Shown here: piece after piece, positions 1-64,000 of the stretch
How the letters are laid out: each line of letters begins with the position of its first letter
Position numbering within the stretch: position 1 is the stretch's first letter
DNA from: Alphaproteobacteria bacterium
Lineage (GTDB): Bacteria; Pseudomonadota; Alphaproteobacteria; MPNO01; UBA830
Assembly: GCA_964291215.2 (NCBI GenBank)
Contig: OZ219790.1
Span: forward strand, 1,024,001 to 1,088,000
Reading direction: 5' to 3'
Length of the DNA: 64,000 bases
Position numbers and translations under genes: made by a program
Notes under the pieces: generated by a model
Database searches by the model: none
What the model was told of the DNA's origin: nothing
Seen by the model: the letters and a program-made list of their open reading frames with translations, nothing else

Positions 1-37
1 GAAAACGGCTCTCCGGGCAGCGTCGCGGCGGCCGCCG

Positions 38-970
38 TCAGGCAATCTGACCGCCGGCGGCCCCGGCCAGCAGCAGCCAGCCGAACAGGCGGTTGGACCT
101 AAACTTGGCGAGGCAGTCCCGGGGATCATCGAGATCCACGTCCGCGACCTGCCACACGAGTTGCGCGAAGGCACAGCCGAGTCCGACCCAGAACGGCCAT
201 CCGAGCCCAGCCAGCGTTCCGGCCGCACCGAACAGCACGATGGCGCAGCCATAGAAGAACAGCAGCCACGGTTTCGATGCCAGCACGCCGAGTGCACGCG
301 CGGATGATCGAACACCGGCTGCAGGATCGTCGGGCCGGTCCTGGTGGGCGTAGATGGTGTCGTAACCAAGAGTCCAGAAGATGCCACCAGCGTAGAGCAG
401 AAAGGCCGGAGCACCGAGGCCGGCCTCGACGGCAGCCCAGCCCAGCAGCGCACCCCAGTTGAAGGCGAGGCCGAGAACGAATTGCGGCCAGAAGGTCACG
501 CGCTTGGCCAGCGGATAGAGACCGACCAGGGTAAGGGAGGCGATCCCCGTCCAGATGGCGTAGTTGTTGAAACTCAGAAGAATCGCCGCGCTGAGGCCGA
601 GTTGAACCACAAACCAGAGGAACGCACCGGTCATCGTCACCTCGCCAGCCGGCAGCGGCCGGTCGCGGGTGCGCGCGACCCTGGCGTCGAAGTTTCGGTC
701 CAGAATGTCGTTCCAGGTGCAGCCGGCGCCACGCATAAGCACCGCCCCGAGTCCGAACAGGACGAAGAGGTGCCCTGCCGCCGGTTCCACCGACGCCAGC
801 GCAATGCTCCACCAGCACGGAAACAGCAGCAGCCACGAACCGATCGGGCGGTCGAGACGCGAAAGCCTGGCATAGGGCTGCAAGCCGGAGGGCAGCAGAC
901 GGTCGACCCAGCCGCCGCGCGGGATATCGCTGAGCCCGTTCGGAGAATGACGGTCTCGTGCCCGTTTCAT
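38..970 (-). CDS. ubiA: 4-hydroxybenzoate polyprenyltransferase
   Basis: RLDRPIGSWLL, GAGCTWNDILDRNFD, RTRDRPL and YDTIYAHQD motifs; hydrophobic protein; start re-called to ATG at 970. Confidence 0.95.
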   Translation of the reverse strand: MKRARDRHSPNGLSDIPRGGWVDRLLPSGLQPYARLSRLDRPIGSWLLLFPCWWSIALASVEPAAGHLFVLFGLGAVLMRGAGCTWNDILDRNFDARVARTRDRPLPAGEVTMTGAFLWFVVQLGLSAAILLSFNNYAIWTGIASLTLVGLYPLAKRVTFWPQFVLGLAFNWGALLGWAAVEAGLGAPAFLLYAGGIFWTLGYDTIYAHQDRPDDPAAGVRSSARALGVLASKPWLLFFYGCAIVLFGAAGTLAGLGWPFWVGLGCAFAQLVWQVADVDLDDPRDCLAKFRSNRLFGWLLLAGAAGGQIA

Positions 971-1305
971 CCCCCAGTGGTAGCGCTTCGGGCGGCATTG
1001 AACAAATCCCGGCAAGTTTCCGCCGGTGCGATCACAGCACTGCACCGGACGGTCGGCGGCGTCGCGTTCCGCCGCAAGCCAGGACCGGGCGGCAATCCGG
1101 GTGGAAATCACCTATCAATACTTGACGATTCCGCAAAATTCTCTTTTGTTACGCCGTCGATTGCGACTGACAGGCTCCGGGGAGCAACCTTGTCCGGCGC
1201 GTGGTATCGGACCGAGCAAGTCGCGAAAGCTGCGTGGCCTCCAGTCCGTAGCCGAAGCATGTCTCGCCCGAACGCCCGACCGGAACAACAGACGGAACAC
1301 GACGC

Positions 1306-2670
1306 ATGGCTGGACCGCCCGGAGGGAACTCCGAACCGATCACGGATTTCCGACAACTCGTCGAACATCTCGAATCGGGATGCAAACCGCGCGAATCGTG
1401 GCGCATCGGCACCGAACACGAGAAATTCGTTTTCAAGCTCGATACCCGTGAACCGGTGCCTTATGACGGGCCCTTCGGCATCGGCGCGTTTCTCGACGGC
1501 ATGACTCGATTCGGCTGGCAACCGGTTCTCGAGAAGGACCGCACCATCGCGCTGGCGATGGAGGGGTGCACGATTTCGCTTGAACCGGGAGGCCAGTTGG
1601 AACTTTCCGGTGCGCCGCTCGGCAATCTGCACGAGACCTGCGACGAGGTGCACACCCATCTGGCACAGGTCAAGGAGGTCGCGGGCGAGCTTGGGGTGGG
1701 GCTGATGGGCCTCGGCTTCCTGCCCGAGGCCCGCCGCGAGGACGTGTCGTGGATGCCCAAGGGGCGCTACGGCATCATGCGCGCCTACATGCCCAAGAAG
1801 GGCAATCTCGGAATCGACATGATGATTCGCTCCTGCACCGTGCAGGTGAATCTCGACTTCGGGTCCGAGGCCGACATGGTCGAGAAGTTCCGCGTCTCGC
1901 TGGCTCTGCAACCGGTAGCAACGGCTTTGTTCGCCAATTCTCCCTTCGTCGAGGGCGCTGCCGTCGGTTGGCAGTCGTGGCGGAGCCACCTCTGGGAAGA
2001 TACCGATCCCGACCGGTGCGGCATCCTTCCCTTCGTGTTCGAGGACGGCATGGGCTTCGAGCGCTATGCCGACTACGCGCTCGATGTCCCGATGTACTTC
2101 GTCTACCGCGACGGGAACTACATCGACGTTGCCGGACAGTCGTTCCGCGATTTCCTCCGGGGCCAGCTACCCGGCCTCGAAGGCGAGCTGCCGACCATGG
2201 GTGACTGGATCGACCACCTGACGACGATATTCCCCGAGGTGCGGCTCAAGACGTTTCTCGAAATGCGCGGCGCAGACGGCGGGGCTTGGCGCCGGCTGTG
2301 CGCTCTGCCGGCGTTGTGGACCGGACTGCTCTACGACGCCGAAGCCCAGAGCGCAGCGGCCGGTCTCGTGCACGACTGGAGCATCGAGGACATCGCCCGT
2401 CTGCGTCATGACGCCGCCCGCACGGGGTTGCACTGCACGTTCCGCGGACGGCCGCTGAAGGAACTCGCTGGCGAAGTCCTCACGATCGCGGAAAGCGGGC
2501 TGCGGCGCCGCGCGATACCGGGCGTTGTCGATCCCGACGAAAGCGGCTTCCTCGCGACGCTTCACGAGATTATCGCCAGCGGCATGAGCCCGAGCGACGA
2601 AATGCTGGCCCGGTTCGAAGACGAATGGAACCGGGACGCCGGCCGCGCCTATTCCGACTACGCGTATTGA
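1306..2670 (+). CDS. gshA: glutamate--cysteine ligase (plant/alphaproteobacterial type)
   Basis: WRIGTEHEKF, ISLEPGGQLELSGAPL, WMPKGRY and FPEVRLKTFLEMRGADGG motifs. Confidence 0.96.
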   Translation: MAGPPGGNSEPITDFRQLVEHLESGCKPRESWRIGTEHEKFVFKLDTREPVPYDGPFGIGAFLDGMTRFGWQPVLEKDRTIALAMEGCTISLEPGGQLELSGAPLGNLHETCDEVHTHLAQVKEVAGELGVGLMGLGFLPEARREDVSWMPKGRYGIMRAYMPKKGNLGIDMMIRSCTVQVNLDFGSEADMVEKFRVSLALQPVATALFANSPFVEGAAVGWQSWRSHLWEDTDPDRCGILPFVFEDGMGFERYADYALDVPMYFVYRDGNYIDVAGQSFRDFLRGQLPGLEGELPTMGDWIDHLTTIFPEVRLKTFLEMRGADGGAWRRLCALPALWTGLLYDAEAQSAAAGLVHDWSIEDIARLRHDAARTGLHCTFRGRPLKELAGEVLTIAESGLRRRAIPGVVDPDESGFLATLHEIIASGMSPSDEMLARFEDEWNRDAGRAYSDYAY

Positions 2671-2695
2671 AGTCCCCGCCCCGGCCCGGATTTCC

Positions 2696-4129
2696 TCAAG
2701 CCGCGGTGCCGCCGACGGTGAGGTTTTCGACAAGCAGCGTCGGCTGTCCGACCCCGACGGGCACCCCCTGCCCTTCCTTGCCGCAGGTACCTACCCCCGG
2801 ATCGAGACTCAGATCGTTGCCCACCATCCTGACGCGGGTCAGCACGTCGGGGCCGTTGCCAATCAGGGTCGCGCCCTTGACCGGCGCCCCGACCTTGCCG
2901 TCCTCGATGAGATAGGCCTCAGATGCGGAGAACACGAACTTGCCGGACGTGATGTCGACCTGACCGCCCCCGAAATTCACCGCATAGAGGCCTTTGCCGA
3001 CTGCACCCAGAATCTCTCCGGAGTCCCGCTCTCCATTGAGCATGTAGGTGTTCGTCATGCGCGGCATGGGAACATGCGCGAAGCCCTGCCGGCGTCCGTT
3101 GCCGGTCGACCCGGTTCTCATGAGGCGGCCGTTCATGCGATCTTGCATGTAGCCGGTCAGTATGCCGTCCTCGATGAGTACGGTCTTTGAGCTCGGCGTC
3201 CCTTCGTCATCGATCGACAGTGATCCGCGACGGTCGTTGATCGTTCCGTCATCGACGACCGTAACCCCCTTCGTGGCGACCCGCTCGCCCATCAGCCCCG
3301 CGAACGCGCTGGTCTTCTTGCGGTTGAAATCGCCTTCGAGCCCGTGACCGATCGCCTCGTGCAGCAGGATACCGGGCCAGCCTGGGCCGAGCACCACATC
3401 CATCTCGCCGGCCGGCGCAGGAACCGCCTCGAGATTGGCCAGCGCCTGGCGCAGGGCCTCGTCGATCTGAGCTTGCCAGGCATCGGGACTGACATAGGCG
3501 GCGTAACCGGTGCGTCCGCCGACGCCATGACTCCCGGACTCGATTCGGTCGCCGTCGGCGCAGACGACGGTCACGTTGACCCGTACCAGCGGACGGACAT
3601 CGTCGCGAGATTCGCCGCCGGCACGCATGACGCGTACCACCTGGCGCTCACCGGAGATCGAGGCGGAGAACTGCGTGACGCGGGCATCAAGGCTTCGGGC
3701 GTAGCTGTCCATGTTCTGAAGCAGGGCCACTTTTTCCGCGAATTTCATTTCGAGCGCCGGATTGACGTCTCCGTAGAGCCTCCGGTTGGTCCTCCGCGGC
3801 CCGACATCGACACTTCCGGCATGGCCCGACCGCACAGCGCGAACGGTCTCCGCCGCCCGCGAAATCGCCTCTTCGGAGAGCTCCGAGGCATGGGCGTAGC
3901 CGGTAGCTTCACCGGATACCCCTCGCAGCCCGAATCCCTGCTCGGTGTTGAACGAGGCGCTGGCCAGACGGCCATCATCGAACACCAGGCTCTCCGATTG
4001 GCAATGTTCAAGGAACAGTTCGCCGTCGTCGGCCCGGTCGAGCGCATCGGAGACGATGGCTCCGACCCGACCGGAGTCCATGCCAGCCCGTTCGAAGAAC
4101 AGTTCGTCGGCGTCAAGGATTTCGCTCAT
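2696..4129 (-). CDS. tldD: metalloprotease TldD
   Basis: GWPGILLHEAIGHGLEGDFNRK and C-terminal GTCGKEGQGVPVGVGQPT. Confidence 0.97.
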   Translation of the reverse strand: MSEILDADELFFERAGMDSGRVGAIVSDALDRADDGELFLEHCQSESLVFDDGRLASASFNTEQGFGLRGVSGEATGYAHASELSEEAISRAAETVRAVRSGHAGSVDVGPRRTNRRLYGDVNPALEMKFAEKVALLQNMDSYARSLDARVTQFSASISGERQVVRVMRAGGESRDDVRPLVRVNVTVVCADGDRIESGSHGVGGRTGYAAYVSPDAWQAQIDEALRQALANLEAVPAPAGEMDVVLGPGWPGILLHEAIGHGLEGDFNRKKTSAFAGLMGERVATKGVTVVDDGTINDRRGSLSIDDEGTPSSKTVLIEDGILTGYMQDRMNGRLMRTGSTGNGRRQGFAHVPMPRMTNTYMLNGERDSGEILGAVGKGLYAVNFGGGQVDITSGKFVFSASEAYLIEDGKVGAPVKGATLIGNGPDVLTRVRMVGNDLSLDPGVGTCGKEGQGVPVGVGQPTLLVENLTVGGTAA

Positions 4130-4375
4130 GGCCTACCCCTGCATCAGGTTCGTGGTCCGCTCATTCGACACTACTCCAGAGTACACGATTGTCCCAGTCA
4201 AGACATCGCGGCGCGCAGGACCGATCAGCGCTTGTCAGCGGCCAAGCCTCACCGACATGCGGCCCGACCGGATAAACGGCCGGCACGATCGAAATTTGTC
4301 TTCGCAGGCGCCGTCTCTCGGTGTGGACAGCCCAGCAGTTACCGAGGCCGCCGTATCGACCACCGGCCGCGCCGC

Positions 4376-5239
4376 CTAGGGTTTCATGAAGGCAGACATA
4401 TCTCGGGTCGTGATCACAGAATCGACATAGCTGAAGGTGCCGTCCTGCAACACTTCCGACGCAGCCGCAATCATGCCGTCCATCGCAGCCCGGTAGAGCG
4501 ATCCGGCCAGACTGACGCGGCGCACCCCCGCAGCCGCCAGGTCTGCCAACAGAAAGGACCTCCCCGGAATGCCGGCCATGAAATTCACGGGTTTCGACAC
4601 TGCCGCACAGACGGCGCTGACAGCGCCCAGGTCCGGCAACCCGGGTGCCATCAATACATCGGCTCCGGCTTCCTCATAAGCCTTCAGGCGCGCAATCACG
4701 CTATCCAGATCCGGGTGGCCATGAAGAAAAAGCTCGCTCCTCGCCGTCAGGACAAAGTCGAAGCCAGTCGACCTCGCGGCAGCGACGGCCGCGCTGATCC
4801 TCGCCGCCGCACTGTCGAGGTCATATATCGGATCTCCAGATTCGCCAGTCGAATCCTCGATCGAACAGCCCACAAGCCCATGTTCGGCAGCAAGCCGCAC
4901 GGTTTCGGCAACCACCGAAGGCTTGTGCCCGAACCCGTTTTCAAGATCGCCGGAAACAGGAAGGTCAACTGCGTCAGCGACGGCTTGCGCATGTCGAAGC
5001 GCGTCATGCCTGGTCACGCTTCCGTCCCGGCGTCCCATCGTGCCCGCGAATCCGCTGCTTGAGGTCGCAAGGGCGGGACATCCGAGCCCGGCGAGGACGC
5101 ACGCCGAACCCGCGTCGAAGGGATTGGCCATAACGAATGGCCCAACGCCCTCATGCAGTGCACGAAATCGCTCGGCCTTGTCGGCTTGACTTGGGCGAGT
5201 ATCCACCTCCGGGGTTGCGCTTTCCGGTATCAAGGTCAT
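4376..5239 (-). CDS. isocitrate lyase/PEP mutase family protein
   Basis: KAERFRALH, NPFDAGSA, LATSSSG, PVSGDLENGFG, GCSIED, AYEEAGAD; start re-called at 5239 (GAGGA upstream). Confidence 0.88.
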   Translation of the reverse strand: MTLIPESATPEVDTRPSQADKAERFRALHEGVGPFVMANPFDAGSACVLAGLGCPALATSSSGFAGTMGRRDGSVTRHDALRHAQAVADAVDLPVSGDLENGFGHKPSVVAETVRLAAEHGLVGCSIEDSTGESGDPIYDLDSAAARISAAVAAARSTGFDFVLTARSELFLHGHPDLDSVIARLKAYEEAGADVLMAPGLPDLGAVSAVCAAVSKPVNFMAGIPGRSFLLADLAAAGVRRVSLAGSLYRAAMDGMIAAASEVLQDGTFSYVDSVITTRDMSAFMKP

Positions 5240-5324
5240 GTCCTCACAGGAATCATCGAGTTGTTGACGGCTGTCTGCCATCCGTTGCCGCGCCCGATCA
5301 GCAGAGCGCAACACGAGAAGACCG

Positions 5325-5352
5325 AGGCTAGGGCAGAACCGGAATTAGTCAA
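5325..5352 (-). promoter_or_regulatory. putative sigma70 promoter of the ICL/PEP mutase gene
   Basis: TTGACT-16-TAGCCT on the minus strand. Confidence 0.4.
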
Positions 5353-5483
5353 GCAAGAGAAACGGCTAATCGGGCCTTCCACCCCGGCCGTGCGGGACAG
5401 GGCCGTGTAGGTGGTTCCGGCACGGACAGGACCGAGGTTTCTCTTCACCGCAACAGCAGGCGCCGGCACCGCAGGCGGACCGC

Positions 5484-6233
5484 TCAGTTCACGTTGACGG
5501 CCTCACCGAGGACAGGTCCGATTTCGAGGTGGACGACAAGATCGGCGATGTCATCGAGTCCGGTCGGATCCCGGTTGATGATGACGAGTTTCGCGCCGCT
5601 CTTCTTTGCCATTGCCGGAAAACCGGCGGCAGGATAAACGACAAGCGACGAGCCGGCGACAATGAACAGATCGCAGGCGAGGGTTTCGACGCGCGCGCGC
5701 TCCATCTCGCGTTCGGGCATCATCTGACCGAACGAGATCGTCGCCGCCTTGACGAGACCGCCACAATCGACGCACTCGGGAGCGGCGCCGTCGGCCTGGA
5801 AGGCCGCCTTGATGGGTGCCAGCTCGTAGCGGGTGCCGCAGGTCAGGCAGGTAGCGTACGTGCCATTGCCGTGGAGCTCGATCATCCGCTCATCGGGCAC
5901 GCCGGAAGCCTGGTGAAGACCGTCGATGTTCTGCGTGATCACAGCTGTCACCTTGCCGGTGCGCACCAGTTTGGCCACTGCCCGGTGGCCCCGGTTCGGC
6001 TCGGCGCCGTCAATATCGCGATCGACATCGAACTTGCGCCGCCATGCCTCGCGGCGAGCATCTTCCGAATGGACGAACTCCTCGAAATAGATCGGGGCGG
6101 TCTTCGACCATATTCCGTTCGGACTGCGGAAATCCGGAATGCCGGACTCTGTCGATATACCGGCTCCGGTAAAGACCACGGCGCGTTCGGCGACCGCTAT
6201 CATCTCCCTCAGCGCAGGAATCTCATTGTTCAT
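5484..6233 (-). CDS. NAD-dependent protein deacylase, Sir2/sirtuin family
   Basis: FTGAGISTESGIPDFRS, TQNIDGLHQ, ELHG, Zn-binding CLTC...CVDC, GSSLVVYPAA; start re-called at 6233. Confidence 0.95.
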   Translation of the reverse strand: MNNEIPALREMIAVAERAVVFTGAGISTESGIPDFRSPNGIWSKTAPIYFEEFVHSEDARREAWRRKFDVDRDIDGAEPNRGHRAVAKLVRTGKVTAVITQNIDGLHQASGVPDERMIELHGNGTYATCLTCGTRYELAPIKAAFQADGAAPECVDCGGLVKAATISFGQMMPEREMERARVETLACDLFIVAGSSLVVYPAAGFPAMAKKSGAKLVIINRDPTGLDDIADLVVHLEIGPVLGEAVNVN

Positions 6234-6894
6234 ACTGGTGGGCCGCGACTGCGGAATGGCCGTGGTCCGCCCAGACCCCGACCACCTCGGCGCTGTCGGG
6301 AACATGGCCGAAGATCAGGTCAACGGACGTGATCGTAGCCTTATGCAGGGCCGCGTTGGCGCTTCCGACGCAGTCGGGCGGCATCACGATGTAATAGCCA
6401 TGGAAGAATCCTGCACGCAGCGTGGACTCGACACAGACATTGGTCGCAACCCCGGTCATTACCAGTGTGCGAATCCCGCGCGCCTGCAGGAGATCATGCA
6501 GCCCGGTTTCGTGAAAGGCCGAATAGCAGTGCTTCTCGATCACCGACTCATCGTCACGTGGCGCAACCCCGTAGAACTCGGCGCCCCAGGAACCCGATGC
6601 GCAGCAGACGGCACCCTTGCCCTTTTCCAGCATCTTCGAGAGCATCGGCACCGGCAGCTTGTCATGATCATAGATGGCCTTGATCCATACCACTGCAACG
6701 CCCGCGCGCCGCGCGTCACCGAGAAGTCCGTCAAGGCGCCGGGCGAGGTCACGATTGGGGCTCATGTCCGCATTCTGGGTGTTATCGATGTAGCCGCCTT
6801 CCGCGCAGAAATCGTTCTGCATGTCGACAACGATGACCGCCGTGTGCGCGGGATCGAGAATGTCCTTGATCCCGCTCAGAAGCCTGTCAACCAT
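6223..6894 (-). CDS. cysteine hydrolase / isochorismatase family amidohydrolase (RutB/NicF-like)
   Basis: Asp-Lys-Cys triad motifs VVDMQNDF, IEKHCYSAF, GVATNVCVEST. Confidence 0.9.
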   Translation of the reverse strand: MVDRLLSGIKDILDPAHTAVIVVDMQNDFCAEGGYIDNTQNADMSPNRDLARRLDGLLGDARRAGVAVVWIKAIYDHDKLPVPMLSKMLEKGKGAVCCASGSWGAEFYGVAPRDDESVIEKHCYSAFHETGLHDLLQARGIRTLVMTGVATNVCVESTLRAGFFHGYYIVMPPDCVGSANAALHKATITSVDLIFGHVPDSAEVVGVWADHGHSAVAAHQYEQ

Positions 6895-7747
6895 GACCGA
6901 CCTGCCTTTCCATGTCCCAGTAGACGCAGCCCATGCCGCAACGGAGTTCGACGGCAGGCTCGTAACACATCGTGCGGGCCGGCCGGCCTTCCGCAGCTCC
7001 CATGGCTCCGATCCATGCCAGCAGTTCGCTGGTTCCGCCGTCTCCGGCCGCCAGCATTTTATCCATCGTGCATTCGCGCAGGACCGTCTCCGGATCTCCC
7101 TGCTCCATCAGCGCCAGAAACCAGCGGTCGAAGTCTTCGTTGACGTCGAAATACTTGGGCCCGCCGGGATCATGCGAGAGCCCGCCGGTAGCCATGAAGG
7201 CAACCCTGAGCCCGGGCGGCAAGTCCGAACCAACGATCTCGCGCACGGCGCAGCCGACCTCGTAACTTGTGTGCGTAGACGGCACGGGCGGCACGACGCA
7301 GTTCATGTTGATCGGAACCAAGGGAATGTCGTGGTCCGGAGTAAGGTAAAAGAGCGGCACCGACCAGTTGTCGTCGAACAGCAACTGTGCCGCAGAGACG
7401 GTATCGAACCCACGTGTCGACAGCCCGTCGAAGATTGCTCCGGCAACGCCGCTGTCTCCCGCTACCACATAAGGCGGCACATTGACCCAGTCCTGAAACC
7501 ATTCCGCCGGACCGTTCCAGGACCCAGAGGTGCCGACGCAAAAATCATGGGTGTCATGCGGCGGCATGTTGAGAAGATGATCGTTGGCAAGGCCGACGAT
7601 CACGTCGGGCCGTGTCGCACGCAGGATATCGCCAAGCCGCGAGAAGCCGTCGGTGAGCCTTTTCTGCTGGTGTTCGGGTGCCTGATCCAGCCAGCCTGTC
7701 AGACCCGGCGCATGGCTCAAGGCGACCACGGAAACAAGTTCGGCCAT
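6887..7747 (-). CDS. extradiol ring-cleavage dioxygenase, LigB-type catalytic subunit
   Basis: N-terminal SHAP, RPDVIVGLANDH, ATGGLSH and SELLAW motifs. Confidence 0.88.
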   Translation of the reverse strand: MAELVSVVALSHAPGLTGWLDQAPEHQQKRLTDGFSRLGDILRATRPDVIVGLANDHLLNMPPHDTHDFCVGTSGSWNGPAEWFQDWVNVPPYVVAGDSGVAGAIFDGLSTRGFDTVSAAQLLFDDNWSVPLFYLTPDHDIPLVPINMNCVVPPVPSTHTSYEVGCAVREIVGSDLPPGLRVAFMATGGLSHDPGGPKYFDVNEDFDRWFLALMEQGDPETVLRECTMDKMLAAGDGGTSELLAWIGAMGAAEGRPARTMCYEPAVELRCGMGCVYWDMERQVGHG

Positions 7748-8058
7748 CAGCGCAACTTTCCCCGGCCTTCGACAACGCTTCGGCCATAAGCCTGTGCCGC
7801 TGTCGAACGGTTGTGATTGTATCCCGTACCATGAAACAATCTCGAAACCTGCGGCAAAAAGTAGGGATGGACTCCAAGCTCCGCAAGACTCTTGAGATCG
7901 ATGTGCCTGAACGCTTCGCGCTCCACCTCCGAGAGGCCGTATTGTTCCATAACCGCCTCCAGATCATCGGCAAAAGCGGCGAATTTTTTCTGATCTCGGC
8001 GTACCTCGAAGATCATCCGGTTTGCCGGCAGATCCCTTCTCGTATCCGCTATACCCAT
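7747..8058 (-). CDS. LigA-like small subunit of ring-cleavage dioxygenase
   Basis: FADDLEAVMEQYGLSEVEREAF...DLKSLAELGVHPYFL matches the LigA/CarBa pattern; strong RBS GAGGGAGGA; TGATG overlap with the LigB-type gene. Confidence 0.8.
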   Translation of the reverse strand: MGIADTRRDLPANRMIFEVRRDQKKFAAFADDLEAVMEQYGLSEVEREAFRHIDLKSLAELGVHPYFLPQVSRLFHGTGYNHNRSTAAQAYGRSVVEGRGKLR

Positions 8059-8430
8059 CAGCGATCCTCCCTCTGTGACAACAGGCGAATGATCCCGCAC
8101 CGGAAGAAACAGGTCAAGCGGCCACGTACTGCGCGGTTCCTGCTTCGGAGTCGCTAAAGCGCGGTCACGAATGTGCCGAGGGTTGCGGATCTCGGGCCGG
8201 CTGCCGGCGAAGAAAATTGTCGGGGCAGGCCATGGAATTTTCGATAGGACGGCTGGCCCCACGCAAGCTCTTTCCCGAATCTCCCAAATTGCATGGCTGC
8301 AGTCTCCTCAAGCCATGTGCTGCAAAACAACGTTGAAAGCAAGGAAAATATGACGGGTATCAGTAACTGCTCACGCCCCTGGTTCCAGCTTGATATCGGG
8401 GTAGAGCAACGAACGGGTTTTCGTGAAGAT

Positions 8431-8459
8431 TTGACACTGTGGACGGATTCTGCTAGATT
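8431..8459 (+). promoter_or_regulatory. near-consensus sigma70 promoter P1
   Basis: TTGACA-17-TAGATT with a TG extended -10 motif. Confidence 0.6.
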
Positions 8460-8632
8460 TGTCGCCAAAATAATAGTTTATTCATTTGGTGTGGATCTGC
8501 TATCGATGATGTCATGGATGCTATGGTCGATACGCTGCGATCCAAATTCAGATGTCCTGACCTCGTAAGTTGACTTGATCCGTCTGGCTCCCCTTTTTTC
8601 CAACGCAATCAACGATTTTCCCGGTTTTTTGC

Positions 8633-8668
8633 TTGACAACGTAGCCGCGTGATGGTACGATATACCAT
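8633..8668 (+). promoter_or_regulatory. near-consensus sigma70 promoter P2 with overlapping palindrome
   Basis: TTGACA-17-TACGAT with TG extension; ATGGTA-N5-TACCAT (8652-8668) overlaps the -10 box. Confidence 0.6.
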
Positions 8669-8695
8669 GATGCCTAGAATTGGATGGCCCCGGCC

Positions 8696-8830
8696 ATGAA
8701 CACGCTCGCGATGCACTCTCCTGAAGCCGTCCAGATCGGAACCTCAAAGGGACCTGCAGACGGCGTGAGCCGCACGACCGTGCAGCGGGCGGTGAAGAAG
8801 CTCCGGAACCGGCCTCCGCATGATCTATGA
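8696..8830 (+). CDS. 44-aa ORF with HTH-like segment, possibly a transposase or regulator remnant
   Basis: Hand translation MNTLAMHSPEAVQIGTSKGPADGVSRTTVQRAVKKLRNRPPHDL; GVSRTTVQR resembles an HTH recognition helix. Confidence 0.35.
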   Translation: MNTLAMHSPEAVQIGTSKGPADGVSRTTVQRAVKKLRNRPPHDL

Positions 8831-8876
8831 ACTGCCAGACAACGCACGCAAACTCGGCCCAGAAGCATCACCCTGA

Positions 8877-9420
8877 TTGGAAGAAATCAAAGCCGAGGTC
8901 AGGACGTCTGAAATTTGTGGTGTTGCGTCCGGCTCCGGACGAACGTGCGCGGCGCCTGTGGGCGGCGACGGAGGCCCGTGCCATCGGGCGCCGAGGCATT
9001 GCGCGAGTGGTCGAGGCGACGGGGATGTCGCGCGGCACCGTTCGCGCCGGGCTGAAGGAGCTCGATTCAGACGCAGTCTCCGAGTCTTCGGGCGAGGTTC
9101 CTTCAGGACGTTTGCGTCGCCCCGGCGGCGGGCGGAAGCGGGTGACGGATCTGGATCCGGAGTTGGTGGCGGCGCTGGAGCGCGAGCTTGAACCGATAAC
9201 GCGCGGCAATCCGGAGAGTTCGCTGCGCTGGACGTATAACTGTGCCGCACGGCTGGCGGAGACCGTCTTGCGGTCGAGGGCCACCGCGTCAGCAAGCGCA
9301 CGGTGAACCGGCTGCTCCACGATCTGGGGTACAGCCTTCAAGCCAACCGCAAGACGCTGGAAGGCCGCCAGCATCTGGACCGGGATGCGCAGTTCCGACG
9401 CATCGACCGCGAAGTCTTCG
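8877..9420 (+). pseudogene. ISAzo13-family transposase, frameshifted and 3'-truncated
   Basis: DERARRLWAATEARAIGRRGI, RRPGGGRK, TRGNPESSLRWT, then in another frame RLLHDLGYSLQANRKTLEG..H.DRDAQF; no catalytic DDE region follows. Confidence 0.85.
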
Positions 9421-9439
9421 CGAAACTTGTCGATGCAGG

Positions 9440-10740
9440 TTGCGTAATCCTTGTGAGGCGGCTCCTCGTGCGGTGGGTTCGACACCAGCCGCCGAGGAGA
9501 TTTCGGCGACCCCGGCGGTGCGTGTCCTGTCGGTTGACGATCAATGCGCGCAGGCGCGTGGTGACCCTGGTTCCGCATGCTCTCGCGGATTGATGTCCGG
9601 CACTTGTCGATGCCCCGCGCGGGGATCAGATGCACCGCGGCGAGCACGGCGATCAACAGGTGGGCGGCGATGCGCTGGCCGGGCGCAATCCGGGCTCGGA
9701 TTTCAATGAACGGAAGGTGGCCTCGATATCCGTGTCCCGAGGATGGTCTCGATATCCTGGTCGCTGGTGCGCAGGCGCCCGCGTTGTCTTGTCGTCTGTG
9801 GCTGAAGCGCACGGCCGTTGCGTTGGCGCCGGCCTTCTCGACAGTGATCTCGTAGTGTCGGACGACGGTGGAGAAGCGCTGCTCGAGACCGCTCTCCAGC
9901 ACCTTGTCGTGGCGCCGGCCCTTGGCCGAGAGGTGGAGCTTTTTGCCGCCTCGAAGCCCTGCGGCCAAGAATGGCGTCCTCGGCCCTCTTCCTGCTCTCG
10001 CTGACCACGTAGAGCCGCGCTGGCAAGGCGCCTGCACCTCGTGGTCGGTGATCAGCCTCGGGCCCACCCTCGGGCGGCGCCGCCCGCGATCCAGCCGTGC
10101 CCGCCACGCGATGTTCGCCTCGGTGCCGGCGTCCATGACTACCGTCGGCTTCGCCGCCCGCCTCCAGCCTCAGCAGCGCATCCGTGCCCGGCCACGTTGC
10201 CCCGCAAGACCTCGCAACTGCGCCGAAAGCCCGCGCCGCGCAAGCGTGGAGCAATCATTGCGCTTCTGCTTTGAGCGCCCGAAGCGGGGGAGATTGCCGT
10301 CGACGCGGCCGTTAACATTGGCGAGATCGTAAAAGGCGATGGTGTCGGGGATGCAGCGCGCGCTCACGGTTGAACAGCTCCTGGCGGCCCGGTGACGCAG
10401 GTCGCCGATGCGGTACAGCGTCTTGCGCGCCTTGCGCTCCGGATCCGGAAGCTCCGCGGTCGCGCTGTCATCGCGCAGCCGGCGCTCGCTGGCGGATCAT
10501 CCTGGCGACGATCAGCGCACTCGCGGCCCGTGATGCCGAGATCGTGAAGCCGAGATCGCGCCTCGAGGCACAGGCAGCCGACCGGGCGCGGGTTCTCGTG
10601 CTTGAGGCTGTCGAGGTTGACGGTCGCAATTTGCGTGCGTCTTCCTCCAGAGCGCCGGCACGGAACCTCCGGGCCCCTGTTGACGATGTCCTCGGCTGCG
10701 GCCTGCACGCGGCTTCGAACAGCGGCGGGTGGCCGTGGTC
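9440..10740 (-). pseudogene. IS1634-like DDE transposase, heavily degenerate
   Basis: Collinear fragments spread over several frames: ATVNLDSLKHENPR, RKTLYRIGD, TIAFYDL, FGRSKQKRNDC, VMDAGTEANIAW, HYEITVEK, RIAAHLLIAVLA, IVNRQDT. Confidence 0.78.
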
Positions 10741-11113
10741 TCAATAACCCTAGGGCGCTACACTTGCGAACTTGCCTCGGCAAGAAGGGCTTCAGGAACG
10801 AGGCGAGAGAACGAAAATGCAATGACCTGACAGACAACACTAGGGGCTCGGGATGGCAACCTCAAATAGACTACTTAATCAAAAACAGTAAATTCACGAT
10901 GGCAAGGTAAACAGAAACTTCGGTTTCTTACGACTTCCTGCTACCACACCATCTGCGGCGACATAACCGGAACAGCCGAGCAAGCCGACCGGATTGAATT
11001 GACCACACCCCATTATGGAGTTAGGTTTTTCAGACCGCGAGAGGACGCAGTCTCAGGCTGTTTTCCTGCTCGCTGCACCACATGGCACGAAGCTGGGCAA
11101 AGGGTGGCCATTC

Positions 11114-12337
11114 ATGCTTCGCAACAAACGCATACTCCTCGTCATCTCGGGTGGGATCGCAGCCTACAAGAGCCTTGAGCTGATCCGCCTCTTGCGTGAG
11201 CGTGGTGCTTCGGTCCGCTGCGTGATGACTAAGGCTGCATGCGAATTCGTCACCCCGCTCTCGATATCTGCTCTGAGCGAAGACAAGGCGTATTGCGACC
11301 TGTTCTCGCTTACCGATGAATCTGAGATGGGACATATTCGGTTGTCGCGGGAGGCAGACCTCTTGGTCGTGGCGCCAGCCACAGCCAATATCCTTGCAAA
11401 AATGGCCGGCGGTATCTGCGATGACCTCGCAAGCACGGTGTTGCTGGCCACGGACAAGGACGTTCTGGTTGCCCCGGCGATGAACGTGCGCATGTGGACT
11501 CATCCTGCCACCGCAGCTAATGTCTCGCAGCTAAGAAACCACGGCGTCCGTTTCACCGGGCCGGTCAAGGGTCCCATGGCTTGCCGCGAATTCGGCGAGG
11601 GCCGGATGGCAGAGCCCGGCCAGATCGTGGCCGAGATCGAACGATATTTCAGGAGATCGGGCCTGCTGGCGGGGCGCCAAGCCATCGTCACCAGCGGCCC
11701 CACCCATGAGGCCATCGATCCGGTGCGCTACATCGCCAACCGTTCCTCGGGCAAGCAGGGACATGCGATTGCCGCCGCGATTTCGCAGTGCGGAGCCGAT
11801 ACACTGCTGGTTGCCGGACCCTCGTTGGAGCCGGATCCGGCAGGCGTCAAGGTGGTTCACATTGAATCGGCGCGCGAAATGCACGACGCATGTATCGCCA
11901 GCCTCCCGGTGGATGTGGCAGTGTGCGCTGCCGCGGTTGCCGACTGGCGGCCTGCCCACGATCAGCCGCAGAAGATGAAGAAGAAGACATCCGGCAATTC
12001 CTTGTCGCAGCTGGAACTGACCGAGAATCCGGACATTCTCGCGGCGATCGCGGGAGCCGGAGAGAAACGCCCGCAACTGGTGATCGGATTTGCCGCCGAA
12101 ACCGAAGACATCGTGGCCCATGCCACCGAGAAACTCGCCCGCAAGGGATGCGACTGGATGCTCGCAAACGATGTCTCCTGCGGCACGGGTACCTTTGGCG
12201 GTGATTTCAACGAGGTCCACCTAGTGTCGAAAAACGGCGTCGAGAACTGGCCTGCGATGAGCAAATCCGGAGTTGCCGATCAACTGGCCAGCAGAATTTG
12301 CGACGCGTTGATCCCCGGGCAGGACACGGCGGAATGA
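11114..12337 (+). CDS. coaBC: bifunctional phosphopantothenoylcysteine decarboxylase / phosphopantothenate--cysteine ligase
   Basis: [44 protein letters not shown]; start re-called at 11114. Confidence 0.97.
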
Positions 12338-12783
12338 CGTCCATTCGCGTCCAAGTGACGCGCCTCGACCACAACCAGGATCTGGACCTGCCGTCCTACG
12401 AAACCACGCAGTCTGCAGGAATGGATCTGGCGGCCGCGATCGACGAACCACTCAGGCTTGAGCCCGGCGAACGGGCCCTGGTGCCGACCGGCCTCGCCAT
12501 TGCGCTGCCTCACGGGTACGAGGCGCAGGTGCGACCGCGTTCGGGCCTTGCGATCCGTCATGGAGTCACGCTGCCCAACACCCCGGGGACGATCGATGCA
12601 GATTACCGAGGCGAGATCAAGATCATCGTGATCAACCTGGGCGACACCGCGTTCGAGATTGTGCGCGGCATGCGCATCGCCCAGATGATCATTGCACCGG
12701 TGATCCGCGCCGAACTCGTGGAAGTCTCCGAACTTCCAGAAACCGAACGAGGCGCCGGCGGTTTCGGGTCGACCGGAACCTGA
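12334..12783 (+). CDS. dut: dUTP diphosphatase
   Basis: [32 protein letters not shown]; ATGA overlap with the coaBC stop. Confidence 0.97.
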
Positions 12784-12864
12784 AATTTCGAGGACCGGCA
12801 GGCAGCGCGATCCTTCGCATCCGCAGGCACGGACGGCCCGCTCATTGGCCAGGGCGCCGACACC

Positions 12865-13674
12865 ATGGAATTTTCCGAAGACCAGATTCGCAGATACGCC
12901 CGCCACATCGTGCTGCCGGAGGTCGGCGGGATGGGACAGGCCAAACTCCTTGGTTCCAGTGTCCTGGTGATCGGCGCCGGTGGCCTTGGAACGCCGCTCC
13001 TCCTGTATCTGGCCGCAGCCGGGGTCGGAACGGTCGGCGTCATCGACGACGATGTCGTGGACCTCACCAATCTCCAGCGGCAGGTCATTCACACGACCGA
13101 TCGCATCGGGACCGCAAAGACGGCAAGCGCCGGCACCGCGATAAGGGAGATCAACCCGGACACGGTGTTCCATGCGCATGACGAGCGCCTGACGGCAGCA
13201 AACGCTGCAGCGCTAGTGGCGCAATACGATGTAGTGGCCGACGGAAGTGACAATTTCGAGACCAGATTCCTTGTCAATGATGCCTGTCATCTCGGAGGCA
13301 CACCGCTGGTCTCCGCCACGATCCTGCGTTTCGAGGGGCAGATTGCGACTTTTCGCTCGGGTCTCGGTACCGGCGATCCGTGCTACCGCTGCCTCTACCG
13401 CGAGCCGCCCCGCCCCGGACTGACGCCGAGCTGCGCGGAGGGCGGTGTACTCGGCGCTCTCGCCGGCGCCGTCGGCTCTCTGCAGGCGGTCGAGGTGCTG
13501 AAGGAAATCATGGGCATCGGCGACAGCCTGGCGGGCTCGTTGCTGATATATGACGCTCTGGCCGCATCCGTCCGCAAGATGAAGCTCGCGCGTGATCCCG
13601 GATGCCCGCTCTGCGGCGACGCGCCATCCATTTCCGACCTCTCGCTTCACGCCATCGTAAACGCAGGGGAGTAG
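12865..13674 (+). CDS. moeB: MoeB/ThiF-family adenylyltransferase (E1-like), no rhodanese domain
   Basis: RYARHI, GAGGLG, TNLQRQ, DGSDNFETR, CYRC, SCAEGG, CPLC. Confidence 0.9.
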   Translation: MEFSEDQIRRYARHIVLPEVGGMGQAKLLGSSVLVIGAGGLGTPLLLYLAAAGVGTVGVIDDDVVDLTNLQRQVIHTTDRIGTAKTASAGTAIREINPDTVFHAHDERLTAANAAALVAQYDVVADGSDNFETRFLVNDACHLGGTPLVSATILRFEGQIATFRSGLGTGDPCYRCLYREPPRPGLTPSCAEGGVLGALAGAVGSLQAVEVLKEIMGIGDSLAGSLLIYDALAASVRKMKLARDPGCPLCGDAPSISDLSLHAIVNAGE

Positions 13675-13678
13675 AGGA

Positions 13679-14062
13679 ATGCCGGCGCCCGAAAAACTCT
13701 CCCTGATCATCCAGAGCGGCGATCGCGAGCGAGTTTACTACGCCTTGGTAATGGCCGCGGCAGCGCTGGCGATCGGAAAACCCGTCACGCTGTTCTTCAC
13801 GATGGACGGAACACACGCGCTGACCAGAAATTGGATCGGCGACAGCGAAGAGGCAGAGCGACACGGCGCCGGGATTGCGGACATGGAGGAACTGATGTCT
13901 TCCTGCATCGAACTCAAGGGCCGGTTCATGGTCTGCGAGACCGGCCTGCGAGCTGCCGGACTTCAGTTCGGCGACCTGCGCGAGGACATTCCGGTCGAGC
14001 AGGGAAGCGCGGTCAGCTTCCTTTCCGACGCTTCCAGGCACGGCGTCATGCTGTACATATAG
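13679..14062 (+). CDS. DsrE/DsrF/DrsH-like family protein
   Basis: AAAALAIGKPVTLFFTMDG and GRFMVCETG; RBS GAGGA; 4 nt after moeB. Confidence 0.75.
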   Translation: MPAPEKLSLIIQSGDRERVYYALVMAAAALAIGKPVTLFFTMDGTHALTRNWIGDSEEAERHGAGIADMEELMSSCIELKGRFMVCETGLRAAGLQFGDLREDIPVEQGSAVSFLSDASRHGVMLYI

Positions 14063-14083
14063 GACCGCGTCGGCGGCCCACCC

Positions 14084-15064
14084 TCATCGCGGATCAACGC
14101 GGTTCGGTGGATCGTCATGCGCAAGGAAACCGGTGATGTTGGCGATAACCTTTTCGCCCATCGCCGAGCGGCTTTCGCTGGTAGCGGAGCCAAGATGCGG
14201 TGCAAGGACAACATTGTCGAGCGCAAGCAGGGCCGGCTCCACAGCAGGCTCCCTCTCATAGACGTCGAGGCCTGCGCCGGCGAGTTTCCCGTCGGCAAGA
14301 CAGCGTGCGAGCGCTGCCTCGTCAATGATCTCGCCACGCGCCGTATTGACCACGACGGCATCCCGGGGCAGCAGGTTCAGCCGCCTCTCGTCAAGGAGAT
14401 GACGGGTCTCGGGCGTATAGGGGCAGTTGATCGAGAGAACGTCCGTTTCGGCAAGCATCAGGTCGAGATCCTCCTGCCATGTCGCCTCAAGCGCATGTTC
14501 CACCTCGACCGGCAGGCGTTGCCGGTTGTGATACTGCACGCGCATTCGGAAACCGAGCGCCCGCCGCGCGACAGCCTGCCCGATCCGTCCCATCCCGACG
14601 ATGCCGAGCCGCCTGCCAGTCAGCCTGCGGCCCACCATGAATGTAGGAGACCAGCCCTGCCAGACGCCGCTGCGCACCAGCCGGTCGCCCTCGACGAGAC
14701 GGCGCGGAACTGCCAGCATCAGGCTCAGCGCGATGTCCGCGGTGTCGTCTGTCAACACATCCGGAGTGTTGGTTACGACAAGTCCGCGCACCGTGGCGGC
14801 GGCGAGATCGATGTGGTTTACCCCGACCCCGAAATTTGCCAGCAGCCGGACAGTTTCCGGAAGTCGTGCGATCAACTCGGCGTCGAACCTGTCGGTAACC
14901 GTCGGCACGACAACATCGGCACCGAACGCGGCCACCACGATCTCGCCCGCCGCCATCGGAATATCGTCGGCGTTCAGCCGAACATCAAACATATCCCTCA
15001 TGCGGGATTCGATGCCTTGCGGCAGGGCGCGCGTAACGAGAACGCAGGGACGAGTGGCAATCAT
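14084..15064 (-). CDS. D-2-hydroxyacid (glyoxylate/D-glycerate) dehydrogenase
   Basis: NTPDVLTDDTAD, GIVGMGRIG, NTARG, GLDVYEREP, PHLGSAT. Confidence 0.93.
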   Translation of the reverse strand: MIATRPCVLVTRALPQGIESRMRDMFDVRLNADDIPMAAGEIVVAAFGADVVVPTVTDRFDAELIARLPETVRLLANFGVGVNHIDLAAATVRGLVVTNTPDVLTDDTADIALSLMLAVPRRLVEGDRLVRSGVWQGWSPTFMVGRRLTGRRLGIVGMGRIGQAVARRALGFRMRVQYHNRQRLPVEVEHALEATWQEDLDLMLAETDVLSINCPYTPETRHLLDERRLNLLPRDAVVVNTARGEIIDEAALARCLADGKLAGAGLDVYEREPAVEPALLALDNVVLAPHLGSATSESRSAMGEKVIANITGFLAHDDPPNRVDPR

Positions 15065-15162
15065 CAGACGTCGCAAAGCAGAGAATTGTTAATGGATATC
15101 GACAGCATACCCGGGTGGGGCCACCCGGCAAATCCCGGCACCGGCAAAAGGGAAGCGACCCT

Positions 15163-15356
15163 CACGATGATCCCACGCTAATTCGGAGACGCGAAATCCG
15201 AATGTCTTGGGGGCTCGCGTCATCACAGATCGCCCCCTTGATCGCAATTTTCGTGCCGAGAAGGCCCCATCGAGCCTTGGCGGCACGATTGCAGCGCGAC
15301 GCAAACTGTAAAAATCTCGCCAGTCGTCGCTGGATTAGCAGCGTGGGATCATCGTG
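15163..15356 (+). mobile_element. MITE copy 1 (194 bp, non-coding)
   Basis: Perfect 17-bp TIR CACGATGATCCCACGCT...AGCGTGGGATCATCGTG; 9-bp direct repeat AGCGACCCT at 15154-15162 and 15357-15365; homologous to 22100-22291. Confidence 0.92.
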
Positions 15357-15627
15357 AGCGACCCTGCATCCGTATTGAAACTTCCCGCAACGAGCGCTAC
15401 CCTGTCGGCATCTTGTGGAAGAGTTCCTGCTCCCACAACCGATATTGTTGTCCAGCCTTGAATTTCCGGAGACGCGCCGCCGGTGCCGGCCCGAACATGA
15501 TGTCCAAGACCCATCACCGTCCGGATCGGGCATGCCGTCGAGATTCCCGTGCGGTTGGCCAAAAAACCGGTATCAGCAGACACCTGTGTGCCGGGCTGGT
15601 GATCCGACTGCACATGTCGGACAGTTC

Positions 15628-16128
15628 ATGACGAAACGTTCAATGACGGGCATCGTCGGACGAAGCGCGGTTGCCGCCCTGGCCGCCCTGTTGCCGGCTT
15701 TCGCAGCGGCGGACACGGGACTCCAACTGCCGCGCTTTGCCTCGCTGCGCGCCAACGAAGTCAATTTGAGAGCCGGGCCGGGACAGCAATATCCGATAGA
15801 CTGGATCTTTCGGTACAAGGGTATGCCGGTCAAGATCATTGCCGAATACGATCACTGGCGTCAAGTCCGCGACTGGGAAGGGACTGAGGGTTGGATTCAC
15901 AAGTCCCTGCTCTCGGGACGACGCACGGCGATGGTCGTGGGAAAGGAGCACCCCCTCCGGCGATCTCCGGAAAGCAATTCTGGCGTGGTAGCGCGGATCG
16001 AGGGACGGGTTGTCGGACGGATTCTGGACTGCAAGAGGCACTGGTGCCGGCTGGATATCGGAGACTATCGCGGCTGGATGCAACGCAACCATCTGTGGGG
16101 AGCAGATCCGGCTCCACGGGAAGAATAG
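15628..16128 (+). CDS. secreted tandem bacterial SH3-domain protein
   Basis: Signal-like N-terminus, LPRFASLRANEVNLRAGPG, WRQVRDWEGTEGWIHKSLLSGRRT; start re-called at 15628. Confidence 0.88.
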   Translation: MTKRSMTGIVGRSAVAALAALLPAFAAADTGLQLPRFASLRANEVNLRAGPGQQYPIDWIFRYKGMPVKIIAEYDHWRQVRDWEGTEGWIHKSLLSGRRTAMVVGKEHPLRRSPESNSGVVARIEGRVVGRILDCKRHWCRLDIGDYRGWMQRNHLWGADPAPREE

Positions 16129-16224
16129 GCCGCTGAATCAGACCGGGCCGGGATCCGCCGCCCGCCTACAGGACTGCGCACGGGCGCCACCTGAAGCCGT
16201 TGCGCCATCCGTACGAGGCGCGGA

Positions 16225-17145
16225 TCAGGATCCGCCGGGGCCTGATTCGGACGCAGCGGACGGAGACGGGCCAAGCGTCGCAGTCCCGAACGAGCCGTCG
16301 GTCACCTGTCCACTCCTGTAGAAGACGGGATTCGCGAACGCGAGCCGCCTTGCCATCACGTTTACCGCTTCTTCGCTGCTATCCACAAGCACGGCGTTCC
16401 GGCCGGCGCGGATCGCCGCTTCGCCCGTCGTTCCGCTGCCCGCAAAGAAATCCAGAATCTGCTCATCGGGATTTGAATGAACACGGACGATTCGGTTCAG
16501 GATCGCCAGCGGCTTCTGGGTCGGATACCCGGTTCTTTCCTTGCCGCCGGAGCTGACAATGGTATTCCACCAGGTATCCGTCGGAGTCTTGCCCCTTGCA
16601 GCCTTCTCCGGCCCGACCAGTCCCGGCGCCATGTAGGGGATGCGGTCGATGTCCCCGAATCGGTAGGTGTATTTTTCCGGGTCCTTGGCATACCAGAGAA
16701 TATTGTCATGCTTCGGAGACCAGCGCCGCTTCGATCGAGCTCCGTAGTCATAGGCCCAGATTATTTCGTTGATGAATGACTCGCGGCCAAAAATCTCATC
16801 CAAGAGAATCTTGCAGTAGTGAGCCTCCCGGTAGTCGATATGGAGGAAAAACGAGCCGGCAGGGGAAAGCAGCCGGCGAGCTTCGCGGAACCGGGGTTCG
16901 ACAAATGACATGTAGTCGCCGAAGAAATCGGAGAATGATGACGTGCCCAGTCGAGTCGTCCTGTATCGTTTGCCCTGAAAGCCCAGCCTGTCCCCGTCCT
17001 TGTCCATTACCGTCTTCAACCGTGTGCGGGACTGGAGCTTGCCCGTGTTGAACGGCGGATCGATGTAGATCAGGCTGAAGCGTTCCGCTTCAAACTCGGA
17101 AATGATGTCGAGATTGTTGCCGAGATGAATCTCGAGTCTGTTCAT
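16225..17145 (-). CDS. site-specific DNA amino-methyltransferase (N6-A/N4-C), beta class, orphan
   Basis: Catalytic IYIDPPF precedes YPTQKP and the SAM-binding LDFFAGSGTT; RBS AGGAG before ATG 17145. Confidence 0.92.
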   Translation of the reverse strand: MNRLEIHLGNNLDIISEFEAERFSLIYIDPPFNTGKLQSRTRLKTVMDKDGDRLGFQGKRYRTTRLGTSSFSDFFGDYMSFVEPRFREARRLLSPAGSFFLHIDYREAHYCKILLDEIFGRESFINEIIWAYDYGARSKRRWSPKHDNILWYAKDPEKYTYRFGDIDRIPYMAPGLVGPEKAARGKTPTDTWWNTIVSSGGKERTGYPTQKPLAILNRIVRVHSNPDEQILDFFAGSGTTGEAAIRAGRNAVLVDSSEEAVNVMARRLAFANPVFYRSGQVTDGSFGTATLGPSPSAASESGPGGS

Positions 17146-17233
17146 TTCCGGACTCCTTCGGCCATCGCTCAACCGATGATGAAGTGCGGGATCCAGAGCG
17201 CCCGTTCTTTTTCAGCCCGGCCGGGCGCGCGGT

Positions 17234-17839
17234 CTATCCGTCCGGTACCCGGAAGTCCTCGCTCAGCGCCCGCCGCACATGCTCAGGGACGACGGCCATG
17301 TGACCGTACTGCGGATGTCCGATGGCAACCACCGCCTCGGCGCTGCCGGATCGCATGGCGTCAACCGCCTCGTCGTCGAACGGGAAGTGCACGAAATGAA
17401 CCGAAGACGTCTTTCCGTCAGCGCGGGTGCGATCCATGTCAGCTTCCGCCACACCCCGGATCCTGCTATCGCCTACGGAAATGAACATTGCCTGCTCGAC
17501 GCTACCGAGTTCTCCGAGAATCCGTTTCCGCTGCGCCGGATCCCCGATCTCGAACATCACCGTGGCCACGAGTTCGCGGCCCTGGGGAATCAGCGGGTTA
17601 TAGGCCTCGAGCTCATCCTGGATCTGGGCCTCGCCACCACGCTCAATATAGAGCATCTCGTGGACCTGGTGCCACATGGTCTCATAGTTCTCGAAATGGA
17701 ACGTGGCGTGCGGCCCGACCGCCACCCGCCTGTTCTTTTTTAGCGCGATCAGAGCCTTCCTGCGCGCGCGGCGTTCGGAGGCATACCGTTCCATCGGAAG
17801 GATATCGGCGCGGGTAATCTGTGTCGGAGATGCGTTCAC
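17234..17839 (-). CDS. DUF3501 family protein
   Basis: RRVAVGP..TFHFEN, QVHEMLYIE, ELEAYNPLIP, KTSSVHF; GTG start overlaps the upstream stop (GTGA). Confidence 0.85.
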   Translation of the reverse strand: MNASPTQITRADILPMERYASERRARRKALIALKKNRRVAVGPHATFHFENYETMWHQVHEMLYIERGGEAQIQDELEAYNPLIPQGRELVATVMFEIGDPAQRKRILGELGSVEQAMFISVGDSRIRGVAEADMDRTRADGKTSSVHFVHFPFDDEAVDAMRSGSAEAVVAIGHPQYGHMAVVPEHVRRALSEDFRVPDG

Positions 17840-19182
17840 GTCTGCCTCCTGCAGGCCTGCGCGAGCAGCCGGATCGGATGCGGCACATGCTCCGGTACAT
17901 GTTCCCCGTCGCCTGCCAGACGCTCCATGCCCTGGCGGAGATGATCTCCTGCCAGCGGACATTCGGATACCACCCACCGTCGATCCGCCCGCAGCGCGCG
18001 CCGTGCGGCGGGCCGTCCGATCTTGAGCGCCGTATCGAAATTCTCCCTCATCATGCCCCAGGAGCCCCCATGCCCCGAGCAGCGCTCAACCACCTGCACG
18101 TCGGTGTCGGGAATCAGCCGCAACAGTTCCGCAGCTTTCTGCCCAACATTCTGTGCCCTTGCATGGCAGGCGAGGTGGACCGTCACGCCGCCGTCAAGGG
18201 GCTGCGGCTCGTCGGCCAGGCCTTCCTTGCGGGCAATGTCGACGATGTACTGGCTGATATCCCAGCTCGCTTCGGAGAGGCGCCGCAGGTCGTCATCCTC
18301 AGGGAGCAGGAGCGGCCACTCGAACTTGAGCATAAGCGTGCAGCTCGGAGTGAGTGCAACCACATCATATCCATTGTCTACCCACGGGATGAGGGCTGCC
18401 GCAACCCGCCGCGCGTTCTTTGTCACGGCCTCGATGTCGCCATGCTCGAATTTCGGCATGCCACAACAGGTCGGGTAGACGACTTCGGCCTCGACGCCGT
18501 TGCGGGCCAGAATCTCAAGCGCATCCTCGCCCGTCTCGGGATCGTTGTAGTTGACGAAACAGGTGGCATAGACGACAGCCTTCCGCCCGAATGCCGGCGC
18601 ATCACGGTTGACCGGCACAGGCGCGGCGCGAGCGCGCATCGTCAGCGTCCTGCCGTGAAACTTCGGCACAGCAGCGCGCCGATCGATGCCGGTAGCGGCC
18701 TCGACCACCGGTCGCATCAGCTTGTTCCCGGTATCGGTGGCCCAGTTGGCAAGCGGCGCAACAGGCGCAGCGAGCCTGCCGTTGCGGTCGGTTTCGGCGA
18801 GTTGCTGCCTGACGAAACTGGTCCCACCCTTCTTGCGCTGCACAGCGCGATAACGAAGCATGAGGTGCGGCACATCGAGATTGAACTCGTGCGGCGGCAC
18901 ATAAGGACACTTGGTCATGAAACACATGTCGCACAGCGTGCATGCATCGACCACGCCGCGGAAGTCCTCGGAAGAGACCGTGTCGAGTTCCAGACTCTCC
19001 GATTCGTCGATCAGATCAAAAAGCCGGGGAAAGGAGTCGCAAAGATTGTGGCAGCGCCTGCAGCCGTGACACACATCAAATTGACGGCGCATCTCGGCGT
19101 CCAGCTTCTCCTCGTCGAGAAAATCGGGATCGCGCCACGGAACAGGATGACGCTCCGGCGCTTCAAGACTGCCTTCAGCCAC
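17836..19182 (-). CDS. rubrerythrin-associated Fe-S oxidoreductase (GlpC/heterodisulfide reductase-like)
   Basis: CHGCRRCHNLC and CTLCDMC...CP ferredoxin motifs; CCG domain (TCCGMP, ERCSGHGG). Confidence 0.9.
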   Translation of the reverse strand: MAEGSLEAPERHPVPWRDPDFLDEEKLDAEMRRQFDVCHGCRRCHNLCDSFPRLFDLIDESESLELDTVSSEDFRGVVDACTLCDMCFMTKCPYVPPHEFNLDVPHLMLRYRAVQRKKGGTSFVRQQLAETDRNGRLAAPVAPLANWATDTGNKLMRPVVEAATGIDRRAAVPKFHGRTLTMRARAAPVPVNRDAPAFGRKAVVYATCFVNYNDPETGEDALEILARNGVEAEVVYPTCCGMPKFEHGDIEAVTKNARRVAAALIPWVDNGYDVVALTPSCTLMLKFEWPLLLPEDDDLRRLSEASWDISQYIVDIARKEGLADEPQPLDGGVTVHLACHARAQNVGQKAAELLRLIPDTDVQVVERCSGHGGSWGMMRENFDTALKIGRPAARRALRADRRWVVSECPLAGDHLRQGMERLAGDGEHVPEHVPHPIRLLAQACRRQT

Positions 19183-19228
19183 TGAAATTCCTCGTGTTCC
19201 CGGATCCGGGCCCGGCCTCGCGGACGCC

Positions 19229-19262
19229 CGCCCGGGACGGCCTCACGCCGTCGTCCCGGGCG
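19229..19262. repeat. GC-rich stem-loop between rubrerythrin and the Fe-S oxidoreductase
   Basis: CGCCCGGGACGGC-CTCAC-GCCGTCGTCCCGGGCG, bulged hairpin without a U-tract. Confidence 0.6.
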
Positions 19263-19304
19263 AGTGTCGCACCGCAGATCTGCCCGGCGCGGTCCCGGAC
19301 GCGA

Positions 19305-19724
19305 TCAGTCAAGCTCATTCAGAGCCTTCTGGAAGCGGCCCGCATGCGACCGCTCGGCCTTTGCCAGTGTCTCGAACCAGTCGGCGATCTCGTCGAAATT
19401 CTCGTCACGGGCTTCCTTCGCCATGCTGGGGTACATGTCGGTGTATTCGTGCGTTTCCCCCGCTACCGCCGCCTTCAGATTGTCCGAGGTAGTCCCGATC
19501 GGCTCGCCCGTTGCCGGGTCGCCCACCTCCTCGAGATACTCGAGATGGCCGTGCGCATGCCCGGTCTCGCCTTCGGCGGTCGAGCGGAAGACGGCGGCAA
19601 CATCGTTGTAACCCTCGACATCCGCTTTCTGGGCAAAGTAGAGATAGCGGCGGTTTGCTTGGGATTCCCCAGCAAACGCATCCTTCAGGTTCTGTTCCGT
19701 CTTGGTTCCGGCGAGTGATGCCAT
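19305..19724 (-). CDS. rbr: rubrerythrin, short form without rubredoxin domain
   Basis: [43 protein letters not shown] diiron motifs; RBS AAGGAGG. Confidence 0.95.
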
Positions 19725-19804
19725 GTTGGCCTCCTTGTTGTTAGTGTGATGCGGAACCGCAGCCACAAGAGCGCTGTCAGCGATGGGAGCGGTCGGTAGC
19801 CCGC

Positions 19805-19833
19805 AGTATAGGCTTCACGCCGGTTTCCGTCAA
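19805..19833 (-). promoter_or_regulatory. sigma70 promoter of the rbr operon
   Basis: TTGACG-17-TATACT on the minus strand. Confidence 0.7.
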
Positions 19834-19836
19834 TAG

Positions 19837-19853
19837 TTTAGAACTGTTCCAGA
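19837..19853. promoter_or_regulatory. Irr-binding iron control element (ICE)-like box
   Basis: TTTAGAA-CTG-TTCCAGA versus consensus TTTAGAA-N3-TTCTAAA; 3 bp upstream of the rbr -35 box; irr gene adjacent. Confidence 0.75.
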
Positions 19854-19908
19854 TTATTTTCTCTGCGTCGGGGCAACGCAAACGCCAGCGTCTGCCGGCG
19901 CGGCGGCC

Positions 19909-20349
19909 TCAGTGCGACCTGTCGGGCCGGGCAACCCGCACGATGACATCGACCCTTTGCATCTCCGTGCCCGGCGGCACCTGCGGAAGCTCGGCGAGGC
20001 TCACTTCATGGGCAGGAATGTCCTCGAGCCTGCGCGTGTCCTCGTGAAAGAAATGATGATGGTAATCCGTGTTGGTGTCAAAATAGGAGCGGCCGGCTTC
20101 GACCACGACCGCCTGCAGCAATCCCGATTCGGTGAACTGATTCAGAGTGTTGTAGATCGTGGCAAGCGAGATGTCAATGCCAACCTTCTGCGCCTCGCCG
20201 TGCAGCTCTTCGGCAGTGACATGACGGTCGCATCCGTCAAGCAACAGCCGGGCAAGCGCGATGCGCTGCTGCGTCGGACGCAGACCAGCCTTCCTCAGGG
20301 TCGCGGTCGCCCTGAAGACCCCCTCAGCATCTGGGAACGGCGTCACCAT
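19909..20349 (-). CDS. irr: iron response regulator Irr (Fur family)
   Basis: GLRPTQQRIALARLL, RHVTAEELH, SLATIYNTLNQF, YFDTN...HHHFF; start re-called at 20349. Confidence 0.9.
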   Translation of the reverse strand: MVTPFPDAEGVFRATATLRKAGLRPTQQRIALARLLLDGCDRHVTAEELHGEAQKVGIDISLATIYNTLNQFTESGLLQAVVVEAGRSYFDTNTDYHHHFFHEDTRRLEDIPAHEVSLAELPQVPPGTEMQRVDVIVRVARPDRSH

Positions 20350-20596
20350 GATCTGACGATAATGCGAATTGGAATGATTTTCAAATGCTGCAGGCTCCGG
20401 ATGCTGCCGACGCTCTGGACGGATCGCCGGTGATGGTGTTCGACAGAGCGGAATTCGATGCTCTCTGGCAATCCGCCACCCCGCACGCCTGTCGACAACA
20501 GGGCGCACTGCAAACAGACGCCAATGGCGCCAATATCTGCGTGAAGGAGAGTTCGCGTCCGCGCCGCAAGCCACCGGCACGAGAGTCGCAGGAAAT

Positions 20597-21994
20597 TCAG
20601 TCGCCGGTATGCAACCGCTCAATCAGCTGCCTGACCGTGGGCACAAAACCGTTGGAATAAAACGGATCTTCACGGAACCGGAAAGCGTTGTGTCCGGCAA
20701 ACATCAACTGATGTTCGATATCGCCGTCATGGGCGATGTCCTGAAGCGTCTTCTGGATGCAGTAGGATCTGGGATCGGGGCGGCGCCCTGTCGTGCCGCG
20801 CTCATCCTGCGCCCAGTTCGAAAAGCCGCACTGCGACAGGCACCCCATGCAGTTGGACTGGTCGGCGCGAATCTCGCGCCCCTTCTCGGGCGACACAAAG
20901 ACAACCGTCGAATCGGGAGTTCTCATCCCGTCCGTAAACCCCTCCGCGACCCAGCACAGCGCCCTCTCCCGGTCCGCCGCAGTCACGAAGATCTTGCGCC
21001 CGCGGGCACCGGTCAGGAGTTCCGCGTTCAGTTCTCCCACCGGCTGTTCGGCATAGGCGATCTGGCGCACTGACCTTTCCCGCAGTTCCTCGAGGAAGGC
21101 GTTGCGCACCGCTGACGAATAGAATCCGGTCGGGCTGTAGCGGTTGAGGAAGACATCGCCTTGCTTGAGATCAAGAAGGCGCTGCTTCCATTGCGAGGAG
21201 ATCGGGCTTTCCTGGGTTAGCAGCGGCCGCGTTCCGAACTGGAACGCCGTCGGCCCGATATCGGGATCATCGATCCAGTCTTCCCACTCCCGCAGATACC
21301 ATACGCCACCCGCCATGAAGATCGGAATTTCGCCAAGCGACATCTCCTTCATCATCCTGCGAAGCTCAACCACCCGCGGCCGCGGATCCTCGGGCTCTTC
21401 CGGATTCTCGCTGTTGGACAGGCCGTTATGGCCGCCAGCGCGCCACGGATCCTCGTAGACGACGCCGCCAAGCCAGTCCGAAAACCGGTGGTAGGCGCGT
21501 TTCCACAACGCCCGAAACGCCCGTGCCGACGACACAATCGGATAATAGTGCACACCGTACTGGGCCGCGATCTGTGCTATCCGGTAGGGCATCCCGGCGC
21601 CGCAGGTCACCCCGTCGATGAGGCCGCGCGCCCCCGCGAGAACGCCGTGCAGGACGCGTTCGGCGCCCGCCATCTCCCACAGGATGTTCATGTGTATGCG
21701 TCCCCGCCCGCCCGCTACCTCGTGGGCGATACGAGCCTGGGCGATGCCGCCGCGGATGGCGTAGGCCAGCAGCTCTTCATGACGGTCGCGCCGAGTTCGC
21801 CCCTGATAGATCACGGGAATGAGGCAGCCGTTCTGGTCGTAGGCGTCGGCATTGACGCCGGAAAAGGTGCCGATACCACCGGTTGCCGCCCAAGCGCCGG
21901 AACTCTCGCCGTTCGACACAGCGATGCCCTTCCCGCCCTCAACAAGCGGGCTGACTTCCTTTCCAGAAATAAAGAGAGGCTTGAGCTGTTTCAG
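20597..21994 (-). CDS. nitronate monooxygenase-family flavin oxidoreductase
   Basis: PLVEGGKG, GVTCGAGMPY, YEDPWRAGGHNGLS, FQFGTRPL, CMGCLSQC; start uncertain (CTG at 21994 behind GGAGA, or GTG at 22102). Confidence 0.85.
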   Translation of the reverse strand: MKQLKPLFISGKEVSPLVEGGKGIAVSNGESSGAWAATGGIGTFSGVNADAYDQNGCLIPVIYQGRTRRDRHEELLAYAIRGGIAQARIAHEVAGGRGRIHMNILWEMAGAERVLHGVLAGARGLIDGVTCGAGMPYRIAQIAAQYGVHYYPIVSSARAFRALWKRAYHRFSDWLGGVVYEDPWRAGGHNGLSNSENPEEPEDPRPRVVELRRMMKEMSLGEIPIFMAGGVWYLREWEDWIDDPDIGPTAFQFGTRPLLTQESPISSQWKQRLLDLKQGDVFLNRYSPTGFYSSAVRNAFLEELRERSVRQIAYAEQPVGELNAELLTGARGRKIFVTAADRERALCWVAEGFTDGMRTPDSTVVFVSPEKGREIRADQSNCMGCLSQCGFSNWAQDERGTTGRRPDPRSYCIQKTLQDIAHDGDIEHQLMFAGHNAFRFREDPFYSNGFVPTVRQLIERLHTGD

Positions 21995-22099
21995 GGCCAG
22001 TCTCCAGATTGCGGCCGATGCGCGCCCGGAATGACCGCACCCGGCCGCCGCAAACCTACCACATGAAGTGCTGCCGCAACAGCAGGACCAGACGGTAAC

Positions 22100-22291
22100 C
22101 ACGACGATCCCATGCTGCTAATCCAGCGGCGACCGGCGAGATTTTTCGGTCTGCGTCGCGCTGCAATCGTGCCGCCAAGGCTCAATGAGACCTTTTCGGC
22201 GCGAAAAATTGCGATCAAGGGGCGATCTGTGATGACGCGAGCCCCAACGCACTCGGATTTCGCGTCTCGGAATCAGCATGGGATCACCGTG
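22100..22291 (-). mobile_element. MITE copy 2 (192 bp), inverted relative to copy 1
   Basis: TIR CACGACGATCCCATGCTG...CAGCATGGGATCACCGTG (16/18 match); 9-bp direct repeat GACGGTAAC at 22091-22099 and 22292-22300. Confidence 0.92.
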
Positions 22292-22328
22292 GACGGTAAC
22301 CCAGCGCCGACCCCAGCCTCTGGCGGAA

Positions 22329-24473
22329 TCAGGATGCTGCCTGGACCTCGGCCGTGCCCGCCTTCCTGCCTCCGATCTCGGCGCCGGTCTTCTGGTCCAC
22401 GACCCGCATCGAAAGCCGCACCTTGCCGCGGTCGTCAATCGCGAGAACCTTGACCTTGACCTCATCGCCCTCGTTCACAACGTCAGTGACCTTGCCGACA
22501 CGACGGTTCTCGAGTTCCGAGATGTGAACGAGGCCGTCACGGTTACCCATGAAATTGACGAAGGCCCCGAAATCCACCACCTTGACGACCTTGCCGGAAT
22601 AGATCACGCCTACCTCCGGCTCGGCGACGATTGACCGTATCCACTCCACGGCAGCCTCGCTGGCGGTGCCGTCCGCCGAGGCAACCTTCACCGTGCCGTC
22701 ATCCTCGATATCGATCTTGGCGCCCGTCTGTTCGCAGATCTCGCGGATGACCTTGCCGCCGGTGCCAATGACGTCGCGGATCTTGTCCGTTGGTATGTGG
22801 AGGGTTGTGATGCGGGGTGCGAACTCGCTGAGGTCGCCACGCGACTTCGCGATGGCGCGGGCCATCTCGCCAAGGATATGCATGCGGCCCTGATTTGCCT
22901 GTTCCAGCGCGGTGGCCATGATTTCCTCAGTGATGCCGGTGATCTTGATGTCCATCTGGAGCGCCGTTACGCCACGCTCGGTACCGGCAACCTTGAAATC
23001 CATGTCTCCCAGGTGATCCTCGTCGCCGAGAATGTCGGAAAGCACCGCGAAACGGTCATTTTCCTTGATCAGGCCCATGGCGATTCCGGCGCAGGCCCGC
23101 CGCAGCGGCACGCCAGCATCCATCAGCGACAACGACGAACCGCAGACGGTCGCCATCGAAGACGACCCGTTCGACTCCGTGATCTCGGAGACCACCCGAA
23201 TCGTATAGGGAAAATCATCCTTCTGCGGCAGCAGCGGCCGGATCGCGCGCCATGCGAGTTTGCCATGGCCGATCTCGCGGCGGCCGGGGGCGCGCAGAAA
23301 GCTGGCTTCGCCAACCGAAAAGGGTGGAAAGTTGTAGTGCAGCAGGAAGTGTTCGCGATACTCGCCGTCGAGCGCATCGATAATCTGCTCGTCCTGGCCG
23401 GTGCCCAGCGTGGCAGTCACGATGGCCTGGGTCTCGCCGCGGGTGAACAGGGCCGACCCGTGGGCACGGGGCAGGATGCCAACTTCGGTCTCGATCGGGC
23501 GCACCTTATCGAGCGCCCGGTTGTCGATCCTCTGGCCAGTGTCGAGAATGGCGTTGCGAACGATTTCCTTCTCCACCGTCTTCACCATGCCGGCAGCACG
23601 TTCGAGGACTGCCGGTTCATCGTCGGCGAAGGCGGTGAGCGCAGCTGCCTTGGCCGCGATCACCTTCTCGACACGGCTTTGCTTGACGGTTTCCCGATAG
23701 GCCTCGCGCAGCGGTCCCTCCGCGGCCTCGCGCACGCGGGACAGGAGTTCGGCCTCATCGGCAGGCGCATTACTGAGTTCCCACGGATCCTTCGCACATT
23801 CCTCGGCAAGACCGATAATCATGTCGATCACCGGCTGGAATTCGCGATGGGCAAACATCACGGCGCCGAGCATTACCTCCTCGGACAGTTCCCGAGCTTC
23901 CGATTCGACCATGTTGACGGCATCAGCGGTGCCGGCCACCACCATGTCGAGTTGGCTCCGCTCGAGCTGGTCGGGCAGCGGGTTGAGGACATAGGCACCG
24001 TCGACATAGCCGACGCGGGCGCCGCCGATCGGCCCAAGGAACGGAAGTCCCGAGATCGTCAGCGCCGCGGAAGCGCCGACCAGTGATACAACATCAGGAT
24101 CGTTCTCGAAGTCATGCGCAAGCACGGTACAGATGACCTGGGTCTCGTTGCGGAATCCGTCGGCAAAGAGCGGCCGTATCGGGCGGTCGATCAGGCGCGA
24201 GGTCAGCGTCTCCTTCTCCGACGGACGCCCTTCCCGCTTGAAGAAGCCGCCCGGGATCCGGCCTGCCGCGAACGCCTTTTCCTGGTAGTTGACCGTGAGC
24301 GGAAAAAAATCGATTCCGGACCGCGGGCTCTTCTGCGCCACGGCCGTGCACAACACCGTGGTGCCGCCGTAACTCACCATCACGGCGCCATCAGCCTGAC
24401 GCGCGATCTTACCCGTCTCCATGGTAAGCGTGCACCCGCCCCATTCGATTTCCTTACGATGTACCGAAAACAT
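22329..24473 (-). CDS. pnp: polyribonucleotide nucleotidyltransferase
   Basis: [35 protein letters not shown]; KH and S1 domains. Confidence 0.99.
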
Positions 24474-24662
24474 GTCTTCCGTCCTTCCTGCGGTCCGCCA
24501 CCCACCGTGGCCGGACCGGACCTCACGCCGCCCTAGGAAGCGCCGCCGCCGGGTCTTCTGTCCCAGGCGGGCTTTGCGCAGCCACCATGGCTGCTTGTTC
24601 CGTAACGCACGCCGCCGGCTCTCGCCGGCCAGGGCCGAACGCCAGGCAAGGATTGTTCGTGG

Positions 24663-24932
24663 TCAGCGTCTGAGACCCAGACGCTGGATAAGCGCCCGGT
24701 AGCGCTCTTCGTCCTTGCGCTTGAGATAATCCAGCAGGCGGCGGCGGCGGCCAACCATCATCAGCAGCCCCCGGCGCGAATGGAAATCCTTCTTGTGTGC
24801 GTTCATGTGCCCGGTGAGGTTGCGGATGCGTTCCGACAGGACCGCAACCTGCACCTCGGGAGATCCGGTATCCTCGTCCCCCGTTGCATATTCCCTGATT
24901 AGTTCCGTCTTTCGCTCAGCCGTGATCGACAT
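24663..24932 (-). CDS. rpsO: 30S ribosomal protein S15
   Basis: MSITAERK...[10 protein letters not shown]...[11 protein letters not shown]...LGLRR, 89 aa. Confidence 0.98.
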
Positions 24933-24963
24933 CATACACCCCGTTGCATGCACATACCGTGCT

Positions 24964-25902
24964 TTACAGATTGAAGACCCTGAAAGGCCGGATTTCCCGC
25001 TCGACACGGCGAGCCAGCGCGACCGGGATATTTCCCGGACCCACGCACAGAAACACCCCTTCGTGACGCTCCGCGCGATTGCCGATACCACCTTCGTCGG
25101 AACAATCCTGCGATGCCGGTATCGCGTTGCCGTTGCGCACACATACCGTCTCTGCCTCCGTCAGCATCAGCGCCGGGATGTCGTCCAGCGCCGCTACGAT
25201 AGGAAGCAGATATTCGCTTCGCCGTTCAGTATACACCGTGGCAGCAATCTTTTCCAGCCGAATCGCATCTTTTTCACGGAACGGTCCAACCGCGGTCCGG
25301 CGCAGCCGGCTGACATGGGCGCAGGTCTCCAGTCGCGCCGCCAGATCGCGCACAAGGCTGCGCACATAGGTGCCAGGACCGCAGACAAGCTCGAAGACCG
25401 CATGATCGTCGTCCGGGCGATCGACAAGTTCGAACCGGTGGACCTGGACCTGTCGCTCCGTCAACTCCACGCTTTCGCCCGCGCGCGCGCGGGCGTAGGA
25501 CCGTTGGCCGTCGATGTTGATCGCCGAATAGAGCGGCGGCCGCTGGAGGATCGTACCGCAGAACTCCGGCAGCGCGGACCTGGTCACCGCCTCGCCGGGA
25601 CGCGCGTCGCTGGTTGCAACGATGCGGCCTTCGGCATCATCGGTATCGCGCCCGACGCCGAAGCGCGCCGTGAAACGGTATGACTTCCTGCAGTTCACCA
25701 GACAGGAGACCACCTTGGTGGCCTCGCCAAACGCGACCGGAAGCACGCCGGACGCCAGCGGATCCAAGGTTCCGGCATGTCCTGCCTTTCGGGCGCCAAA
25801 AAGGCTGCGAATCCGGTGGACCGCCGCCGCCGATGTCGGCCCCTCATCCTTGTCCATCACGACCCAGCCATGGACGGGATCGCCCTTGCGTCTACGGGTC
25901 AT
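24964..25902 (-). CDS. truB: tRNA pseudouridine(55) synthase
   Basis: [29 protein letters not shown]; start re-called at 25902. Confidence 0.96.
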
Positions 25903-26344
25903 CTCGCGGAATTGCCTGCTTCTCCGTTGCCTCGTCCGAAGACGGCCGGAGGTCCGCCGCGACCGCAGGCGTTCGCAGCAGTTCGGCGATGCGGTCGGCG
26001 GCATCGAACCGGGAATCGAGCGCAAAGGACAGTTCGGGCAGCCGTTTCAACGTCACGATGCCGCCGATACGGCGGCGGAAGAACGGTGCCGCCCGGTGCA
26101 GGCTGTCAAGCACCTCTTCGGCATTGCTACCGCCGAGCGGCATGACGTATGCGGTCGCGTTACCCAGATCTGGGCTTATCGATACCTCGGTGACCGTGAT
26201 CGGGACGCCCACAAGCTGCGGGTCCCGAGCCTCACCGCGCTCGAGCAGGTTTGCGAGCGCGTGCCGGATCACCTCGCCGACGCGGAGTTGGCGCTGTCTC
26301 GGTTCGACCGCAGCGCGGCCGGAACGCGTGTTTTCGGATCGCAT
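25892..26344 (-). CDS. rbfA: 30S ribosome-binding factor A
   Basis: QRQLRVGEVIRH, ITVTEVSISPDL, PELSF; lies after infB. Confidence 0.95.
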   Translation of the reverse strand: MRSENTRSGRAAVEPRQRQLRVGEVIRHALANLLERGEARDPQLVGVPITVTEVSISPDLGNATAYVMPLGGSNAEEVLDSLHRAAPFFRRRIGGIVTLKRLPELSFALDSRFDAADRIAELLRTPAVAADLRPSSDEATEKQAIPRDDP

Positions 26345-26414
26345 GTCATTTCCGCCGTCTCGAGAGGAGCCACCCGGCAACTGCCAAGCGCGTCATCTCA
26401 TTCCTTCACCGGCC

Positions 26415-29003
26415 CTAGAGCGTGCGGGCGATTTCCTCGATGTCGAAACACTCGATGACGTCGCCCTGGCGAATATCCTGATAGTTCTCGAACGCCATCC
26501 CGCATTCGAAGCCCCGGGTGACTTCGCGGACCTCGTCCTTGAAACGCTTGAGCGTTGAAAGCCGGCCCTCGTGGATCACCATGTCGTCGCGCAGCAGCCG
26601 CACCCGGGCGCCGCGCCGCACCACCCCGTCGGTCACCTCGCAGCCGGCAACCCGACCGACCTTGGAGATGTTGAAGATCTCCTTGATGGCCGCGTTGCCA
26701 AGGAACGTCTCGCGCCGCTGCGGCGACAGCATGCCAGTCAGAATCTGCTTCATGTGATCGATCAGATCAAAAATGATCGAGAAATACTGTATCTCGACCC
26801 CGTCTTTGGCGGCCATCGCCTTGGCCTGCGCGTTGGCCCGCACGTTGAAGCCCATGAGCAGCGCGTTCGACGCCTTTGCCAGCGTCACGTCCGATTCGCT
26901 GATGGCACCGACACCGGTGTGGATGACCCGAATCGAGACTTCTTCGTTACCCTGTTTCTGGAGACTCTGTGAAATCGCCTGGAGTGATCCCTGCACATCG
27001 CCCTTGACGATCACGGAGACCTCCTCGACCTTGCCGCTCTGAATCTGGCTGAAGATCTCGTCGATCGTGCCCCGCACGCCGGCGCGGAATCGCACGTCGC
27101 GATCGCGGCGCTGCCGGAATTCGGTGATTTCCCGCGCCCGCATCTCGGATTCGACGACTGTGAATTCGTCGCCGACATCCGGGGCCCCGTTCAGCCCGAG
27201 GATCTCGACCGCGGCCGACGGGCCTGCCGTCTTGACGCGCCGACCGGCATCATCGACGAGAGCGCGCACCTTTCCCCATTCTCCGCCGGCGACCACAATA
27301 TCGCCGACGCCGAGTGTGCCGCGCTGGACGAGGACCGTCGCGACCGCACCACGGCCGATATCCAGGCTGCCCTCGATGACCGCGCCGGTGGCTGAACGGT
27401 CCGGGTTGGCCCTGAGCTCCAGAGTTTCGGCAAGCAGCAATATCGCTTCTTCGAGCTTGTCGAGGTTGATCTTCTCGGTGGCCGAGATCTCGATGTCCTG
27501 AACGTCGCCGCCAACGCTCTCGACGACCACGTCATGGGCCAGCAGCTCGTTCCTGACCCGGCGGGGATCAGCATTGGGCCGATCGATCTTGTTGATCGCA
27601 ACGATGATCTGCGCACCCGCCGCCTTGGCATGGCTGATGGCCTCCGCGGTCTGCGGCATGACGCCGTCGTCGGCAGCGACGACGATGATCACGATATCCG
27701 TGACATTCGCACCACGCGACCGCATCTCGGTGAACGCTTCATGGCCCGGCGTATCGACGAAGGTGATGCGGTTGCCGTCGGCAAGCTCGACCTGATAGGC
27801 GCCGATATGCTGCGTGATGCCGCCGGCCTCGCCGCTCACCACGTCAGTCTGACGCAAGGCGTCGAGGAGCGACGTCTTACCGTGATCGACATGCCCCATG
27901 ACGGTAACTACCGGGGCGCGTGGCCTGAGCTGCGTGTCGTCATCCACCTCGCCCTGCAGTCCGATTTCGACATCGGATTCGGCAACGCGTTTGGCGGTAT
28001 GGCCGAATTCCTCGACGATCAGCTCCGCCGTGTCGGCATCGATGGTCTGGGTTATCGTCGCCATGATGCCGTTGTTCATCAGCGCCTTGGTCACGTCTCC
28101 GGCGCGCTCGGCCATGCGGTTGGCAAGCTCCTGAACAGTGATCGTCTCGGGAATGGTCACCTCGCGGAAGACCTTGACGGCCTCCTTGTTCCTCGGTTCG
28201 GCGCGCTTCTCGCGTTCGCGCCGGCGGCGCAGCGAGGCCAGGCTTCGCTGGCGCTCGTCCTCGTTCAGGGCCTGCGAAATCGTCAGCTTGCCGCCGCGCC
28301 GCCGCGCACCGTTCCGACGCCCAGAGGTCTTGCGCGGCTCGACACGCTGGGGCGTCTCGCTGTCGGGCTTGGCCTTGCCCGGCGCCGGCTTGGCAGTGGA
28401 TGCTCGGGTCTTGGCCTGGGCCGTTTCGCCGACGGAAGCCGCCCGTGCCTCAAGGCGGGCTGCCTGCTCGGCGGCCTTCCGCGCAGCCTCCTCTTCCTGA
28501 CGGTGGCGTTCCTCCTCCTCGAGGCGCCGCCGCTCGGCCTCTTCCTTGCGGCGCTCCTCCTCAAGCTCCCGGCGCAGCCGTTCCTCGTCGAGGCGACGCG
28601 CCTCCAAGGCTTCCCGGCTGGCGCGGTCCTCCTCTATCCTGACTTCGGTCTGGCGCGCATCCTCCAGCGCTCGCATGCGGGCAGCGCGTTCCGTCTCGGT
28701 CAGCGTGCGCGCGAGCGCTTCCTCGGTCTTCGTTTCCTTTGCGGTCGTCTTGGCCTTGGTTTCATCGACAGAGAAGAGTTCTGCTGCCGGAGCCGTCCCC
28801 ACCTCGGCCATGGCACCGTCCTCGGACGGCTTGAATGTCCGCTTGCGCCGGACCTCGACCGCGACCATCTTGGTCCGTCCGTGAGAAAAGCTCTGGCGCA
28901 CCTGCCCGGCGTCGACCGTCTTGTTCAGCTCAAGCCGGCCCGGCTTCGAAAGCGTAAGCTTTCCGCGTTTCCTGCTGTCGGTCTTTTCACCTGTATCCGT
29001 CAT
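26415..29003 (-). CDS. infB: translation initiation factor IF-2
   Basis: [42 protein letters not shown]. Confidence 0.99.
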
Positions 29004-29009
29004 TTTCCG

Positions 29010-29642
29010 TCAGCTTTCCTGCAATGCCCGCGAGCCCGCCGGGGCCGCTCCGGATCCACGCAAATCTTCCAGCCGCTCGACCTCGCGAACGAACCGGTCG
29101 CATACGCCGCCTGCTTCAATCGCACCATGCACCACCCGCTGCCGCCCGAAAGGTACACCCAACTGGATCGCCGTCCACAAGGCGACCACCCTGCCCGACC
29201 GGGCGCTTCGCAACAGTCTTTCTCGTCCGTCACGCGCGCCGTCCGACGCCTCAAGGAGGATCGCGGCCGATCCTCGCTCCACCATCGCCCGCACCTTCTC
29301 GTAGCCGGCGACAGCGGCTCCCGAACGGCGTGCCAGCCCGATGAGGGCCATGCACCGCTGATCGATCAGCCCGGGCAGTCGTTCCAGCAGATCCGCCGGC
29401 ACCCGCGCGTTGCGATGCGCCACCTTCGCGAAACTGTTCTCGGCACAGGCCTGCCCAAGTATATCCGCCCGCGCCGTAACCCACAATCCACGTCCGGGAA
29501 GACGTTCGGCAACATCCGGAACGACATCTCCGTCCGGCGAGATGACAAAACGTATCAGGCCGTTCCGCGAACCGACGCGGCGCGTCACGATGCAACGGCG
29601 CTGCGGCCCTTCGGCGGCGCCCGTGCCCGAGACTGTTCGCAT
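29010..29642 (-). CDS. YlxR/DUF448 RNA-binding protein fused to an L7Ae-like domain
   Basis: PQRRCIVTR, LIRFV, LPGRGLWV, GLARRSG; conserved position between nusA and infB. Confidence 0.88.
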   Translation of the reverse strand: MRTVSGTGAAEGPQRRCIVTRRVGSRNGLIRFVISPDGDVVPDVAERLPGRGLWVTARADILGQACAENSFAKVAHRNARVPADLLERLPGLIDQRCMALIGLARRSGAAVAGYEKVRAMVERGSAAILLEASDGARDGRERLLRSARSGRVVALWTAIQLGVPFGRQRVVHGAIEAGGVCDRFVREVERLEDLRGSGAAPAGSRALQES

Positions 29643-29651
29643 GGCCGCGTC

Positions 29652-31247
29652 TCAGGTCTGCTCGACCGGCATCGCCGAATCTCCGGCAGCCTGATCGTCG
29701 TCGTCGAACCAGTGCGCCCGTGCCGCCATGATGATCGTGTTTGCCTGCTCGATATCGAGAGCGAAATCGGCAAGGAGTCCCCGACCCTCGCCCTCGCGGT
29801 TGCCCGGTGCGATCAACTCGTCGGCGGCCAGGTCGCCGAGATCGTCGAGAGTCCGGATTCCGGCCTTTCCAAGCGCCACCACCATGGCCGCGGTCAGCGC
29901 CGTTATCGCGGCAACACCGTCCTCGACACCGAGTTCGCGCCGTTCAACCTCAAGCCGCTCTTCCTCCTCTTCAAGAAACACCCGGGCACGCTTGCGCAGT
30001 TCCTCGGCGATCGATTCGTCGAACCCCTCGATGGTCAGCAGATCCTCGAGCGGCACGAACGCCACATCCTCTATGGTCGCGAAACCCTCGGCAACCAGCA
30101 GATGGGCGAGCACATCGTCGACTTCGAGCCCGTCCATGAATGCCTGCGACCGGGTCCGGAATTCCTCCTGCCGGCGCTCCGATTCCTCGTCTTCCGTGAG
30201 AATCAGGATTTCCCATTGCGTGAGCTGAGACGCAAGCCTGACATTCTGGCCGCGCCGACCGATCGCGAAGCTGAGCTGGTCATCCGGCATCACGACCTCA
30301 ATGCGTCGATTGTCCTCGTCGAGTACGACCTTGCTCACCTCTGCCGGCGCAAGCGCGTTGACGATGAACGTCGCGGCGTCGGGCGACCACTGGATGATGT
30401 CGATCTTCTCGCCCTGCAGCTCGCCGACCACGGCCTGGACGCGGCTGCCCCGCATCCCGACGCAGGCGCCGACAGGATCGATGCCCGAATCGTTCGACAA
30501 CACGGCAATCTTGGCACGGCTGCCGGGATCCCGGGCGACCGATTTGATCTCGATGATACCGTCGTAGATCTCCGGCACTTCCTGGGCGAACAGCCTCGCC
30601 ATGAATTGCGGGTGACTCCGCGACAGCAACACCTGTGGCCCGCGTTCCTCGCGCCGCACATCGTAGATATAGGCGCGAATCCTGTCGCCAGGACTGATGG
30701 GCTCGCGCGGAATGCCCTCGCCGCGGCGAATCGTTCCCTCGCCGCGCCCGAGATCGACCACGACATGACCGTAGTCGATACGCTTGATAAGGCCGCTGAC
30801 GATTTCGCCGACGCGATCCTTGAACTCCTCGTATTCGCGCCGGCGTTCGGCCTCGCGCACGGTCTGGACGATGACCTGCTTGGCAGTCTGCGCCGCGATG
30901 CGACCGAAATCGATCGGCGGCAGCGGGTCGACGATGAACTCTCCGGCGACGGCGCCGGCTTTCATGTGCTGGGCTTCGGCCGTCGTGACCTGCGTGATCT
31001 CGTTCTCGATCTCGTCGACGACCTCAAGGTAGCGCGCAAGCTTGATGTCGCCAGTCCGGCGGTCGATGACGGCGCGGACGTCATGATCCTCGCCGTATTT
31101 CTTCTCCGCGGCCCTCTGGATGGCCGCCTCCATCGCGGTCAACACCTCCTCGCGTTCGATCGCCTTCTCGCTCGCGACCGCGTCCGCCATCTGCAGAAGC
31201 TCGCGCCGGTCGTAACCCATCACCGGGATGTTTTCCATGTCTATCAT
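29652..31247 (-). CDS. nusA: transcription termination/antitermination factor NusA
   Basis: FGRIAAQTAKQV, QEVPEIYDG, ARDPGSRAK, AIGRRGQNVRLA; start may be the ATG at 31238. Confidence 0.98.
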   Translation of the reverse strand: MIDMENIPVMGYDRRELLQMADAVASEKAIEREEVLTAMEAAIQRAAEKKYGEDHDVRAVIDRRTGDIKLARYLEVVDEIENEITQVTTAEAQHMKAGAVAGEFIVDPLPPIDFGRIAAQTAKQVIVQTVREAERRREYEEFKDRVGEIVSGLIKRIDYGHVVVDLGRGEGTIRRGEGIPREPISPGDRIRAYIYDVRREERGPQVLLSRSHPQFMARLFAQEVPEIYDGIIEIKSVARDPGSRAKIAVLSNDSGIDPVGACVGMRGSRVQAVVGELQGEKIDIIQWSPDAATFIVNALAPAEVSKVVLDEDNRRIEVVMPDDQLSFAIGRRGQNVRLASQLTQWEILILTEDEESERRQEEFRTRSQAFMDGLEVDDVLAHLLVAEGFATIEDVAFVPLEDLLTIEGFDESIAEELRKRARVFLEEEEERLEVERRELGVEDGVAAITALTAAMVVALGKAGIRTLDDLGDLAADELIAPGNREGEGRGLLADFALDIEQANTIIMAARAHWFDDDDQAAGDSAMPVEQT

Positions 31248-31284
31248 CTGTGCAATCCCGTCTCAGTTCGGCACGACGTGCCGC

Positions 31285-31812
31285 CTAGTCCCGACTGTCT
31301 CCGTCCACCCGCGGACCGTCCGCGGCGCCGGCCCCTCCCTTCGCCGCAATCAGTTCGTCGGTAAGGACGAGCTGCGCACGGGAGATACCGTCGTGGGGAA
31401 CCGCATGCCTGTTCCCGTCCACCTCGATCAGGACGCTTCCGTCCTCTACACCTGCGAGCCTGCCGCGGAAGCGGCGGCGACCGTCGACCGCATCGCGAGT
31501 CTCGATCCGCGCCTCGAAACCCGCAAAACGCTCGAAGTCCGCGATCCGTACCAGCGGCCGATCAATTCCCGGCGAGCTGACCTCAAGCGTGTAGGAGCCC
31601 GAAAGCGGATTCTCGACATCGAGAATCGCCGAAACATCGCGGCTGATCAGTGCACAATCCTCGACCGTCATCTCAGCCCGATCGCGGCGCTCGGCCATGA
31701 TCTGCAACGTCTGGCCAGCGCCTCCGGCCAGCCGCACACGAACGAGATCGTAACCCATCGCATTCAGCGAGGGCTCCACAAGACCCGAGACAGTTTTCTC
31801 CGAACCCCTGAT
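31285..31812 (-). CDS. rimP: ribosome maturation factor RimP
   Basis: GYDLVRV, LQIMAER, YTLEVSSPGIDRPL; start uncertain (GTG 31779 or ATC 31812). Confidence 0.92.
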   Translation of the reverse strand: MRGSEKTVSGLVEPSLNAMGYDLVRVRLAGGAGQTLQIMAERRDRAEMTVEDCALISRDVSAILDVENPLSGSYTLEVSSPGIDRPLVRIADFERFAGFEARIETRDAVDGRRRFRGRLAGVEDGSVLIEVDGNRHAVPHDGISRAQLVLTDELIAAKGGAGAADGPRVDGDSRD

Positions 31813-31893
31813 CTTCGGCTCTCCGTAACGCTAGCCCCGCCTGGCGACGGTTGCAACCTTGCAGCCGCAATTCATCCCGCAGCGCCAGCCAGC

Positions 31894-31920
31894 AAACAAA
31901 AAAGCGGGCATCGCCCGCTC
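31894..31920 (-). terminator. terminator-like hairpin in the rimP leader
   Basis: GCGGGC-GAT-GCCCGC followed by TTTTTTGTTT on the minus strand, between promoter and rimP. Confidence 0.75.
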
Positions 31921-31964
31921 CCCAGTTCCCGTTTTCAGTCATGCCGGTGAATGACCGGTGTCCT

Positions 31965-31993
31965 TTTATAGCCTGTCTCCGTGGCGACGGCAA
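31965..31993 (-). promoter_or_regulatory. putative sigma70 promoter of the rimP-nusA-infB operon
   Basis: TTGCCG-17-TATAAA on the minus strand. Confidence 0.6.
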
Positions 31994-32274
31994 GCGCTGT
32001 GCCGCGGATTCGGCAGGCGTGCAAGCAACTCGGGAGGGGATGCTTCCCGCAGCCGATGGCCAGGATCACCGGTGAAAAGAGCGGCATCCAGCGGAAAGGG
32101 CTTGATGGCTGTCGACCGGCGGTCGGAGGATGCAGCCTTCCCCGTTCCTTCCGGAAGCCATTGGCATCCTTGCCGCCCGATCTCCGACACGCTATGTCAC
32201 GGCTTCCGGTCGACGGCTTGGCGCTTCGGTGAAATCGCTCGGCCTCGCTCATGCTGCGCGGGAGTCTATGGCGC

Positions 32275-33024
32275 ATGGAACTGGGACTTGAGGGAAAGGG
32301 CGTCATCGTGACCGGCGCCAGCAAGGGCATCGGTCGGGCCATCGCCAACGGTTTTGCACGCGAGGGCGCCCGGGTCTCGATCTGCGCACGCGGAGAAGCG
32401 GCCTTGGCCGAAGCGGCTTCGCGGATCGAGGCCGATGGTGGGCAAGTGCACCACGCGGTCTGCGATGTGGCCGACGCGGCCGCGCTCCAGGACTATGTCG
32501 CCCGGGCCCATGCGGCGCTCGGGAAAATTCATGTCCTCGTCAACAACCCGTCCGGCTTCGGTCGAGTCGACAACGAAGAGGGATGGCGCCTCGCGATCGA
32601 AGTCGACCTGATGGCAAGCGTGCGGGCAAGCTGGCACACGGTACCGCTGATAGCCGAATCCGGCGGAGGCGCCATCATTCACATCTCGTCGATTTCCGGG
32701 CTGACCGAAAGCGTCAGGACACCACCCTACGGCGCCATCAAGGCCGCGCTCAACCAGTACACCAGGACTCAGGCGCTCGACCTCGCGGCCCGCGGCATCC
32801 GTGTCAACGCCATCGCACCGGGTTCGATAGAATTTCCGGGCGGCGTCTGGGACCAGGCGCGCAGGGAAAACCCGGAACTTTATGACAGCATCAGGGCGAG
32901 CATACCTTCGGGCCGCCTCGGAGCTACCGACGAAGTCGCATCCCTCGCCGTGTTCCTGGGCTCGGACGCCGGACGCTGGATCACCGGCCAGACAATCGCC
33001 GTCGACGGCGGCCAGATGCTGTAA
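32275..33024 (+). CDS. SDR family NAD(P)-dependent oxidoreductase
   Basis: TGASKGIG, ISSIS, YGAIK, IRVNAIAPG, WITGQTIAVDGG. Confidence 0.93.
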   Translation: MELGLEGKGVIVTGASKGIGRAIANGFAREGARVSICARGEAALAEAASRIEADGGQVHHAVCDVADAAALQDYVARAHAALGKIHVLVNNPSGFGRVDNEEGWRLAIEVDLMASVRASWHTVPLIAESGGGAIIHISSISGLTESVRTPPYGAIKAALNQYTRTQALDLAARGIRVNAIAPGSIEFPGGVWDQARRENPELYDSIRASIPSGRLGATDEVASLAVFLGSDAGRWITGQTIAVDGGQML

Positions 33025-33181
33025 TCCCCTTCCGCCACCGCCTTCTCCCAACCTGCCGATCCAGCGCCGAGCAAGCCTCCAGATGCGGGATCTCGGCTGG
33101 TTGTCACCCGCACGGTGCATTGCAGCGCATCGGTGAGTGCCGTCAGGAAACACACGGCCGGTGTGCGAATCGCGCTCCGGG

Positions 33182-35548
33182 TCAGCCGGCATCGCACCGG
33201 GACGCACCGTCCACACTACCGCCAGAAAGCACCGAATGCGGGCGCGGCGCTGCCGCCTGTCTGAGAGTTTTCCACTCGTCGCGGTCGCGCGCGCCGAGGC
33301 GCATGGACTGCTCGCGTGCGGATTCGTACTGCTTCGGCCAGCGTTGCCCCTCGTGCCCGTACCACGCCGCGGCCTGCAAGGTGAAATGGGGATTGGTCAG
33401 ATGGGGCCGGGCCAGGCAGGCAAGATCGGCCCGGCCCGCAGCAAGGATGGTGTTGACCTGATCCCAGGTGGTGATGTTGCCGACCGCCATGGTCGGGATC
33501 CGGGCTTCGTTCCGGATACGGTCCGAGAACGGCGTCTGGAACATCCTGCCATAGACGGGACGAGCATCCGGCGTCGTCTGTCCCGCGGAAACATCGATGA
33601 TGTCGCAACCATGGTCGCGCAGCGCACGCGCCATCTCGACCGCGTCAGCCGACGTGACCCCCCTGTCTCCGACCCAGTCGGTTGCCGAGATCCGCACCGA
33701 CAACGGTCTCGCTTCGGGCCAGACTGCACGCACGGCATCGAAGACTTCCAGCGGCCAGCGCATGCGATTGGCGAGCGATCCGCCGAAGGCATCGTCCCGC
33801 CAATTGGCAAGCGGCGTGAGAAAACTCGAAAGCAGATAGCCGTGCGCCATGTGCAGTTCGAGCATGTCAGCTCCGGCATCGAACGCCATGCGGGCCGCGG
33901 ACTCGAACTGCGCGGTGACGGCGTCCATGTCGGCGCGCGTCATCTCGCGGGGAACATGCATGTGCTCCGCGTGCGCAAGCGGCGAAGGGCCGATCACCTC
34001 CCAGTTTCCTTCTGGCAGCGGCAGGTCCATGCCGTCCCACGCGACACGGGTCGATCCCTTGCGCCCGCAATGGCCGATCTGGATGGCGAATTTCGCATCG
34101 GACGAACCGTGTACATGGTCGGCGATCCGCTTCCACGCGGCGATGTGTTCCGCCTTGTAGAGGCCGCCGCATCCGGGCGTGATGCGGCCGTCCCTCGAAA
34201 CACACGTCATTTCCGAGAAGATCAGCCCGGCACCGCCATGCGCGAGCGCCCCGAAATGCACGAAGTGGAAGTCCCCGATGGTGCCGTCCTCGGCCGAATA
34301 CATATCCATAGGAGAGACGACAACGCGGTTCTCCAGCGACATGTCGCGAAGCTGGAAGGGCACGAACATGGGTGGCGGCGCGGCAGCGCGTGTTCCGGAA
34401 TCGGCATGCCCCGCTTCCGCGGCAAACCAGCTTTCGACCTCGCTCACGAAGCGGGCGTCGCGCAGGCGCAGAGTCTCGTGGGTTACTGCCTTCGCCCGGG
34501 TGAGCATCGAATAGGTCGCCTGAATCGGCGCGAAACCAGCGTAGCGCCGCGGATCCTCGGTCCAGACGACGCTGACGTCTCCCGCATGCTGCGTCGCCCC
34601 GACCTCCGCCCGGCGCATCTCTTCGAAACGCGGCAACGCGTCGGCGACGGTGCCGGTCTCGACCAAGGCATCGGTCAGCGCGATGGCATCTTCCATCGCA
34701 AGCTTGGTGCCGGAGCCGATCGAATAGTGCGCGGTATGCAGGGCGTCCCCAATGAGCACGATATTGTCGCGATACCAGCGTTCACAGCGGATCACCGAAA
34801 AGCGCCGCCATATCGACCGGTTGGCGTAGAGCCGGTGGCCGTCGAGATAATCGTTCCAGAGTCTCTCCATCCACGCGACCAACCTGTCCCCATCGAGATG
34901 CGCTACCTCGTGACGCGCACTCTCCCACGTCTCCTCGGGCGCCTCGACGATCCAGGTCGCCATGCGATCGCTGTACTGGTATTCGCCGAGCACCCAGATC
35001 CCGTGCCGGTCCTCGGCCCATTGAAAGGTGAATGCAGGGCACGGCTTGTCGCTTCCCATCCAGGCGAAATGATTGCGCCTGAGGTCGAACGAGGGCTGGA
35101 AATGATCCTTGTATGCTTCACGGATGCCGCTGTTGATGCCATCCGCACCGACCACCAGGTCGACGCCCTCCAGACTTGACGGGTCCGGCGCCTCGGTCTC
35201 GAAGTGAAGCTCGACACCGACCTCACGGCAGCGACGCTGCAGGATGCGCAGCAGTTCGACCCGTCCGCAACCGCAGAAACCGTGCCCTCCGGTACGCACG
35301 ACCTGGCCGCCCCAATGCATGTCGATCTCGTCCCAATAGGCGAAGACATTCATGATCGCCGCATGGCTCTCGGGATCGCGGTCGAGAAAATTGCCGAGCG
35401 TCTCGTCGGAAAACACGACACCGAAACCGAACGTGTCATCGGCGCGATTGCGTTCATAGAGTCGGACACGAGCTGCAGGAATCGCCTTCTTCATCAGGAG
35501 CGCACAATAAAGCCCGCCCGGGCCGCCACCCGCGATCACGATGTCCAT
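33182..35548 (-). CDS. bifunctional aryl-CoA monooxygenase/reductase (anthraniloyl-CoA monooxygenase / salicylyl-CoA 5-hydroxylase family)
   Basis: N-terminal FAD monooxygenase ([34 protein letters not shown]) fused to an old-yellow-enzyme barrel ([18 protein letters not shown]); start re-called at 35548. Confidence 0.92.
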
Positions 35549-35663
35549 TGCCTGCCCCCGCCAGAATTGCGCCGCTGGTCCGGCGTTACTATTGTTGTCC
35601 GCAAATGCAGGATACCGCCTGCCCGTTCCGTGTGAAGAGACGGGACCGTACCTCAAAAGAGCG

Positions 35664-36989
35664 ATGCCGGAACCATCTGAATACCAGCCGGACAGGACCC
35701 TGCCAGCCTCGCGCGAGCACATCGCCCGCATCCAGAGCGCGCGCAAGCGCGTCCAGTTCGCGCACGCCCGCAAGGCGCGATGGTACCGGGGCAGGCTGGA
35801 CGACATCGATCCCGAGCGGCTGGACGATCCGGATCAGTGGGCAAGGATCCCGATCATCGACAAGGACACGTTGCGGCAGTGGAACCATGACGAGTTTCTG
35901 CAACAGATCAGCATTGCGGAGTTCGGAGAGATCTCGGAGTACTGGCGCTCCGGCGGCTCCACCGGCCGCCCCGTATTCTATCCCCGCACCTTCGAGGACG
36001 TGACGTACGGCCTTCTCTCCTGGGGCCGCTCCTTTCCGTGCATCGGCATCAGTACCGGCGACCTGTGCCATATCTCGTTTCCGATCGGGCTCCATCCCGC
36101 CGGCCAGATCTGGGCGCGGAGCGCGCACGATTACGGAATTGGCATGAGCTGGATCGGTTCCGGCGCTGCGGTCCCGTCGGCCACGCAGATCGAGCTCATC
36201 TCGGTGCTGCGGCCGACCGTGCTCATTGCCATGCCCAGCTTCGCGCTGCATCTCGCCAACCTGGCGGACGCCGAAGGCATCGACCTCGCCGCCAGCACCG
36301 TCACAAGGATTATCACCTCGGCCGAAACGCTGTCCGAAGCGAAGCGCCGCAAGCTCGAGCAAATGTGGGGCGCCGAAGTCTTCGACGTGTTCGGCATGTC
36401 GGAATCCGGCCTGATGGGAGCCGAAGGGCCGGCCCATGACGGCATCCACATCTGGACCGACATGTTCCATATCGAGGTCGTCGATCCCGAAAGCGGACGG
36501 GAAGTGCCGCACGGAGAAACCGGGACGTTGTGCGTGACCCCGCTCTTTACCGGCCACGCAACGCCGTTCCTGCGCTGGAATTCCGGGGATATCGTCTCGT
36601 ATGTCGATCGCGGCGGGAGCGGCACACGGGAGGCGGAGCTGTTTCCCATGATCCGGCACAGCCGCCGGACGACCGGATTCTTCAAGATCCGCGGCGTCAA
36701 CGTGAACCATGCCGAGTTCGAGGACCACATGTTTTCCATTGCAGGCGTCGGCGACTTTCAGGGCGTGCTGTCGACCGGCCCCAGCGGCCTGGAATTCCTG
36801 ACGGTGCGGACGGAAGCGAGGCGGGGCCAGGATCCCGAACCGCTGGCGCGGGAACTGGTGGCCGGAATCCGGCGCAGTTTCGAGATCACGCCGCAGGTCG
36901 AGATACTGGAAACCGGGACGCTTGCCCGGGCATTCGAAAACACGATCAAGGCGTCCCGCTTTGTCGACGAGCGCGAGCAGACGCGCTGA
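35664..36989 (+). CDS. phenylacetate--CoA ligase (PaaK)-family protein
   Basis: [37 protein letters not shown]; start re-called at 35664. Confidence 0.85.
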
Positions 36990-37071
36990 CAGCGGACGGA
37001 TTCGGCCAGCATACAGCGCCAGGGCGGCAGTTGCCGGATCGTCATCCCTTGTAGCAGCAGGTTCGCCGGCG

Positions 37072-37776
37072 TCAGGATGGCCTGCGAGGCCTCCTCACAT
37101 AGCGGAGGAAGGTACTGGCGCGCCCGGCCGCCGCGGCCTTCCGTTCGTAACGGGTCGGCGGCCAGTCGGCTGTCCGGTTCCCCCGGTCCGCCCCGGATAT
37201 CTCCGCAAAGGCCTCGTGGCCGTCGACATGATCCAGGATCCACTCGAGATAGCCTGGGTCATCAGTAGCCATCCGCAGCTCGGAACCGTCGCCCATGATG
37301 CGGGCAAGATGTGACAGTACCGGCCCCGAGACGATGCGGCGCTTGTGATGGCGCGCCTTCGGCCAAGGATCGGGAAACAGGATGAAGACGCGGCCTATCG
37401 AGGCCTCCGGCAACTCGGCAAGGAGGAGTCTCGCATCATCGCGGAAGAGGCGGATATTGCTGATGTTCCGCGTCTCGACCTCGGCGAGAAGTCTTGCCAC
37501 GCCGTTCACGAACGGCTCGCATCCGATCATGCCGATGCCGGGATTCCGTGACGCCTGCCAAGCGAGATGCTCGCCGCCGCCGAACCCGATCTCGAGCCAG
37601 ATATCGTCGACCTCGGAAGAAAATAGCGCCGCCGGCGCAACCGGCTCGCCCGGCGTCAACCGGATGTCAAGCGCCGGCAGCAGGCCGGCAACGAGTTCGC
37701 GCTGGCCGGAGCGGAGCCGCCTGCCACGGCGGCGGCCGTATAGTATCCGGCGGCGCGGGCGTGGCCCGTCGCTCAC
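37072..37776 (-). CDS. trmB: tRNA (guanine(46)-N7)-methyltransferase
   Basis: [34 protein letters not shown]; GTGA overlap with the metK stop. Confidence 0.96.
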
Positions 37777-38945
37777 GCGAGCGCGGATCGCAGGTCGTCG
37801 ACGAGATCCGTCCGCTCCCACGAGAACCCGCCGTCCTCGTCGGGCTCGCGCCCGAAATGGCCATAGGCTGCGGTGCGTCCGTAGATCGGGCGGCTAAGAC
37901 CCAGGCGCTCTCGAATTCCCCGGGGCGAGAGATCGACGACATCGCCCTTCCGGATCACGTCGGCGAGGCGATCCTCGTCGACGGTCGCCGTCCCGCAGGT
38001 GTCAACGTAGACCGAGAGCGGTTTGGATACCCCGATGGCATAGGAGACCTGAATAACGCATTTGTCGGCGAGGCCGGCCGCAACGACATTCTTGGCGACC
38101 CATCTCGCGGCATAGGCTGCCGAACGGTCGACCTTGCTCGGATCCTTGCCGGAAAACGCGCCGCCACCATGCGGCGCTGCGCCGCCATAGGTGTCGACGA
38201 TGATCTTGCGTCCGGTGAGTCCGCAGTCACCGTCCGGGCCGCCGATGACGAAGCGACCGGTGGGGTTGACGTAGAATTCCTCCTCGCCGCACATCCAGCC
38301 GTCGGGCAGAACCTTCTCGACATGGGGGCGGACGATCTCGCGCACCTGGTCCGCATCCAGATCTTCGTCATGCTGCGTCGACACAACCACCGATTTCGCC
38401 CGCTTCGGCATGCCATCCTCGTATTCGAGCGTCACCTGGCTCTTCGAATCGGGTCCAAGGCCGGGTTCGGCACCGCCATGCCGGGCCTCGGCAAGCGAGC
38501 CCAGAATCCTGTGGGCGTAATGAAGCGGGGCCGGCATCAGCGTGTCCGTCTCGTTGCACGCGTAGCCGAACATCAGGCCCTGGTCTCCCGCGCCTTCGTC
38601 CTTGTTGCCCGCGGCATCGACTCCGATCGCTATGTCGCCGGACTGCCGGTGCAAATGATTCTCGAAACTCGCCTCCTCCCAGTGAAACCCGTCTTGCTCG
38701 TATCCGATGTCCCTGACGGCGTCGCGCACCAGCCCCTCCAGCGCCGAGGATACCGATTCGGGTCCCCGGATTTCTCCGGCGATGACGATCCGGTTGGTCG
38801 TCGTCAGCGTCTCGCATGCCACCCTGGCCAACGGATCGGCAGCGAGATAGGCGTCGACGACAACATCCGAAATCCGGTCGGAGACCTTGTCGGGATGTCC
38901 CTCGGATACCGATTCGCTGGTAAAGAGAAAGTTGCCTCGTGTCAC
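37773..38945 (-). CDS. metK: S-adenosylmethionine synthetase
   Basis: [36 protein letters not shown]. Confidence 0.99.
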
Positions 38946-39055
38946 TGAAGATCTCCCGGCGGCGCGTTATCACAGCATGACCGGGAGTTCCGGACACACA
39001 TCGCCACCGCAGGACCGTTGCGCCGCCCGGCTTCGGTCACGGAGACCCGGCTTCG

Positions 39056-40663
39056 TCATCCGCCAAGCCGAAGGCAGCCCCCTGCCCTGTTCCCGGCCCG
39101 GCGCCGGTACATAACCAAAACCCCGCCGAAAATCAAAATCACCGCGGCTGCTGCCGGAATGTTCCCGAATCGCGCATAGAGAGTCTGCCCAACAGCCGGC
39201 CCCGGCAGCGGGGCATCGATCACGCCGCGCTCTCCGAGGGAGAGCCGATTCGCGACGCGGCCGTAGGCGTCGACAACACCGGAAATCCCTGTATTGGCCG
39301 CACGCACCAGCGGCAGCCCCTCCTCGACAGCGCGCATGCGCGCGGCCGCAAAATGCTGATAGGGTCCACTGCTGTAACCGAACCACGCATCGTTGGTCAC
39401 GTTCAAAAGCCACCGCGGACGTTCTCCGGAAGCGACGACAGCGCCGGGAAAGATCACCTCGTAGCAGATCAGCGGGCTGAACGGCGGCAGCCCCTGCAGA
39501 TCCAGCGTCCGCGGACCCGGACCGGCCGAAAAATCTATCCGCCCGGGGGTCAGCTTGGCCAGCGGCAATATGCCGCGCAGCGGCACGTACTCCCCGAGCG
39601 GAACCAGATGATGCTTGTCGTAGACTCCGGCCAGGCCGCCATCGTGATCCACGGCGATGACGCTGTTCCAGGCTGCGGTCGCCCGCCCGCCCGGACCGCG
39701 GCGCACTCTCACCGCGCCGGTCACCAGCAGGCCGCCCCTCGGCACGACCGCCCGGACGAGAGGCCGGTTCCGCGGATCGGCCAGCATCGACAGTCGGACC
39801 GCAGCCTCCGGCCAGATCACATGGGTCGCGCCGCCGCCGGCTTGCTCCATGCTCATCAGGGCGAGACGGCGGAGTCCGGCCTGCCGGCGGTCGCTGCGAA
39901 TCTTGTCGCGCTGGTCGACATTGGGCTGGACGATGCGCAGGCGGACCTCCGGCACCGTCCCGTCCGGCGCCGTCGCAAGGCGGACGGCGCCCGCCGCGCC
40001 GAATGCCGCCAGCAGGAGGACTCCGGAAACCGCGGCGGGCCATCTCAGGCGGCCCGGCGCGGCGAGCGCGCCAAACGCGGCGGCTGCATAGACGGTGACC
40101 ATCGATAACCCGTAAACTCCGATCCATGCCGCCGCCTGAAGAACCGGTGGAACCGCGACCCAGACGGTCCCGACGGAGTTCCAGGGAAAGCCGGTCAGCA
40201 CCCAGCCCCGCAACCATTCGAACATGGCCCACGCCGCCGCCAACAGGCAAATCCGCATGATCCCCGACGGCCAAAAACGATGTGCCACGAGGGTTGCCAT
40301 GCCGATAAAGAGCGCGAGGGCGCAGGACAGGCCGAGAACCACCGCCGGTATCATCCAGGCGAACCGAGCGGCCTCGACAAGGAAGGCATTGGCCACCCAG
40401 TACAGGCCGGCTGCGAAATAACCGACACCGAACAGCCAGCCGTCAAGAAACGCCCTGCGGCGGCTGTCGGCACCGTCAAGAAGCCATACCAGCCCGGCAA
40501 AGGCGACGACGAGGCCCGGCAGGACATGCAGCGGTGCCTGCGCGGCAACCGCAGGGACGCCGAGCCCGGCCGCCGTCAGCCAGCGCCGCCAGCCCCGAAG
40601 ATCCCCGACGCGCCGGGCGAGAAACCCGATGCGGCCGACCGCCGGCCCCGAATCAGCAGCCAT
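39056..40663 (-). CDS. lnt: apolipoprotein N-acyltransferase
   Basis: LTGFPW, WPEA, YDKHHLVPLGEY, PLICYE, TNDAWFG, RAANTGIS. Confidence 0.96.
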   Translation of the reverse strand: MAADSGPAVGRIGFLARRVGDLRGWRRWLTAAGLGVPAVAAQAPLHVLPGLVVAFAGLVWLLDGADSRRRAFLDGWLFGVGYFAAGLYWVANAFLVEAARFAWMIPAVVLGLSCALALFIGMATLVAHRFWPSGIMRICLLAAAWAMFEWLRGWVLTGFPWNSVGTVWVAVPPVLQAAAWIGVYGLSMVTVYAAAAFGALAAPGRLRWPAAVSGVLLLAAFGAAGAVRLATAPDGTVPEVRLRIVQPNVDQRDKIRSDRRQAGLRRLALMSMEQAGGGATHVIWPEAAVRLSMLADPRNRPLVRAVVPRGGLLVTGAVRVRRGPGGRATAAWNSVIAVDHDGGLAGVYDKHHLVPLGEYVPLRGILPLAKLTPGRIDFSAGPGPRTLDLQGLPPFSPLICYEVIFPGAVVASGERPRWLLNVTNDAWFGYSSGPYQHFAAARMRAVEEGLPLVRAANTGISGVVDAYGRVANRLSLGERGVIDAPLPGPAVGQTLYARFGNIPAAAAVILIFGGVLVMYRRRAGNRAGGCLRLGG

Positions 40664-41564
40664 CCGCGGCCGCGGCGTTCGGAACCCCGGTGGCCCGCAT
40701 GCGGCGGATACGGCGCGGATCGGCGTCGAGAATCTCGAACTCGATTCCCGACTGGTGGCGGACGATCTCGCCGCGTCGCGGCACGTGGCCGGCCAGATAG
40801 AACACGAGCCCGCCCAACGTGTGGAAATCCTCGGTCCGTTCGTCGTCGGTCAGGAACGCCCCGGCCTCGTCCTCGAAATCGGCGATTTCCACCCGGGCAT
40901 CGACATCGATCATGTCGCTGCCGCGACGAATTAGGCGCGGACGGTTCTCGTCGTCGTGCTCGTCCTCGATCTCGCCCACGATTTCCTCGACCAGGTCCTC
41001 GATGGTCACGAGACCGTCGATGCCGCCGAACTCGTCGACCACTAGCGCCATGTGAACCCGCTTCACCCGCATCTGCAGCAGCAATTCCAGCACCGGCATC
41101 GACGGCGCCACGAAAAGGAGTTCGCGTATGATCGCCGTGACGTCACCCGGTTGATTGCCGTTGCGGCCGGCAAGGAGGTCCTTGATGTGGATCATGCCGA
41201 TGACATCGTCCAGCCTGTCCCTGTAGACCGGCAGCCGCGAATGCCCACAATCGCTCATCAGCCCTCCGACCTCATCGAGGGACGAATCCATGGCGACCGC
41301 CACGATGTCCGCCCGTGGCACCATGACGTCGTCCACGGTGACGTCGCGGATGCTGAGGACATTACGGAGAAGTACCAGTTCCTCGGCATATTTCGCCTGC
41401 GGCGAGTCCTCCTGCTCGATCAGCTCCTCGATGGTGTCGCGAAGATCGTCGCTGCCGTTGCGTGATCGGAACAGCATGCGCAAGGCATCGCGGAAACGCG
41501 GCGTCCGGTCGCCCGAACCGTCACGCTGGCCGCCGCGCCGCTGGCCGCCGGGACCGGGTTTCAT
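40653..41564 (-). CDS. corC: CorC/HlyC-family CBS-domain protein
   Basis: DVMVPRADI, HSRLPVY, VVDEFGGIDGLVTIEDLVEEIVGEIEDEHD. Confidence 0.9.
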   Translation of the reverse strand: MKPGPGGQRRGGQRDGSGDRTPRFRDALRMLFRSRNGSDDLRDTIEELIEQEDSPQAKYAEELVLLRNVLSIRDVTVDDVMVPRADIVAVAMDSSLDEVGGLMSDCGHSRLPVYRDRLDDVIGMIHIKDLLAGRNGNQPGDVTAIIRELLFVAPSMPVLELLLQMRVKRVHMALVVDEFGGIDGLVTIEDLVEEIVGEIEDEHDDENRPRLIRRGSDMIDVDARVEIADFEDEAGAFLTDDERTEDFHTLGGLVFYLAGHVPRRGEIVRHQSGIEFEILDADPRRIRRMRATGVPNAAAADGC

Positions 41565-42076
41565 GCCGGTTCGCGCCGCATCGGCGCCCCCTGGTCGCCA
41601 TACGGGTCAGCGATGCCGAGCGCGCCCAGCGCCCGCGCCTCGCGCCGCTCCATCTCCCGCGCCTCGTGATCGGTCTCGTGATCGTGACCGAGAAGATGCA
41701 GGATGCCGTGAACCATCATGTGGCTGACATGATCGGCGAGCGTCATCCCGTCATTCCGCGCCTCTCTCGTCAGGGTTCCGAAGGCAAGCGCGATGTCGCC
41801 GAGGAAGCCGCCGCGGGCACCCGGCGCCGCCCTGTCGACGGCAGGGAACGAGAGTACGTTGGTCGCCCGTGCCCGGCCCCGCCAGCGGGTGTTCAGCCGT
41901 GCCATCTCGTCGTCGCTAGTCAGCAGGACACTCACCTCGACCCGGGTGTCCTGCAGGCCGGCTTCTGCGAGCGCCGCCGCCGCCGCCGCCCGGACCACCG
42001 CCGCAACCTCCAGTTCGGGATCGCGCCACGAATCGTCGTCGATCCTGAGATCGACTACCGGTACGATGTCAGGCAT
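41561..42076 (-). CDS. ybeY: rRNA maturation endoribonuclease YbeY
   Basis: TNVLSFP, LGDI, HGILHLLGHDH; start re-called at 42076. Confidence 0.95.
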   Translation of the reverse strand: MPDIVPVVDLRIDDDSWRDPELEVAAVVRAAAAAALAEAGLQDTRVEVSVLLTSDDEMARLNTRWRGRARATNVLSFPAVDRAAPGARGGFLGDIALAFGTLTREARNDGMTLADHVSHMMVHGILHLLGHDHETDHEAREMERREARALGALGIADPYGDQGAPMRREPA

Positions 42077-43076
42077 TTCCCTCACGATCGCTGCCGTCCG
42101 CATCATAAGCCTCGACAATCCGCGACACGAGTTCGTGACGGACGATGTCGCCGGTGCCGAAACGGGTCGTCGCAACGCCAGCCATCCCGTCGAGCGTCCT
42201 GACCGCATGATGAAGTCCAGAAACCGCTCCGGTCGGAAGATCGACCTGACCGAGATCGCCGGTAACCACCATGCGTGCGTTCTCGCCAAGCCTGGTCAGG
42301 AACATCTTCATCTGCACGACGGTCGTGTTCTGCGCCTCGTCGAGGATCACGAATGCGTTGGACAGGGTACGGCCGCGCATGAAGGCAAGCGGCGCAACCT
42401 CGATCTGTCCGCTCTCGAGGCGACGATCCACCTGGTCGGGACCCATGACGTCATAGAGTGCATCATAAAGCGGCCGCAGATAGGGGTCGATCTTGTCGCG
42501 CATGTCGCCGGGAAGGAAACCGAGCCGCTCGCCCGCCTCGATCGCCGGGCGGGACAGTACCAGCCGGTCAACGCGGCCGGAAACCAGGAACGACACGGCC
42601 ATGCCGACGGCGAGGTAGGTCTTGCCGGTCCCCGCAGGGCCGACCCCGAACACCAGCTCGTTTTCGCGCAGGGTCCGCAGATAGTGCGCCTGACCCGGCG
42701 AGCGCGGGGAAATTCGCCGCTTCGGCGTGCGAATCCCGATCTCGGCGTCAAACAGCGGTGGTTCCTCGTCGGCGTCGTATTGGCCGGCGCTGCGTGCGAG
42801 ACGGATCGCGGCGTCGACTTCCGCGATGTCGATCTCCTCTCCCCCGGTCAGACGAACATAGAGCGCCTGAAGGGCCTTGCCGGCAGCCGCCACCATCGAC
42901 GGCGCGCCGGATATCGTGACGCTGTTGCCGCGCGAGGAAATCGACACGCCCAACCCCTGCTCCACGCGTGCAAGATGGCGCCCGAAGTCGCCAAACAGCA
43001 TGGGCAGGAGCCGATTATCATCGAATTCGAGAAACAACGGCTTCGCGACGCCGTTCGATGTCAGGCCCGGTCTCAA
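42069..43076 (-). CDS. phoH: PhoH family ATPase (YbeZ)
   Basis: [31 protein letters not shown]; TTG start overlaps the miaB stop. Confidence 0.95.
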
Positions 43077-44482
43077 GCAGCCGCCACCCCCGATGATGCT
43101 TCGCTCCCGGTGCCGACGACACCGGCGGCAAGCGAATTGGCGTGCCCGGCCGTGATCTCGACATCGATGACCCGCCCCATGGCCCCGTCGGCCTCGGCGG
43201 CGCTCGCAAAGTCCGTATGGACTGCCTGCATCCATGGGCTGCGCCCGGCAAGCTGCGATTTCCGGCGCCCGCGGCGGTCGAACAGCACCGGAACGCGGCG
43301 GCCGCGGAACCGGCGGTTGAAGCTGAGCTGCTGATCCGCGAGCAATGCCTGCAGCCGCTGCAGGCGTTCGCTCCTGACGTCCTCGTCGACCATCTCCTCC
43401 ATCGCCGCCGCCGGCGTCCCCGGCCGCGGGCTGAACATGAAGGAGTAGGCTTGCGCATATTCGACTCTCCGCACCAGATCCAGTGTCTTCTCGAAGTCCG
43501 CGTCGCTCTCCCCCGGATGGCCGGCGATGAAATCCGACGACAGCGCGATGTCCGGACGCGCCGCGCGAAGATCGTCGACGATGCGCAGATACTCGTCGGC
43601 CCGGTAGCGGCGGTTCATGGCCTCAAGAACCGCATCGGAACCGGACTGGACCGGCAGGTGAAGCCACGGCATGAGCTTGTCCACATCGCGATGCGCGGCA
43701 ACCAGATCGGCTGTCATGTCCCGGGGGTGCGATGTCGTGTAGCGCAGGCGCAACAGCCCGGGAATGTCAGCCATTCGCCGGATCAGTTCCGCAAGGCTGC
43801 ACTCGCGGCCATCGGCCAGCAGGCCGTGATAGGCATTGACGTTCTGGCCGAGCAGCGTGATATCCCGCGCGCCGCCAGCGACCAGCCTGCGGGCTTCGTC
43901 GAGTACTGCGTCGACCGGGCGCGAGTATTCGGCGCCGCGCGTATAGGGCACGACGCAGAAGGCGCAGAACCTGTCGCACCCCTCCTGGACGGTCAGGAAC
44001 GCGGAAGGCCCCTGGCCGCCGGACTCGGGCAGAAAATCGAACTTGGGTTCGGGCGGAAACTCGGTATCGACGATTCCGCGTCCTGCGCGCGCGCCGGCGC
44101 CCGCTGTCTGTTCCCGCGCGATACGGGCCAGCATCTCCGGAAGCCTGTGATAGGTCTGGGGGCCAAGCACCAGGTCGACATAGGGCGCCCGGCGCAGGAC
44201 TTCGCCGCCTTCGGCCTGGGCAACGCAACCTGCCACCCCGATCATGAAGCCGCTACGCCCGCCACCCGGCCGGTCACGCATGGCGCGCAGACGCCCGAGT
44301 TCCGAATACACCTTCTCGGCCGCCTTCTCGCGGATGTGACAGGTATTGAGAATGACAAGATCGGCATCTCGAGCATCGTCAACCCGACGATAGCCAAGCG
44401 GGGCCAGCACGTCCGCCATGCGGGTGGCGTCGTAGACGTTCATCTGGCAGCCGTAGCTCTTGATATGGACGTTCTTCGTCAA
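43073..44482 (-). CDS. miaB: tRNA-2-methylthio-N6-dimethylallyladenosine synthase
   Basis: [18 protein letters not shown], radical [15 protein letters not shown] domain; start uncertain (TTG 44482). Confidence 0.96.
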
Positions 44483-44702
44483 GGGAGCATCACGCGCCGG
44501 TGCAACTTCTCCTCGCTGAATCCTGTCGGCGCTCACGAACCGGCTCCGCTTCGACGTTGCATCAGCGCTCGTCACCTCCGGTCCTTTCCCGCGACGCGTG
44601 ATCCCGGCAGCGGCGAATGCGGGATGGCATGCGGAAGAAACGGAATCTTCATCTAGCACAGTCGGAACGGCTGTCAAGGCGCTACCCGGCCGGATTCCCG
44701 GA

Positions 44703-45653
44703 TCAGAACAGCGCCTTGTCCGGCGCCGCCTCCTCGCTGCCGACAGCCCGGGCCGAGGCGGCTGCGAGCGGAGTTTCGCCCGCCCCCCCTTGCGAACCCG
44801 GCCGCGCGGCGGCCCGTCTGGGCGCTCCGGACCGTTCCGCGGGCAACGCCTGGCCGCTCCGGTCGGCGAGCTGGTCCAGGCGGCCCGAGTTGGCCGTCGA
44901 AACGCCTTCCGAGACGATTTCGAAACAGTGATCGGCGAGTCTCTTGCGTGAACCGAACTGTTCGATGGTCACCGGCTCGTGGAACACGACATCGACGGTT
45001 ATCCGGCCCAAGCCCACGGCCGACCAGCAATGGGCCAGCAGCGGAGCATCTCCGTACCACGCAAAAAGCGGACGCATTGCCCGTCCTATGGGCATTCCGT
45101 CGAGACGGGTATAGGCGATCGATACCGGCCGTACGGGAAGCGGCCGTTCGCGGGGCCGGATCTCGGCGACACTGAACAGGGCGCTCTTGAACGGCAGCAC
45201 GACATTGCCGTTCGAGCTGGTGCCCTCGGCAAACAGGATCAGATTGGCGCCGGTCTCGAGGCGCCGCACCATTTCGTCCCGATGTTCGGTCGCCCGGCGG
45301 CCATGGCGGTCGATGAAGACGGAGCGCTGAAGCCGCGCCAGCATGCCGAAGAAAGGCCAGGTCGCAACCTCGCTCTTGGCCACGAAGGAGGCCGGCAGCA
45401 ACGCCCCCAGTATCGGAATATCGGCATAGGACATGTGGTTGCAGACATAGAGGGACGGCCCGTCGGTCTCGGCGCATCCATGAGTGCGGATAGAAAAACC
45501 CAGGATGCGCACGCACAGCCGGTGATAGAAGACAGGCAGCGCGGTTGCGAGGCGCAGGTTCGCGCGCACCGCTATCACCTGCACGGGCAAAAGCGCGAAA
45601 GTCAGGATCACGTAGACGAGCACGCGGCTGAGGGCGCGAAGCGGCGAACTCAT
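44703..45653 (-). CDS. olsA: lysophospholipid / lyso-ornithine lipid O-acyltransferase (OlsA-like)
   Basis: NHMSYAD (HX4D), FVAKSEV, FAEGT; overlaps the olsB-like gene. Confidence 0.8.
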
Positions 45654-46495
45654 GAGCCCGTGCCTTCAGCCCGGCCGCCCCCATCCCTGCCGCTGCTGCG
45701 TTCATAATGCCGGTAGTACTTCCGGGTTACGAGATCGGTCTTCACGACGATACTGATGTCGGTGGTGTTGAAGGCATGGTCGATGACCGCGCCGTCACCG
45801 ACAAATCCCCCAAGGCGCAGGTAGCCCTTGATCAGCGGTGGCAGTTCGGTGACCGCCCGACGGCGGTCAATGTCGCTGGCAGCCAGGATCTGCATGTCCA
45901 CCCTCCGCCCGGCTATCGCTTGCGGGCGCATGTCCGGCGGCGCGAGATGAAAATGGTAAAGATAGGACAGTGGCAGCGCAAGCCGCGCCGGCTCGGTCCC
46001 CGGCATGCTCGCGCAGCCGAACATGATCTCGATGCCGTAACGAAAGACGTACTGGGCGATGCTCTGCCACAGCAGTTGCATGACCGACCGTGTGCGGTAT
46101 TCCGGCTCCACACAGGACCGGCCGAGTTCAAGCGTCTCACCTGCATGGTCGATGACGCTGCCGATCTCGAACTCGTCCGAAGAGTAGAACCCGCCATGCC
46201 GCACGGCCACCGAACTGCGCAGAAGCCTGTAGGTGCCGACGACGCCGCTGGGCAGGTCGTCGCGGCTGGCGTCGACGACGAGGAGATGATCGCAGAAGTC
46301 GTCGAACCTGTCGAAATCACGGCGCGACCTGGCCACCTCCGCCGATGGTATCGCCGCCATCTCGTCGTAGAATACGCGGTAGCGCAAAGCTTGGGCGGCC
46401 GCGACCTCTTCGTCCGTCCGCGCCAGCCGCCCCTCGAGTCCCCCTACGAGGACGGGTTCGAAGATTGCGGCGGCATCGTCAGCGCCGAAGGTCAA
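45650..46495 (-). CDS. olsB: ornithine N-acyltransferase (OlsB-like GNAT)
   Basis: AAQALRYRVFY, DFDRFDDFCDHL, LELGRSCV, LPPLIKGYLRLG. Confidence 0.85.
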   Translation of the reverse strand: MTFGADDAAAIFEPVLVGGLEGRLARTDEEVAAAQALRYRVFYDEMAAIPSAEVARSRRDFDRFDDFCDHLLVVDASRDDLPSGVVGTYRLLRSSVAVRHGGFYSSDEFEIGSVIDHAGETLELGRSCVEPEYRTRSVMQLLWQSIAQYVFRYGIEIMFGCASMPGTEPARLALPLSYLYHFHLAPPDMRPQAIAGRRVDMQILAASDIDRRRAVTELPPLIKGYLRLGGFVGDGAVIDHAFNTTDISIVVKTDLVTRKYYRHYERSSGRDGGGRAEGTGS

Positions 46496-46537
46496 GCACT
46501 GTCCCCTGCGCGAGAACGGCCGCCAGGCTGCCCCTGC

Positions 46538-46969
46538 TCATGCCGCGTCATCATCGGTCTCGACTGGCACGCAGTAGAGTTCCAGGCGTTCACCGACAAT
46601 ACGAAAACCGAGGTTGGCGGCGATCCCGCGCTTGATCGCCTCGAGCTGCTCGTCCTCGAACTCGGTGACCTCGCCGGTACGGATGTTGATAATGTGGTGA
46701 TGGTGCCCTTCGCCGCGGCTCAGCGTCTCGTAACGTGCGCGCCCGTCGCGAAAATCGTGCCGCTCAAGAATGCCGACTTCTTCGAAAAGCCTGAGCGTAC
46801 GATAGACGGTTGCGATGCTGATACGATCATCGACGGCGCTGGCCCGGCGATGCAGTTCTTCAGCGTCCGGATGATCGTCGGAATCCGACAGGACCTGAGC
46901 AATAATCCGCCGGGGGCCGGTGATCCGAAGCCCCTTGTCCCTGCACAAGTCCTCGATCAAAGATGCCAT
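46538..46969 (-). CDS. fur: Fur/Mur family transcriptional regulator
   Basis: DHPDAEEL, ISIATVYRT, HDFRDGRARYE, HHHH. Confidence 0.92.
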   Translation of the reverse strand: MASLIEDLCRDKGLRITGPRRIIAQVLSDSDDHPDAEELHRRASAVDDRISIATVYRTLRLFEEVGILERHDFRDGRARYETLSRGEGHHHHIINIRTGEVTEFEDEQLEAIKRGIAANLGFRIVGERLELYCVPVETDDDAA

Positions 46970-47066
46970 GACCCATCCTTTCGGAAAGGTTAGGCGACCT
47001 GCACCGAACAGTCAATGAGAGGTGCAGTCCGGTGGACCGCACCCCATCCTGGCTCCGTTCTCTCGG

Positions 47067-47519
47067 CTACTCCGCAACCGGCGGCGCAGCCGGCACAGCA
47101 CCCGCGACATCGCTGCGGCGACGCTGCCGCCCGAGCCCGATGCGCTTGGCAAGTTCGCTGCGCTGTTCAGCATATTTCGGCGCTACCATCGGGTAGTCGT
47201 CCGGCAGGCCCCACTTCTTGCGGTATTCCTGGGGCGTCATTCCGTAGGCAGTTGCCAAGTGTCGCTTGAGCATCTTCAACTTGCGACCGTCTTCAAGGCA
47301 GACGATATAGTCGGGCCGCACCGAACTGCGGATCGGAACTTTCGGCTCCGGCTTTTCCTCGGGCGGAGAACCAGACAGCCTGGCAAGCGAGTCATGCACC
47401 GTCCGGATAAGGTCCGGCATTTCCTGAACTGTCACACTGTTGTTGCTGACATGCGCAGCAACAATTTCGGCCGTCCAGCCGATAATATCCTGACCCTCGG
47501 GTGTTGTCTCATCACTCAT
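47067..47519 (-). CDS. mucR: Ros/MucR family zinc-finger regulator
   Basis: TAEIVAAHVSNN, IVCLEDG...LKRHL, YRKKWGLP.DYPMVAP.Y. Confidence 0.95.
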   Translation of the reverse strand: MSDETTPEGQDIIGWTAEIVAAHVSNNSVTVQEMPDLIRTVHDSLARLSGSPPEEKPEPKVPIRSSVRPDYIVCLEDGRKLKMLKRHLATAYGMTPQEYRKKWGLPDDYPMVAPKYAEQRSELAKRIGLGRQRRRSDVAGAVPAAPPVAE

Positions 47520-47619
47520 AGTCTCGACCCCTGTTCAACCATTGTCAAAGCGACAATGCGTATTCTATACCACATTGGACAGCGTTGCAATACATCAGGT
47601 TTTCCTTTACTTGACAAGA

Positions 47620-47871
47620 ATGGAGCCCGCGAGACCGAATCGATTTGTCGATATCACCAGAGATGTCTGTCCGATGACGTATGTACGGACCAGGTTGCAG
47701 ATCGAAAAGATGAAATCCGGCGAAATCCTCGAGATCCGCCTTGTCGGCGCCGAACCGCTGCGAAACGTGCCCGAATCGCTCTCCGAACTGGGCCACGAGA
47801 TCCTGTCTCTTGCCGCAGAACCGCACACGTCAGGCGCTGCCATCCACAGGCTTCTCGTACGCAAGGCCTGA
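47620..47871 (+). CDS. TusA-family sulfurtransferase
   Basis: VDITRDVCPMTYVRT, GEILEI; about 83 aa. Confidence 0.85.
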   Translation: MEPARPNRFVDITRDVCPMTYVRTRLQIEKMKSGEILEIRLVGAEPLRNVPESLSELGHEILSLAAEPHTSGAAIHRLLVRKA

Positions 47872-47899
47872 CCGATCACGCCGCCGCCGCACCGCCGGA

Positions 47900-49141
47900 T
47901 CAGAACTGGGCCGTCCCCGCCGGCAGTCCGAGCAGCACCCGGCCATAGAGTGTCGAGCACATGTCCCAGTTCAGGCTGATATGTTTCGACGCGGCATGGA
48001 TATCGCGCCAGAAACGCTGGGTCAGACCGTCATTCGAGAGCCCGGCGCCACCGACACTCTCGAAAAGCAAATCGACCGCCCGGCGGGCAAGTCTTACCGC
48101 GTAGCTCAGGTCTCCCTTGTTGCGCGCCCGTTGACGCTCCGTCAGCGGGCGTCCCGAGGCCATGACGGCGAGAATGTCAGCACAGTCCGAGAGCACCAGG
48201 AGTTTCGCACCGTCGATGGCCGCTGCGGCCTCGGCGACACGCGTCTGAATGGTCGGGAAGTCCGCCATCCGCTGCGGCTGGCTGAGTGCCGCACCCCTGG
48301 TCCTGCGACTCCCGACCTGTTCGACATAGGTCTCCAGCGCGCCCTGCGCCATGCCGATCGCCGGTGCGCACAGACAGATCGTCACGGCGGCAAAGAACGG
48401 CACCTTCCACAGGTCGCTGCGATTGACCGACGCCCCGGGGGGACTGCCCGAAAGTGCGTCCGTGAGGGTCAGCATGCGATGCGACGGAACGAACCCGTCG
48501 TCGATCACGACATCGCTGCTGCCGGTGCCGATCAGGCCGACGACATCCCAGTTGTCCTCAACCCGGTATTCGGATCGCGGTACCAGGACGTAACCCTGGG
48601 TGTGGGGCTCGGTTTCCGCGTCCCGGGCTATGCGCACGCCGAGAATCATCCACTGGGCGTTGAGCACGCCAGAGCAGTAGAGCCATCGCCCACGCAGCCG
48701 ATACCCCTCTCCGGTCTCGATCGCCGTGCCGCCGGGCGAATAGGACGAGGCCGCGACCGCAAGCGCATCGACGCTCCAGACATCGGCCTGCGCACGATCG
48801 TCGAACATGCCGATCTGCCACTGGTGGAGGGCCGCCGTCGAATAGACCCAGGCCGTGGACCCACAACCCGCCCCGATTTCCGCGGCGCAGCGCACCAGCG
48901 TCCCGAAATCGGTCTCGAGGCCCCCGTACCGGGCCGGTTGGACAACCCGATAGAGCCCCTCGGACTTCAGATCGTCGATGGTTTCATCCGAAACCCGGCG
49001 CGCCCTCTCGGCGTCGCGCTGGCGCGCGCGCAACACGGGCTTGAGCGCTGCGGCGCGCGCGACGAGCGTCTCGCGGTCGTCGACGACGGGGGAAGCTGCA
49101 TCCATTGGCCCGTAACTGCCGGCTGTTTGTGATGCCGTCAT
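47900..49141 (-). CDS. flavin-dependent monooxygenase oxygenase component, acyl-CoA dehydrogenase fold (HsaA-like)
   Basis: QPARYGG, CGSTAW, GRWLYCSG, WDVVGLIGTGS, QRFWRDIH; start uncertain. Confidence 0.85.
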   Translation of the reverse strand: MTASQTAGSYGPMDAASPVVDDRETLVARAAALKPVLRARQRDAERARRVSDETIDDLKSEGLYRVVQPARYGGLETDFGTLVRCAAEIGAGCGSTAWVYSTAALHQWQIGMFDDRAQADVWSVDALAVAASSYSPGGTAIETGEGYRLRGRWLYCSGVLNAQWMILGVRIARDAETEPHTQGYVLVPRSEYRVEDNWDVVGLIGTGSSDVVIDDGFVPSHRMLTLTDALSGSPPGASVNRSDLWKVPFFAAVTICLCAPAIGMAQGALETYVEQVGSRRTRGAALSQPQRMADFPTIQTRVAEAAAAIDGAKLLVLSDCADILAVMASGRPLTERQRARNKGDLSYAVRLARRAVDLLFESVGGAGLSNDGLTQRFWRDIHAASKHISLNWDMCSTLYGRVLLGLPAGTAQF

Positions 49142-49338
49142 CGTGACACGCCTGTACAACGGGTCAAGCCGAACGGGGGCGTCTCGCCCGTCCCGCGATC
49201 GGCCGCCCGGAGGCCGTGCCTGGGCTGTCGCGGCGCCCGGGGGGGATGACCAGCGGACGGACAACAGGTAAATTCCTCCTGCGCGCCGTCGCGAAAACCG
49301 GCCGTCCGGCAGCAAGCCGCACGAGAGAAGGGGAGCGC

Positions 49339-50211
49339 ATGTCCTACGATACATGGGTCGAACTCCCGGAGCGGGGGGTCGTGGCGCTTGAGGGTGGCGA
49401 GGCGCGAAGCTTCCTGCAGGGGCTCATCACCAACGATATCGGCCTGATCTCGCCGTCGCGATCGATCTACGGCGCGCTGCTGACGCCCCAGGGCGGTTTC
49501 CTTCACGATTTTCTGATCGCCGACCTCGACGGAGTCTTGCTGCTCGACTGCGATGCCGGACAGATACCCGATCTCGTCATGCGTCTGGGTATGTATCGGC
49601 TGCGCGCCGATGTCCGCATCGACGATCGAAGCGACCACTGGCAGGTGCTGGCATTATGGCCGACCTCCGGAAGCCCGGGCGCAGCCCGGCCGTGGCTTGG
49701 CGGCATCGTCTTCACCGACCCGCGCCATGCAGCCCTCGGCGACCGCGCCATCGTGCCGACAGACCTGTCCGCCCACGATCCGCCAGGACAGCAGCGCGCC
49801 AGCGCCGAGCAATATACGGCCCGGCGGATCCGGCTCGGCATACCCGATTGCGCCACCGATCTGGTCGCCGCGCGAGAGCGGCCCCTCGAAGCCGGATTCG
49901 ACCGCCTGAACGGCGTCTCGTTCGACAAGGGCTGTTATGTCGGCCAGGAAGTGACAACCCGCATGAAGCACCGCCAACTCGTACGCCGGCATCTGATCGC
50001 CGTGGATTTCGAAGGTCCCGCCCCGGCGCACGGAACGCCCATCACGAGCGGCCGCGTCGAGGTCGGCGAGATCCGTTCCGGCATTCGCGGCCGCGCGATG
50101 GCGATGCTCCGGCACGACCGCATGGAAGATCGCCGCCTCACTGCCAACGGCCTGCCGATAGCGCCGCGCCTGCCGGTCTGGATGACGGATGGAGCGGAGC
50201 CGGAGCGCTGA
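49339..50211 (+). CDS. ygfZ: folate-binding Fe-S maturation protein YgfZ
   Basis: FLQGLITND, LLTPQG, signature KGCYVGQE. Confidence 0.95.
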   Translation: MSYDTWVELPERGVVALEGGEARSFLQGLITNDIGLISPSRSIYGALLTPQGGFLHDFLIADLDGVLLLDCDAGQIPDLVMRLGMYRLRADVRIDDRSDHWQVLALWPTSGSPGAARPWLGGIVFTDPRHAALGDRAIVPTDLSAHDPPGQQRASAEQYTARRIRLGIPDCATDLVAARERPLEAGFDRLNGVSFDKGCYVGQEVTTRMKHRQLVRRHLIAVDFEGPAPAHGTPITSGRVEVGEIRSGIRGRAMAMLRHDRMEDRRLTANGLPIAPRLPVWMTDGAEPER

Positions 50212-50216
50212 GCCGT

Positions 50217-52343
50217 TCAACTCTCGATCAGCGAGAAATCTCCAATCCTGTCGACCGTTGCCCGGAACCGGGATAGCAGGCGCAGGCGGTTTGCGCGCAG
50301 GTCCAGATCTTCGGCGTTGACGGTGACCTCGTCGAAAAAGCGGTCCACGGGCGCACGCAACCCGGCCATCGCCTTCATCGCGTCGACATAGCTGCGATCC
50401 GCGATTGCAGCCGCGGCAGCTGCCTCGGCAGACGCGAGTTCCCTCGCCAGCGTCAACTCCTCGGTCTGGACCAGGTTCGCGTCGTCGATCTCCCCGTCGT
50501 GGGACGCTCCGTCCTTGCGCTCCTCGATGGAAACGATATTGCCGGCACGCCGGTGTGCCATCAGCAGGTTCGATCCGTCCTCCGAAGCGAGGAATTCGGC
50601 GAGCGCCTGCGTGCGCGCAACAACGGCGAGAAGGTCGTCGTCATCCCCGTCCGCAAAGGCGGCGGCGACATGATCATGGCGCATGCCGCGGTCGCGAAGA
50701 TGAACCTTCAGCCTGTCGGTGACGAAGCTGAACAACTCCTCGATCCAGCCTGCATCCTGCAGCACCTCGGCGCATGGGTCCGCGGCAGCCGGATCCACCG
50801 CGCGAGTCTGTTCGACGACCGTGCGACACAGCGCGCGGAACGGCAGATGCAGCTGGTTTTCGAGGACCAGGCGTATGATGCCGAGCGCCGCGCGGCGAAG
50901 CGCATAGGGATCGCGAGACCCGGTGGGCGTTTCGCCAATGGCGAAGAATCCGGCAAGCGTGTCCAGCCTGTCGGCGAGTGCGACGGCGACCGATACCGGC
51001 GCCGTCGGACAGGTGTCGCCCGGGCCAGCGGGCGAGTAATGGTCACGGATCGCGTCGGCCACGACTTCGTCCTCGCCGTCATGGAGCGCGTAATAGCGGC
51101 CCATGACGCCTTGCAGTTCGGGAAACTCGAACACCATGTCGGTCGCGAGGTCGGCCTTGGCGAGCCGCGCCGCGCGTGCCGCGGCGTCGGCATCGCAGCC
51201 GGGAATCGAATCGGCAGCAGCACGCGCCAGCCTTTCGATGCGCGCCGCCTTTGCGGCCATCGTGCCGAGCTTCTCGTGGAACACGCTGTCGGCGAGACGG
51301 TGGAGACGGGATTCGAGCGGCGACTTGCGGTCCTGGTCCCAGAAGAACTGCGCGTCGGAGAGCCGTGCGCGCAGGACGCGCTCGTTGCCGGCGACGACCG
51401 CCGCGCCGCCATCCGGGGTGTCGATGTTGGCGATCACGACGAAACGCGGCGCCAGCCCGCCATTCCGGTCGAGAAGGGAGAAGTACTTCTGATGCGACCT
51501 CATCGATGTCGTCAGGACTTCGTCAGGGACATCCATGAACGCCTTGTCGATCCTGCCGCACAATGCCACCGGCCATTCAACAAGCCCGGCCACCTCGTCG
51601 AGCAGCGCCTCGTCCTGACGCAGGACGAGGCCCTCGGTGCGGGCCAACCCGTCCAGGCTTTCGCTGATCATCGCCTTGCGCCGGTCGCGCTCCAGGATGA
51701 CGTGGGCATCAGCCAATCTGCTTCGGTAGTCGGCAAAATCGCTAACCGCAAAGCGCGCCGGCGAGAGAAAACGGTGCCCCACGGTCTCGTTGCCGCCGGT
51801 GGCGAATTGGGGCTCCCCTGCGTCGTTGAACGCCGCCGGCGTCGCGACGCGAAGGGCAGTTCCGTCGAACACGCACATGACCTGCTGGAGCGGCCGGATC
51901 CATCGTCCGCGGCCGCTGCTCCAGCGCATGGATTTCGGCCACGACATGCGTCCGATCGCGGCCGCAAGCAGCCGCGGCAGAATGTCCACCGCGGCCTCCC
52001 CCGTACGTTCGAGGATCGTGAACAGGAACACGCCCTTTCCAGTGTCACGCTCCTCGCACTGCTCGCGCGCCACGCCGCAGGACTTCAGGAATCCCTCGAT
52101 CGCACGATCGGGCGCTCCGACCCGGGGTCCCCGCCTCTCCTCGCGCAGGTCGGGCTGGCGCTCCGGAACTCCTGCGACGACCACGGCGAGCCGACGGGGC
52201 GTCACGTGCGCGTCGACCGAATCATGGGCGAGTCCAGCCCCGTGCAATTCCGAGGCGACAAGGCGTTTCAGCTCGTCGGCGGCGCGCGCCTGCAGGCGCG
52301 CCGGAATTTCCTCCGAGAGAAGTTCGAGCAAAAGTTCGGGCAT
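50217..52343 (-). CDS. glyS: glycine--tRNA ligase beta subunit
   Basis: LLELLSEEIPA, TPRRL, WPKSMRW, EFPELQG, GSRDPYALRR. Confidence 0.98.
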   Translation of the reverse strand: MPELLLELLSEEIPARLQARAADELKRLVASELHGAGLAHDSVDAHVTPRRLAVVVAGVPERQPDLREERRGPRVGAPDRAIEGFLKSCGVAREQCEERDTGKGVFLFTILERTGEAAVDILPRLLAAAIGRMSWPKSMRWSSGRGRWIRPLQQVMCVFDGTALRVATPAAFNDAGEPQFATGGNETVGHRFLSPARFAVSDFADYRSRLADAHVILERDRRKAMISESLDGLARTEGLVLRQDEALLDEVAGLVEWPVALCGRIDKAFMDVPDEVLTTSMRSHQKYFSLLDRNGGLAPRFVVIANIDTPDGGAAVVAGNERVLRARLSDAQFFWDQDRKSPLESRLHRLADSVFHEKLGTMAAKAARIERLARAAADSIPGCDADAAARAARLAKADLATDMVFEFPELQGVMGRYYALHDGEDEVVADAIRDHYSPAGPGDTCPTAPVSVAVALADRLDTLAGFFAIGETPTGSRDPYALRRAALGIIRLVLENQLHLPFRALCRTVVEQTRAVDPAAADPCAEVLQDAGWIEELFSFVTDRLKVHLRDRGMRHDHVAAAFADGDDDDLLAVVARTQALAEFLASEDGSNLLMAHRRAGNIVSIEERKDGASHDGEIDDANLVQTEELTLARELASAEAAAAAAIADRSYVDAMKAMAGLRAPVDRFFDEVTVNAEDLDLRANRLRLLSRFRATVDRIGDFSLIES

Positions 52344-52346
52344 TTT

Positions 52347-53234
52347 TCAGGCCGCCGTCCGCACTCGCGCGGCGGCGTCCAGCCAGGTCTCGCAACAGCC
52401 CCTGGCGAGTGCGCGGACGCGACCGATATAGGAGGCCCGCTCGGTCACGCTGATGGCGTTGCGGGCATCAAGCAAGTTGAACACGTGGCTCGCCTTGATG
52501 CACTGGTCGTAGGCAGGCAAGGCCAGTCCGCGTTCCAGACACCGGCCACATTCCTCTTCCGCAAACCGGAATTGCGCGAACAGCATGTCGGTGTTCGCGC
52601 ATTCGAAATTGTAGATCGAATATTCACGCTCGGCACGTCGGAAGATGTCTCCGTAGCGGACACCGCTACCATTGAAGTCGAGGTCGTACACGCTTTCGAC
52701 GCCCTGTATGTACATTGCCAGCCGCTCGAGCCCGTAGGTCAGTTCCACCGGTACCGGAGCGCATTCGATCCCGCCCACCTGCTGAAAATAGGTGAACTGG
52801 GTTACTTCCATGCCGTCGCACCAGACTTCCCACCCCAGCCCGGCGGCACCCAGGGTCGGGCTCTCCCAGTCGTCCTCGACGAACCTGATGTCGTGGCGCT
52901 CGGGCTCGATTCCGAGTGCCCGCAGGCTGTCCAGGTAGAGCTCCTGGCTGTCGGCGGGCGACGGTTTGAGAATGACCTGGTACTGGTAGTAGTGCTGAAG
53001 CCGGTTCGGGTTTTCTCCGTAGCGCCCGTCGGCCGGCCGTCTGGACGGCTGAACGTAGGCGGCATTCCAGCTCTCGGGGCCGAGCGCGCGCAGCATTGTC
53101 GCAGGGTGAAAGGTGCCGGCGCCCACCTCCATGTCGTAGGGCTGCAGGATCACGCAACCCCGGGCGGCCCAGTAGGCGTGGAGCTTCAGGACGAGGGCCT
53201 GGAAGGACGCGCCCGTGTCTCCATTGTGTGTCAT
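52347..53234 (-). CDS. glyQ: glycine--tRNA ligase alpha subunit
   Basis: [29 protein letters not shown]; start re-called at 53234. Confidence 0.98.
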
Positions 53235-53345
53235 GCCTGCCGATCCGGTGCCACCGCGTAGCCGGATCGCAACATAGGATCCGGCCGCGCGACGGTCAAT
53301 CTCGTCCCGGGCCCTTTCTCCAGAGTGGCCGGCCGACACCGCCTG

Positions 53346-53558
53346 TCAGTTCGGGTGGGGACAGTCGTCGCGCCCGCAGCCCTCCTGTCCTTCGGCAACG
53401 TAGCTGCCGCACACGCGGCAGGCGCGGAGATCCTCGACACTGCCGGTGCGCCGCCGCCCGGCTGCAATCTGCCGCGCCTTGTTGCGGCGAATGATGATCT
53501 TGAAGCCGTACCAGACGCCGGCGACGATCGCAGCAAGGACAAGCCATTTGAGAATCAT
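53346..53558 (-). CDS. small membrane-anchored Cys-rich hypothetical protein (70 aa)
   Basis: N-terminal TM helix (LKWLVLAAIVAGVWYGF), basic linker, EDLRACRVCGSYV...CGRDDCP; RBS GAGG. Confidence 0.75.
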   Translation of the reverse strand: MILKWLVLAAIVAGVWYGFKIIIRRNKARQIAAGRRRTGSVEDLRACRVCGSYVAEGQEGCGRDDCPHPN

Positions 53559-53568
53559 GGTACCGACC

Positions 53569-54435
53569 TCACATGCGAAAGCGCTGCCAGGCCGCCCATT
53601 CGTCGAGGGCGGCGGCCAGTTCGCCAGGATCGATGCCAATCCGGATGCCGCGCCGGAACCGGGCCAGCACTCCGGACCTGACGGCGACGCGATGAAAGCG
53701 CACGCGTTCGCCGAACCGGCGCCGCATCTCTGAACGCATCTCGCCAAGCGCGTCCACGAGCCCGACCTCCAGCGCCTGCCGGCCAGTCCAGACGTCTCCC
53801 GTGAACAGCTCGTCCTCGGGCGCCCGCAACCTGCCCTTCCGGCGCTCGCGCACATGGTCGCGGAAGGCATCGAAGATGCTCTCCTGAAGTTCGCGCAGGC
53901 GTTCGACATCCGCCGTCCGTTCGTCAGTGAAGGGATCGAGCATCCCCTTGCGCTCGCCGACGGCATAAAGCCTGCGCTCGATGCCGAAACGGTCGAGAAG
54001 GTCCGGAAATCCGAAACCCGCGGAGATCACACCGATCGACCCGACGATCGAGCTCTCGTCGGCAAAGATCTCGTCCCCGGCGCAGGCCAGCCAGTAGCCG
54101 CCCGACGCCGCGACATCCTCGCAGAATGCGATGACCGGGATCTCGTTTTCCGCAGCGAGGTCGCGGATGCGCCGCGCGACCAGGGCCGACTGCACCGGCG
54201 CACCGCCCGGAGAGTTGATGACCAATGCGACGGCCTTGAGATTTCGCGCGGTGAACAGCCGGCCAAGCGCCTTCTCATAGGTCGCCAGCATGATCCCGCC
54301 GCGCCGCTGCGGTCCGCCTCCGATGACGCCTTCGAGACGCATCACGCCAACCCGCGGGGGCGGGTTGCGTAGACGCTCCACCGGCAGCCTGGCGACCAGC
54401 CGCACGATGGCGTCCTTTGTCGTTGCCCAATTCAT
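53569..54435 (-). CDS. S49 family peptidase (SppA-like)
   Basis: INSPGG, AASGGYW, VGSIGV, FTGDVWTG. Confidence 0.93.
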   Translation of the reverse strand: MNWATTKDAIVRLVARLPVERLRNPPPRVGVMRLEGVIGGGPQRRGGIMLATYEKALGRLFTARNLKAVALVINSPGGAPVQSALVARRIRDLAAENEIPVIAFCEDVAASGGYWLACAGDEIFADESSIVGSIGVISAGFGFPDLLDRFGIERRLYAVGERKGMLDPFTDERTADVERLRELQESIFDAFRDHVRERRKGRLRAPEDELFTGDVWTGRQALEVGLVDALGEMRSEMRRRFGERVRFHRVAVRSGVLARFRRGIRIGIDPGELAAALDEWAAWQRFRM

Positions 54436-54452
54436 CACAATTTACATCATCA

Positions 54453-55226
54453 TCATCTGCCGGCGACTCGCAAGGCCGCCCCGCGAAGCACCGCGTCGGC
54501 CTCCGCCGTGAACGCGCCGTCGTCCTCGTGCAGGATGAGCCCCGGAGCCATGACCGCCGGCGCGGCAGCGTCCTTGCGAGCGCGAACAATGACCCGTTTT
54601 GCCGCGACACCGGATTTCGGCCATAGCGGAAATACTGCTATCGCACCGCACCGGTGATTGAACAGCGACAGAATCCGATCAAGCCGGTCGGCACGGTGAA
54701 CGAGAGTCAGAATGCCGCCGGGCCGGGCCATGCGGTACATAAAGCCGATCCATTCATCGAGCCCTGCGCCTCCTTCCAGTCGCGCCACCGCCGCGTGGCG
54801 ACCTTGGGGAAGAGTGCTGCGGCCCTGTTCGAGATAGGGCGGATTGGCCATCACGTGGTCGAAATCCGCCTGTGCCATCACAGGCTGCATGAGGTCGGCG
54901 GCAACGATGCCAACAAACCCTGCAAGACCGTTGGCGCGGACATTCTCGCCCGCAAGCCGTGCCAGGTCCGGCTGTATCTCGATCCCGGTGACATGACAGC
55001 TTGGAACCCGCCGGGCGAGACACAGCGCCGCTGCGCCGTGGCCGGCTCCGACATCGAGAACACGGTCGCCTGCGGCGGCATCGACCGAGGCTGCGAGGAA
55101 GACAGGATCGATGGCCGCACGATAGCCGTCGACGGGTTGACGCAGACGAAGCCTTCCATCGAGGAAGCCGTCTTCCGTATAGTGGCGGTCGACGGCACCT
55201 TCGCATCGTCCGGGCGCCTCAGACAA
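54453..55226 (-). CDS. tRNA1(Val) (adenine(37)-N6)-methyltransferase family (YfiC-like)
   Basis: QPVDGYRAAID, LDVGAGHG, ANPPY; TTG start overlaps the upstream gene. Confidence 0.85.
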   Translation of the reverse strand: MSEAPGRCEGAVDRHYTEDGFLDGRLRLRQPVDGYRAAIDPVFLAASVDAAAGDRVLDVGAGHGAAALCLARRVPSCHVTGIEIQPDLARLAGENVRANGLAGFVGIVAADLMQPVMAQADFDHVMANPPYLEQGRSTLPQGRHAAVARLEGGAGLDEWIGFMYRMARPGGILTLVHRADRLDRILSLFNHRCGAIAVFPLWPKSGVAAKRVIVRARKDAAAPAVMAPGLILHEDDGAFTAEADAVLRGAALRVAGR

Positions 55227-55437
55227 TGCGGTCCCCTTCGCCGGTATCCTGCAGCAGCGCCTTGGCGCGCTCATAGTCCTCATCGGCGACCATTACGCGA
55301 CGGGCGATGGCAGCGGCGCTGCCTTCGAGAACGCTCATGTGACTGTCGAGCACGAAGGTCTCGATCAGGTCCGCGCGAAGCATGGCCTGCACCCAGGACA
55401 GGAACACCGAGTCGTTGGTTCGTACCAGTTCCTTCAT
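55219..55437 (-). CDS. DUF2007 family small protein
   Basis: MKELVRTND, LDSHMSVLEGS, RRVMV...A..LL. Confidence 0.82.
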   Translation of the reverse strand: MKELVRTNDSVFLSWVQAMLRADLIETFVLDSHMSVLEGSAAAIARRVMVADEDYERAKALLQDTGEGDRIV

Positions 55438-55515
55438 TTGCACATTGCCTTGACCGGACGGAGTCTGCCGCTATGTTCGACATCTCTGTCATTTCCGTCA
55501 AGGATTGCGAAGCTC

Positions 55516-56538
55516 ATGAGTTCCGTCGTTGACCTGAAGCAGATACGGCGGGACCAGTTCACGCCCTCGTTGGACGCGCTTACATCGCTGACCGCCCATG
55601 AGATGCGGCGCGTCAACCAGACGATCATCGCGCACATGGACAGTCCGGTGATCCTGATTCGCAAGGTCGCCGAACATGTCGTCGCGGCTGGCGGCAAGCG
55701 CCTTCGCCCGATGCTCACACTCGCCAGCGCCGACCTGTGCGGCTACACGGGCGAACGCCATATCGGCCTAGCCGCCTGCGTCGAGTTCATCCATACCGCG
55801 ACCCTGCTTCACGATGATGTCGTCGACGAAGACATGCTGCGCCGCGGCACCGCCAGCGCCAACGCTGTGTGGGGCAACAAGGCCAGCGTACTCGTCGGAG
55901 ACTTTCTGTTCAGTCGCGCCTTCGAACTGATGGTTGCCGATGGTGCCCTGGAAGTCCTGCGCGTCCTGTCGCAGGCGTCCTCGACGATCGCAGAGGGCGA
56001 AGTGATGCAGCTCATCACCGCCAACGATGTCGAGACGTCGGAGGCCGCCTATCTCGAGGTCATTTCTTCCAAGACGGCGAGGCTGTTTGCGGCCGCGACG
56101 GAAGTCGGCGCGATTGTCGCCGACGCTTCCAAGACCGAACGCCGGGCTCTCGAGAGTTTCGGATACAACACCGGGATTGCCTTCCAGCTTATCGACGATG
56201 TACTCGACTATTCGGCGCACCAGGCGGTTCTCGGCAAGACGGTAAGCAACGATTTCAGGGAAGGAAAGATCACCCTCCCCGTCCTGTTCGCCTACGGCGC
56301 CGCCGACAGACGGGAGCGGACATTCTGGCATCGAACGCTGGTCGACCTTGAGCAGGGAGAGGGAGATTTCGGCCACGCCCTCAAGCTGCTCGATCAGTCG
56401 GGCGCGCTCACGGGCACGATCGACCGCGCACGGGAATACGCCGCGGAGGCCCGGGCAGCTCTCGAGCAGTTTCCTGACGGCAGGATTCGGACGGCGCTCT
56501 CTGAGGCTGTCGAGTTCGTGGTCGAACGGTCCTATTGA
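55516..56538 (+). CDS. ispB: polyprenyl diphosphate synthase
   Basis: GGKRLRP, LLHDDVVD, FQLIDDVLD, EGKITLP; start re-called at 55516. Confidence 0.93.
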   Translation: MSSVVDLKQIRRDQFTPSLDALTSLTAHEMRRVNQTIIAHMDSPVILIRKVAEHVVAAGGKRLRPMLTLASADLCGYTGERHIGLAACVEFIHTATLLHDDVVDEDMLRRGTASANAVWGNKASVLVGDFLFSRAFELMVADGALEVLRVLSQASSTIAEGEVMQLITANDVETSEAAYLEVISSKTARLFAAATEVGAIVADASKTERRALESFGYNTGIAFQLIDDVLDYSAHQAVLGKTVSNDFREGKITLPVLFAYGAADRRERTFWHRTLVDLEQGEGDFGHALKLLDQSGALTGTIDRAREYAAEARAALEQFPDGRIRTALSEAVEFVVERSY

Positions 56539-56802
56539 GTCTCCGCGCGCGCCCCGGCGTGACCGTCAGAAGCGCAACCGCATGCCCGCCGGGCCGGCAG
56601 CCGCAACACCGGAGGCTCATGCCACGACCGAATCGCGGAGAATATCTGGCACAACTTCCGGCGATGCAGTACCTGCCCGCACGACGCCACATGAATTGAA
56701 ATGGCCGGATGTCGTCTGGACGGAAAGGTTCTGTTGCGCGGAATTCCGGGTTCGTTGGCGCGCTGAAATCACCGAACGCGCTAGCCGGCAGCCGACACTG
56801 GC

Positions 56803-56831
56803 TTGACGCGCTTCCCGGACAACGCTAGAAA
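56803..56831 (+). promoter_or_regulatory. putative sigma70 promoter of rpmB
   Basis: TTGACG-17-TAGAAA. Confidence 0.5.
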
Positions 56832-56885
56832 CCCTGCTTTCCGGGTTGCAAAGCTTCCCCTTACCTGCCTCATTGGATCGAGACG

Positions 56886-57188
56886 ATGTCCAGACGCTGC
56901 GCGATCACCGGCAAGGGTGTCATGGCCGGCAACAATGTCAGCCATGCCCACAACAAGACACGCCGCCGGTTTCTGCCGAATTTGCAGATTACTTCACTCC
57001 TCTCCGATGCGCTCGGCTGCACGGTCCGGCTCAAGCTGTCGGTCCATGCCATACGTTCGATCGAACACAAGGGCGGCCTGGACGCCTACCTGCTCAACAC
57101 GTCCGATTCCAGACTTCCTCTGGAGGCCCGTCGCCTGAAGCGCAAGATACGCAAGGCGCACGAGGCAGCCGCGGGCGCTGCGTCCTGA
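56886..57188 (+). CDS. rpmB: 50S ribosomal protein L28
   Basis: [10 protein letters not shown]...[20 protein letters not shown]. Confidence 0.98.
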
Positions 57189-57252
57189 CATGGTCCGGAA
57201 CCGCTTTCCGGGGCAGCGGTTCGCCGTCGCAAGAAACGACCGTTCCGTTCCG

Positions 57253-59127
57253 TCAGGCTGCTTCCCGGCGTGACCGGGCACGCCCGAAAGGCAGGTTGCG
57301 TCCGTCGTCGAACAGTTCAGTCAGGCGGTCCAGCATCGTGCCGCCAAGCTGTTCAGCATCCGTGATCGTGACCGCCTTGGCGTAATACCGCGTAACGTCG
57401 TGCCCGATGCCGATGGCGGTGAGTTCGACTTCGGGGTGCGTCTCGATCAGTTCGATGACCTCACGCAGATGGCGCTCGAGATAGTTGCCGGCGTTGACCG
57501 AAAGGGTCGAGTCGTCAACCGGTGCGCCATCCGAGATGACCATCAGGATCTTGCGCTGTTCGGGGCGGACGATGAGCCGGTTATAGGCCCAGAGCAGCGC
57601 CTCACCGTCGATATTCTCCTTGAGAAGCCCTTCGCGGAGCATCAGCCCGAGCATGCGCCGGGCGCGCCGCCACGGTGCATCGGCCGACTTGTAGATGATG
57701 TGGCGGAGATCGTTGAGCCGTCCGGGATGTGCCGGCTTGCCCTGGGCGAGCCAATGTTCGCGCGCCTGTCCGCCCTTCCACGCCCGGGTCGTGAAACCGA
57801 GAATCTCGACCTTGACGCCGCAGCGCTCCAGGGTACGGGCGAGGATATCCGCGCTCATCGCGGCGACCGTGATGGGACGGCCCCGCATCGAACCGGAGTT
57901 GTCTATCAGCAGGCTGACTATCGTGTCGCGGAAATCCGTCTCCTTCTCGACCTTGTAGGATAATGGATAGAGCGGGTTTGTGACCACGCGGGACAGACGC
58001 GCTGCATCAAGGAGCCCCTCCTCGAGATCGAACTCCCACGACCGCGACTGCTGCGCGAGGAGCAGCCGCTGCAGCCGGTTGGCAAGCCGCCCGATGACGC
58101 CCTGGAGCTTCACCAACTGCTGGTCGAGATGGTTGCGAAGCCGGTTCATCTCATCGGGATCGCAGAGTTCGGCGGCGTCGACCGTCTCGTCGAATTCGAC
58201 CGTGAAGGCGCGGTAGAAGGGCTGGCGCAGGTGCTCGGGAATGCTCCCGTCGGGCCGACGGTGATTTTCGGAGTGATCGCCGTCATCGTCGCCCATGCCC
58301 GGCATCATCTCTTCCTGGCCCTCCTCGGACATGGTCTCGTCAGCGTCCTCCATCTCCATCTCGTCAGAGTCGGGGTTGTCGGCGCCGCTCATCTCGGCCG
58401 AAACGCCCTCGGTTTCCGCATCGTCGGATTCGGAATCGCTGTCCTCCTGGTTCTCGGCATCCTCGCCCTGTTCGCCCTCCTCCTGGTCGGCAGCCTCGGC
58501 GTCCTCGTCGATCAGCTCGAGATCGACAAGCAGGTCCCTCAACGCATCGGCATAGGCCGACTGGTCCTCGACCGCGGCGCACAGGCGATCGAAGTCGGTA
58601 TTGACCTTGTCGCTGACCCAGTCGCGCCACAGCCCGACCAGCTGTTCGCCTCCTGCGGGCAGCGCCTCTCCGGTCAGCTGCTCACGGACCATGAGGCCGA
58701 TGGCCTCGGCAAGCGGCGCGTCCTCGCGCACGTTGACGCGCGTATAGCCAAAGGCATCGCAGCGATCCTCGAGCGCGATCCGCAGATTGCCGGCAACGCC
58801 AGCCATCATGCGGGCGCCGATCGCCTCGACCCGGACACGCTCGAGGGATTCGAAGACCGCGCGCGCGTTCTCTCCGCGCGGCGCGCACTGCGCATGGACC
58901 TCTTCGTCGTGAAACCGGATACGGAGCGCCATTGCGTCGGCCTCGCCGCGCAGCGAGGACTTCTCGCGTTCGGTGAATTCGCGTGACGGGACCGGAAGAC
59001 GCGCCTGATTGTCGACGAGCCGTGCCTCCGAGCCGTAGACCAGGGTGAGATCGTCGCGCTCGGAGATGGCCCGCATGGCCGCAGCGGTTATCCGGCGAAA
59101 TTCCTCGTTCGGCCCGGCGTCGCTCAT
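57253..59127 (-). CDS. cobT: cobaltochelatase subunit CobT
   Basis: Acidic linker, [43 protein letters not shown]. Confidence 0.95.
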
Positions 59128-59134
59128 CGGACGG

Positions 59135-60148
59135 TCAGGCTGCAGTCCTGGCCAGCTTCAGTTCCGGAAGCTCGTCGCCGAAGCAGCGCTGGTAGTATTC
59201 GGCGACCGTCGAACGTTCGAGTTCGTCGCACTTGTTCAGGAACGTCATGCGGAAACCGGTGGCGATATCTCCGAATATTCTCGTGTTTTCGGCCCACGTG
59301 ATCACGGTGCGAGGCGACATGACCGTCGAAATGTCGCCGGCCATGAACCCGGCACGCGACAGTTCAGCGACGCGCACCATCGACGCGATCATCCCGCGGC
59401 CGTCCTCACTATCGTAGTTCGGCACCTTCGACAACACGATCGCGACCTCGTCGTCGTGGGGCAGGTAGTTCAGTGTCGTCACGAGGTTCCAGCGGTCGAG
59501 CTGGCCCTGATTGATCTGTTGAGTGCCATGATAGAGCCCGGTCGTGTCGCCAAGGCCGACCGTGTTGGCGGTCGCGAGAAGCCGGAAAGCCGGGTGCGGC
59601 TTGAGGACGCGGTTCTGATCGAGGAGCGTCATCTTTCCGTCCACCTCCAGCACCCGCTGGATGACAAACATCACGTCCGGCCGCCCGGCATCGTACTCGT
59701 CAAACACTAGCGCCACCGGGTTCTTGAGCGCCCACGGCAGTATGCCGTCGCGGAATTCGGTAACCTGCTTGCCATCGCGGATTACGATGGCGTCCTTGCC
59801 AATGAGGTCGATCCGGCTGATGTGGCTGTCAAGGTTGACGCGCACGCAGGGCCAGTTGAGGCGGGCAGCAACCTGCTCGATATGCGTCGACTTTCCGGTG
59901 CCGTGATAGCCCTGGATGAGGAGGCGCCGGTTGTGAGCAAAGGCCACGAGGATGGCAAGCGTCGTATCGTGATCGAAGCAGTAGGTAGTATCGAGATCGG
60001 GAACGTATTCGGTGCCCTTCCTGAAGGCCGGTATCTCCATGTCGACATCCATGTCGAAGAGTTTCCGCGCGGACACCACCGTGTCCGGACGCTCGATTTC
60101 GCCGATTTCACTAACCACTTTCTCGGTTCTGGTCTTCTTGGCTGCCAT
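59135..60148 (-). CDS. cobS: cobaltochelatase subunit CobS (AAA+ ATPase)
   Basis: [33 protein letters not shown]; start re-called at 60148. Confidence 0.96.
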
Positions 60149-60452
60149 TTCCCTCATTTCCTCGGACCGGCCATTGCCGAATTGCCCCAGCGTGTTCGAC
60201 TTCATGCTTCGCTGGTCGCAAGAGAGCGCTGGTGCGATGGCCGCTGTCTCGCGGCGTCCGCACCGATCACGCCATGACGCAACCGGACTGCACGCTCAAC
60301 ACCGACAATTCGGTTCCCGGAATCCGGCCGCGTCCGCCGCCCGCACAGCGTGAGGCCCGAGCGCGAAGCTCTCGCACAATATGCTGCAGACGGCGTTCCG
60401 ATGCAAGATTGTCCGTCCGCCGCGGCTGCCGCGCGCAGACACCGCGGCGCGC

Positions 60453-62414
60453 TCACCTCGCCGCGGCCCGGCGTACGACCAGAATTTCGCTGCCGACCGC
60501 TGCCACGGTAATGACGAATCCGGCCGCCTCGACATAGATCGCCACCGCGAATGCCTCGGCCGGAATCAGGAGCATCATCCCGCCAGCCATGAATGCGATG
60601 CGCATGACCACGCTGAGAGGGCGCCGGAAATATCCCTGTATGCCGCAGGTCGTCACCCACACGCCGGCGACGGCGGTGACGAAGGCGAATACCACGTCCA
60701 GCGGCGCTCCCTGCATGATCAGGTTCGGTGACATGATGAACATGACCGGAACCACCAGCGCCGTCCACCCGAGGCGAACGGCCGTCACCGCGGTCGCCAT
60801 CGGCCCCGCACCCGCAAGGTTGGCGGCAACGAACGCGGCGATCGCCACCGGCGGCGTAATCAGCGACACGATCCCGAAATAGAACACGTACATGTGGGCG
60901 GCTATGGGGTTGATCCCGAGCTGGATCAATGGCGGCGCGGCAATAATCGACACCAGGAGGTAGATTGCGGTCGTGGGCATGCCCATGCCGAGGATGATGC
61001 AGATCACCGCGGTCAGCGCCAGCAGCACGACCAGGTTGCCCTCGCCCAGCCGCACCAGGGCCTGGGTGAGCGCCTCCCCGAGGCCGGTGGCGCCGAGAAT
61101 TCCGATGATCACCCCGGCCATGGCGCCTATGACAACGATCTCGCTCCCGCCGCGTACGCCGGTGTCACGAACCGCGCTGACGATCTCCAGGACACGCATC
61201 CGCCGGCCCTTGTGGCTGAAGATCCAGTTCATGACGACGACCGTCGCTCCCGACCACAGTGCAGCAGTCTCGGGCGGCCGGTTGAGCGAAAACAGCGCGT
61301 AGACCAGCACCATGAAGGGGAGGATGAAGAACCATCCCTCCTTGAAGGTCGGCCAGATTGCCGGAATGAGTTCGGACGGCACCGGCAGGATGTTCTTCTT
61401 CGCCGCTTCGAGATCGGCATAGATGAATACCGCGACATAGTAGAGAAGAGCGGGAATGACGGCCGCGATCACGACCTCGGTGTACGAGATCTCGAGAATT
61501 TCGGCCATGAGGAACGCGGCCGCGCCCATGATCGGCGGCATGATCTGGCCGCCGGTCGACGCCACCGCCTCGAAGGCCCCGGCCACCTTGGCCTCATAGC
61601 CGCCGCGCTTCATCAGCGGAATGGTGATGAGCCCGGTCGACGCAACATTGGACACGGCCGTTCCCGATATCGCGCCGAACATGCCGGACGCGATAACCGC
61701 GATCTTGGCCGAGCCGCCACGCTGGCGCCCGATCAGCGCGGTCGCGATGCTGGTCAGCCATTCCGAGGCCCCGCCCTTGAGCAGAAGCTGGCCGAAGAAA
61801 ACGAACGGCAGGACAACGATCACCACAATCGTCAGCGGCAGCCCGAGAATCGCGACGCTGTCCGCCGTCAGGGACGAGGTAAGGTACTCTAGGCTGTTCT
61901 CGCTGGCCTGCAGCATTCCCGGGACATGGTGGCCGAGGATCGCATAGGCTATGAACACCAGCATGATCGCCGTCAGGCTCCAGCCGGCGGTGCGCCGGAT
62001 CGCCTCCACGGTGAGCGGGATGAGCACAAAGCCGATCGTCGCCGCCTCGGAGCGGAGCTCGAACAGTTCGTCCTGCAGCACGGGGAAGCGAACCGCAAGG
62101 TAGGCGCCGGCGCCGAGGCCGATCACTGCAAGCGCGATGTCCCAGACCGGAACCGTCCGTTTGACAACTCCCGGGCGAAACGGTGACTTGATGAAGATGA
62201 TGCCGAGAGCAAGGCCGAGCGCAAGGGCCATGCCCTGTTCGGTAAAGATCTGCCAGCCCATCTCGAGATGGATCTGGGACGCGTAGAAAATCGGAATCAG
62301 CGCCAGGCACCCGCCCAGACACGCCACGGCTCGAGCCCAGAATTGCACGAGTTCGAGGTCGGTATCGCCCTCGCTGTGGACGACGTCAGGCCGTGCCCGT
62401 TCCGTGTTTGCCAT
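60453..62414 (-). CDS. TRAP transporter fused 4TM/12TM permease (TAXI type)
   Basis: GGSAKIAV, EAVASTGGQIMPPIMGAAAF, LGMGMPT, ITPPVA. Confidence 0.93.
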   Translation of the reverse strand: MANTERARPDVVHSEGDTDLELVQFWARAVACLGGCLALIPIFYASQIHLEMGWQIFTEQGMALALGLALGIIFIKSPFRPGVVKRTVPVWDIALAVIGLGAGAYLAVRFPVLQDELFELRSEAATIGFVLIPLTVEAIRRTAGWSLTAIMLVFIAYAILGHHVPGMLQASENSLEYLTSSLTADSVAILGLPLTIVVIVVLPFVFFGQLLLKGGASEWLTSIATALIGRQRGGSAKIAVIASGMFGAISGTAVSNVASTGLITIPLMKRGGYEAKVAGAFEAVASTGGQIMPPIMGAAAFLMAEILEISYTEVVIAAVIPALLYYVAVFIYADLEAAKKNILPVPSELIPAIWPTFKEGWFFILPFMVLVYALFSLNRPPETAALWSGATVVVMNWIFSHKGRRMRVLEIVSAVRDTGVRGGSEIVVIGAMAGVIIGILGATGLGEALTQALVRLGEGNLVVLLALTAVICIILGMGMPTTAIYLLVSIIAAPPLIQLGINPIAAHMYVFYFGIVSLITPPVAIAAFVAANLAGAGPMATAVTAVRLGWTALVVPVMFIMSPNLIMQGAPLDVVFAFVTAVAGVWVTTCGIQGYFRRPLSVVMRIAFMAGGMMLLIPAEAFAVAIYVEAAGFVITVAAVGSEILVVRRAAAR

Positions 62415-62431
62415 GCCGTGAATCGCCTGTA

Positions 62432-62467
62432 CGCCATGTCCGCCGGACCGGTCCGGCGGACATGGCG
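62432..62467. repeat. perfect 36-bp palindrome between TRAP binding-protein and permease genes
   Basis: CGCCATGTCCGCCGGACC|GGTCCGGCGGACATGGCG. Confidence 0.9.
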
Positions 62468-62519
62468 CCGACCCGCGCCGTGGGCAGGCGGATCGAACCT
62501 GGACGGAATCCGGGCTCGC

Positions 62520-63461
62520 CTAGATGCCGGCTTCCTTGTAGAACTTCAACGCTCCCGCATGATAGGACAGACCCTGATCCTTGGGCATCCGCTTGGCGCT
62601 GAAGCTTGCCCAGATCGGGCTGACGGCATGAAGTTCCTTCTCGCTCCCGGCCAGTGCCTTGACGACCCTGTACACCGTCTCGTTCGGCACCTTGTTGTGG
62701 GTAAAGAGCATGAAGTCGTAGCCGAACAGCACGGCCGGTTCCCTGATGGCTACATAGGCCTTCTTCTTCTCCACCCGTTCATACTGGCCGCCACGAAGGT
62801 GCTTGACCGCGGTCTTGGCACCGGCGGTATCGGTATTCAGGCTGATATAACGGACACCGCTCGGAATCTTCGCATTCATATCCTTGTTCGGACCGCCGCC
62901 GACCCCCGCCATCGCGACATCGACCTTGCCCTGCTTGAACAGGTTCCAGTGCTGCCTGAGTCCGACTGCGGGCACCTGCTTGACGTCCTTCCAGGTCAGG
63001 CCGGCATTTGCCAGGAATGCGCTGAAATAGGCCTGGAACAGCGGCGCACCCTTGAAGCCGCTGGCCATGCGCTTGCCCTTGAGATCCTCGATCTTGCGGA
63101 TGTCGGTGTCGTTGCGGACCAGAAGACCGGTGCGGAACCGCACCAGCGTGGCCACAAGTTCGAGATTCTTGTAAGGCTGTTTCGAGAGATCGCGCCCATC
63201 CTTGGCCATCGTGTACTGGACGATGTTGGACAGGCCGAACTCGAGCTCCCCGGCGTCGACGACCGGAATGTACTTCTGGGTGCCGCCCATGACCTGACGG
63301 CGCATTTTCAGATCTGTCTTGTTGTTGACGATCTTGGAGATCGCAGTCGTCATGGCCGCGACCACCGAACCCTTGGTGCTGCCGATGCCGATGGTCTGCG
63401 CACCTGCCGATCCGGCCATGAACAGCGCTGTCGCGGCAGCGGTCACTATCAAACGGGTCAT
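62520..63461 (-). CDS. TAXI family TRAP solute-binding protein
   Basis: Signal peptide, IEDLKGKR, VYRVVKAL, YHAGALKFYKEAG; RBS AAGGGAGA; start re-called at 63461. Confidence 0.92.
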   Translation of the reverse strand: MTRLIVTAAATALFMAGSAGAQTIGIGSTKGSVVAAMTTAISKIVNNKTDLKMRRQVMGGTQKYIPVVDAGELEFGLSNIVQYTMAKDGRDLSKQPYKNLELVATLVRFRTGLLVRNDTDIRKIEDLKGKRMASGFKGAPLFQAYFSAFLANAGLTWKDVKQVPAVGLRQHWNLFKQGKVDVAMAGVGGGPNKDMNAKIPSGVRYISLNTDTAGAKTAVKHLRGGQYERVEKKKAYVAIREPAVLFGYDFMLFTHNKVPNETVYRVVKALAGSEKELHAVSPIWASFSAKRMPKDQGLSYHAGALKFYKEAGI

Positions 63462-64000
63462 CTGTGTTCTCCCTTGCAAGACATGCAATTCCACTGGGAC
63501 TTACAACGAATGGTTGACAACACCCGATGCACTGCTTTAGCAGCACGGCGTTGTACGTTGGCAGGGACAGTAGTACCCCGCTTGTACCATGTCGGCAACC
63601 GGCGTCAGGGAACTCTGACGCAGCCGGACGGGGAGGCAGCCGGGTTGTCTGGCTAATGAACGGTCAAGACCGCAGGGTTGTGCATTGGCACGACAGCGCG
63701 AAGGTGTCCGGAAGGTTGGGCAAGAGCCGATCAACGCTCCCGTGAAGTCCATCGCGCCCCGCCCTCACCGGTGGGGCGCTTCGTCACATCAACTTTGCGC
63801 AACTGCTCGCCCCCCTGCTACCGGGCGTGTCCTGGTACGACGCCTGATTTCCCATTGGCCGGTTCTTCAGCTGGCATGCATGGCTGTTGGCAACATGGCA
63901 TTGGCCTCGGGGAGATAGCGGAGGCGGTCTTGGGATCGAACGATGGCGGTGTCCATTTTACATCGCATCCTGGCCCGGTAGCAGTCCTGGTCACGGGCGA

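What the first reader, a model, noticed from the sequence alone, without database searches (positions are those of the whole stretch)
5484..8058. Overlapping-gene operon: LigA/LigB dioxygenase + cysteine amidohydrolase + sirtuin
Seen: four minus-strand genes overlap by 1, 8 and 11 nt, which indicates one translationally coupled unit. Known: LigAB-type enzymes open aromatic rings; RutB/NicF-type cysteine hydrolases remove amide or carbamoyl nitrogen after ring opening of pyrimidines and pyridines; sirtuins consume NAD+, release nicotinamide and reactivate acetylated acyl/aryl-CoA ligases. The hydrolase reads CCASGSWG where PncA nicotinamidases have HC..GT.G, so it is probably not a classical PncA. 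Inference: this is a catabolic module I do not recognise, for an N-heteroaromatic or amino-aromatic compound, with a sirtuin either as a built-in acylation control or acting on a small-molecule acyl intermediate.
Basis: partly seen in the sequence, partly recalled or inferred. Interest (0 to 1): 0.7.

Follow-up and report, generated by a model that had tools for sequence, protein, structure and literature searches.

The report
Aromatic-amine ring-cleavage module, passenger sirtuin
Three adjacent genes form a widespread, unstudied bacterial module that likely cuts open an amino-substituted aromatic ring and strips a nitrogen from it, while the fourth gene is the cell's only sirtuin, sits here only in this one genus, and is probably not part of the pathway.

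Summary
In detail: ligA (8058-7747), ligB (7747-6887), a cysteine hydrolase (6894-6223) and a sirtuin (6233-5484) overlap by 1, 8 and 11 nt. The first three genes are a conserved unit: of 80 genome loci with this LigB, 70 have ligA and 49 the hydrolase adjacent. The sirtuin is in 4 of 80, all this genus, and in 0 of 80 metagenome loci. It is the genome's only sirtuin, an ordinary single-copy CobB-type gene that lies elsewhere in 18 of 18 other family genomes. The LigB belongs to an uncharacterised clade that keeps the iron ligands and catalytic base but has Asp at the substrate-binding His127 position (120 of 120 homologues). The hydrolase is RutB-like, not PncA. Fuller clusters add a RidA deaminase, a 3-hydroxyanthranilate-dioxygenase-like enzyme, decarboxylases, formamidases and the 2-hydroxymuconic semialdehyde pathway; one plasmid has an unrelated amidase in the hydrolase's place. 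Best reading (inferred): ring cleavage of an ortho-amino aromatic, then amide hydrolysis. The substrate is not identified. New variant of a known kind.

The parts
8089..8117 (-). Candidate sigma-70 promoter of the operon (TTGACC, 17 nt, GATCAT)
   Evidence: Consensus scan (4 sites found in 5 kb against 1.6 +/- 1.4 by chance, so weak alone). Both hexamers and the 17-nt spacing are kept upstream of ligA in G001 and, with a diverged spacer, in G004; not seen in G002 or G003. Function inferred.
8066..8070 (-). Shine-Dalgarno GGAGG, 7 nt before the ligA ATG
   Evidence: Sequence; purine-rich sites at the same place in family relatives.
7747..8058 (-). LigA-type small (alpha) subunit, 103 aa, conserved G-x-HPYFLPQ-x-x-R motif
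   Evidence: Pfam LigA 37.1 bits, cut-off 25.3; adjacent to this ligB in 70 of 80 genome loci; conserved columns in 70 sequences.
6887..7747 (-). LigB-type catalytic (beta) subunit, 286 aa; iron ligands H12, H57, E241, base H192; D126 in place of LigB His127/DesB His124; invariant R269
   Evidence: Pfam LigB 99.7 bits; alignments to 1B4U, 3WKU and the H124F mutant 3WRB; model pLDDT 90.8, best fold matches DesB and LigAB, TM 0.81-0.84; residue counts in 120 homologues.
6223..6894 (-). Isochorismatase-fold cysteine hydrolase, 223 aa; triad D24-K121-C154; subfamily marks C30, Y75, C97-C98, H184; closest to RutB
   Evidence: Pfam 146.5 bits; RutB is the top NCBIfam and PDB match but far below cut-off, 131 against 378 bits; column counts in 57 relatives; directly behind ligB in 49 of 80 genome loci.
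5484..6233 (-). Sirtuin (CobB-type NAD-dependent deacylase), 249 aa; the genome's only one; passenger of the operon in this genus
   Evidence: Pfam SIR2 143.8 bits; single SIR2 match in the genome; distribution and position in relatives.

Best explanation
ligA, ligB and the hydrolase gene form a conserved unit that likely encodes an Fe(II) extradiol-type dioxygenase for an ortho-amino-substituted aromatic ring plus an amidase that would remove the nitrogen left as an amide, and the sirtuin behind them is the genome's only sirtuin and probably a passenger. Shown: gene order, conservation, retained iron ligands (H12, H57, E241) and base (H192), the His-to-Asp change at position 126, an intact D-K-C triad, and the genus-only position of the sirtuin. 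Inferred: the substrate binds iron through an ortho pair (NH2/OH or NH2/NH2), Asp126 accepts a hydrogen bond from an amino group where LigB His127 holds a hydroxyl, O2 insertion beside the nitrogen-bearing carbon yields a muconic semialdehyde mono-amide, and Cys154 hydrolyses it through a thioester to release ammonia. Any second nitrogen would be removed by a RidA deaminase, a carboxylate by a decarboxylase, and the C6 chain would enter the 2-hydroxymuconic semialdehyde (meta) pathway, encoded beside the module in Burkholderiales and elsewhere in this genome. An aminohydroxybenzoate or diaminobenzoate is the most likely substrate class. My odds by step: sirtuin not a pathway enzyme 0.9; three genes act in one nitrogen-aromatic catabolic pathway 0.85; benzene-type ortho-amino substrate 0.6; hydrolase acting after rather than before cleavage 0.55.
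For: Co-occurrence: ligA adjacent in 70 and hydrolase adjacent in 49 of 80 genome loci from alpha-, beta- and gammaproteobacteria, Tectomicrobia and Eremiobacterota; 64 of 67 and 51 of 66 assessable metagenome loci. Where ligB stands alone, ligA and a high-scoring hydrolase are kept elsewhere in 4 of 4 family-f2 genomes tested. Active site: D126 in 120 of 120 homologues found by protein search, with H12, H192, E241 and R269 also 120 of 120 and H57 119 of 120; the column is DesB His124, fixed by the H124F structure, and that residue hydrogen-bonds the equatorial OH and is essential (PMC3962378, passages). Neighbours in the 80 loci: RidA 18, 3-HAO-like 9, 2-hydroxymuconic semialdehyde dehydrogenase 7 (880 bits, cut-off 693), CMD-like 11, creatininase-family 10, amidohydrolase-3 11, arylformamidase-like 8; L094, L095, L099, L102 and L106 run ligA-ligB-hydrolase into the dehydrogenase and hydratase/decarboxylase genes, the first four on to acetaldehyde dehydrogenase and aldolase. 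This set mirrors the 4-amino-3-hydroxybenzoate pathway of Bordetella 10d: dioxygenase, YjgF/RidA deaminase, decarboxylation, dehydrogenase (PMC4539516 and PMC6449761, passages). A Corynebacterium plasmid has hydantoinase A/B, ligB (42%, keeps D126 and R269), ligA, then an acetamidase/formamidase of a different fold where the cysteine hydrolase usually sits, with dmpG/dmpF-type genes nearby. G000 holds the dehydrogenase and lower pathway at C2:310441-315539 and the HAO-like gene at C1:1630935-1631444; the family has ligB in 23, the dehydrogenase in 20 and the HAO-like gene (57% or more) in 21 of 26 genomes. Sirtuin.
Against: No substrate was tested and no characterised enzyme falls in this clade among what I could search. 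28 of 80 loci have no cysteine hydrolase within the fetched flanks, so the pairing is not obligatory at locus level. The dehydrogenase was not found in any of 4 genus-g6 genomes, 3 of which have ligB (completeness 86-100% for those three), and G000 has no close match to the cluster-type RidA (best 40%), creatininase or CMD-like protein. The rich clusters come from related Burkholderiales, so their counts are not independent. One cluster (L102) pairs a second hydrolase of the same subfamily (50% identical to the window's) with the HAO-like dioxygenase, which fits a step before cleavage as well as after. In L068 the module lies beside genes that look like the protocatechuate 4,5-cleavage route instead (labels partly recalled). 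The role given to Asp126 is a chemical inference; no docking or ligand model was made. The sirtuin does stay behind the hydrolase in all 5 genomes of the genus, at 68-96% identity.
Confidence: 0.55

Rival explanations
1. Same genes, other order: the hydrolase acts before ring cleavage, removing an N-carbamoyl, N-formyl or N-acyl group or a ring carboxamide to give a free aminophenol or aminohydroxybenzoate, which LigAB then cleaves in the ordinary way.
For: The closest solved relatives act on ureido or carbamoyl compounds: RutB, biuret hydrolase. The same hydrolase subfamily also sits beside the HAO-like dioxygenase in L102. Many other C-N hydrolases surround the module.
Against: Other upstream ring-opening or deacylating hydrolases are already present in the fuller clusters (creatininase-family, amidohydrolase-3, arylformamidase-like, hydantoinase A/B), yet the amidase slot directly behind the dioxygenase genes is still filled, in Corynebacterium by an unrelated acetamidase/formamidase.
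Confidence: 0.22
2. The substrate is a hydroxylated N-heterocycle (pyridinediol or similar); cleavage leaves an N-acyl or amide chain that the hydrolase splits, as NicX/NicF do for 2,5-dihydroxypyridine.
For: A LigB-family enzyme, PydA, has been annotated as a 3,4-dihydroxypyridine dioxygenase (PMC7356986, passage). In the marine family the flanks often hold Rieske oxygenases, a maleate-isomerase-like gene and an amidohydrolase-2 decarboxylase-like gene; two loci have genes that look like molybdenum hydroxylase subunits (L061, L066; label recalled). An NMT1/THI5-like binding protein occurs in three Burkholderiales clusters.
Against: The co-directional downstream genes in the fullest clusters are the C6 2-hydroxymuconic semialdehyde pathway, which needs a six-carbon ring product. 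The marine flanking genes are mostly divergent or convergent and lie far from the module in G000.
Confidence: 0.13
3. One reading: the sirtuin is a dedicated fourth member that controls the pathway by deacylation or acts on an acylated small-molecule intermediate.
For: Adjacent in 5 of 5 genomes of the genus, overlapping or within 9 nt in 4. A TA-nnn-T hexamer 6-7 nt before the sirtuin start, present in 15 of 19 other family loci, is missing in 5 of 5 genus loci, so there the sirtuin probably depends on the module's transcript. N-acetylated aminobenzoates exist as regulators in Rhodopseudomonas (PMC6191541, abstract).
Against: Only sirtuin in the genome; 0 of 76 genome loci outside the genus and 0 of 80 metagenome loci; in other genera it follows an AcrB-type efflux gene or an AMP-binding ligase region; no residue is specific to the adjacent copies and the tree mostly follows genera; no close match to this sirtuin (E <= 1e-10) in 2 of 5 distant genomes that carry the module.
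Confidence: 0.06
4. The Asp126 clade is no longer a ring-cleaving dioxygenase but an iron-dependent enzyme with another reaction.
For: His124 is indispensable in DesB (PMC3962378) and the equivalent His119 in a plant DOPA dioxygenase (PMC11926856, passage); it is replaced here in every homologue.
Against: All three iron ligands and the catalytic base are kept; the LigA partner is kept; meta-pathway genes follow. Aminophenol dioxygenase also lacks this His (Tyr129; recalled, not checked here).
Confidence: 0.04

Closest known systems
Protocatechuate 4,5-dioxygenase LigAB and gallate dioxygenase DesB (type II / class III extradiol dioxygenases)
   Same: Small alpha plus large beta subunit, same fold (TM 0.81-0.84), 2-His-1-Glu iron site and catalytic His.
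   Different: Only 23-25% identical; His127/His124 is Asp; invariant R269-C-G motif; scores 79 bits against a cut-off of 317 for the class III beta model and 27 against 161 for the alpha model; followed by an amidase.
CarBa/CarBb of the carbazole plasmid pCAR1
   Same: Two-subunit LigAB-type meta-cleavage enzyme followed by a hydrolase; acts on an amino-substituted aromatic diol (gene names and substrate recalled; the plasmid record shows 'subunit of meta-cleavage enzyme' and an alpha/beta hydrolase).
   Different: 27% identical to the Corynebacterium member of this clade; its partner is an alpha/beta C-C hydrolase, not a cysteine amidase.
2-aminophenol 1,6-dioxygenase (AmnBA/CnbC) pathway and the 4-amino-3-hydroxybenzoate pathway of Bordetella sp. 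10d
   Same: Direct ring cleavage of an ortho-aminophenol, RidA-family deamination, then the 2-hydroxymuconic semialdehyde route (PMC4539516, PMC6449761 passages); the same kinds of genes flank this module.
   Different: Aminophenol dioxygenase is 18-19% identical and has no LigA-type subunit (subunit make-up recalled); the 10d dioxygenase is a 3-HAO-type cupin (recalled); neither pathway as described includes an amidase.
RutB (ureidoacrylate amidohydrolase), BiuH (biuret hydrolase), NicF (maleamate amidohydrolase)
   Same: Isochorismatase fold, D-K-C triad, ATNVC motif shared with RutB; no PncA metal site.
   Different: Below every curated cut-off (RutB 131/378, BiuH 94/370); has its own conserved C30, C97-C98 and H184; no rutA or nicX context seen.
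CobB / Sir2-type NAD-dependent protein deacylases
   Same: All motifs present (GAGIS, FR, QNIDGLH, ELHG, two CxxC, GSSL, NRD); best PDB matches are prokaryotic Sir2 proteins, E 3e-52.
   Different: Just under the NCBIfam cut-offs (233/243, 242/320); position behind a catabolic module in one genus.

Membership tests
Type II (LigB-family) extradiol dioxygenase | LigB fold and Pfam PF02900 | tested here: met
   99.7 bits, cut-off 26.3; Foldseek top hits DesB and LigAB.
Type II (LigB-family) extradiol dioxygenase | His-His-Glu iron ligands and catalytic base His | tested here: met
   H12, H57, E241, H192 aligned to LigB/DesB; 119-120 of 120 homologues.
Type II (LigB-family) extradiol dioxygenase | O2-dependent ring cleavage activity | not testable with these tools
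   Needs an enzyme assay.
Protocatechuate 4,5-dioxygenase / gallate dioxygenase | His127/His124 that binds the equatorial hydroxyl | tested here: not met
   Asp126 in the window and in 120 of 120 homologues; other LigB proteins of G000 mostly keep His there.
Protocatechuate 4,5-dioxygenase / gallate dioxygenase | Score above the curated family cut-offs | tested here: not met
   Best beta-subunit scores 118/462, 113/290, 79/317; alpha 27/161.
LigAB two-subunit enzymes | Alpha and beta subunits form a complex | not tested
Isochorismatase-family cysteine hydrolase | Asp-Lys-Cys triad | tested here: met
   D24 55/57, K121 56/57, C154 55/57; aligned with RutB and its D24N and C166S mutants.
PncA nicotinamidase | Asp/His/His metal site and family score | tested here: not met
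   35 bits against 174; A73, Y75 and C97 occupy the region where the metal ligands lie (PncA motif positions recalled).
RutB ureidoacrylate amidohydrolase | Equivalog score and rut operon context | tested here: not met
   131 bits against 378; no rutA-type gene among the recurring neighbours.
Sirtuin (Sir2/CobB) | SIR2 domain with NAD-binding, catalytic His and zinc motifs | tested here: met
   143.8 bits, cut-off 24; motifs in sequence; alignment to 1MA3 and 1YC5.
Pathway-dedicated sirtuin | Second copy beside a housekeeping one, co-distributed with the pathway genes | tested here: not met
   Only copy; adjacent in 4 of 80 genome loci and 0 of 80 metagenome loci.
4-amino-3-hydroxybenzoate pathway (AhdA/AhdB) | The neighbouring HAO-like and RidA proteins are AhdA and AhdB orthologues | tested here: inconclusive
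   The HAO-like protein is below the 3-HAO cut-offs (133/220, 124/146) and reads SPRF where solved 3-HAO reads SPQR, but no source names it AhdA; the likeness to AhdA is recalled.

The most novel reading that the evidence does not exclude
This Asp126 clade is an extradiol dioxygenase that cleaves an ortho-diaminobenzene ring directly (for example 3,4-diaminobenzoate or o-phenylenediamine released from benzimidazole-, benzimidazolone- or quinoxalinedione-type compounds), producing a muconic amide that its partner amidase hydrolyses: a ring-cleavage chemistry with no catechol or aminophenol step, carried as a near-core trait by a family of uncultured marine Alphaproteobacteria.
Probability: 0.2. 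Interest if true: 0.75.

Novelty: new variant of a known kind. Interest (0 to 1): 0.45.

Why it matters
It defines an uncharacterised, well-marked clade of LigAB dioxygenases with a changed catalytic residue and a recurring amidase partner. The clade is present in 23 of 26 genomes of this family but in only 2 of 400 genomes sampled across the class, so it points to a nitrogen-bearing aromatic that these bacteria routinely consume. Cultured carriers (Ramlibacter rhizophilus, Variovorax sp. VNK109, Pigmentiphaga kullae, Bosea sp. Tri-49) make it directly testable.

Tried and rejected
Sirtuin as pathway member: rejected on distribution. Hydrolase as PncA recycling the sirtuin's nicotinamide: rejected. 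Recent mobile insertion: unlikely; GC3 of ligB, hydrolase and sirtuin is 0.73-0.75, like the flanking core genes (ligA is lower, 0.59), and the block between coaBC and tldD is syntenic in G001 and G004, although an ISAzo13-type transposase remnant lies upstream. Match to the riboflavin/lumichrome pathway: no LigB or isochorismatase term in that paper's main text (PMC12746152, abstract and term search; supplement not read). Carbendazim review: o-phenylenediamine is said to go to catechol, with no direct cleavage described (PMC11349639, passages). Ten literature searches listed no paper that describes this module; I saw listings for most hits and passages or abstracts of 8 papers; subscription journals are largely outside the library, so this is not proof of absence. 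PDB sequence search of the amidohydrolase-3 neighbour gave only weak matches. No RNA holder listed; the DNA runs laid say nothing on expression. Complex prediction of LigA with LigB was not available. The profile search of protein representatives had not finished when I submitted. The Atlas gave only LigB clusters for the LigB and did not answer for the CMD-like neighbour. No earlier finding of this scan was returned. My first clustering merged arylformamidase-like proteins with the cysteine hydrolases and put antisense ORFs into the ThDP family; counts in this report come from the cleaned runs. The 20 regions fetched largely duplicated loci and were not analysed separately.
Full report
Observation. 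The four minus-strand ORFs are intact at 8058-7747, 7747-6887, 6894-6223 and 6233-5484, overlapping by 1, 8 and 11 nt. Pfam assigns LigA, LigB, Isochorismatase and SIR2 above cut-off; no NCBIfam model is reached by any of the four. A promoter-like site (TTGACC-17-GATCAT, 8117-8089) and a GGAGG ribosome site precede ligA; the scan found no minus-strand site inside the hydrolase gene. The two hexamers are kept in G001 and G004 but were not seen in G002 or G003. The window lies in a 6.15-Mb genome whose close relatives are titled Alphaproteobacteria or Rhodospirillaceae MAGs, many from marine metagenomes.

What travels together. With an alignment of 48 LigB homologues I fetched the best 80 of 158 genome loci and the best 80 of 245 metagenome loci. 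In the genome set ligA is adjacent in 70 of 80, the hydrolase directly downstream in 49 of 80 (52 within the flanks), and a sirtuin within the flanks in 4 of 80, all in the window's genus. In the metagenome set ligA is adjacent in 64 of 67 and the hydrolase in 51 of 66 loci with enough flank, and a sirtuin in 0 of 80, of which 54 had at least 1.2 kb downstream. Where ligB stands without ligA, ligA and a high-scoring hydrolase were found elsewhere in 4 of 4 family-f2 genomes tested; the fifth genome tested has ligA beside ligB and a weaker hydrolase match. The LigB is in 23 of 26 genomes of the family but in 2 of 400 sampled across the class.

The sirtuin. It is the only SIR2 gene in G000 and matches in 40 of 41 related genomes, nearly always once. 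It follows the hydrolase in 5 of 5 genomes of the genus, with junctions of -11, +9, -4, -4 and +412 nt; the window's 11-nt overlap corresponds to 8 bases, including the stop codon, that G001 has and the window lacks. In the 18 other family genomes that have both genes they are on different contigs. In 14 of 19 other family loci the sirtuin starts 9-78 nt behind an AcrB-type gene (Pfam checked for 2), and in family f2 it lies behind an AMP-binding ligase region. A TA-nnn-T hexamer stands 6-7 nt before the start in 15 of 19 other family loci, against a background of 0.7-6% of positions, and in 0 of 5 genus loci; it keeps its distance to the ATG when the upstream stop moves, which suggests a leaderless promoter (inferred; kin are not independent). 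No residue is specific to the adjacent copies, 98 of 249 columns are invariant across 30 orthologues, and the tree mostly follows genera; the five adjacent copies need two changes on the tree, with one origin not ruled out. I read this as one rearrangement in the genus that put a housekeeping gene under the module's transcript.

The dioxygenase. The predicted structure (pLDDT 90.8) matches DesB and LigAB best (TM 0.81-0.84, 23-25% identity), then MhpB and aminophenol dioxygenase. H12, H57, E241 and H192 align with the iron ligands and base. The column of DesB His124/LigB His127 is Asp126; the H124F mutant entry fixes the register. D126 is present in 120 of 120 homologues from the protein search, as is R269. 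The 79 of 79 count in fetched loci is partly circular because the scan pattern contained this motif, so I rely on the protein search and on two plasmid proteins found by tblastn. The D126 sequences form one branch (support 96) apart from six other LigB-like stretches of G000 and two neighbours, most of which keep His (FastTree, long branches outside the group). In DesB, His124 hydrogen-bonds the equatorial hydroxyl and the mutant is inactive (PMC3962378, passages); LigB His127 and the plant equivalent are described likewise (PMC11926856, passages). An acid at this position would suit an amino group as hydrogen-bond donor; this is my inference. R269 may bind a substrate carboxylate, but the alignments to LigB ended before it, so that is a guess.

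The hydrolase. D24, K121 and C154 are conserved in 55-56 of 57 relatives, with C30, Y75, C97-C98 and H184 as subfamily marks. RutB is the best match by sequence and by profile, then biuret hydrolase; nicotinamidases rank far lower.

Pathway context. In Burkholderiales loci L094, L095, L099, L102, L106 and L110 the module is preceded by a divergent GntR and followed by a CMD-like gene (not in L102), 2-hydroxymuconic semialdehyde dehydrogenase (880 bits, cut-off 693), a creatininase-family gene and, in most, hydratase/decarboxylase, acetaldehyde dehydrogenase and aldolase genes. Other loci place a 3-HAO-like dioxygenase and RidA directly before ligA, with a divergent amidohydrolase-2 gene, and four of these also have 4-hydroxybenzoate 3-monooxygenase nearby. 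Counts over 80 loci: RidA 18, HAO-like 9, dehydrogenase 7, CMD-like 11, creatininase 10, amidohydrolase-3 11, arylformamidase-like 8, GntR 15. These are the gene types of the 4-amino-3-hydroxybenzoate pathway as reviewed in PMC4539516 and PMC6449761 (passages). The HAO-like protein is below the 3-HAO cut-offs and differs at the SPQR motif; that it is AhdA is recalled and not confirmed. A Bosea plasmid has creatininase, ABC transporter, GntR, ligA, ligB, hydrolase, amidohydrolase. A Corynebacterium glutamicum plasmid has hydantoinase A/B, ligB, ligA, an acetamidase/formamidase and dmpG/dmpF-type genes: an unrelated amidase in the same slot, which is the best single sign that amide hydrolysis accompanies this ring cleavage. 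Neither plasmid region shows a sirtuin. G000 carries the HAO-like gene, the dehydrogenase with its lower pathway, and amidohydrolase-3 and arylformamidase-like matches at 44-50% identity at separate places.

Against this reading: 28 of 80 loci lack the hydrolase nearby; the dehydrogenase was not found in 3 ligB-bearing genomes of genus g6; G000 lacks close matches to the cluster RidA, creatininase and CMD-like proteins; the rich clusters are from related organisms; and one cluster pairs the same hydrolase subfamily with the HAO-like enzyme. Marine-family flanks hold Rieske, maleate-isomerase-like and decarboxylase-like genes that would suit pyridine catabolism, and a LigB-family pyridinediol dioxygenase has been annotated (PMC7356986, passage).

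Verdict. A real, conserved three-gene module of known enzyme families in an undescribed combination, with a distinctive active-site change; the sirtuin is a genus-level passenger. It works like LigAB followed by a NicF/RutB-type amidase, but fails membership tests for protocatechuate 4,5-dioxygenase, RutB and PncA. Ten searches of the open library listed no description of it. The substrate remains the open question; an ortho-amino benzene, probably carboxylated, is my best estimate, and direct cleavage of an ortho-diamine is the boldest reading not excluded.

Noticed in passing
L003-L024 (sirtuin loci of other genera in the family), 16 nt before the start codon: A TA-nnn-T hexamer 6-7 nt before the sirtuin ATG in 15 of 19 loci and no Shine-Dalgarno match: possibly a conserved leaderless promoter, missing in the window's genus.
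   Followed up: partly
window 8827-9593: Broken ISAzo13-type transposase (Pfam DDE_Tnp_ISAZ013, 38 bits) in the 3-kb gene-poor stretch between coaBC and ligA.
   Followed up: partly
window 4376-5236 (-): Isocitrate lyase/PEP mutase family gene behind the sirtuin, present at this place only in G000 and G001 among the loci examined.
   Followed up: partly
L049, L050, L054, L059, L060, L062-L064, L067: Defluviicoccus-titled and related genomes have this ligB without adjacent ligA; in most it sits beside the same SH3/dehydrogenase/moeB/dut/coaBC block that lies upstream of ligA in the window, with a TRAP transporter and cupin genes on the other side.
   Followed up: partly
L263:10063-20713 (Corynebacterium glutamicum plasmid p48A): IclR, hydantoinase A/B, ligB, ligA, acetamidase/formamidase, dmpG/dmpF-type genes between recombinases: a compact mobile version of the pathway in a cultured Gram-positive host.
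   Followed up: partly
G000 C1:1630935-1633192; L219-L239: A 3-HAO-like dioxygenase (SPRF type) in 21 of 26 family genomes, often beside a GMC oxidoreductase; uncharacterised here.
   Followed up: partly
L084:11538-11912, L057, L089 and several metagenome loci: A small cupin gene directly behind the hydrolase or behind ligB in a subset of loci; role unknown.
   Followed up: no
L094:15470-16534, L095, L051: A 270-370 aa protein with no Pfam or NCBIfam match inside the meta-pathway part of three clusters.
   Followed up: no
L073, L077: A second ligA-like stretch (57-59%) directly behind the hydrolase in two genomes of one genus.
   Followed up: no
window 17234-19766 (-): Rubrerythrin-like, Fe-S oxidoreductase-like and small conserved genes in a row behind a Fur-family gene (labels from recall of motifs).
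   Followed up: no

Follow-up and report, generated by a model that had tools for sequence, protein, structure and literature searches.

A MITE family of about 110 copies in an alphaproteobacterial genome and its likely mobiliser, an ISAs1-family transposase

Two short repeats in the 64,000-nucleotide stretch of DNA analysed here (the window) are copies of a MITE family of about 110 members, 192-194 bp in length. The family was very probably moved in trans by a DDE transposase of the ISAs1 family, encoded by an element with near-identical ends. As read from the sequences, the mobilisation link rests on common ends, a common duplication length and co-occurrence of the MITE with the insertion sequence (IS). 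What had been a repeat recognised by eye is now an anatomised IS-MITE pair, with its ends, duplication spectrum, empty sites, census, partner family and a second host. The family is a well-documented, ordinary kind of bacterial genome parasite, and the general concept of how MITEs work is unchanged by the finding.

The window copies and the MITE family

Copy 1 (15163..15356, + strand, 194 bp) belongs to subfamily A (..GCTAAT type), and copy 2 (22100..22291, - strand, 192 bp), which is inverted relative to copy 1, to subfamily B (..GCTGAT type). Aligned end to end, they are 88.7% identical over 195 columns, confirming the coordinates, the opposite orientation and the identity of roughly 85-90% given in the original prediction; mean column identity is 87% when flanks are included. 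The short TIRs described there were also recovered. The 17-nt ends of copy 1 (CACGATGATCCCACGCT / AGCGTGGGATCATCGTG; left TIR at 15163..15179, + strand, and right TIR at 15340..15356, - strand) are perfectly complementary, and copy 2 ends in 19-nt arms that are 89% complementary. Each copy has a separate 9-bp target-site duplication, as had been claimed: AGCGACCCT at 15154..15162 and 15357..15365 for copy 1, and GACGGTAAC, on the + strand, at 22091..22099 and again at 22292..22300 for copy 2. No other copies were found in the window census. Both copies are intergenic, copy 1 having as neighbours a divergent 2-hydroxyacid dehydrogenase gene (14084-15076, - strand) and an SH3-domain gene (15415-16128, + strand), and copy 2 having the PNPase stop codon (22329) 29 nt upstream of it and an NMO-like gene downstream.

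Orthologous sites were available in a congener (G001, same genus), where the flanks of the window sites are 91-94% identical and PNPase is 97% identical. The element is absent from both sites in this genome and the target occurs there once; at the first site, the single 9-mer AGCGGCTCT matches at 7 of 9 positions and the overall length is identical. Both sites are also empty, with the target in single copy, in a contig from sequencing run X4. Because these orthologous sites are empty and hold a single target, the two copies represent independent insertions, in agreement with the original prediction. Three other runs, from the same organism as the window (X1-X3), all contain both window copies, and no insertion polymorphism was seen among them at the two sites. 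There were no RNA datasets among the sequencing runs listed as holders.

To take the census, copy 1 was used as a BLAST query (E <= 1e-5) against the 6.15-Mb genome to which the window belongs. This returned 124 matches, of which 106 exceed 150 nt and 87 have both ends; together they make up 0.27% of the genome, so that the expectation of many copies genome-wide proved correct. Repetition of this sequence is far beyond chance, and the family comprises about 110 copies. The TIR motif was counted 335 times at up to three mismatches. Within the genome, the closest relatives of copy 1 are 94-95% identical to it, and those of copy 2 98%.

Exact duplications flank 43 of the 87 two-ended copies (9 bp, n = 26; 10 bp, n = 13; 8 bp, n = 4), a further 17 have duplications with one or two mismatches, and the remaining 27 have no recognisable duplication; a control in which flank pairing was shuffled gave about 1 of 87. 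The predicted duplication of 9 bp is therefore the mode, but the length is not fixed and ranges from 8 to 10 bp.

The longest stop-free stretch in the MITE is 64-65 aa, and 54 of the 87 copies are open in one frame. In the frame most often open, the second codon position is the most variable (0.087, versus 0.046 and 0.066), which indicates an absence of coding constraint; this codon-position diversity contradicts the candidate reading of the MITE as coding sequence and bears out its earlier description as non-coding. The size, copy number, TIRs, variable duplications, empty sites and non-coding character, along with an IS with matching ends that could supply the transposase, are all those of a MITE.

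The partner insertion sequence and its transposase

A search for a transposase gene flanked by MITE-like TIRs, proposed as a check in the original prediction, was successful. The partner is an ISAs1-family IS of 2.06-2.13 kb, the ends of which match those of the MITE at 15-16 of 17 positions. The window's genome contains 33 related TIR-bounded elements (1.1-4.6 kb), with ends CAAGGTGATCCCATGCT and CACGGCGATCCCACGCT, and exact duplications flank 18 of these (10 bp, n = 12; 9 bp, n = 6), giving a modal duplication of 10 bp for the IS compared to 9 bp for the MITE. All 33 of the large TIR-bounded elements that cluster belong to a single ISAs1-type family; the remaining 10 intervals inspected were MITEs, or unrelated intervals with nested foreign insertions. 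When a natural window copy was used as the query, no similarity was detected between the MITE interior and the IS (best E 0.29). As the ends alone are common to both, the interior would not have arisen from this IS by deletion, and the idea of a deletion derivative was rejected. A 50% identical paralogue was also observed at C2:460832-462490.

DDE enzymes insert their substrates via staggered cuts in the target. In the case of the MITE, the ends that it has in common with the IS (CACGRYGATCCCAYGCT) would be the binding sites of the transposase, which would make staggered target cuts 8-10 bp apart and then insert the element. Among the IS copies, about 11 (2.9-3.3 kb) have a transposase gene split by a common 1.35-kb insert, and several of these bear their own distinct exact duplications. 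These defective relatives would appear to have been mobilised in trans, which supports the explanation proposed for the MITE. The insert had no Pfam match on four ORF pieces of one copy and no Rfam match, and searches of G001 and G002 did not detect it; in a distant MAG discussed below (G041), two short fragments match it and nothing more. Rfam also gave no match on three IS loci.

The partner transposase is about 600 aa long, with an intact 604-aa orthologue in G041. This orthologue matches the NCBIfam model NF033564, 'ISAs1 family transposase', at 137.2 bits (E 6.8e-40), well above the equivalog cut-off of 70 bits, and the same scan at E <= 0.01 returned no IS4-family model and, besides ISAs1, a sub-threshold RecX match only. 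An IS4-type DDE enzyme had originally been suggested as a fit; the enzyme is indeed a DDE transposase, but of the ISAs1 family (NF033564, 137 bits) and with no IS4 model. Plasmid relatives likewise carry the annotation 'ISAs1 family transposase'. The DDE triad (D336, D391 and E516 in the numbering of the first sequence) is invariant in all 10 of the aligned proteins.

Pfam analysis of the 604-aa protein identified DruA (70 bits, matching residues 33-174), DDE_Tnp_1_assoc and DDE_Tnp_1. The ISAs1 core is thus preceded by some 230 additional N-terminal aa, which form a DruA/DUF4338 domain with a GNAT fold. The predicted fold of this domain (pLDDT 85) matches GNAT acyltransferases, the top-ranked match being phage Mu Mom (PDB 8bv8; E 4e-7, TM 0.52/0.59). 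A PDB sequence search with the transposase found no relative.

Distribution, activity and alternative explanations

Searches of 40 relatives, including all four congeners searched, detected neither the MITE nor any transposase above 55% identity. In a high-identity/exact-word search of 185,579 species representatives, the MITE turned up in only one genome besides the window's own, the MAG G041. This MAG is distant, its PNPase being 65% identical, and contains near-identical MITEs together with intact transposases; of the 40 matches listed for it, 24 are full-length, and copy 2 is up to 97% identical to the G041 copies. MITE and cognate IS thus occur together in both MITE-holding genomes. Exact-pattern scans of JGI metagenome contigs gave 0 matches, and an exact-word/high-identity search of PLSDB plasmids gave none; like the search of species representatives, these are searches that diverged relatives would escape. 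The presence of near-identical MITEs and of intact transposases in so distant a genome suggests horizontal transfer. It is likely that the IS-MITE pair was acquired horizontally after the lineage split from its closest congener, and G041 looks to be a second host in which the system has recently been active.

In the window's genome, the family is probably now fossil or nearly so, because the 33 IS copies are broken (frameshifted, deleted or interrupted), the sole full-length copy is damaged and has diverged ends, and no two MITEs are identical. It is possible, albeit rather unlikely, that the family is still transposing there, either via this full-length IS (C2:~356440-358496) or via the paralogue at C2:460832-462490, were the latter to cross-react. 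The frame of the full-length copy is uninterrupted for 579 aa and retains the three catalytic acidic residues, the copy is flanked by a perfect 9-bp duplication, and continued activity would be consistent with the identity of 99% between certain MITE pairs and with a median nearest-neighbour identity of 97.3%. However, some near-invariant positions are lost from the 579-aa protein, in that four residues after DGKR are missing and the W of the near-invariant HW motif is changed to R, and it has two small deletions and an altered C-terminus. The ends of this copy also differ from those of the MITE at 4 of 17 positions (GATCTCA for GATCCCA), and no matching TIR was detected around the paralogue. 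Additionally, the lack of any identical MITE pair contrasts with the median nearest-neighbour identity of 99% in the G041 sample, and runs X1-X3 all hold both window copies. These results argue for a family that is fossil, or nearly so, in this genome.

We also considered whether some other transposase, for instance of IS4 or IS5 type, moves the MITE, with the likeness to ISAs1-type ends being coincidental. IS4 and IS903-type elements can also give 9-bp duplications, and the interior of the MITE bears no relation to the IS. However, every one of the 33 clustered large TIR-bounded elements belongs to the single ISAs1-type family, the ends agree at 15-16 of 17 positions, duplication lengths are held in common, and MITE and IS co-occur in both MITE genomes and are found in none of the 40 relatives. 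We therefore regard another transposase as very improbable and favour mobilisation by the ISAs1-family enzyme.

Both strands of the MITE fold much more stably than shuffled sequences (z -8.2 and -8.35), and by a crude ORF/GC3 proxy for gene overlap, applied strictly, only 2 of the 87 copies lie inside coding-like ORFs, versus 23% of random sites. Any element that has inverted ends should nevertheless fold strongly, and purifying selection would itself produce an intergenic bias. In a consensus structure derived from 100 distinct copies, two-sided change was seen in 3 cells only across 27 pairs, and this absence of covariation led us to reject selection at the RNA level. The check in Rfam for a catalogued match, recommended in the original prediction, gave 0 matches at E <= 1 for 4227 covariance models over window positions 14000-23500, and promoter and terminator scans identified no such site within either window copy. 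Given also that the repeat is missing from all four congeners searched and that target duplications and clean empty sites demonstrate insertion, it is barely credible that the host has selected the repeat as a structured element (REP-like, a small RNA, a terminator or a regulator site) whose spread and conservation reflect function rather than transposition.

Relation to described elements

ISAs1 elements usually measure 1.2-1.5 kb and have direct repeats of 8-10 bp. The partner IS resembles them in passing the NF033564 model and in the presence of DDE_Tnp_1_assoc and DDE_Tnp_1, but at about 2.06-2.13 kb, with a protein of about 600 aa, it is larger than usual because of the DruA/DUF4338 domain added at the N-terminus. 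The IS4 family has DDE chemistry and the Pfam DDE_Tnp_1 superfamily in common with the partner, which nevertheless has no IS4 model at E <= 0.01 and matches the ISAs1 equivalog instead. In one account, the ISAs1 family is described as having 14-22-bp inverted repeats starting with CAGGG and 10-bp direct repeats (PMC11946415). The duplications of the partner, at 8-10 bp, agree with this description. Its inverted repeats are about 17-22 nt long and of the form CA.GG, but they begin with CACGG or CAAGG rather than CAGGG.

Among bacterial MITEs linked to an IS by common ends, a close parallel is MITEPye1 of Paracoccus yeei, which is linked to IS1182 (PMC11578231). Like the MITE described here, MITEPye1 is a small non-coding element; its TIRs match those of a resident IS family, and it is flanked by direct repeats, is mostly intergenic and folds into a long stem-loop. 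In contrast, the partner here is an ISAs1 rather than an IS1182 element, the duplication is 8-10 bp, and there are about 110 copies per genome, whereas 1-3 copies per chromosome are reported for MITEPye1 (PMC11578231). The MITE here also differs in having only its ends in common with the IS and in occurring in a distantly related genome as well.

No description of the MITE was found in the searched literature, Rfam or PLSDB plasmids. The mechanism of ISAs1-family elements is little studied, and because the searched literature yielded neither an ISAs1-linked MITE nor a discussion of the DruA-type GNAT fusion, the IS-MITE pair could serve biochemical work as a minimal substrate. DUF4338 is termed GNAT-like in PMC10853773. 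Druantia DruA (PF14236) and phage Mu Mom (8bv8) share with the N-terminal domain of the partner its predicted GNAT fold; unlike Druantia DruA, the domain here is fused to a transposase and lies outside any defence operon. One could speculate, although we consider it doubtful, that the IS-MITE pair jumped between distant bacteria (PNPase 65%, MITE up to 97% identical) and belongs to a large, undescribed ISAs1 branch whose DruA-type, Mom-like GNAT domain acts in transposition, by end recognition or by modification of DNA or protein. If this were true, Druantia DruA and a transposon module would have a common ancestor, and the MITE would provide a ready minimal substrate with which to probe the role of the DruA-type domain.

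For annotation of the window's genome, the MITE and IS together account for roughly 110 repeats in intergenic DNA and for over 30 transposase pseudogenes. The copies can also be flagged as likely assembly break points, because contigs from runs X1-X3 end inside them.

Two window copies and the genome-wide family

The original prediction placed two MITE copies in the window, and its layout, comprising their positions, inverted orientation, ends and 9-bp duplications, was borne out exactly. Copy 1 (15163-15356, + strand) has perfectly complementary 17-nt ends and is flanked on each side by AGCGACCCT; copy 2 (22100-22291), in the opposite orientation, is flanked on each side by GACGGTAAC, and the two align end to end with ~89% identity. 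No further MITE copy or related IS was found in the window. Both copies are intergenic, as had been proposed, with copy 1 separating the divergently oriented genes of a 2-hydroxyacid dehydrogenase and an SH3-domain protein, and copy 2 located 29 nt past the stop codon of the polynucleotide phosphorylase (PNPase) gene, upstream of an NMO-like gene. Neither window copy contains a promoter- or terminator-like site. The interval between them also holds an N6_N4_Mtase DNA methylase gene (16225-17172, - strand; Pfam E 1.8e-45), which adjoins DUF3501 and CCG-domain genes and a Fur-family regulator gene and has no apparent link to the MITE.

The pair belongs to a real high-copy family whose ISAs1-type partner could be clearly identified. 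Within the source genome (6.15 Mb, 64% G+C, two contigs, C1 and C2), where the window occupies C1:1024001-1088000, a BLASTN search with copy 1 (E<=1e-5) returned 124 matches, 106 of them longer than 150 nt, and both terminal repeats were recognisable in 87 copies, in agreement with the earlier hint of many copies genome-wide. These 87 two-ended copies sum to 16.7 kb (0.27% of the genome), and with up to 3 mismatches allowed the 17-nt end motif is found at 335 places. Two subfamilies were distinguished, one of 193 bp (..GCTAAT) that includes copy 1 and one of 192 bp (..GCTGAT) that includes copy 2. Among the 87 copies, median pairwise identity is 89.5% (range 81-99%) and median nearest-neighbour identity 97.3%, with no identical pairs.

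Exact flanking duplications were present in many of these copies (9 bp in 26/87, 10 bp in 13/87, 8 bp in 4/87), in a further 17 a duplication of 9 or 10 bp had 1-2 mismatches, and 27 had none; random pairing of left and right flanks yielded ~1/87. The duplicated 9-mers are 68% G+C and lack a strong motif. Insertions are depleted from coding-like ORFs as defined with a crude ORF/GC3 proxy: 2/87 fall inside them under strict settings compared to 23% of random sites, with further comparisons of 10/87 to 46% and, under loose settings, 29/87 to 65%.

The MITE was absent from all 40 relatives searched (4 from the same genus, 20 from the same family, 16 from the same order). In the closest of these, a congener (G001) with a 97% identical PNPase, the flanks of both window copies are matched at 91-94% and the element is missing at both places. 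The check for empty sites with a single 9-mer gave one such 9-mer at site 1, matching at 7/9 positions (...CACCGACAA GCGAAA AGCGGCTCT GGATCCG...), where the length equals that of the source genome minus the element and one 9-mer; at site 2, one diverged stretch stands in place of the element and both 9-mers. A contig from run X4, a sponge metagenome by record, aligns to the window at ~91% identity but lacks 15148-15356 and 22096-22303, and has the same letters between the junctions as the congener. Since the two may be the same organism, this contig is not independent support. Contigs from the three runs X1-X3, all under one organism code, start in unique flanking sequence and continue into the element at each site, indicating that both copies are present in all three runs, and no insertion polymorphism was seen among these runs at either site.

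The element also matched nothing in Rfam. Both of its strands fold far better than shuffled sequences (z about -8), and the consensus structure is little more than the two ends paired with each other and a few hairpins that do not vary; because two-sided change was found in only 3 cells across 27 consensus pairs, selection as an RNA is not indicated and this reading was rejected. A coding role was likewise rejected: one frame is open in 54/87 copies, yet its most variable codon position is the second, which upholds the earlier claim that the element is non-coding.

An ISAs1-type partner

A search for a transposase gene bounded by MITE-like terminal repeats uncovered an ISAs1-type IS. End-motif pairs bound 43 longer intervals (0.36-5 kb) in the source genome, 33 of which form one family by BLAST, with ends (CAAGGTGATCCCATGCT... 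and CACGGCGATCCCACGCT...) that match those of the MITE at 15-16 of 17 positions and exact duplications of 10 bp (12/33) or 9 bp (6/33). Reading frames of these 33 copies are broken, and a weak DDE_Tnp_1 match was the sole Pfam signal from one fragment. A search with the intact 604-aa transposase of G041, a distant Alphaproteobacteria bacterium MAG, gave 217 matches in the source genome, of which only C2:356532-358244 (85% identical) is full length without stops. The corresponding IS (C2:~356440-358496, ORF of 579 aa) lies between the two copies of a perfect 9-bp duplication, CCCCGCCCG; its ends are CACGACAATCTCACGCC... and ...GCATGAGATCATCTTG. Alignment with nine relatives shows that the 579-aa protein keeps the three catalytic acidic residues, lacks four residues after DGKR, carries W to R in a near-invariant HW motif, and has two small deletions and a changed C-terminus. 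A second DruA-ISAs1-type gene (C2:460832-462490; L079:1501-3159), apparently single copy, encodes a 670-aa open frame without stops that is 50% identical to the G041 enzyme; inverted repeats like the MITE ends were not found around it.

IS and MITE occur together in both genomes, and the ISAs1-type DDE transposase would bind the shared 17-nt ends, make cuts in the target staggered by 8-10 bp and insert the element, with repair of the stagger yielding the flanking duplication. The MITE is not a simple internal-deletion derivative of the IS, since its interior is dissimilar (best E 0.29) and only the ends are shared.

About 11 IS copies, of 2.9-3.3 kb, carry one common 1.35-kb insert within the transposase gene, and these defective derivatives have spread with duplications of their own. 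Site-specific re-insertion of the 1.35-kb insert could also account for the interrupted copies. The insert itself (C1:2429504-2430868; L032:540-1904) recurs in at least 45 other places, with 98 BLAST matches, ~45 near full length, nearly always inside or adjoining an ISAs1-type IS and at a constant position in the 2.9-3.3-kb class. Pfam (four ORF pieces) and Rfam gave no match, and the insert was not found in the congener G001 or in G002 and appears in G041 as two short fragments only; it may be a passenger, or a parasite that enters the IS at a specific site.

Other insertions were observed in the MITE itself. A single spot in its end, directly after ..CCCAYGCTAAT (MITE position 15-20), hosts nested foreign elements of at least four kinds, at C1:727193-728434 (L035:101-1342), C2:816113-817362, C2:2152955, C1:2119488-2120553, and in the extracted loci L037 and L038. 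A frameshifted IS630-like element of ~1.05 kb, with three occurrences, is among them, and the ends of others read GTGCCCGCGCGGAAATGACC.. or GGTTGTGTACCCAAAT... In a genome of 64% G+C, CTAAT, which contains AT, apparently serves as a hot spot for insertion. Several copies are split near the middle (MITE positions ~85-107), and ~6-12 nt of the MITE then recur on either side of the insert (C1:2567022-2568945, C1:897322-900404, C2:1514688-1519300, C1:1585035-1585573); in one case the insert is the ISAs1-type IS itself, in a copy of 1,728 bp, and several unpaired half-MITE matches end in the same zone.

Sharing with a distant genome

A scan for a 22-nt MITE-core word across 185,579 species, one genome per species, gave 26 matches, all in one further record, OZ220465.1 of G041. 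In this genome 79 MITE candidates include at least 40 scored copies, which are up to 97% identical to copy 2 and have their own 9-10-bp duplications. A 2.13-kb relative of the IS is also present, and 24 of the 40 matches listed span the whole query. The 604-aa ORF of one IS copy is uninterrupted, and no transposase more than 55% identical to it was found among the 40 relatives. Between the two genomes the MITE is shared at 87-97% and the transposase at 85%, while PNPase is 65% identical, compared to 76% for a genome from another family of the same order, and to 78-97% among congeners; the MITE flanking genes have no DNA-level match. Given these high identities across such a distance, and absence from the nearest congener, MITE and IS were probably acquired horizontally by the source lineage.

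The G041 MITE sample, picked by exact 22-mer, is nearly uniform (median identity 99%). Together with the intact transposase genes, this suggests a system that looks recently active in G041 and decayed in the source genome, where the family is probably now largely fossil. Seven G041 copies (L043, L045, L049, L056, L057, L058, L064) have the same flanks, cggggcggaccg on the left and gggcggaccgcg on the right, indicating that a larger repeat already carrying this MITE insertion was multiplied.

The DruA domain of the transposase

The only less ordinary aspects of the system are this cross-lineage sharing and a GNAT/DruA-type domain on the transposase. The 604-aa ORF scores 137 bits against NCBIfam NF033564, 'ISAs1 family transposase' (cut-off 70), and matches DruA/DUF4338 (residues 33-174, 70 bits), DDE_Tnp_1_assoc and DDE_Tnp_1 in Pfam. 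The IR and DR lengths of the IS fit those given for the family in PMC11946415, but the IR starts CACGG or CAAGG rather than the CAGGG given there. The partner IS is also ~0.6 kb longer than is usual for the family, and its protein has an extra N-terminal domain. No ISAs1-linked MITE is described in the available portions of PMC3281130, PMC11578231 or PMC5756416.

A model of the N-terminal 235 aa (L070:2838-3542, - strand; pLDDT 85, pTM 0.82) matched 331 PDB chains at E<=0.001, the top match being Mom of phage Mu, a DNA-modifying protein (E 4e-7, TM 0.52/0.59). The DruA/DUF4338 domain is thus confidently predicted to adopt a GNAT fold, in agreement with the assignment of DUF4338 to GNAT in PMC10853773. 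We found no literature connecting DruA with ISAs1. The combination of DruA, DDE_Tnp_1_assoc and DDE_Tnp_1 is common, with 399 proteins at E<=1e-10 among 7,997 scored candidates; among the 120 of these 399 matches listed, most have the three Pfam domains, and a single one bears a name, 'predicted transposase YbfD/YdcC'.
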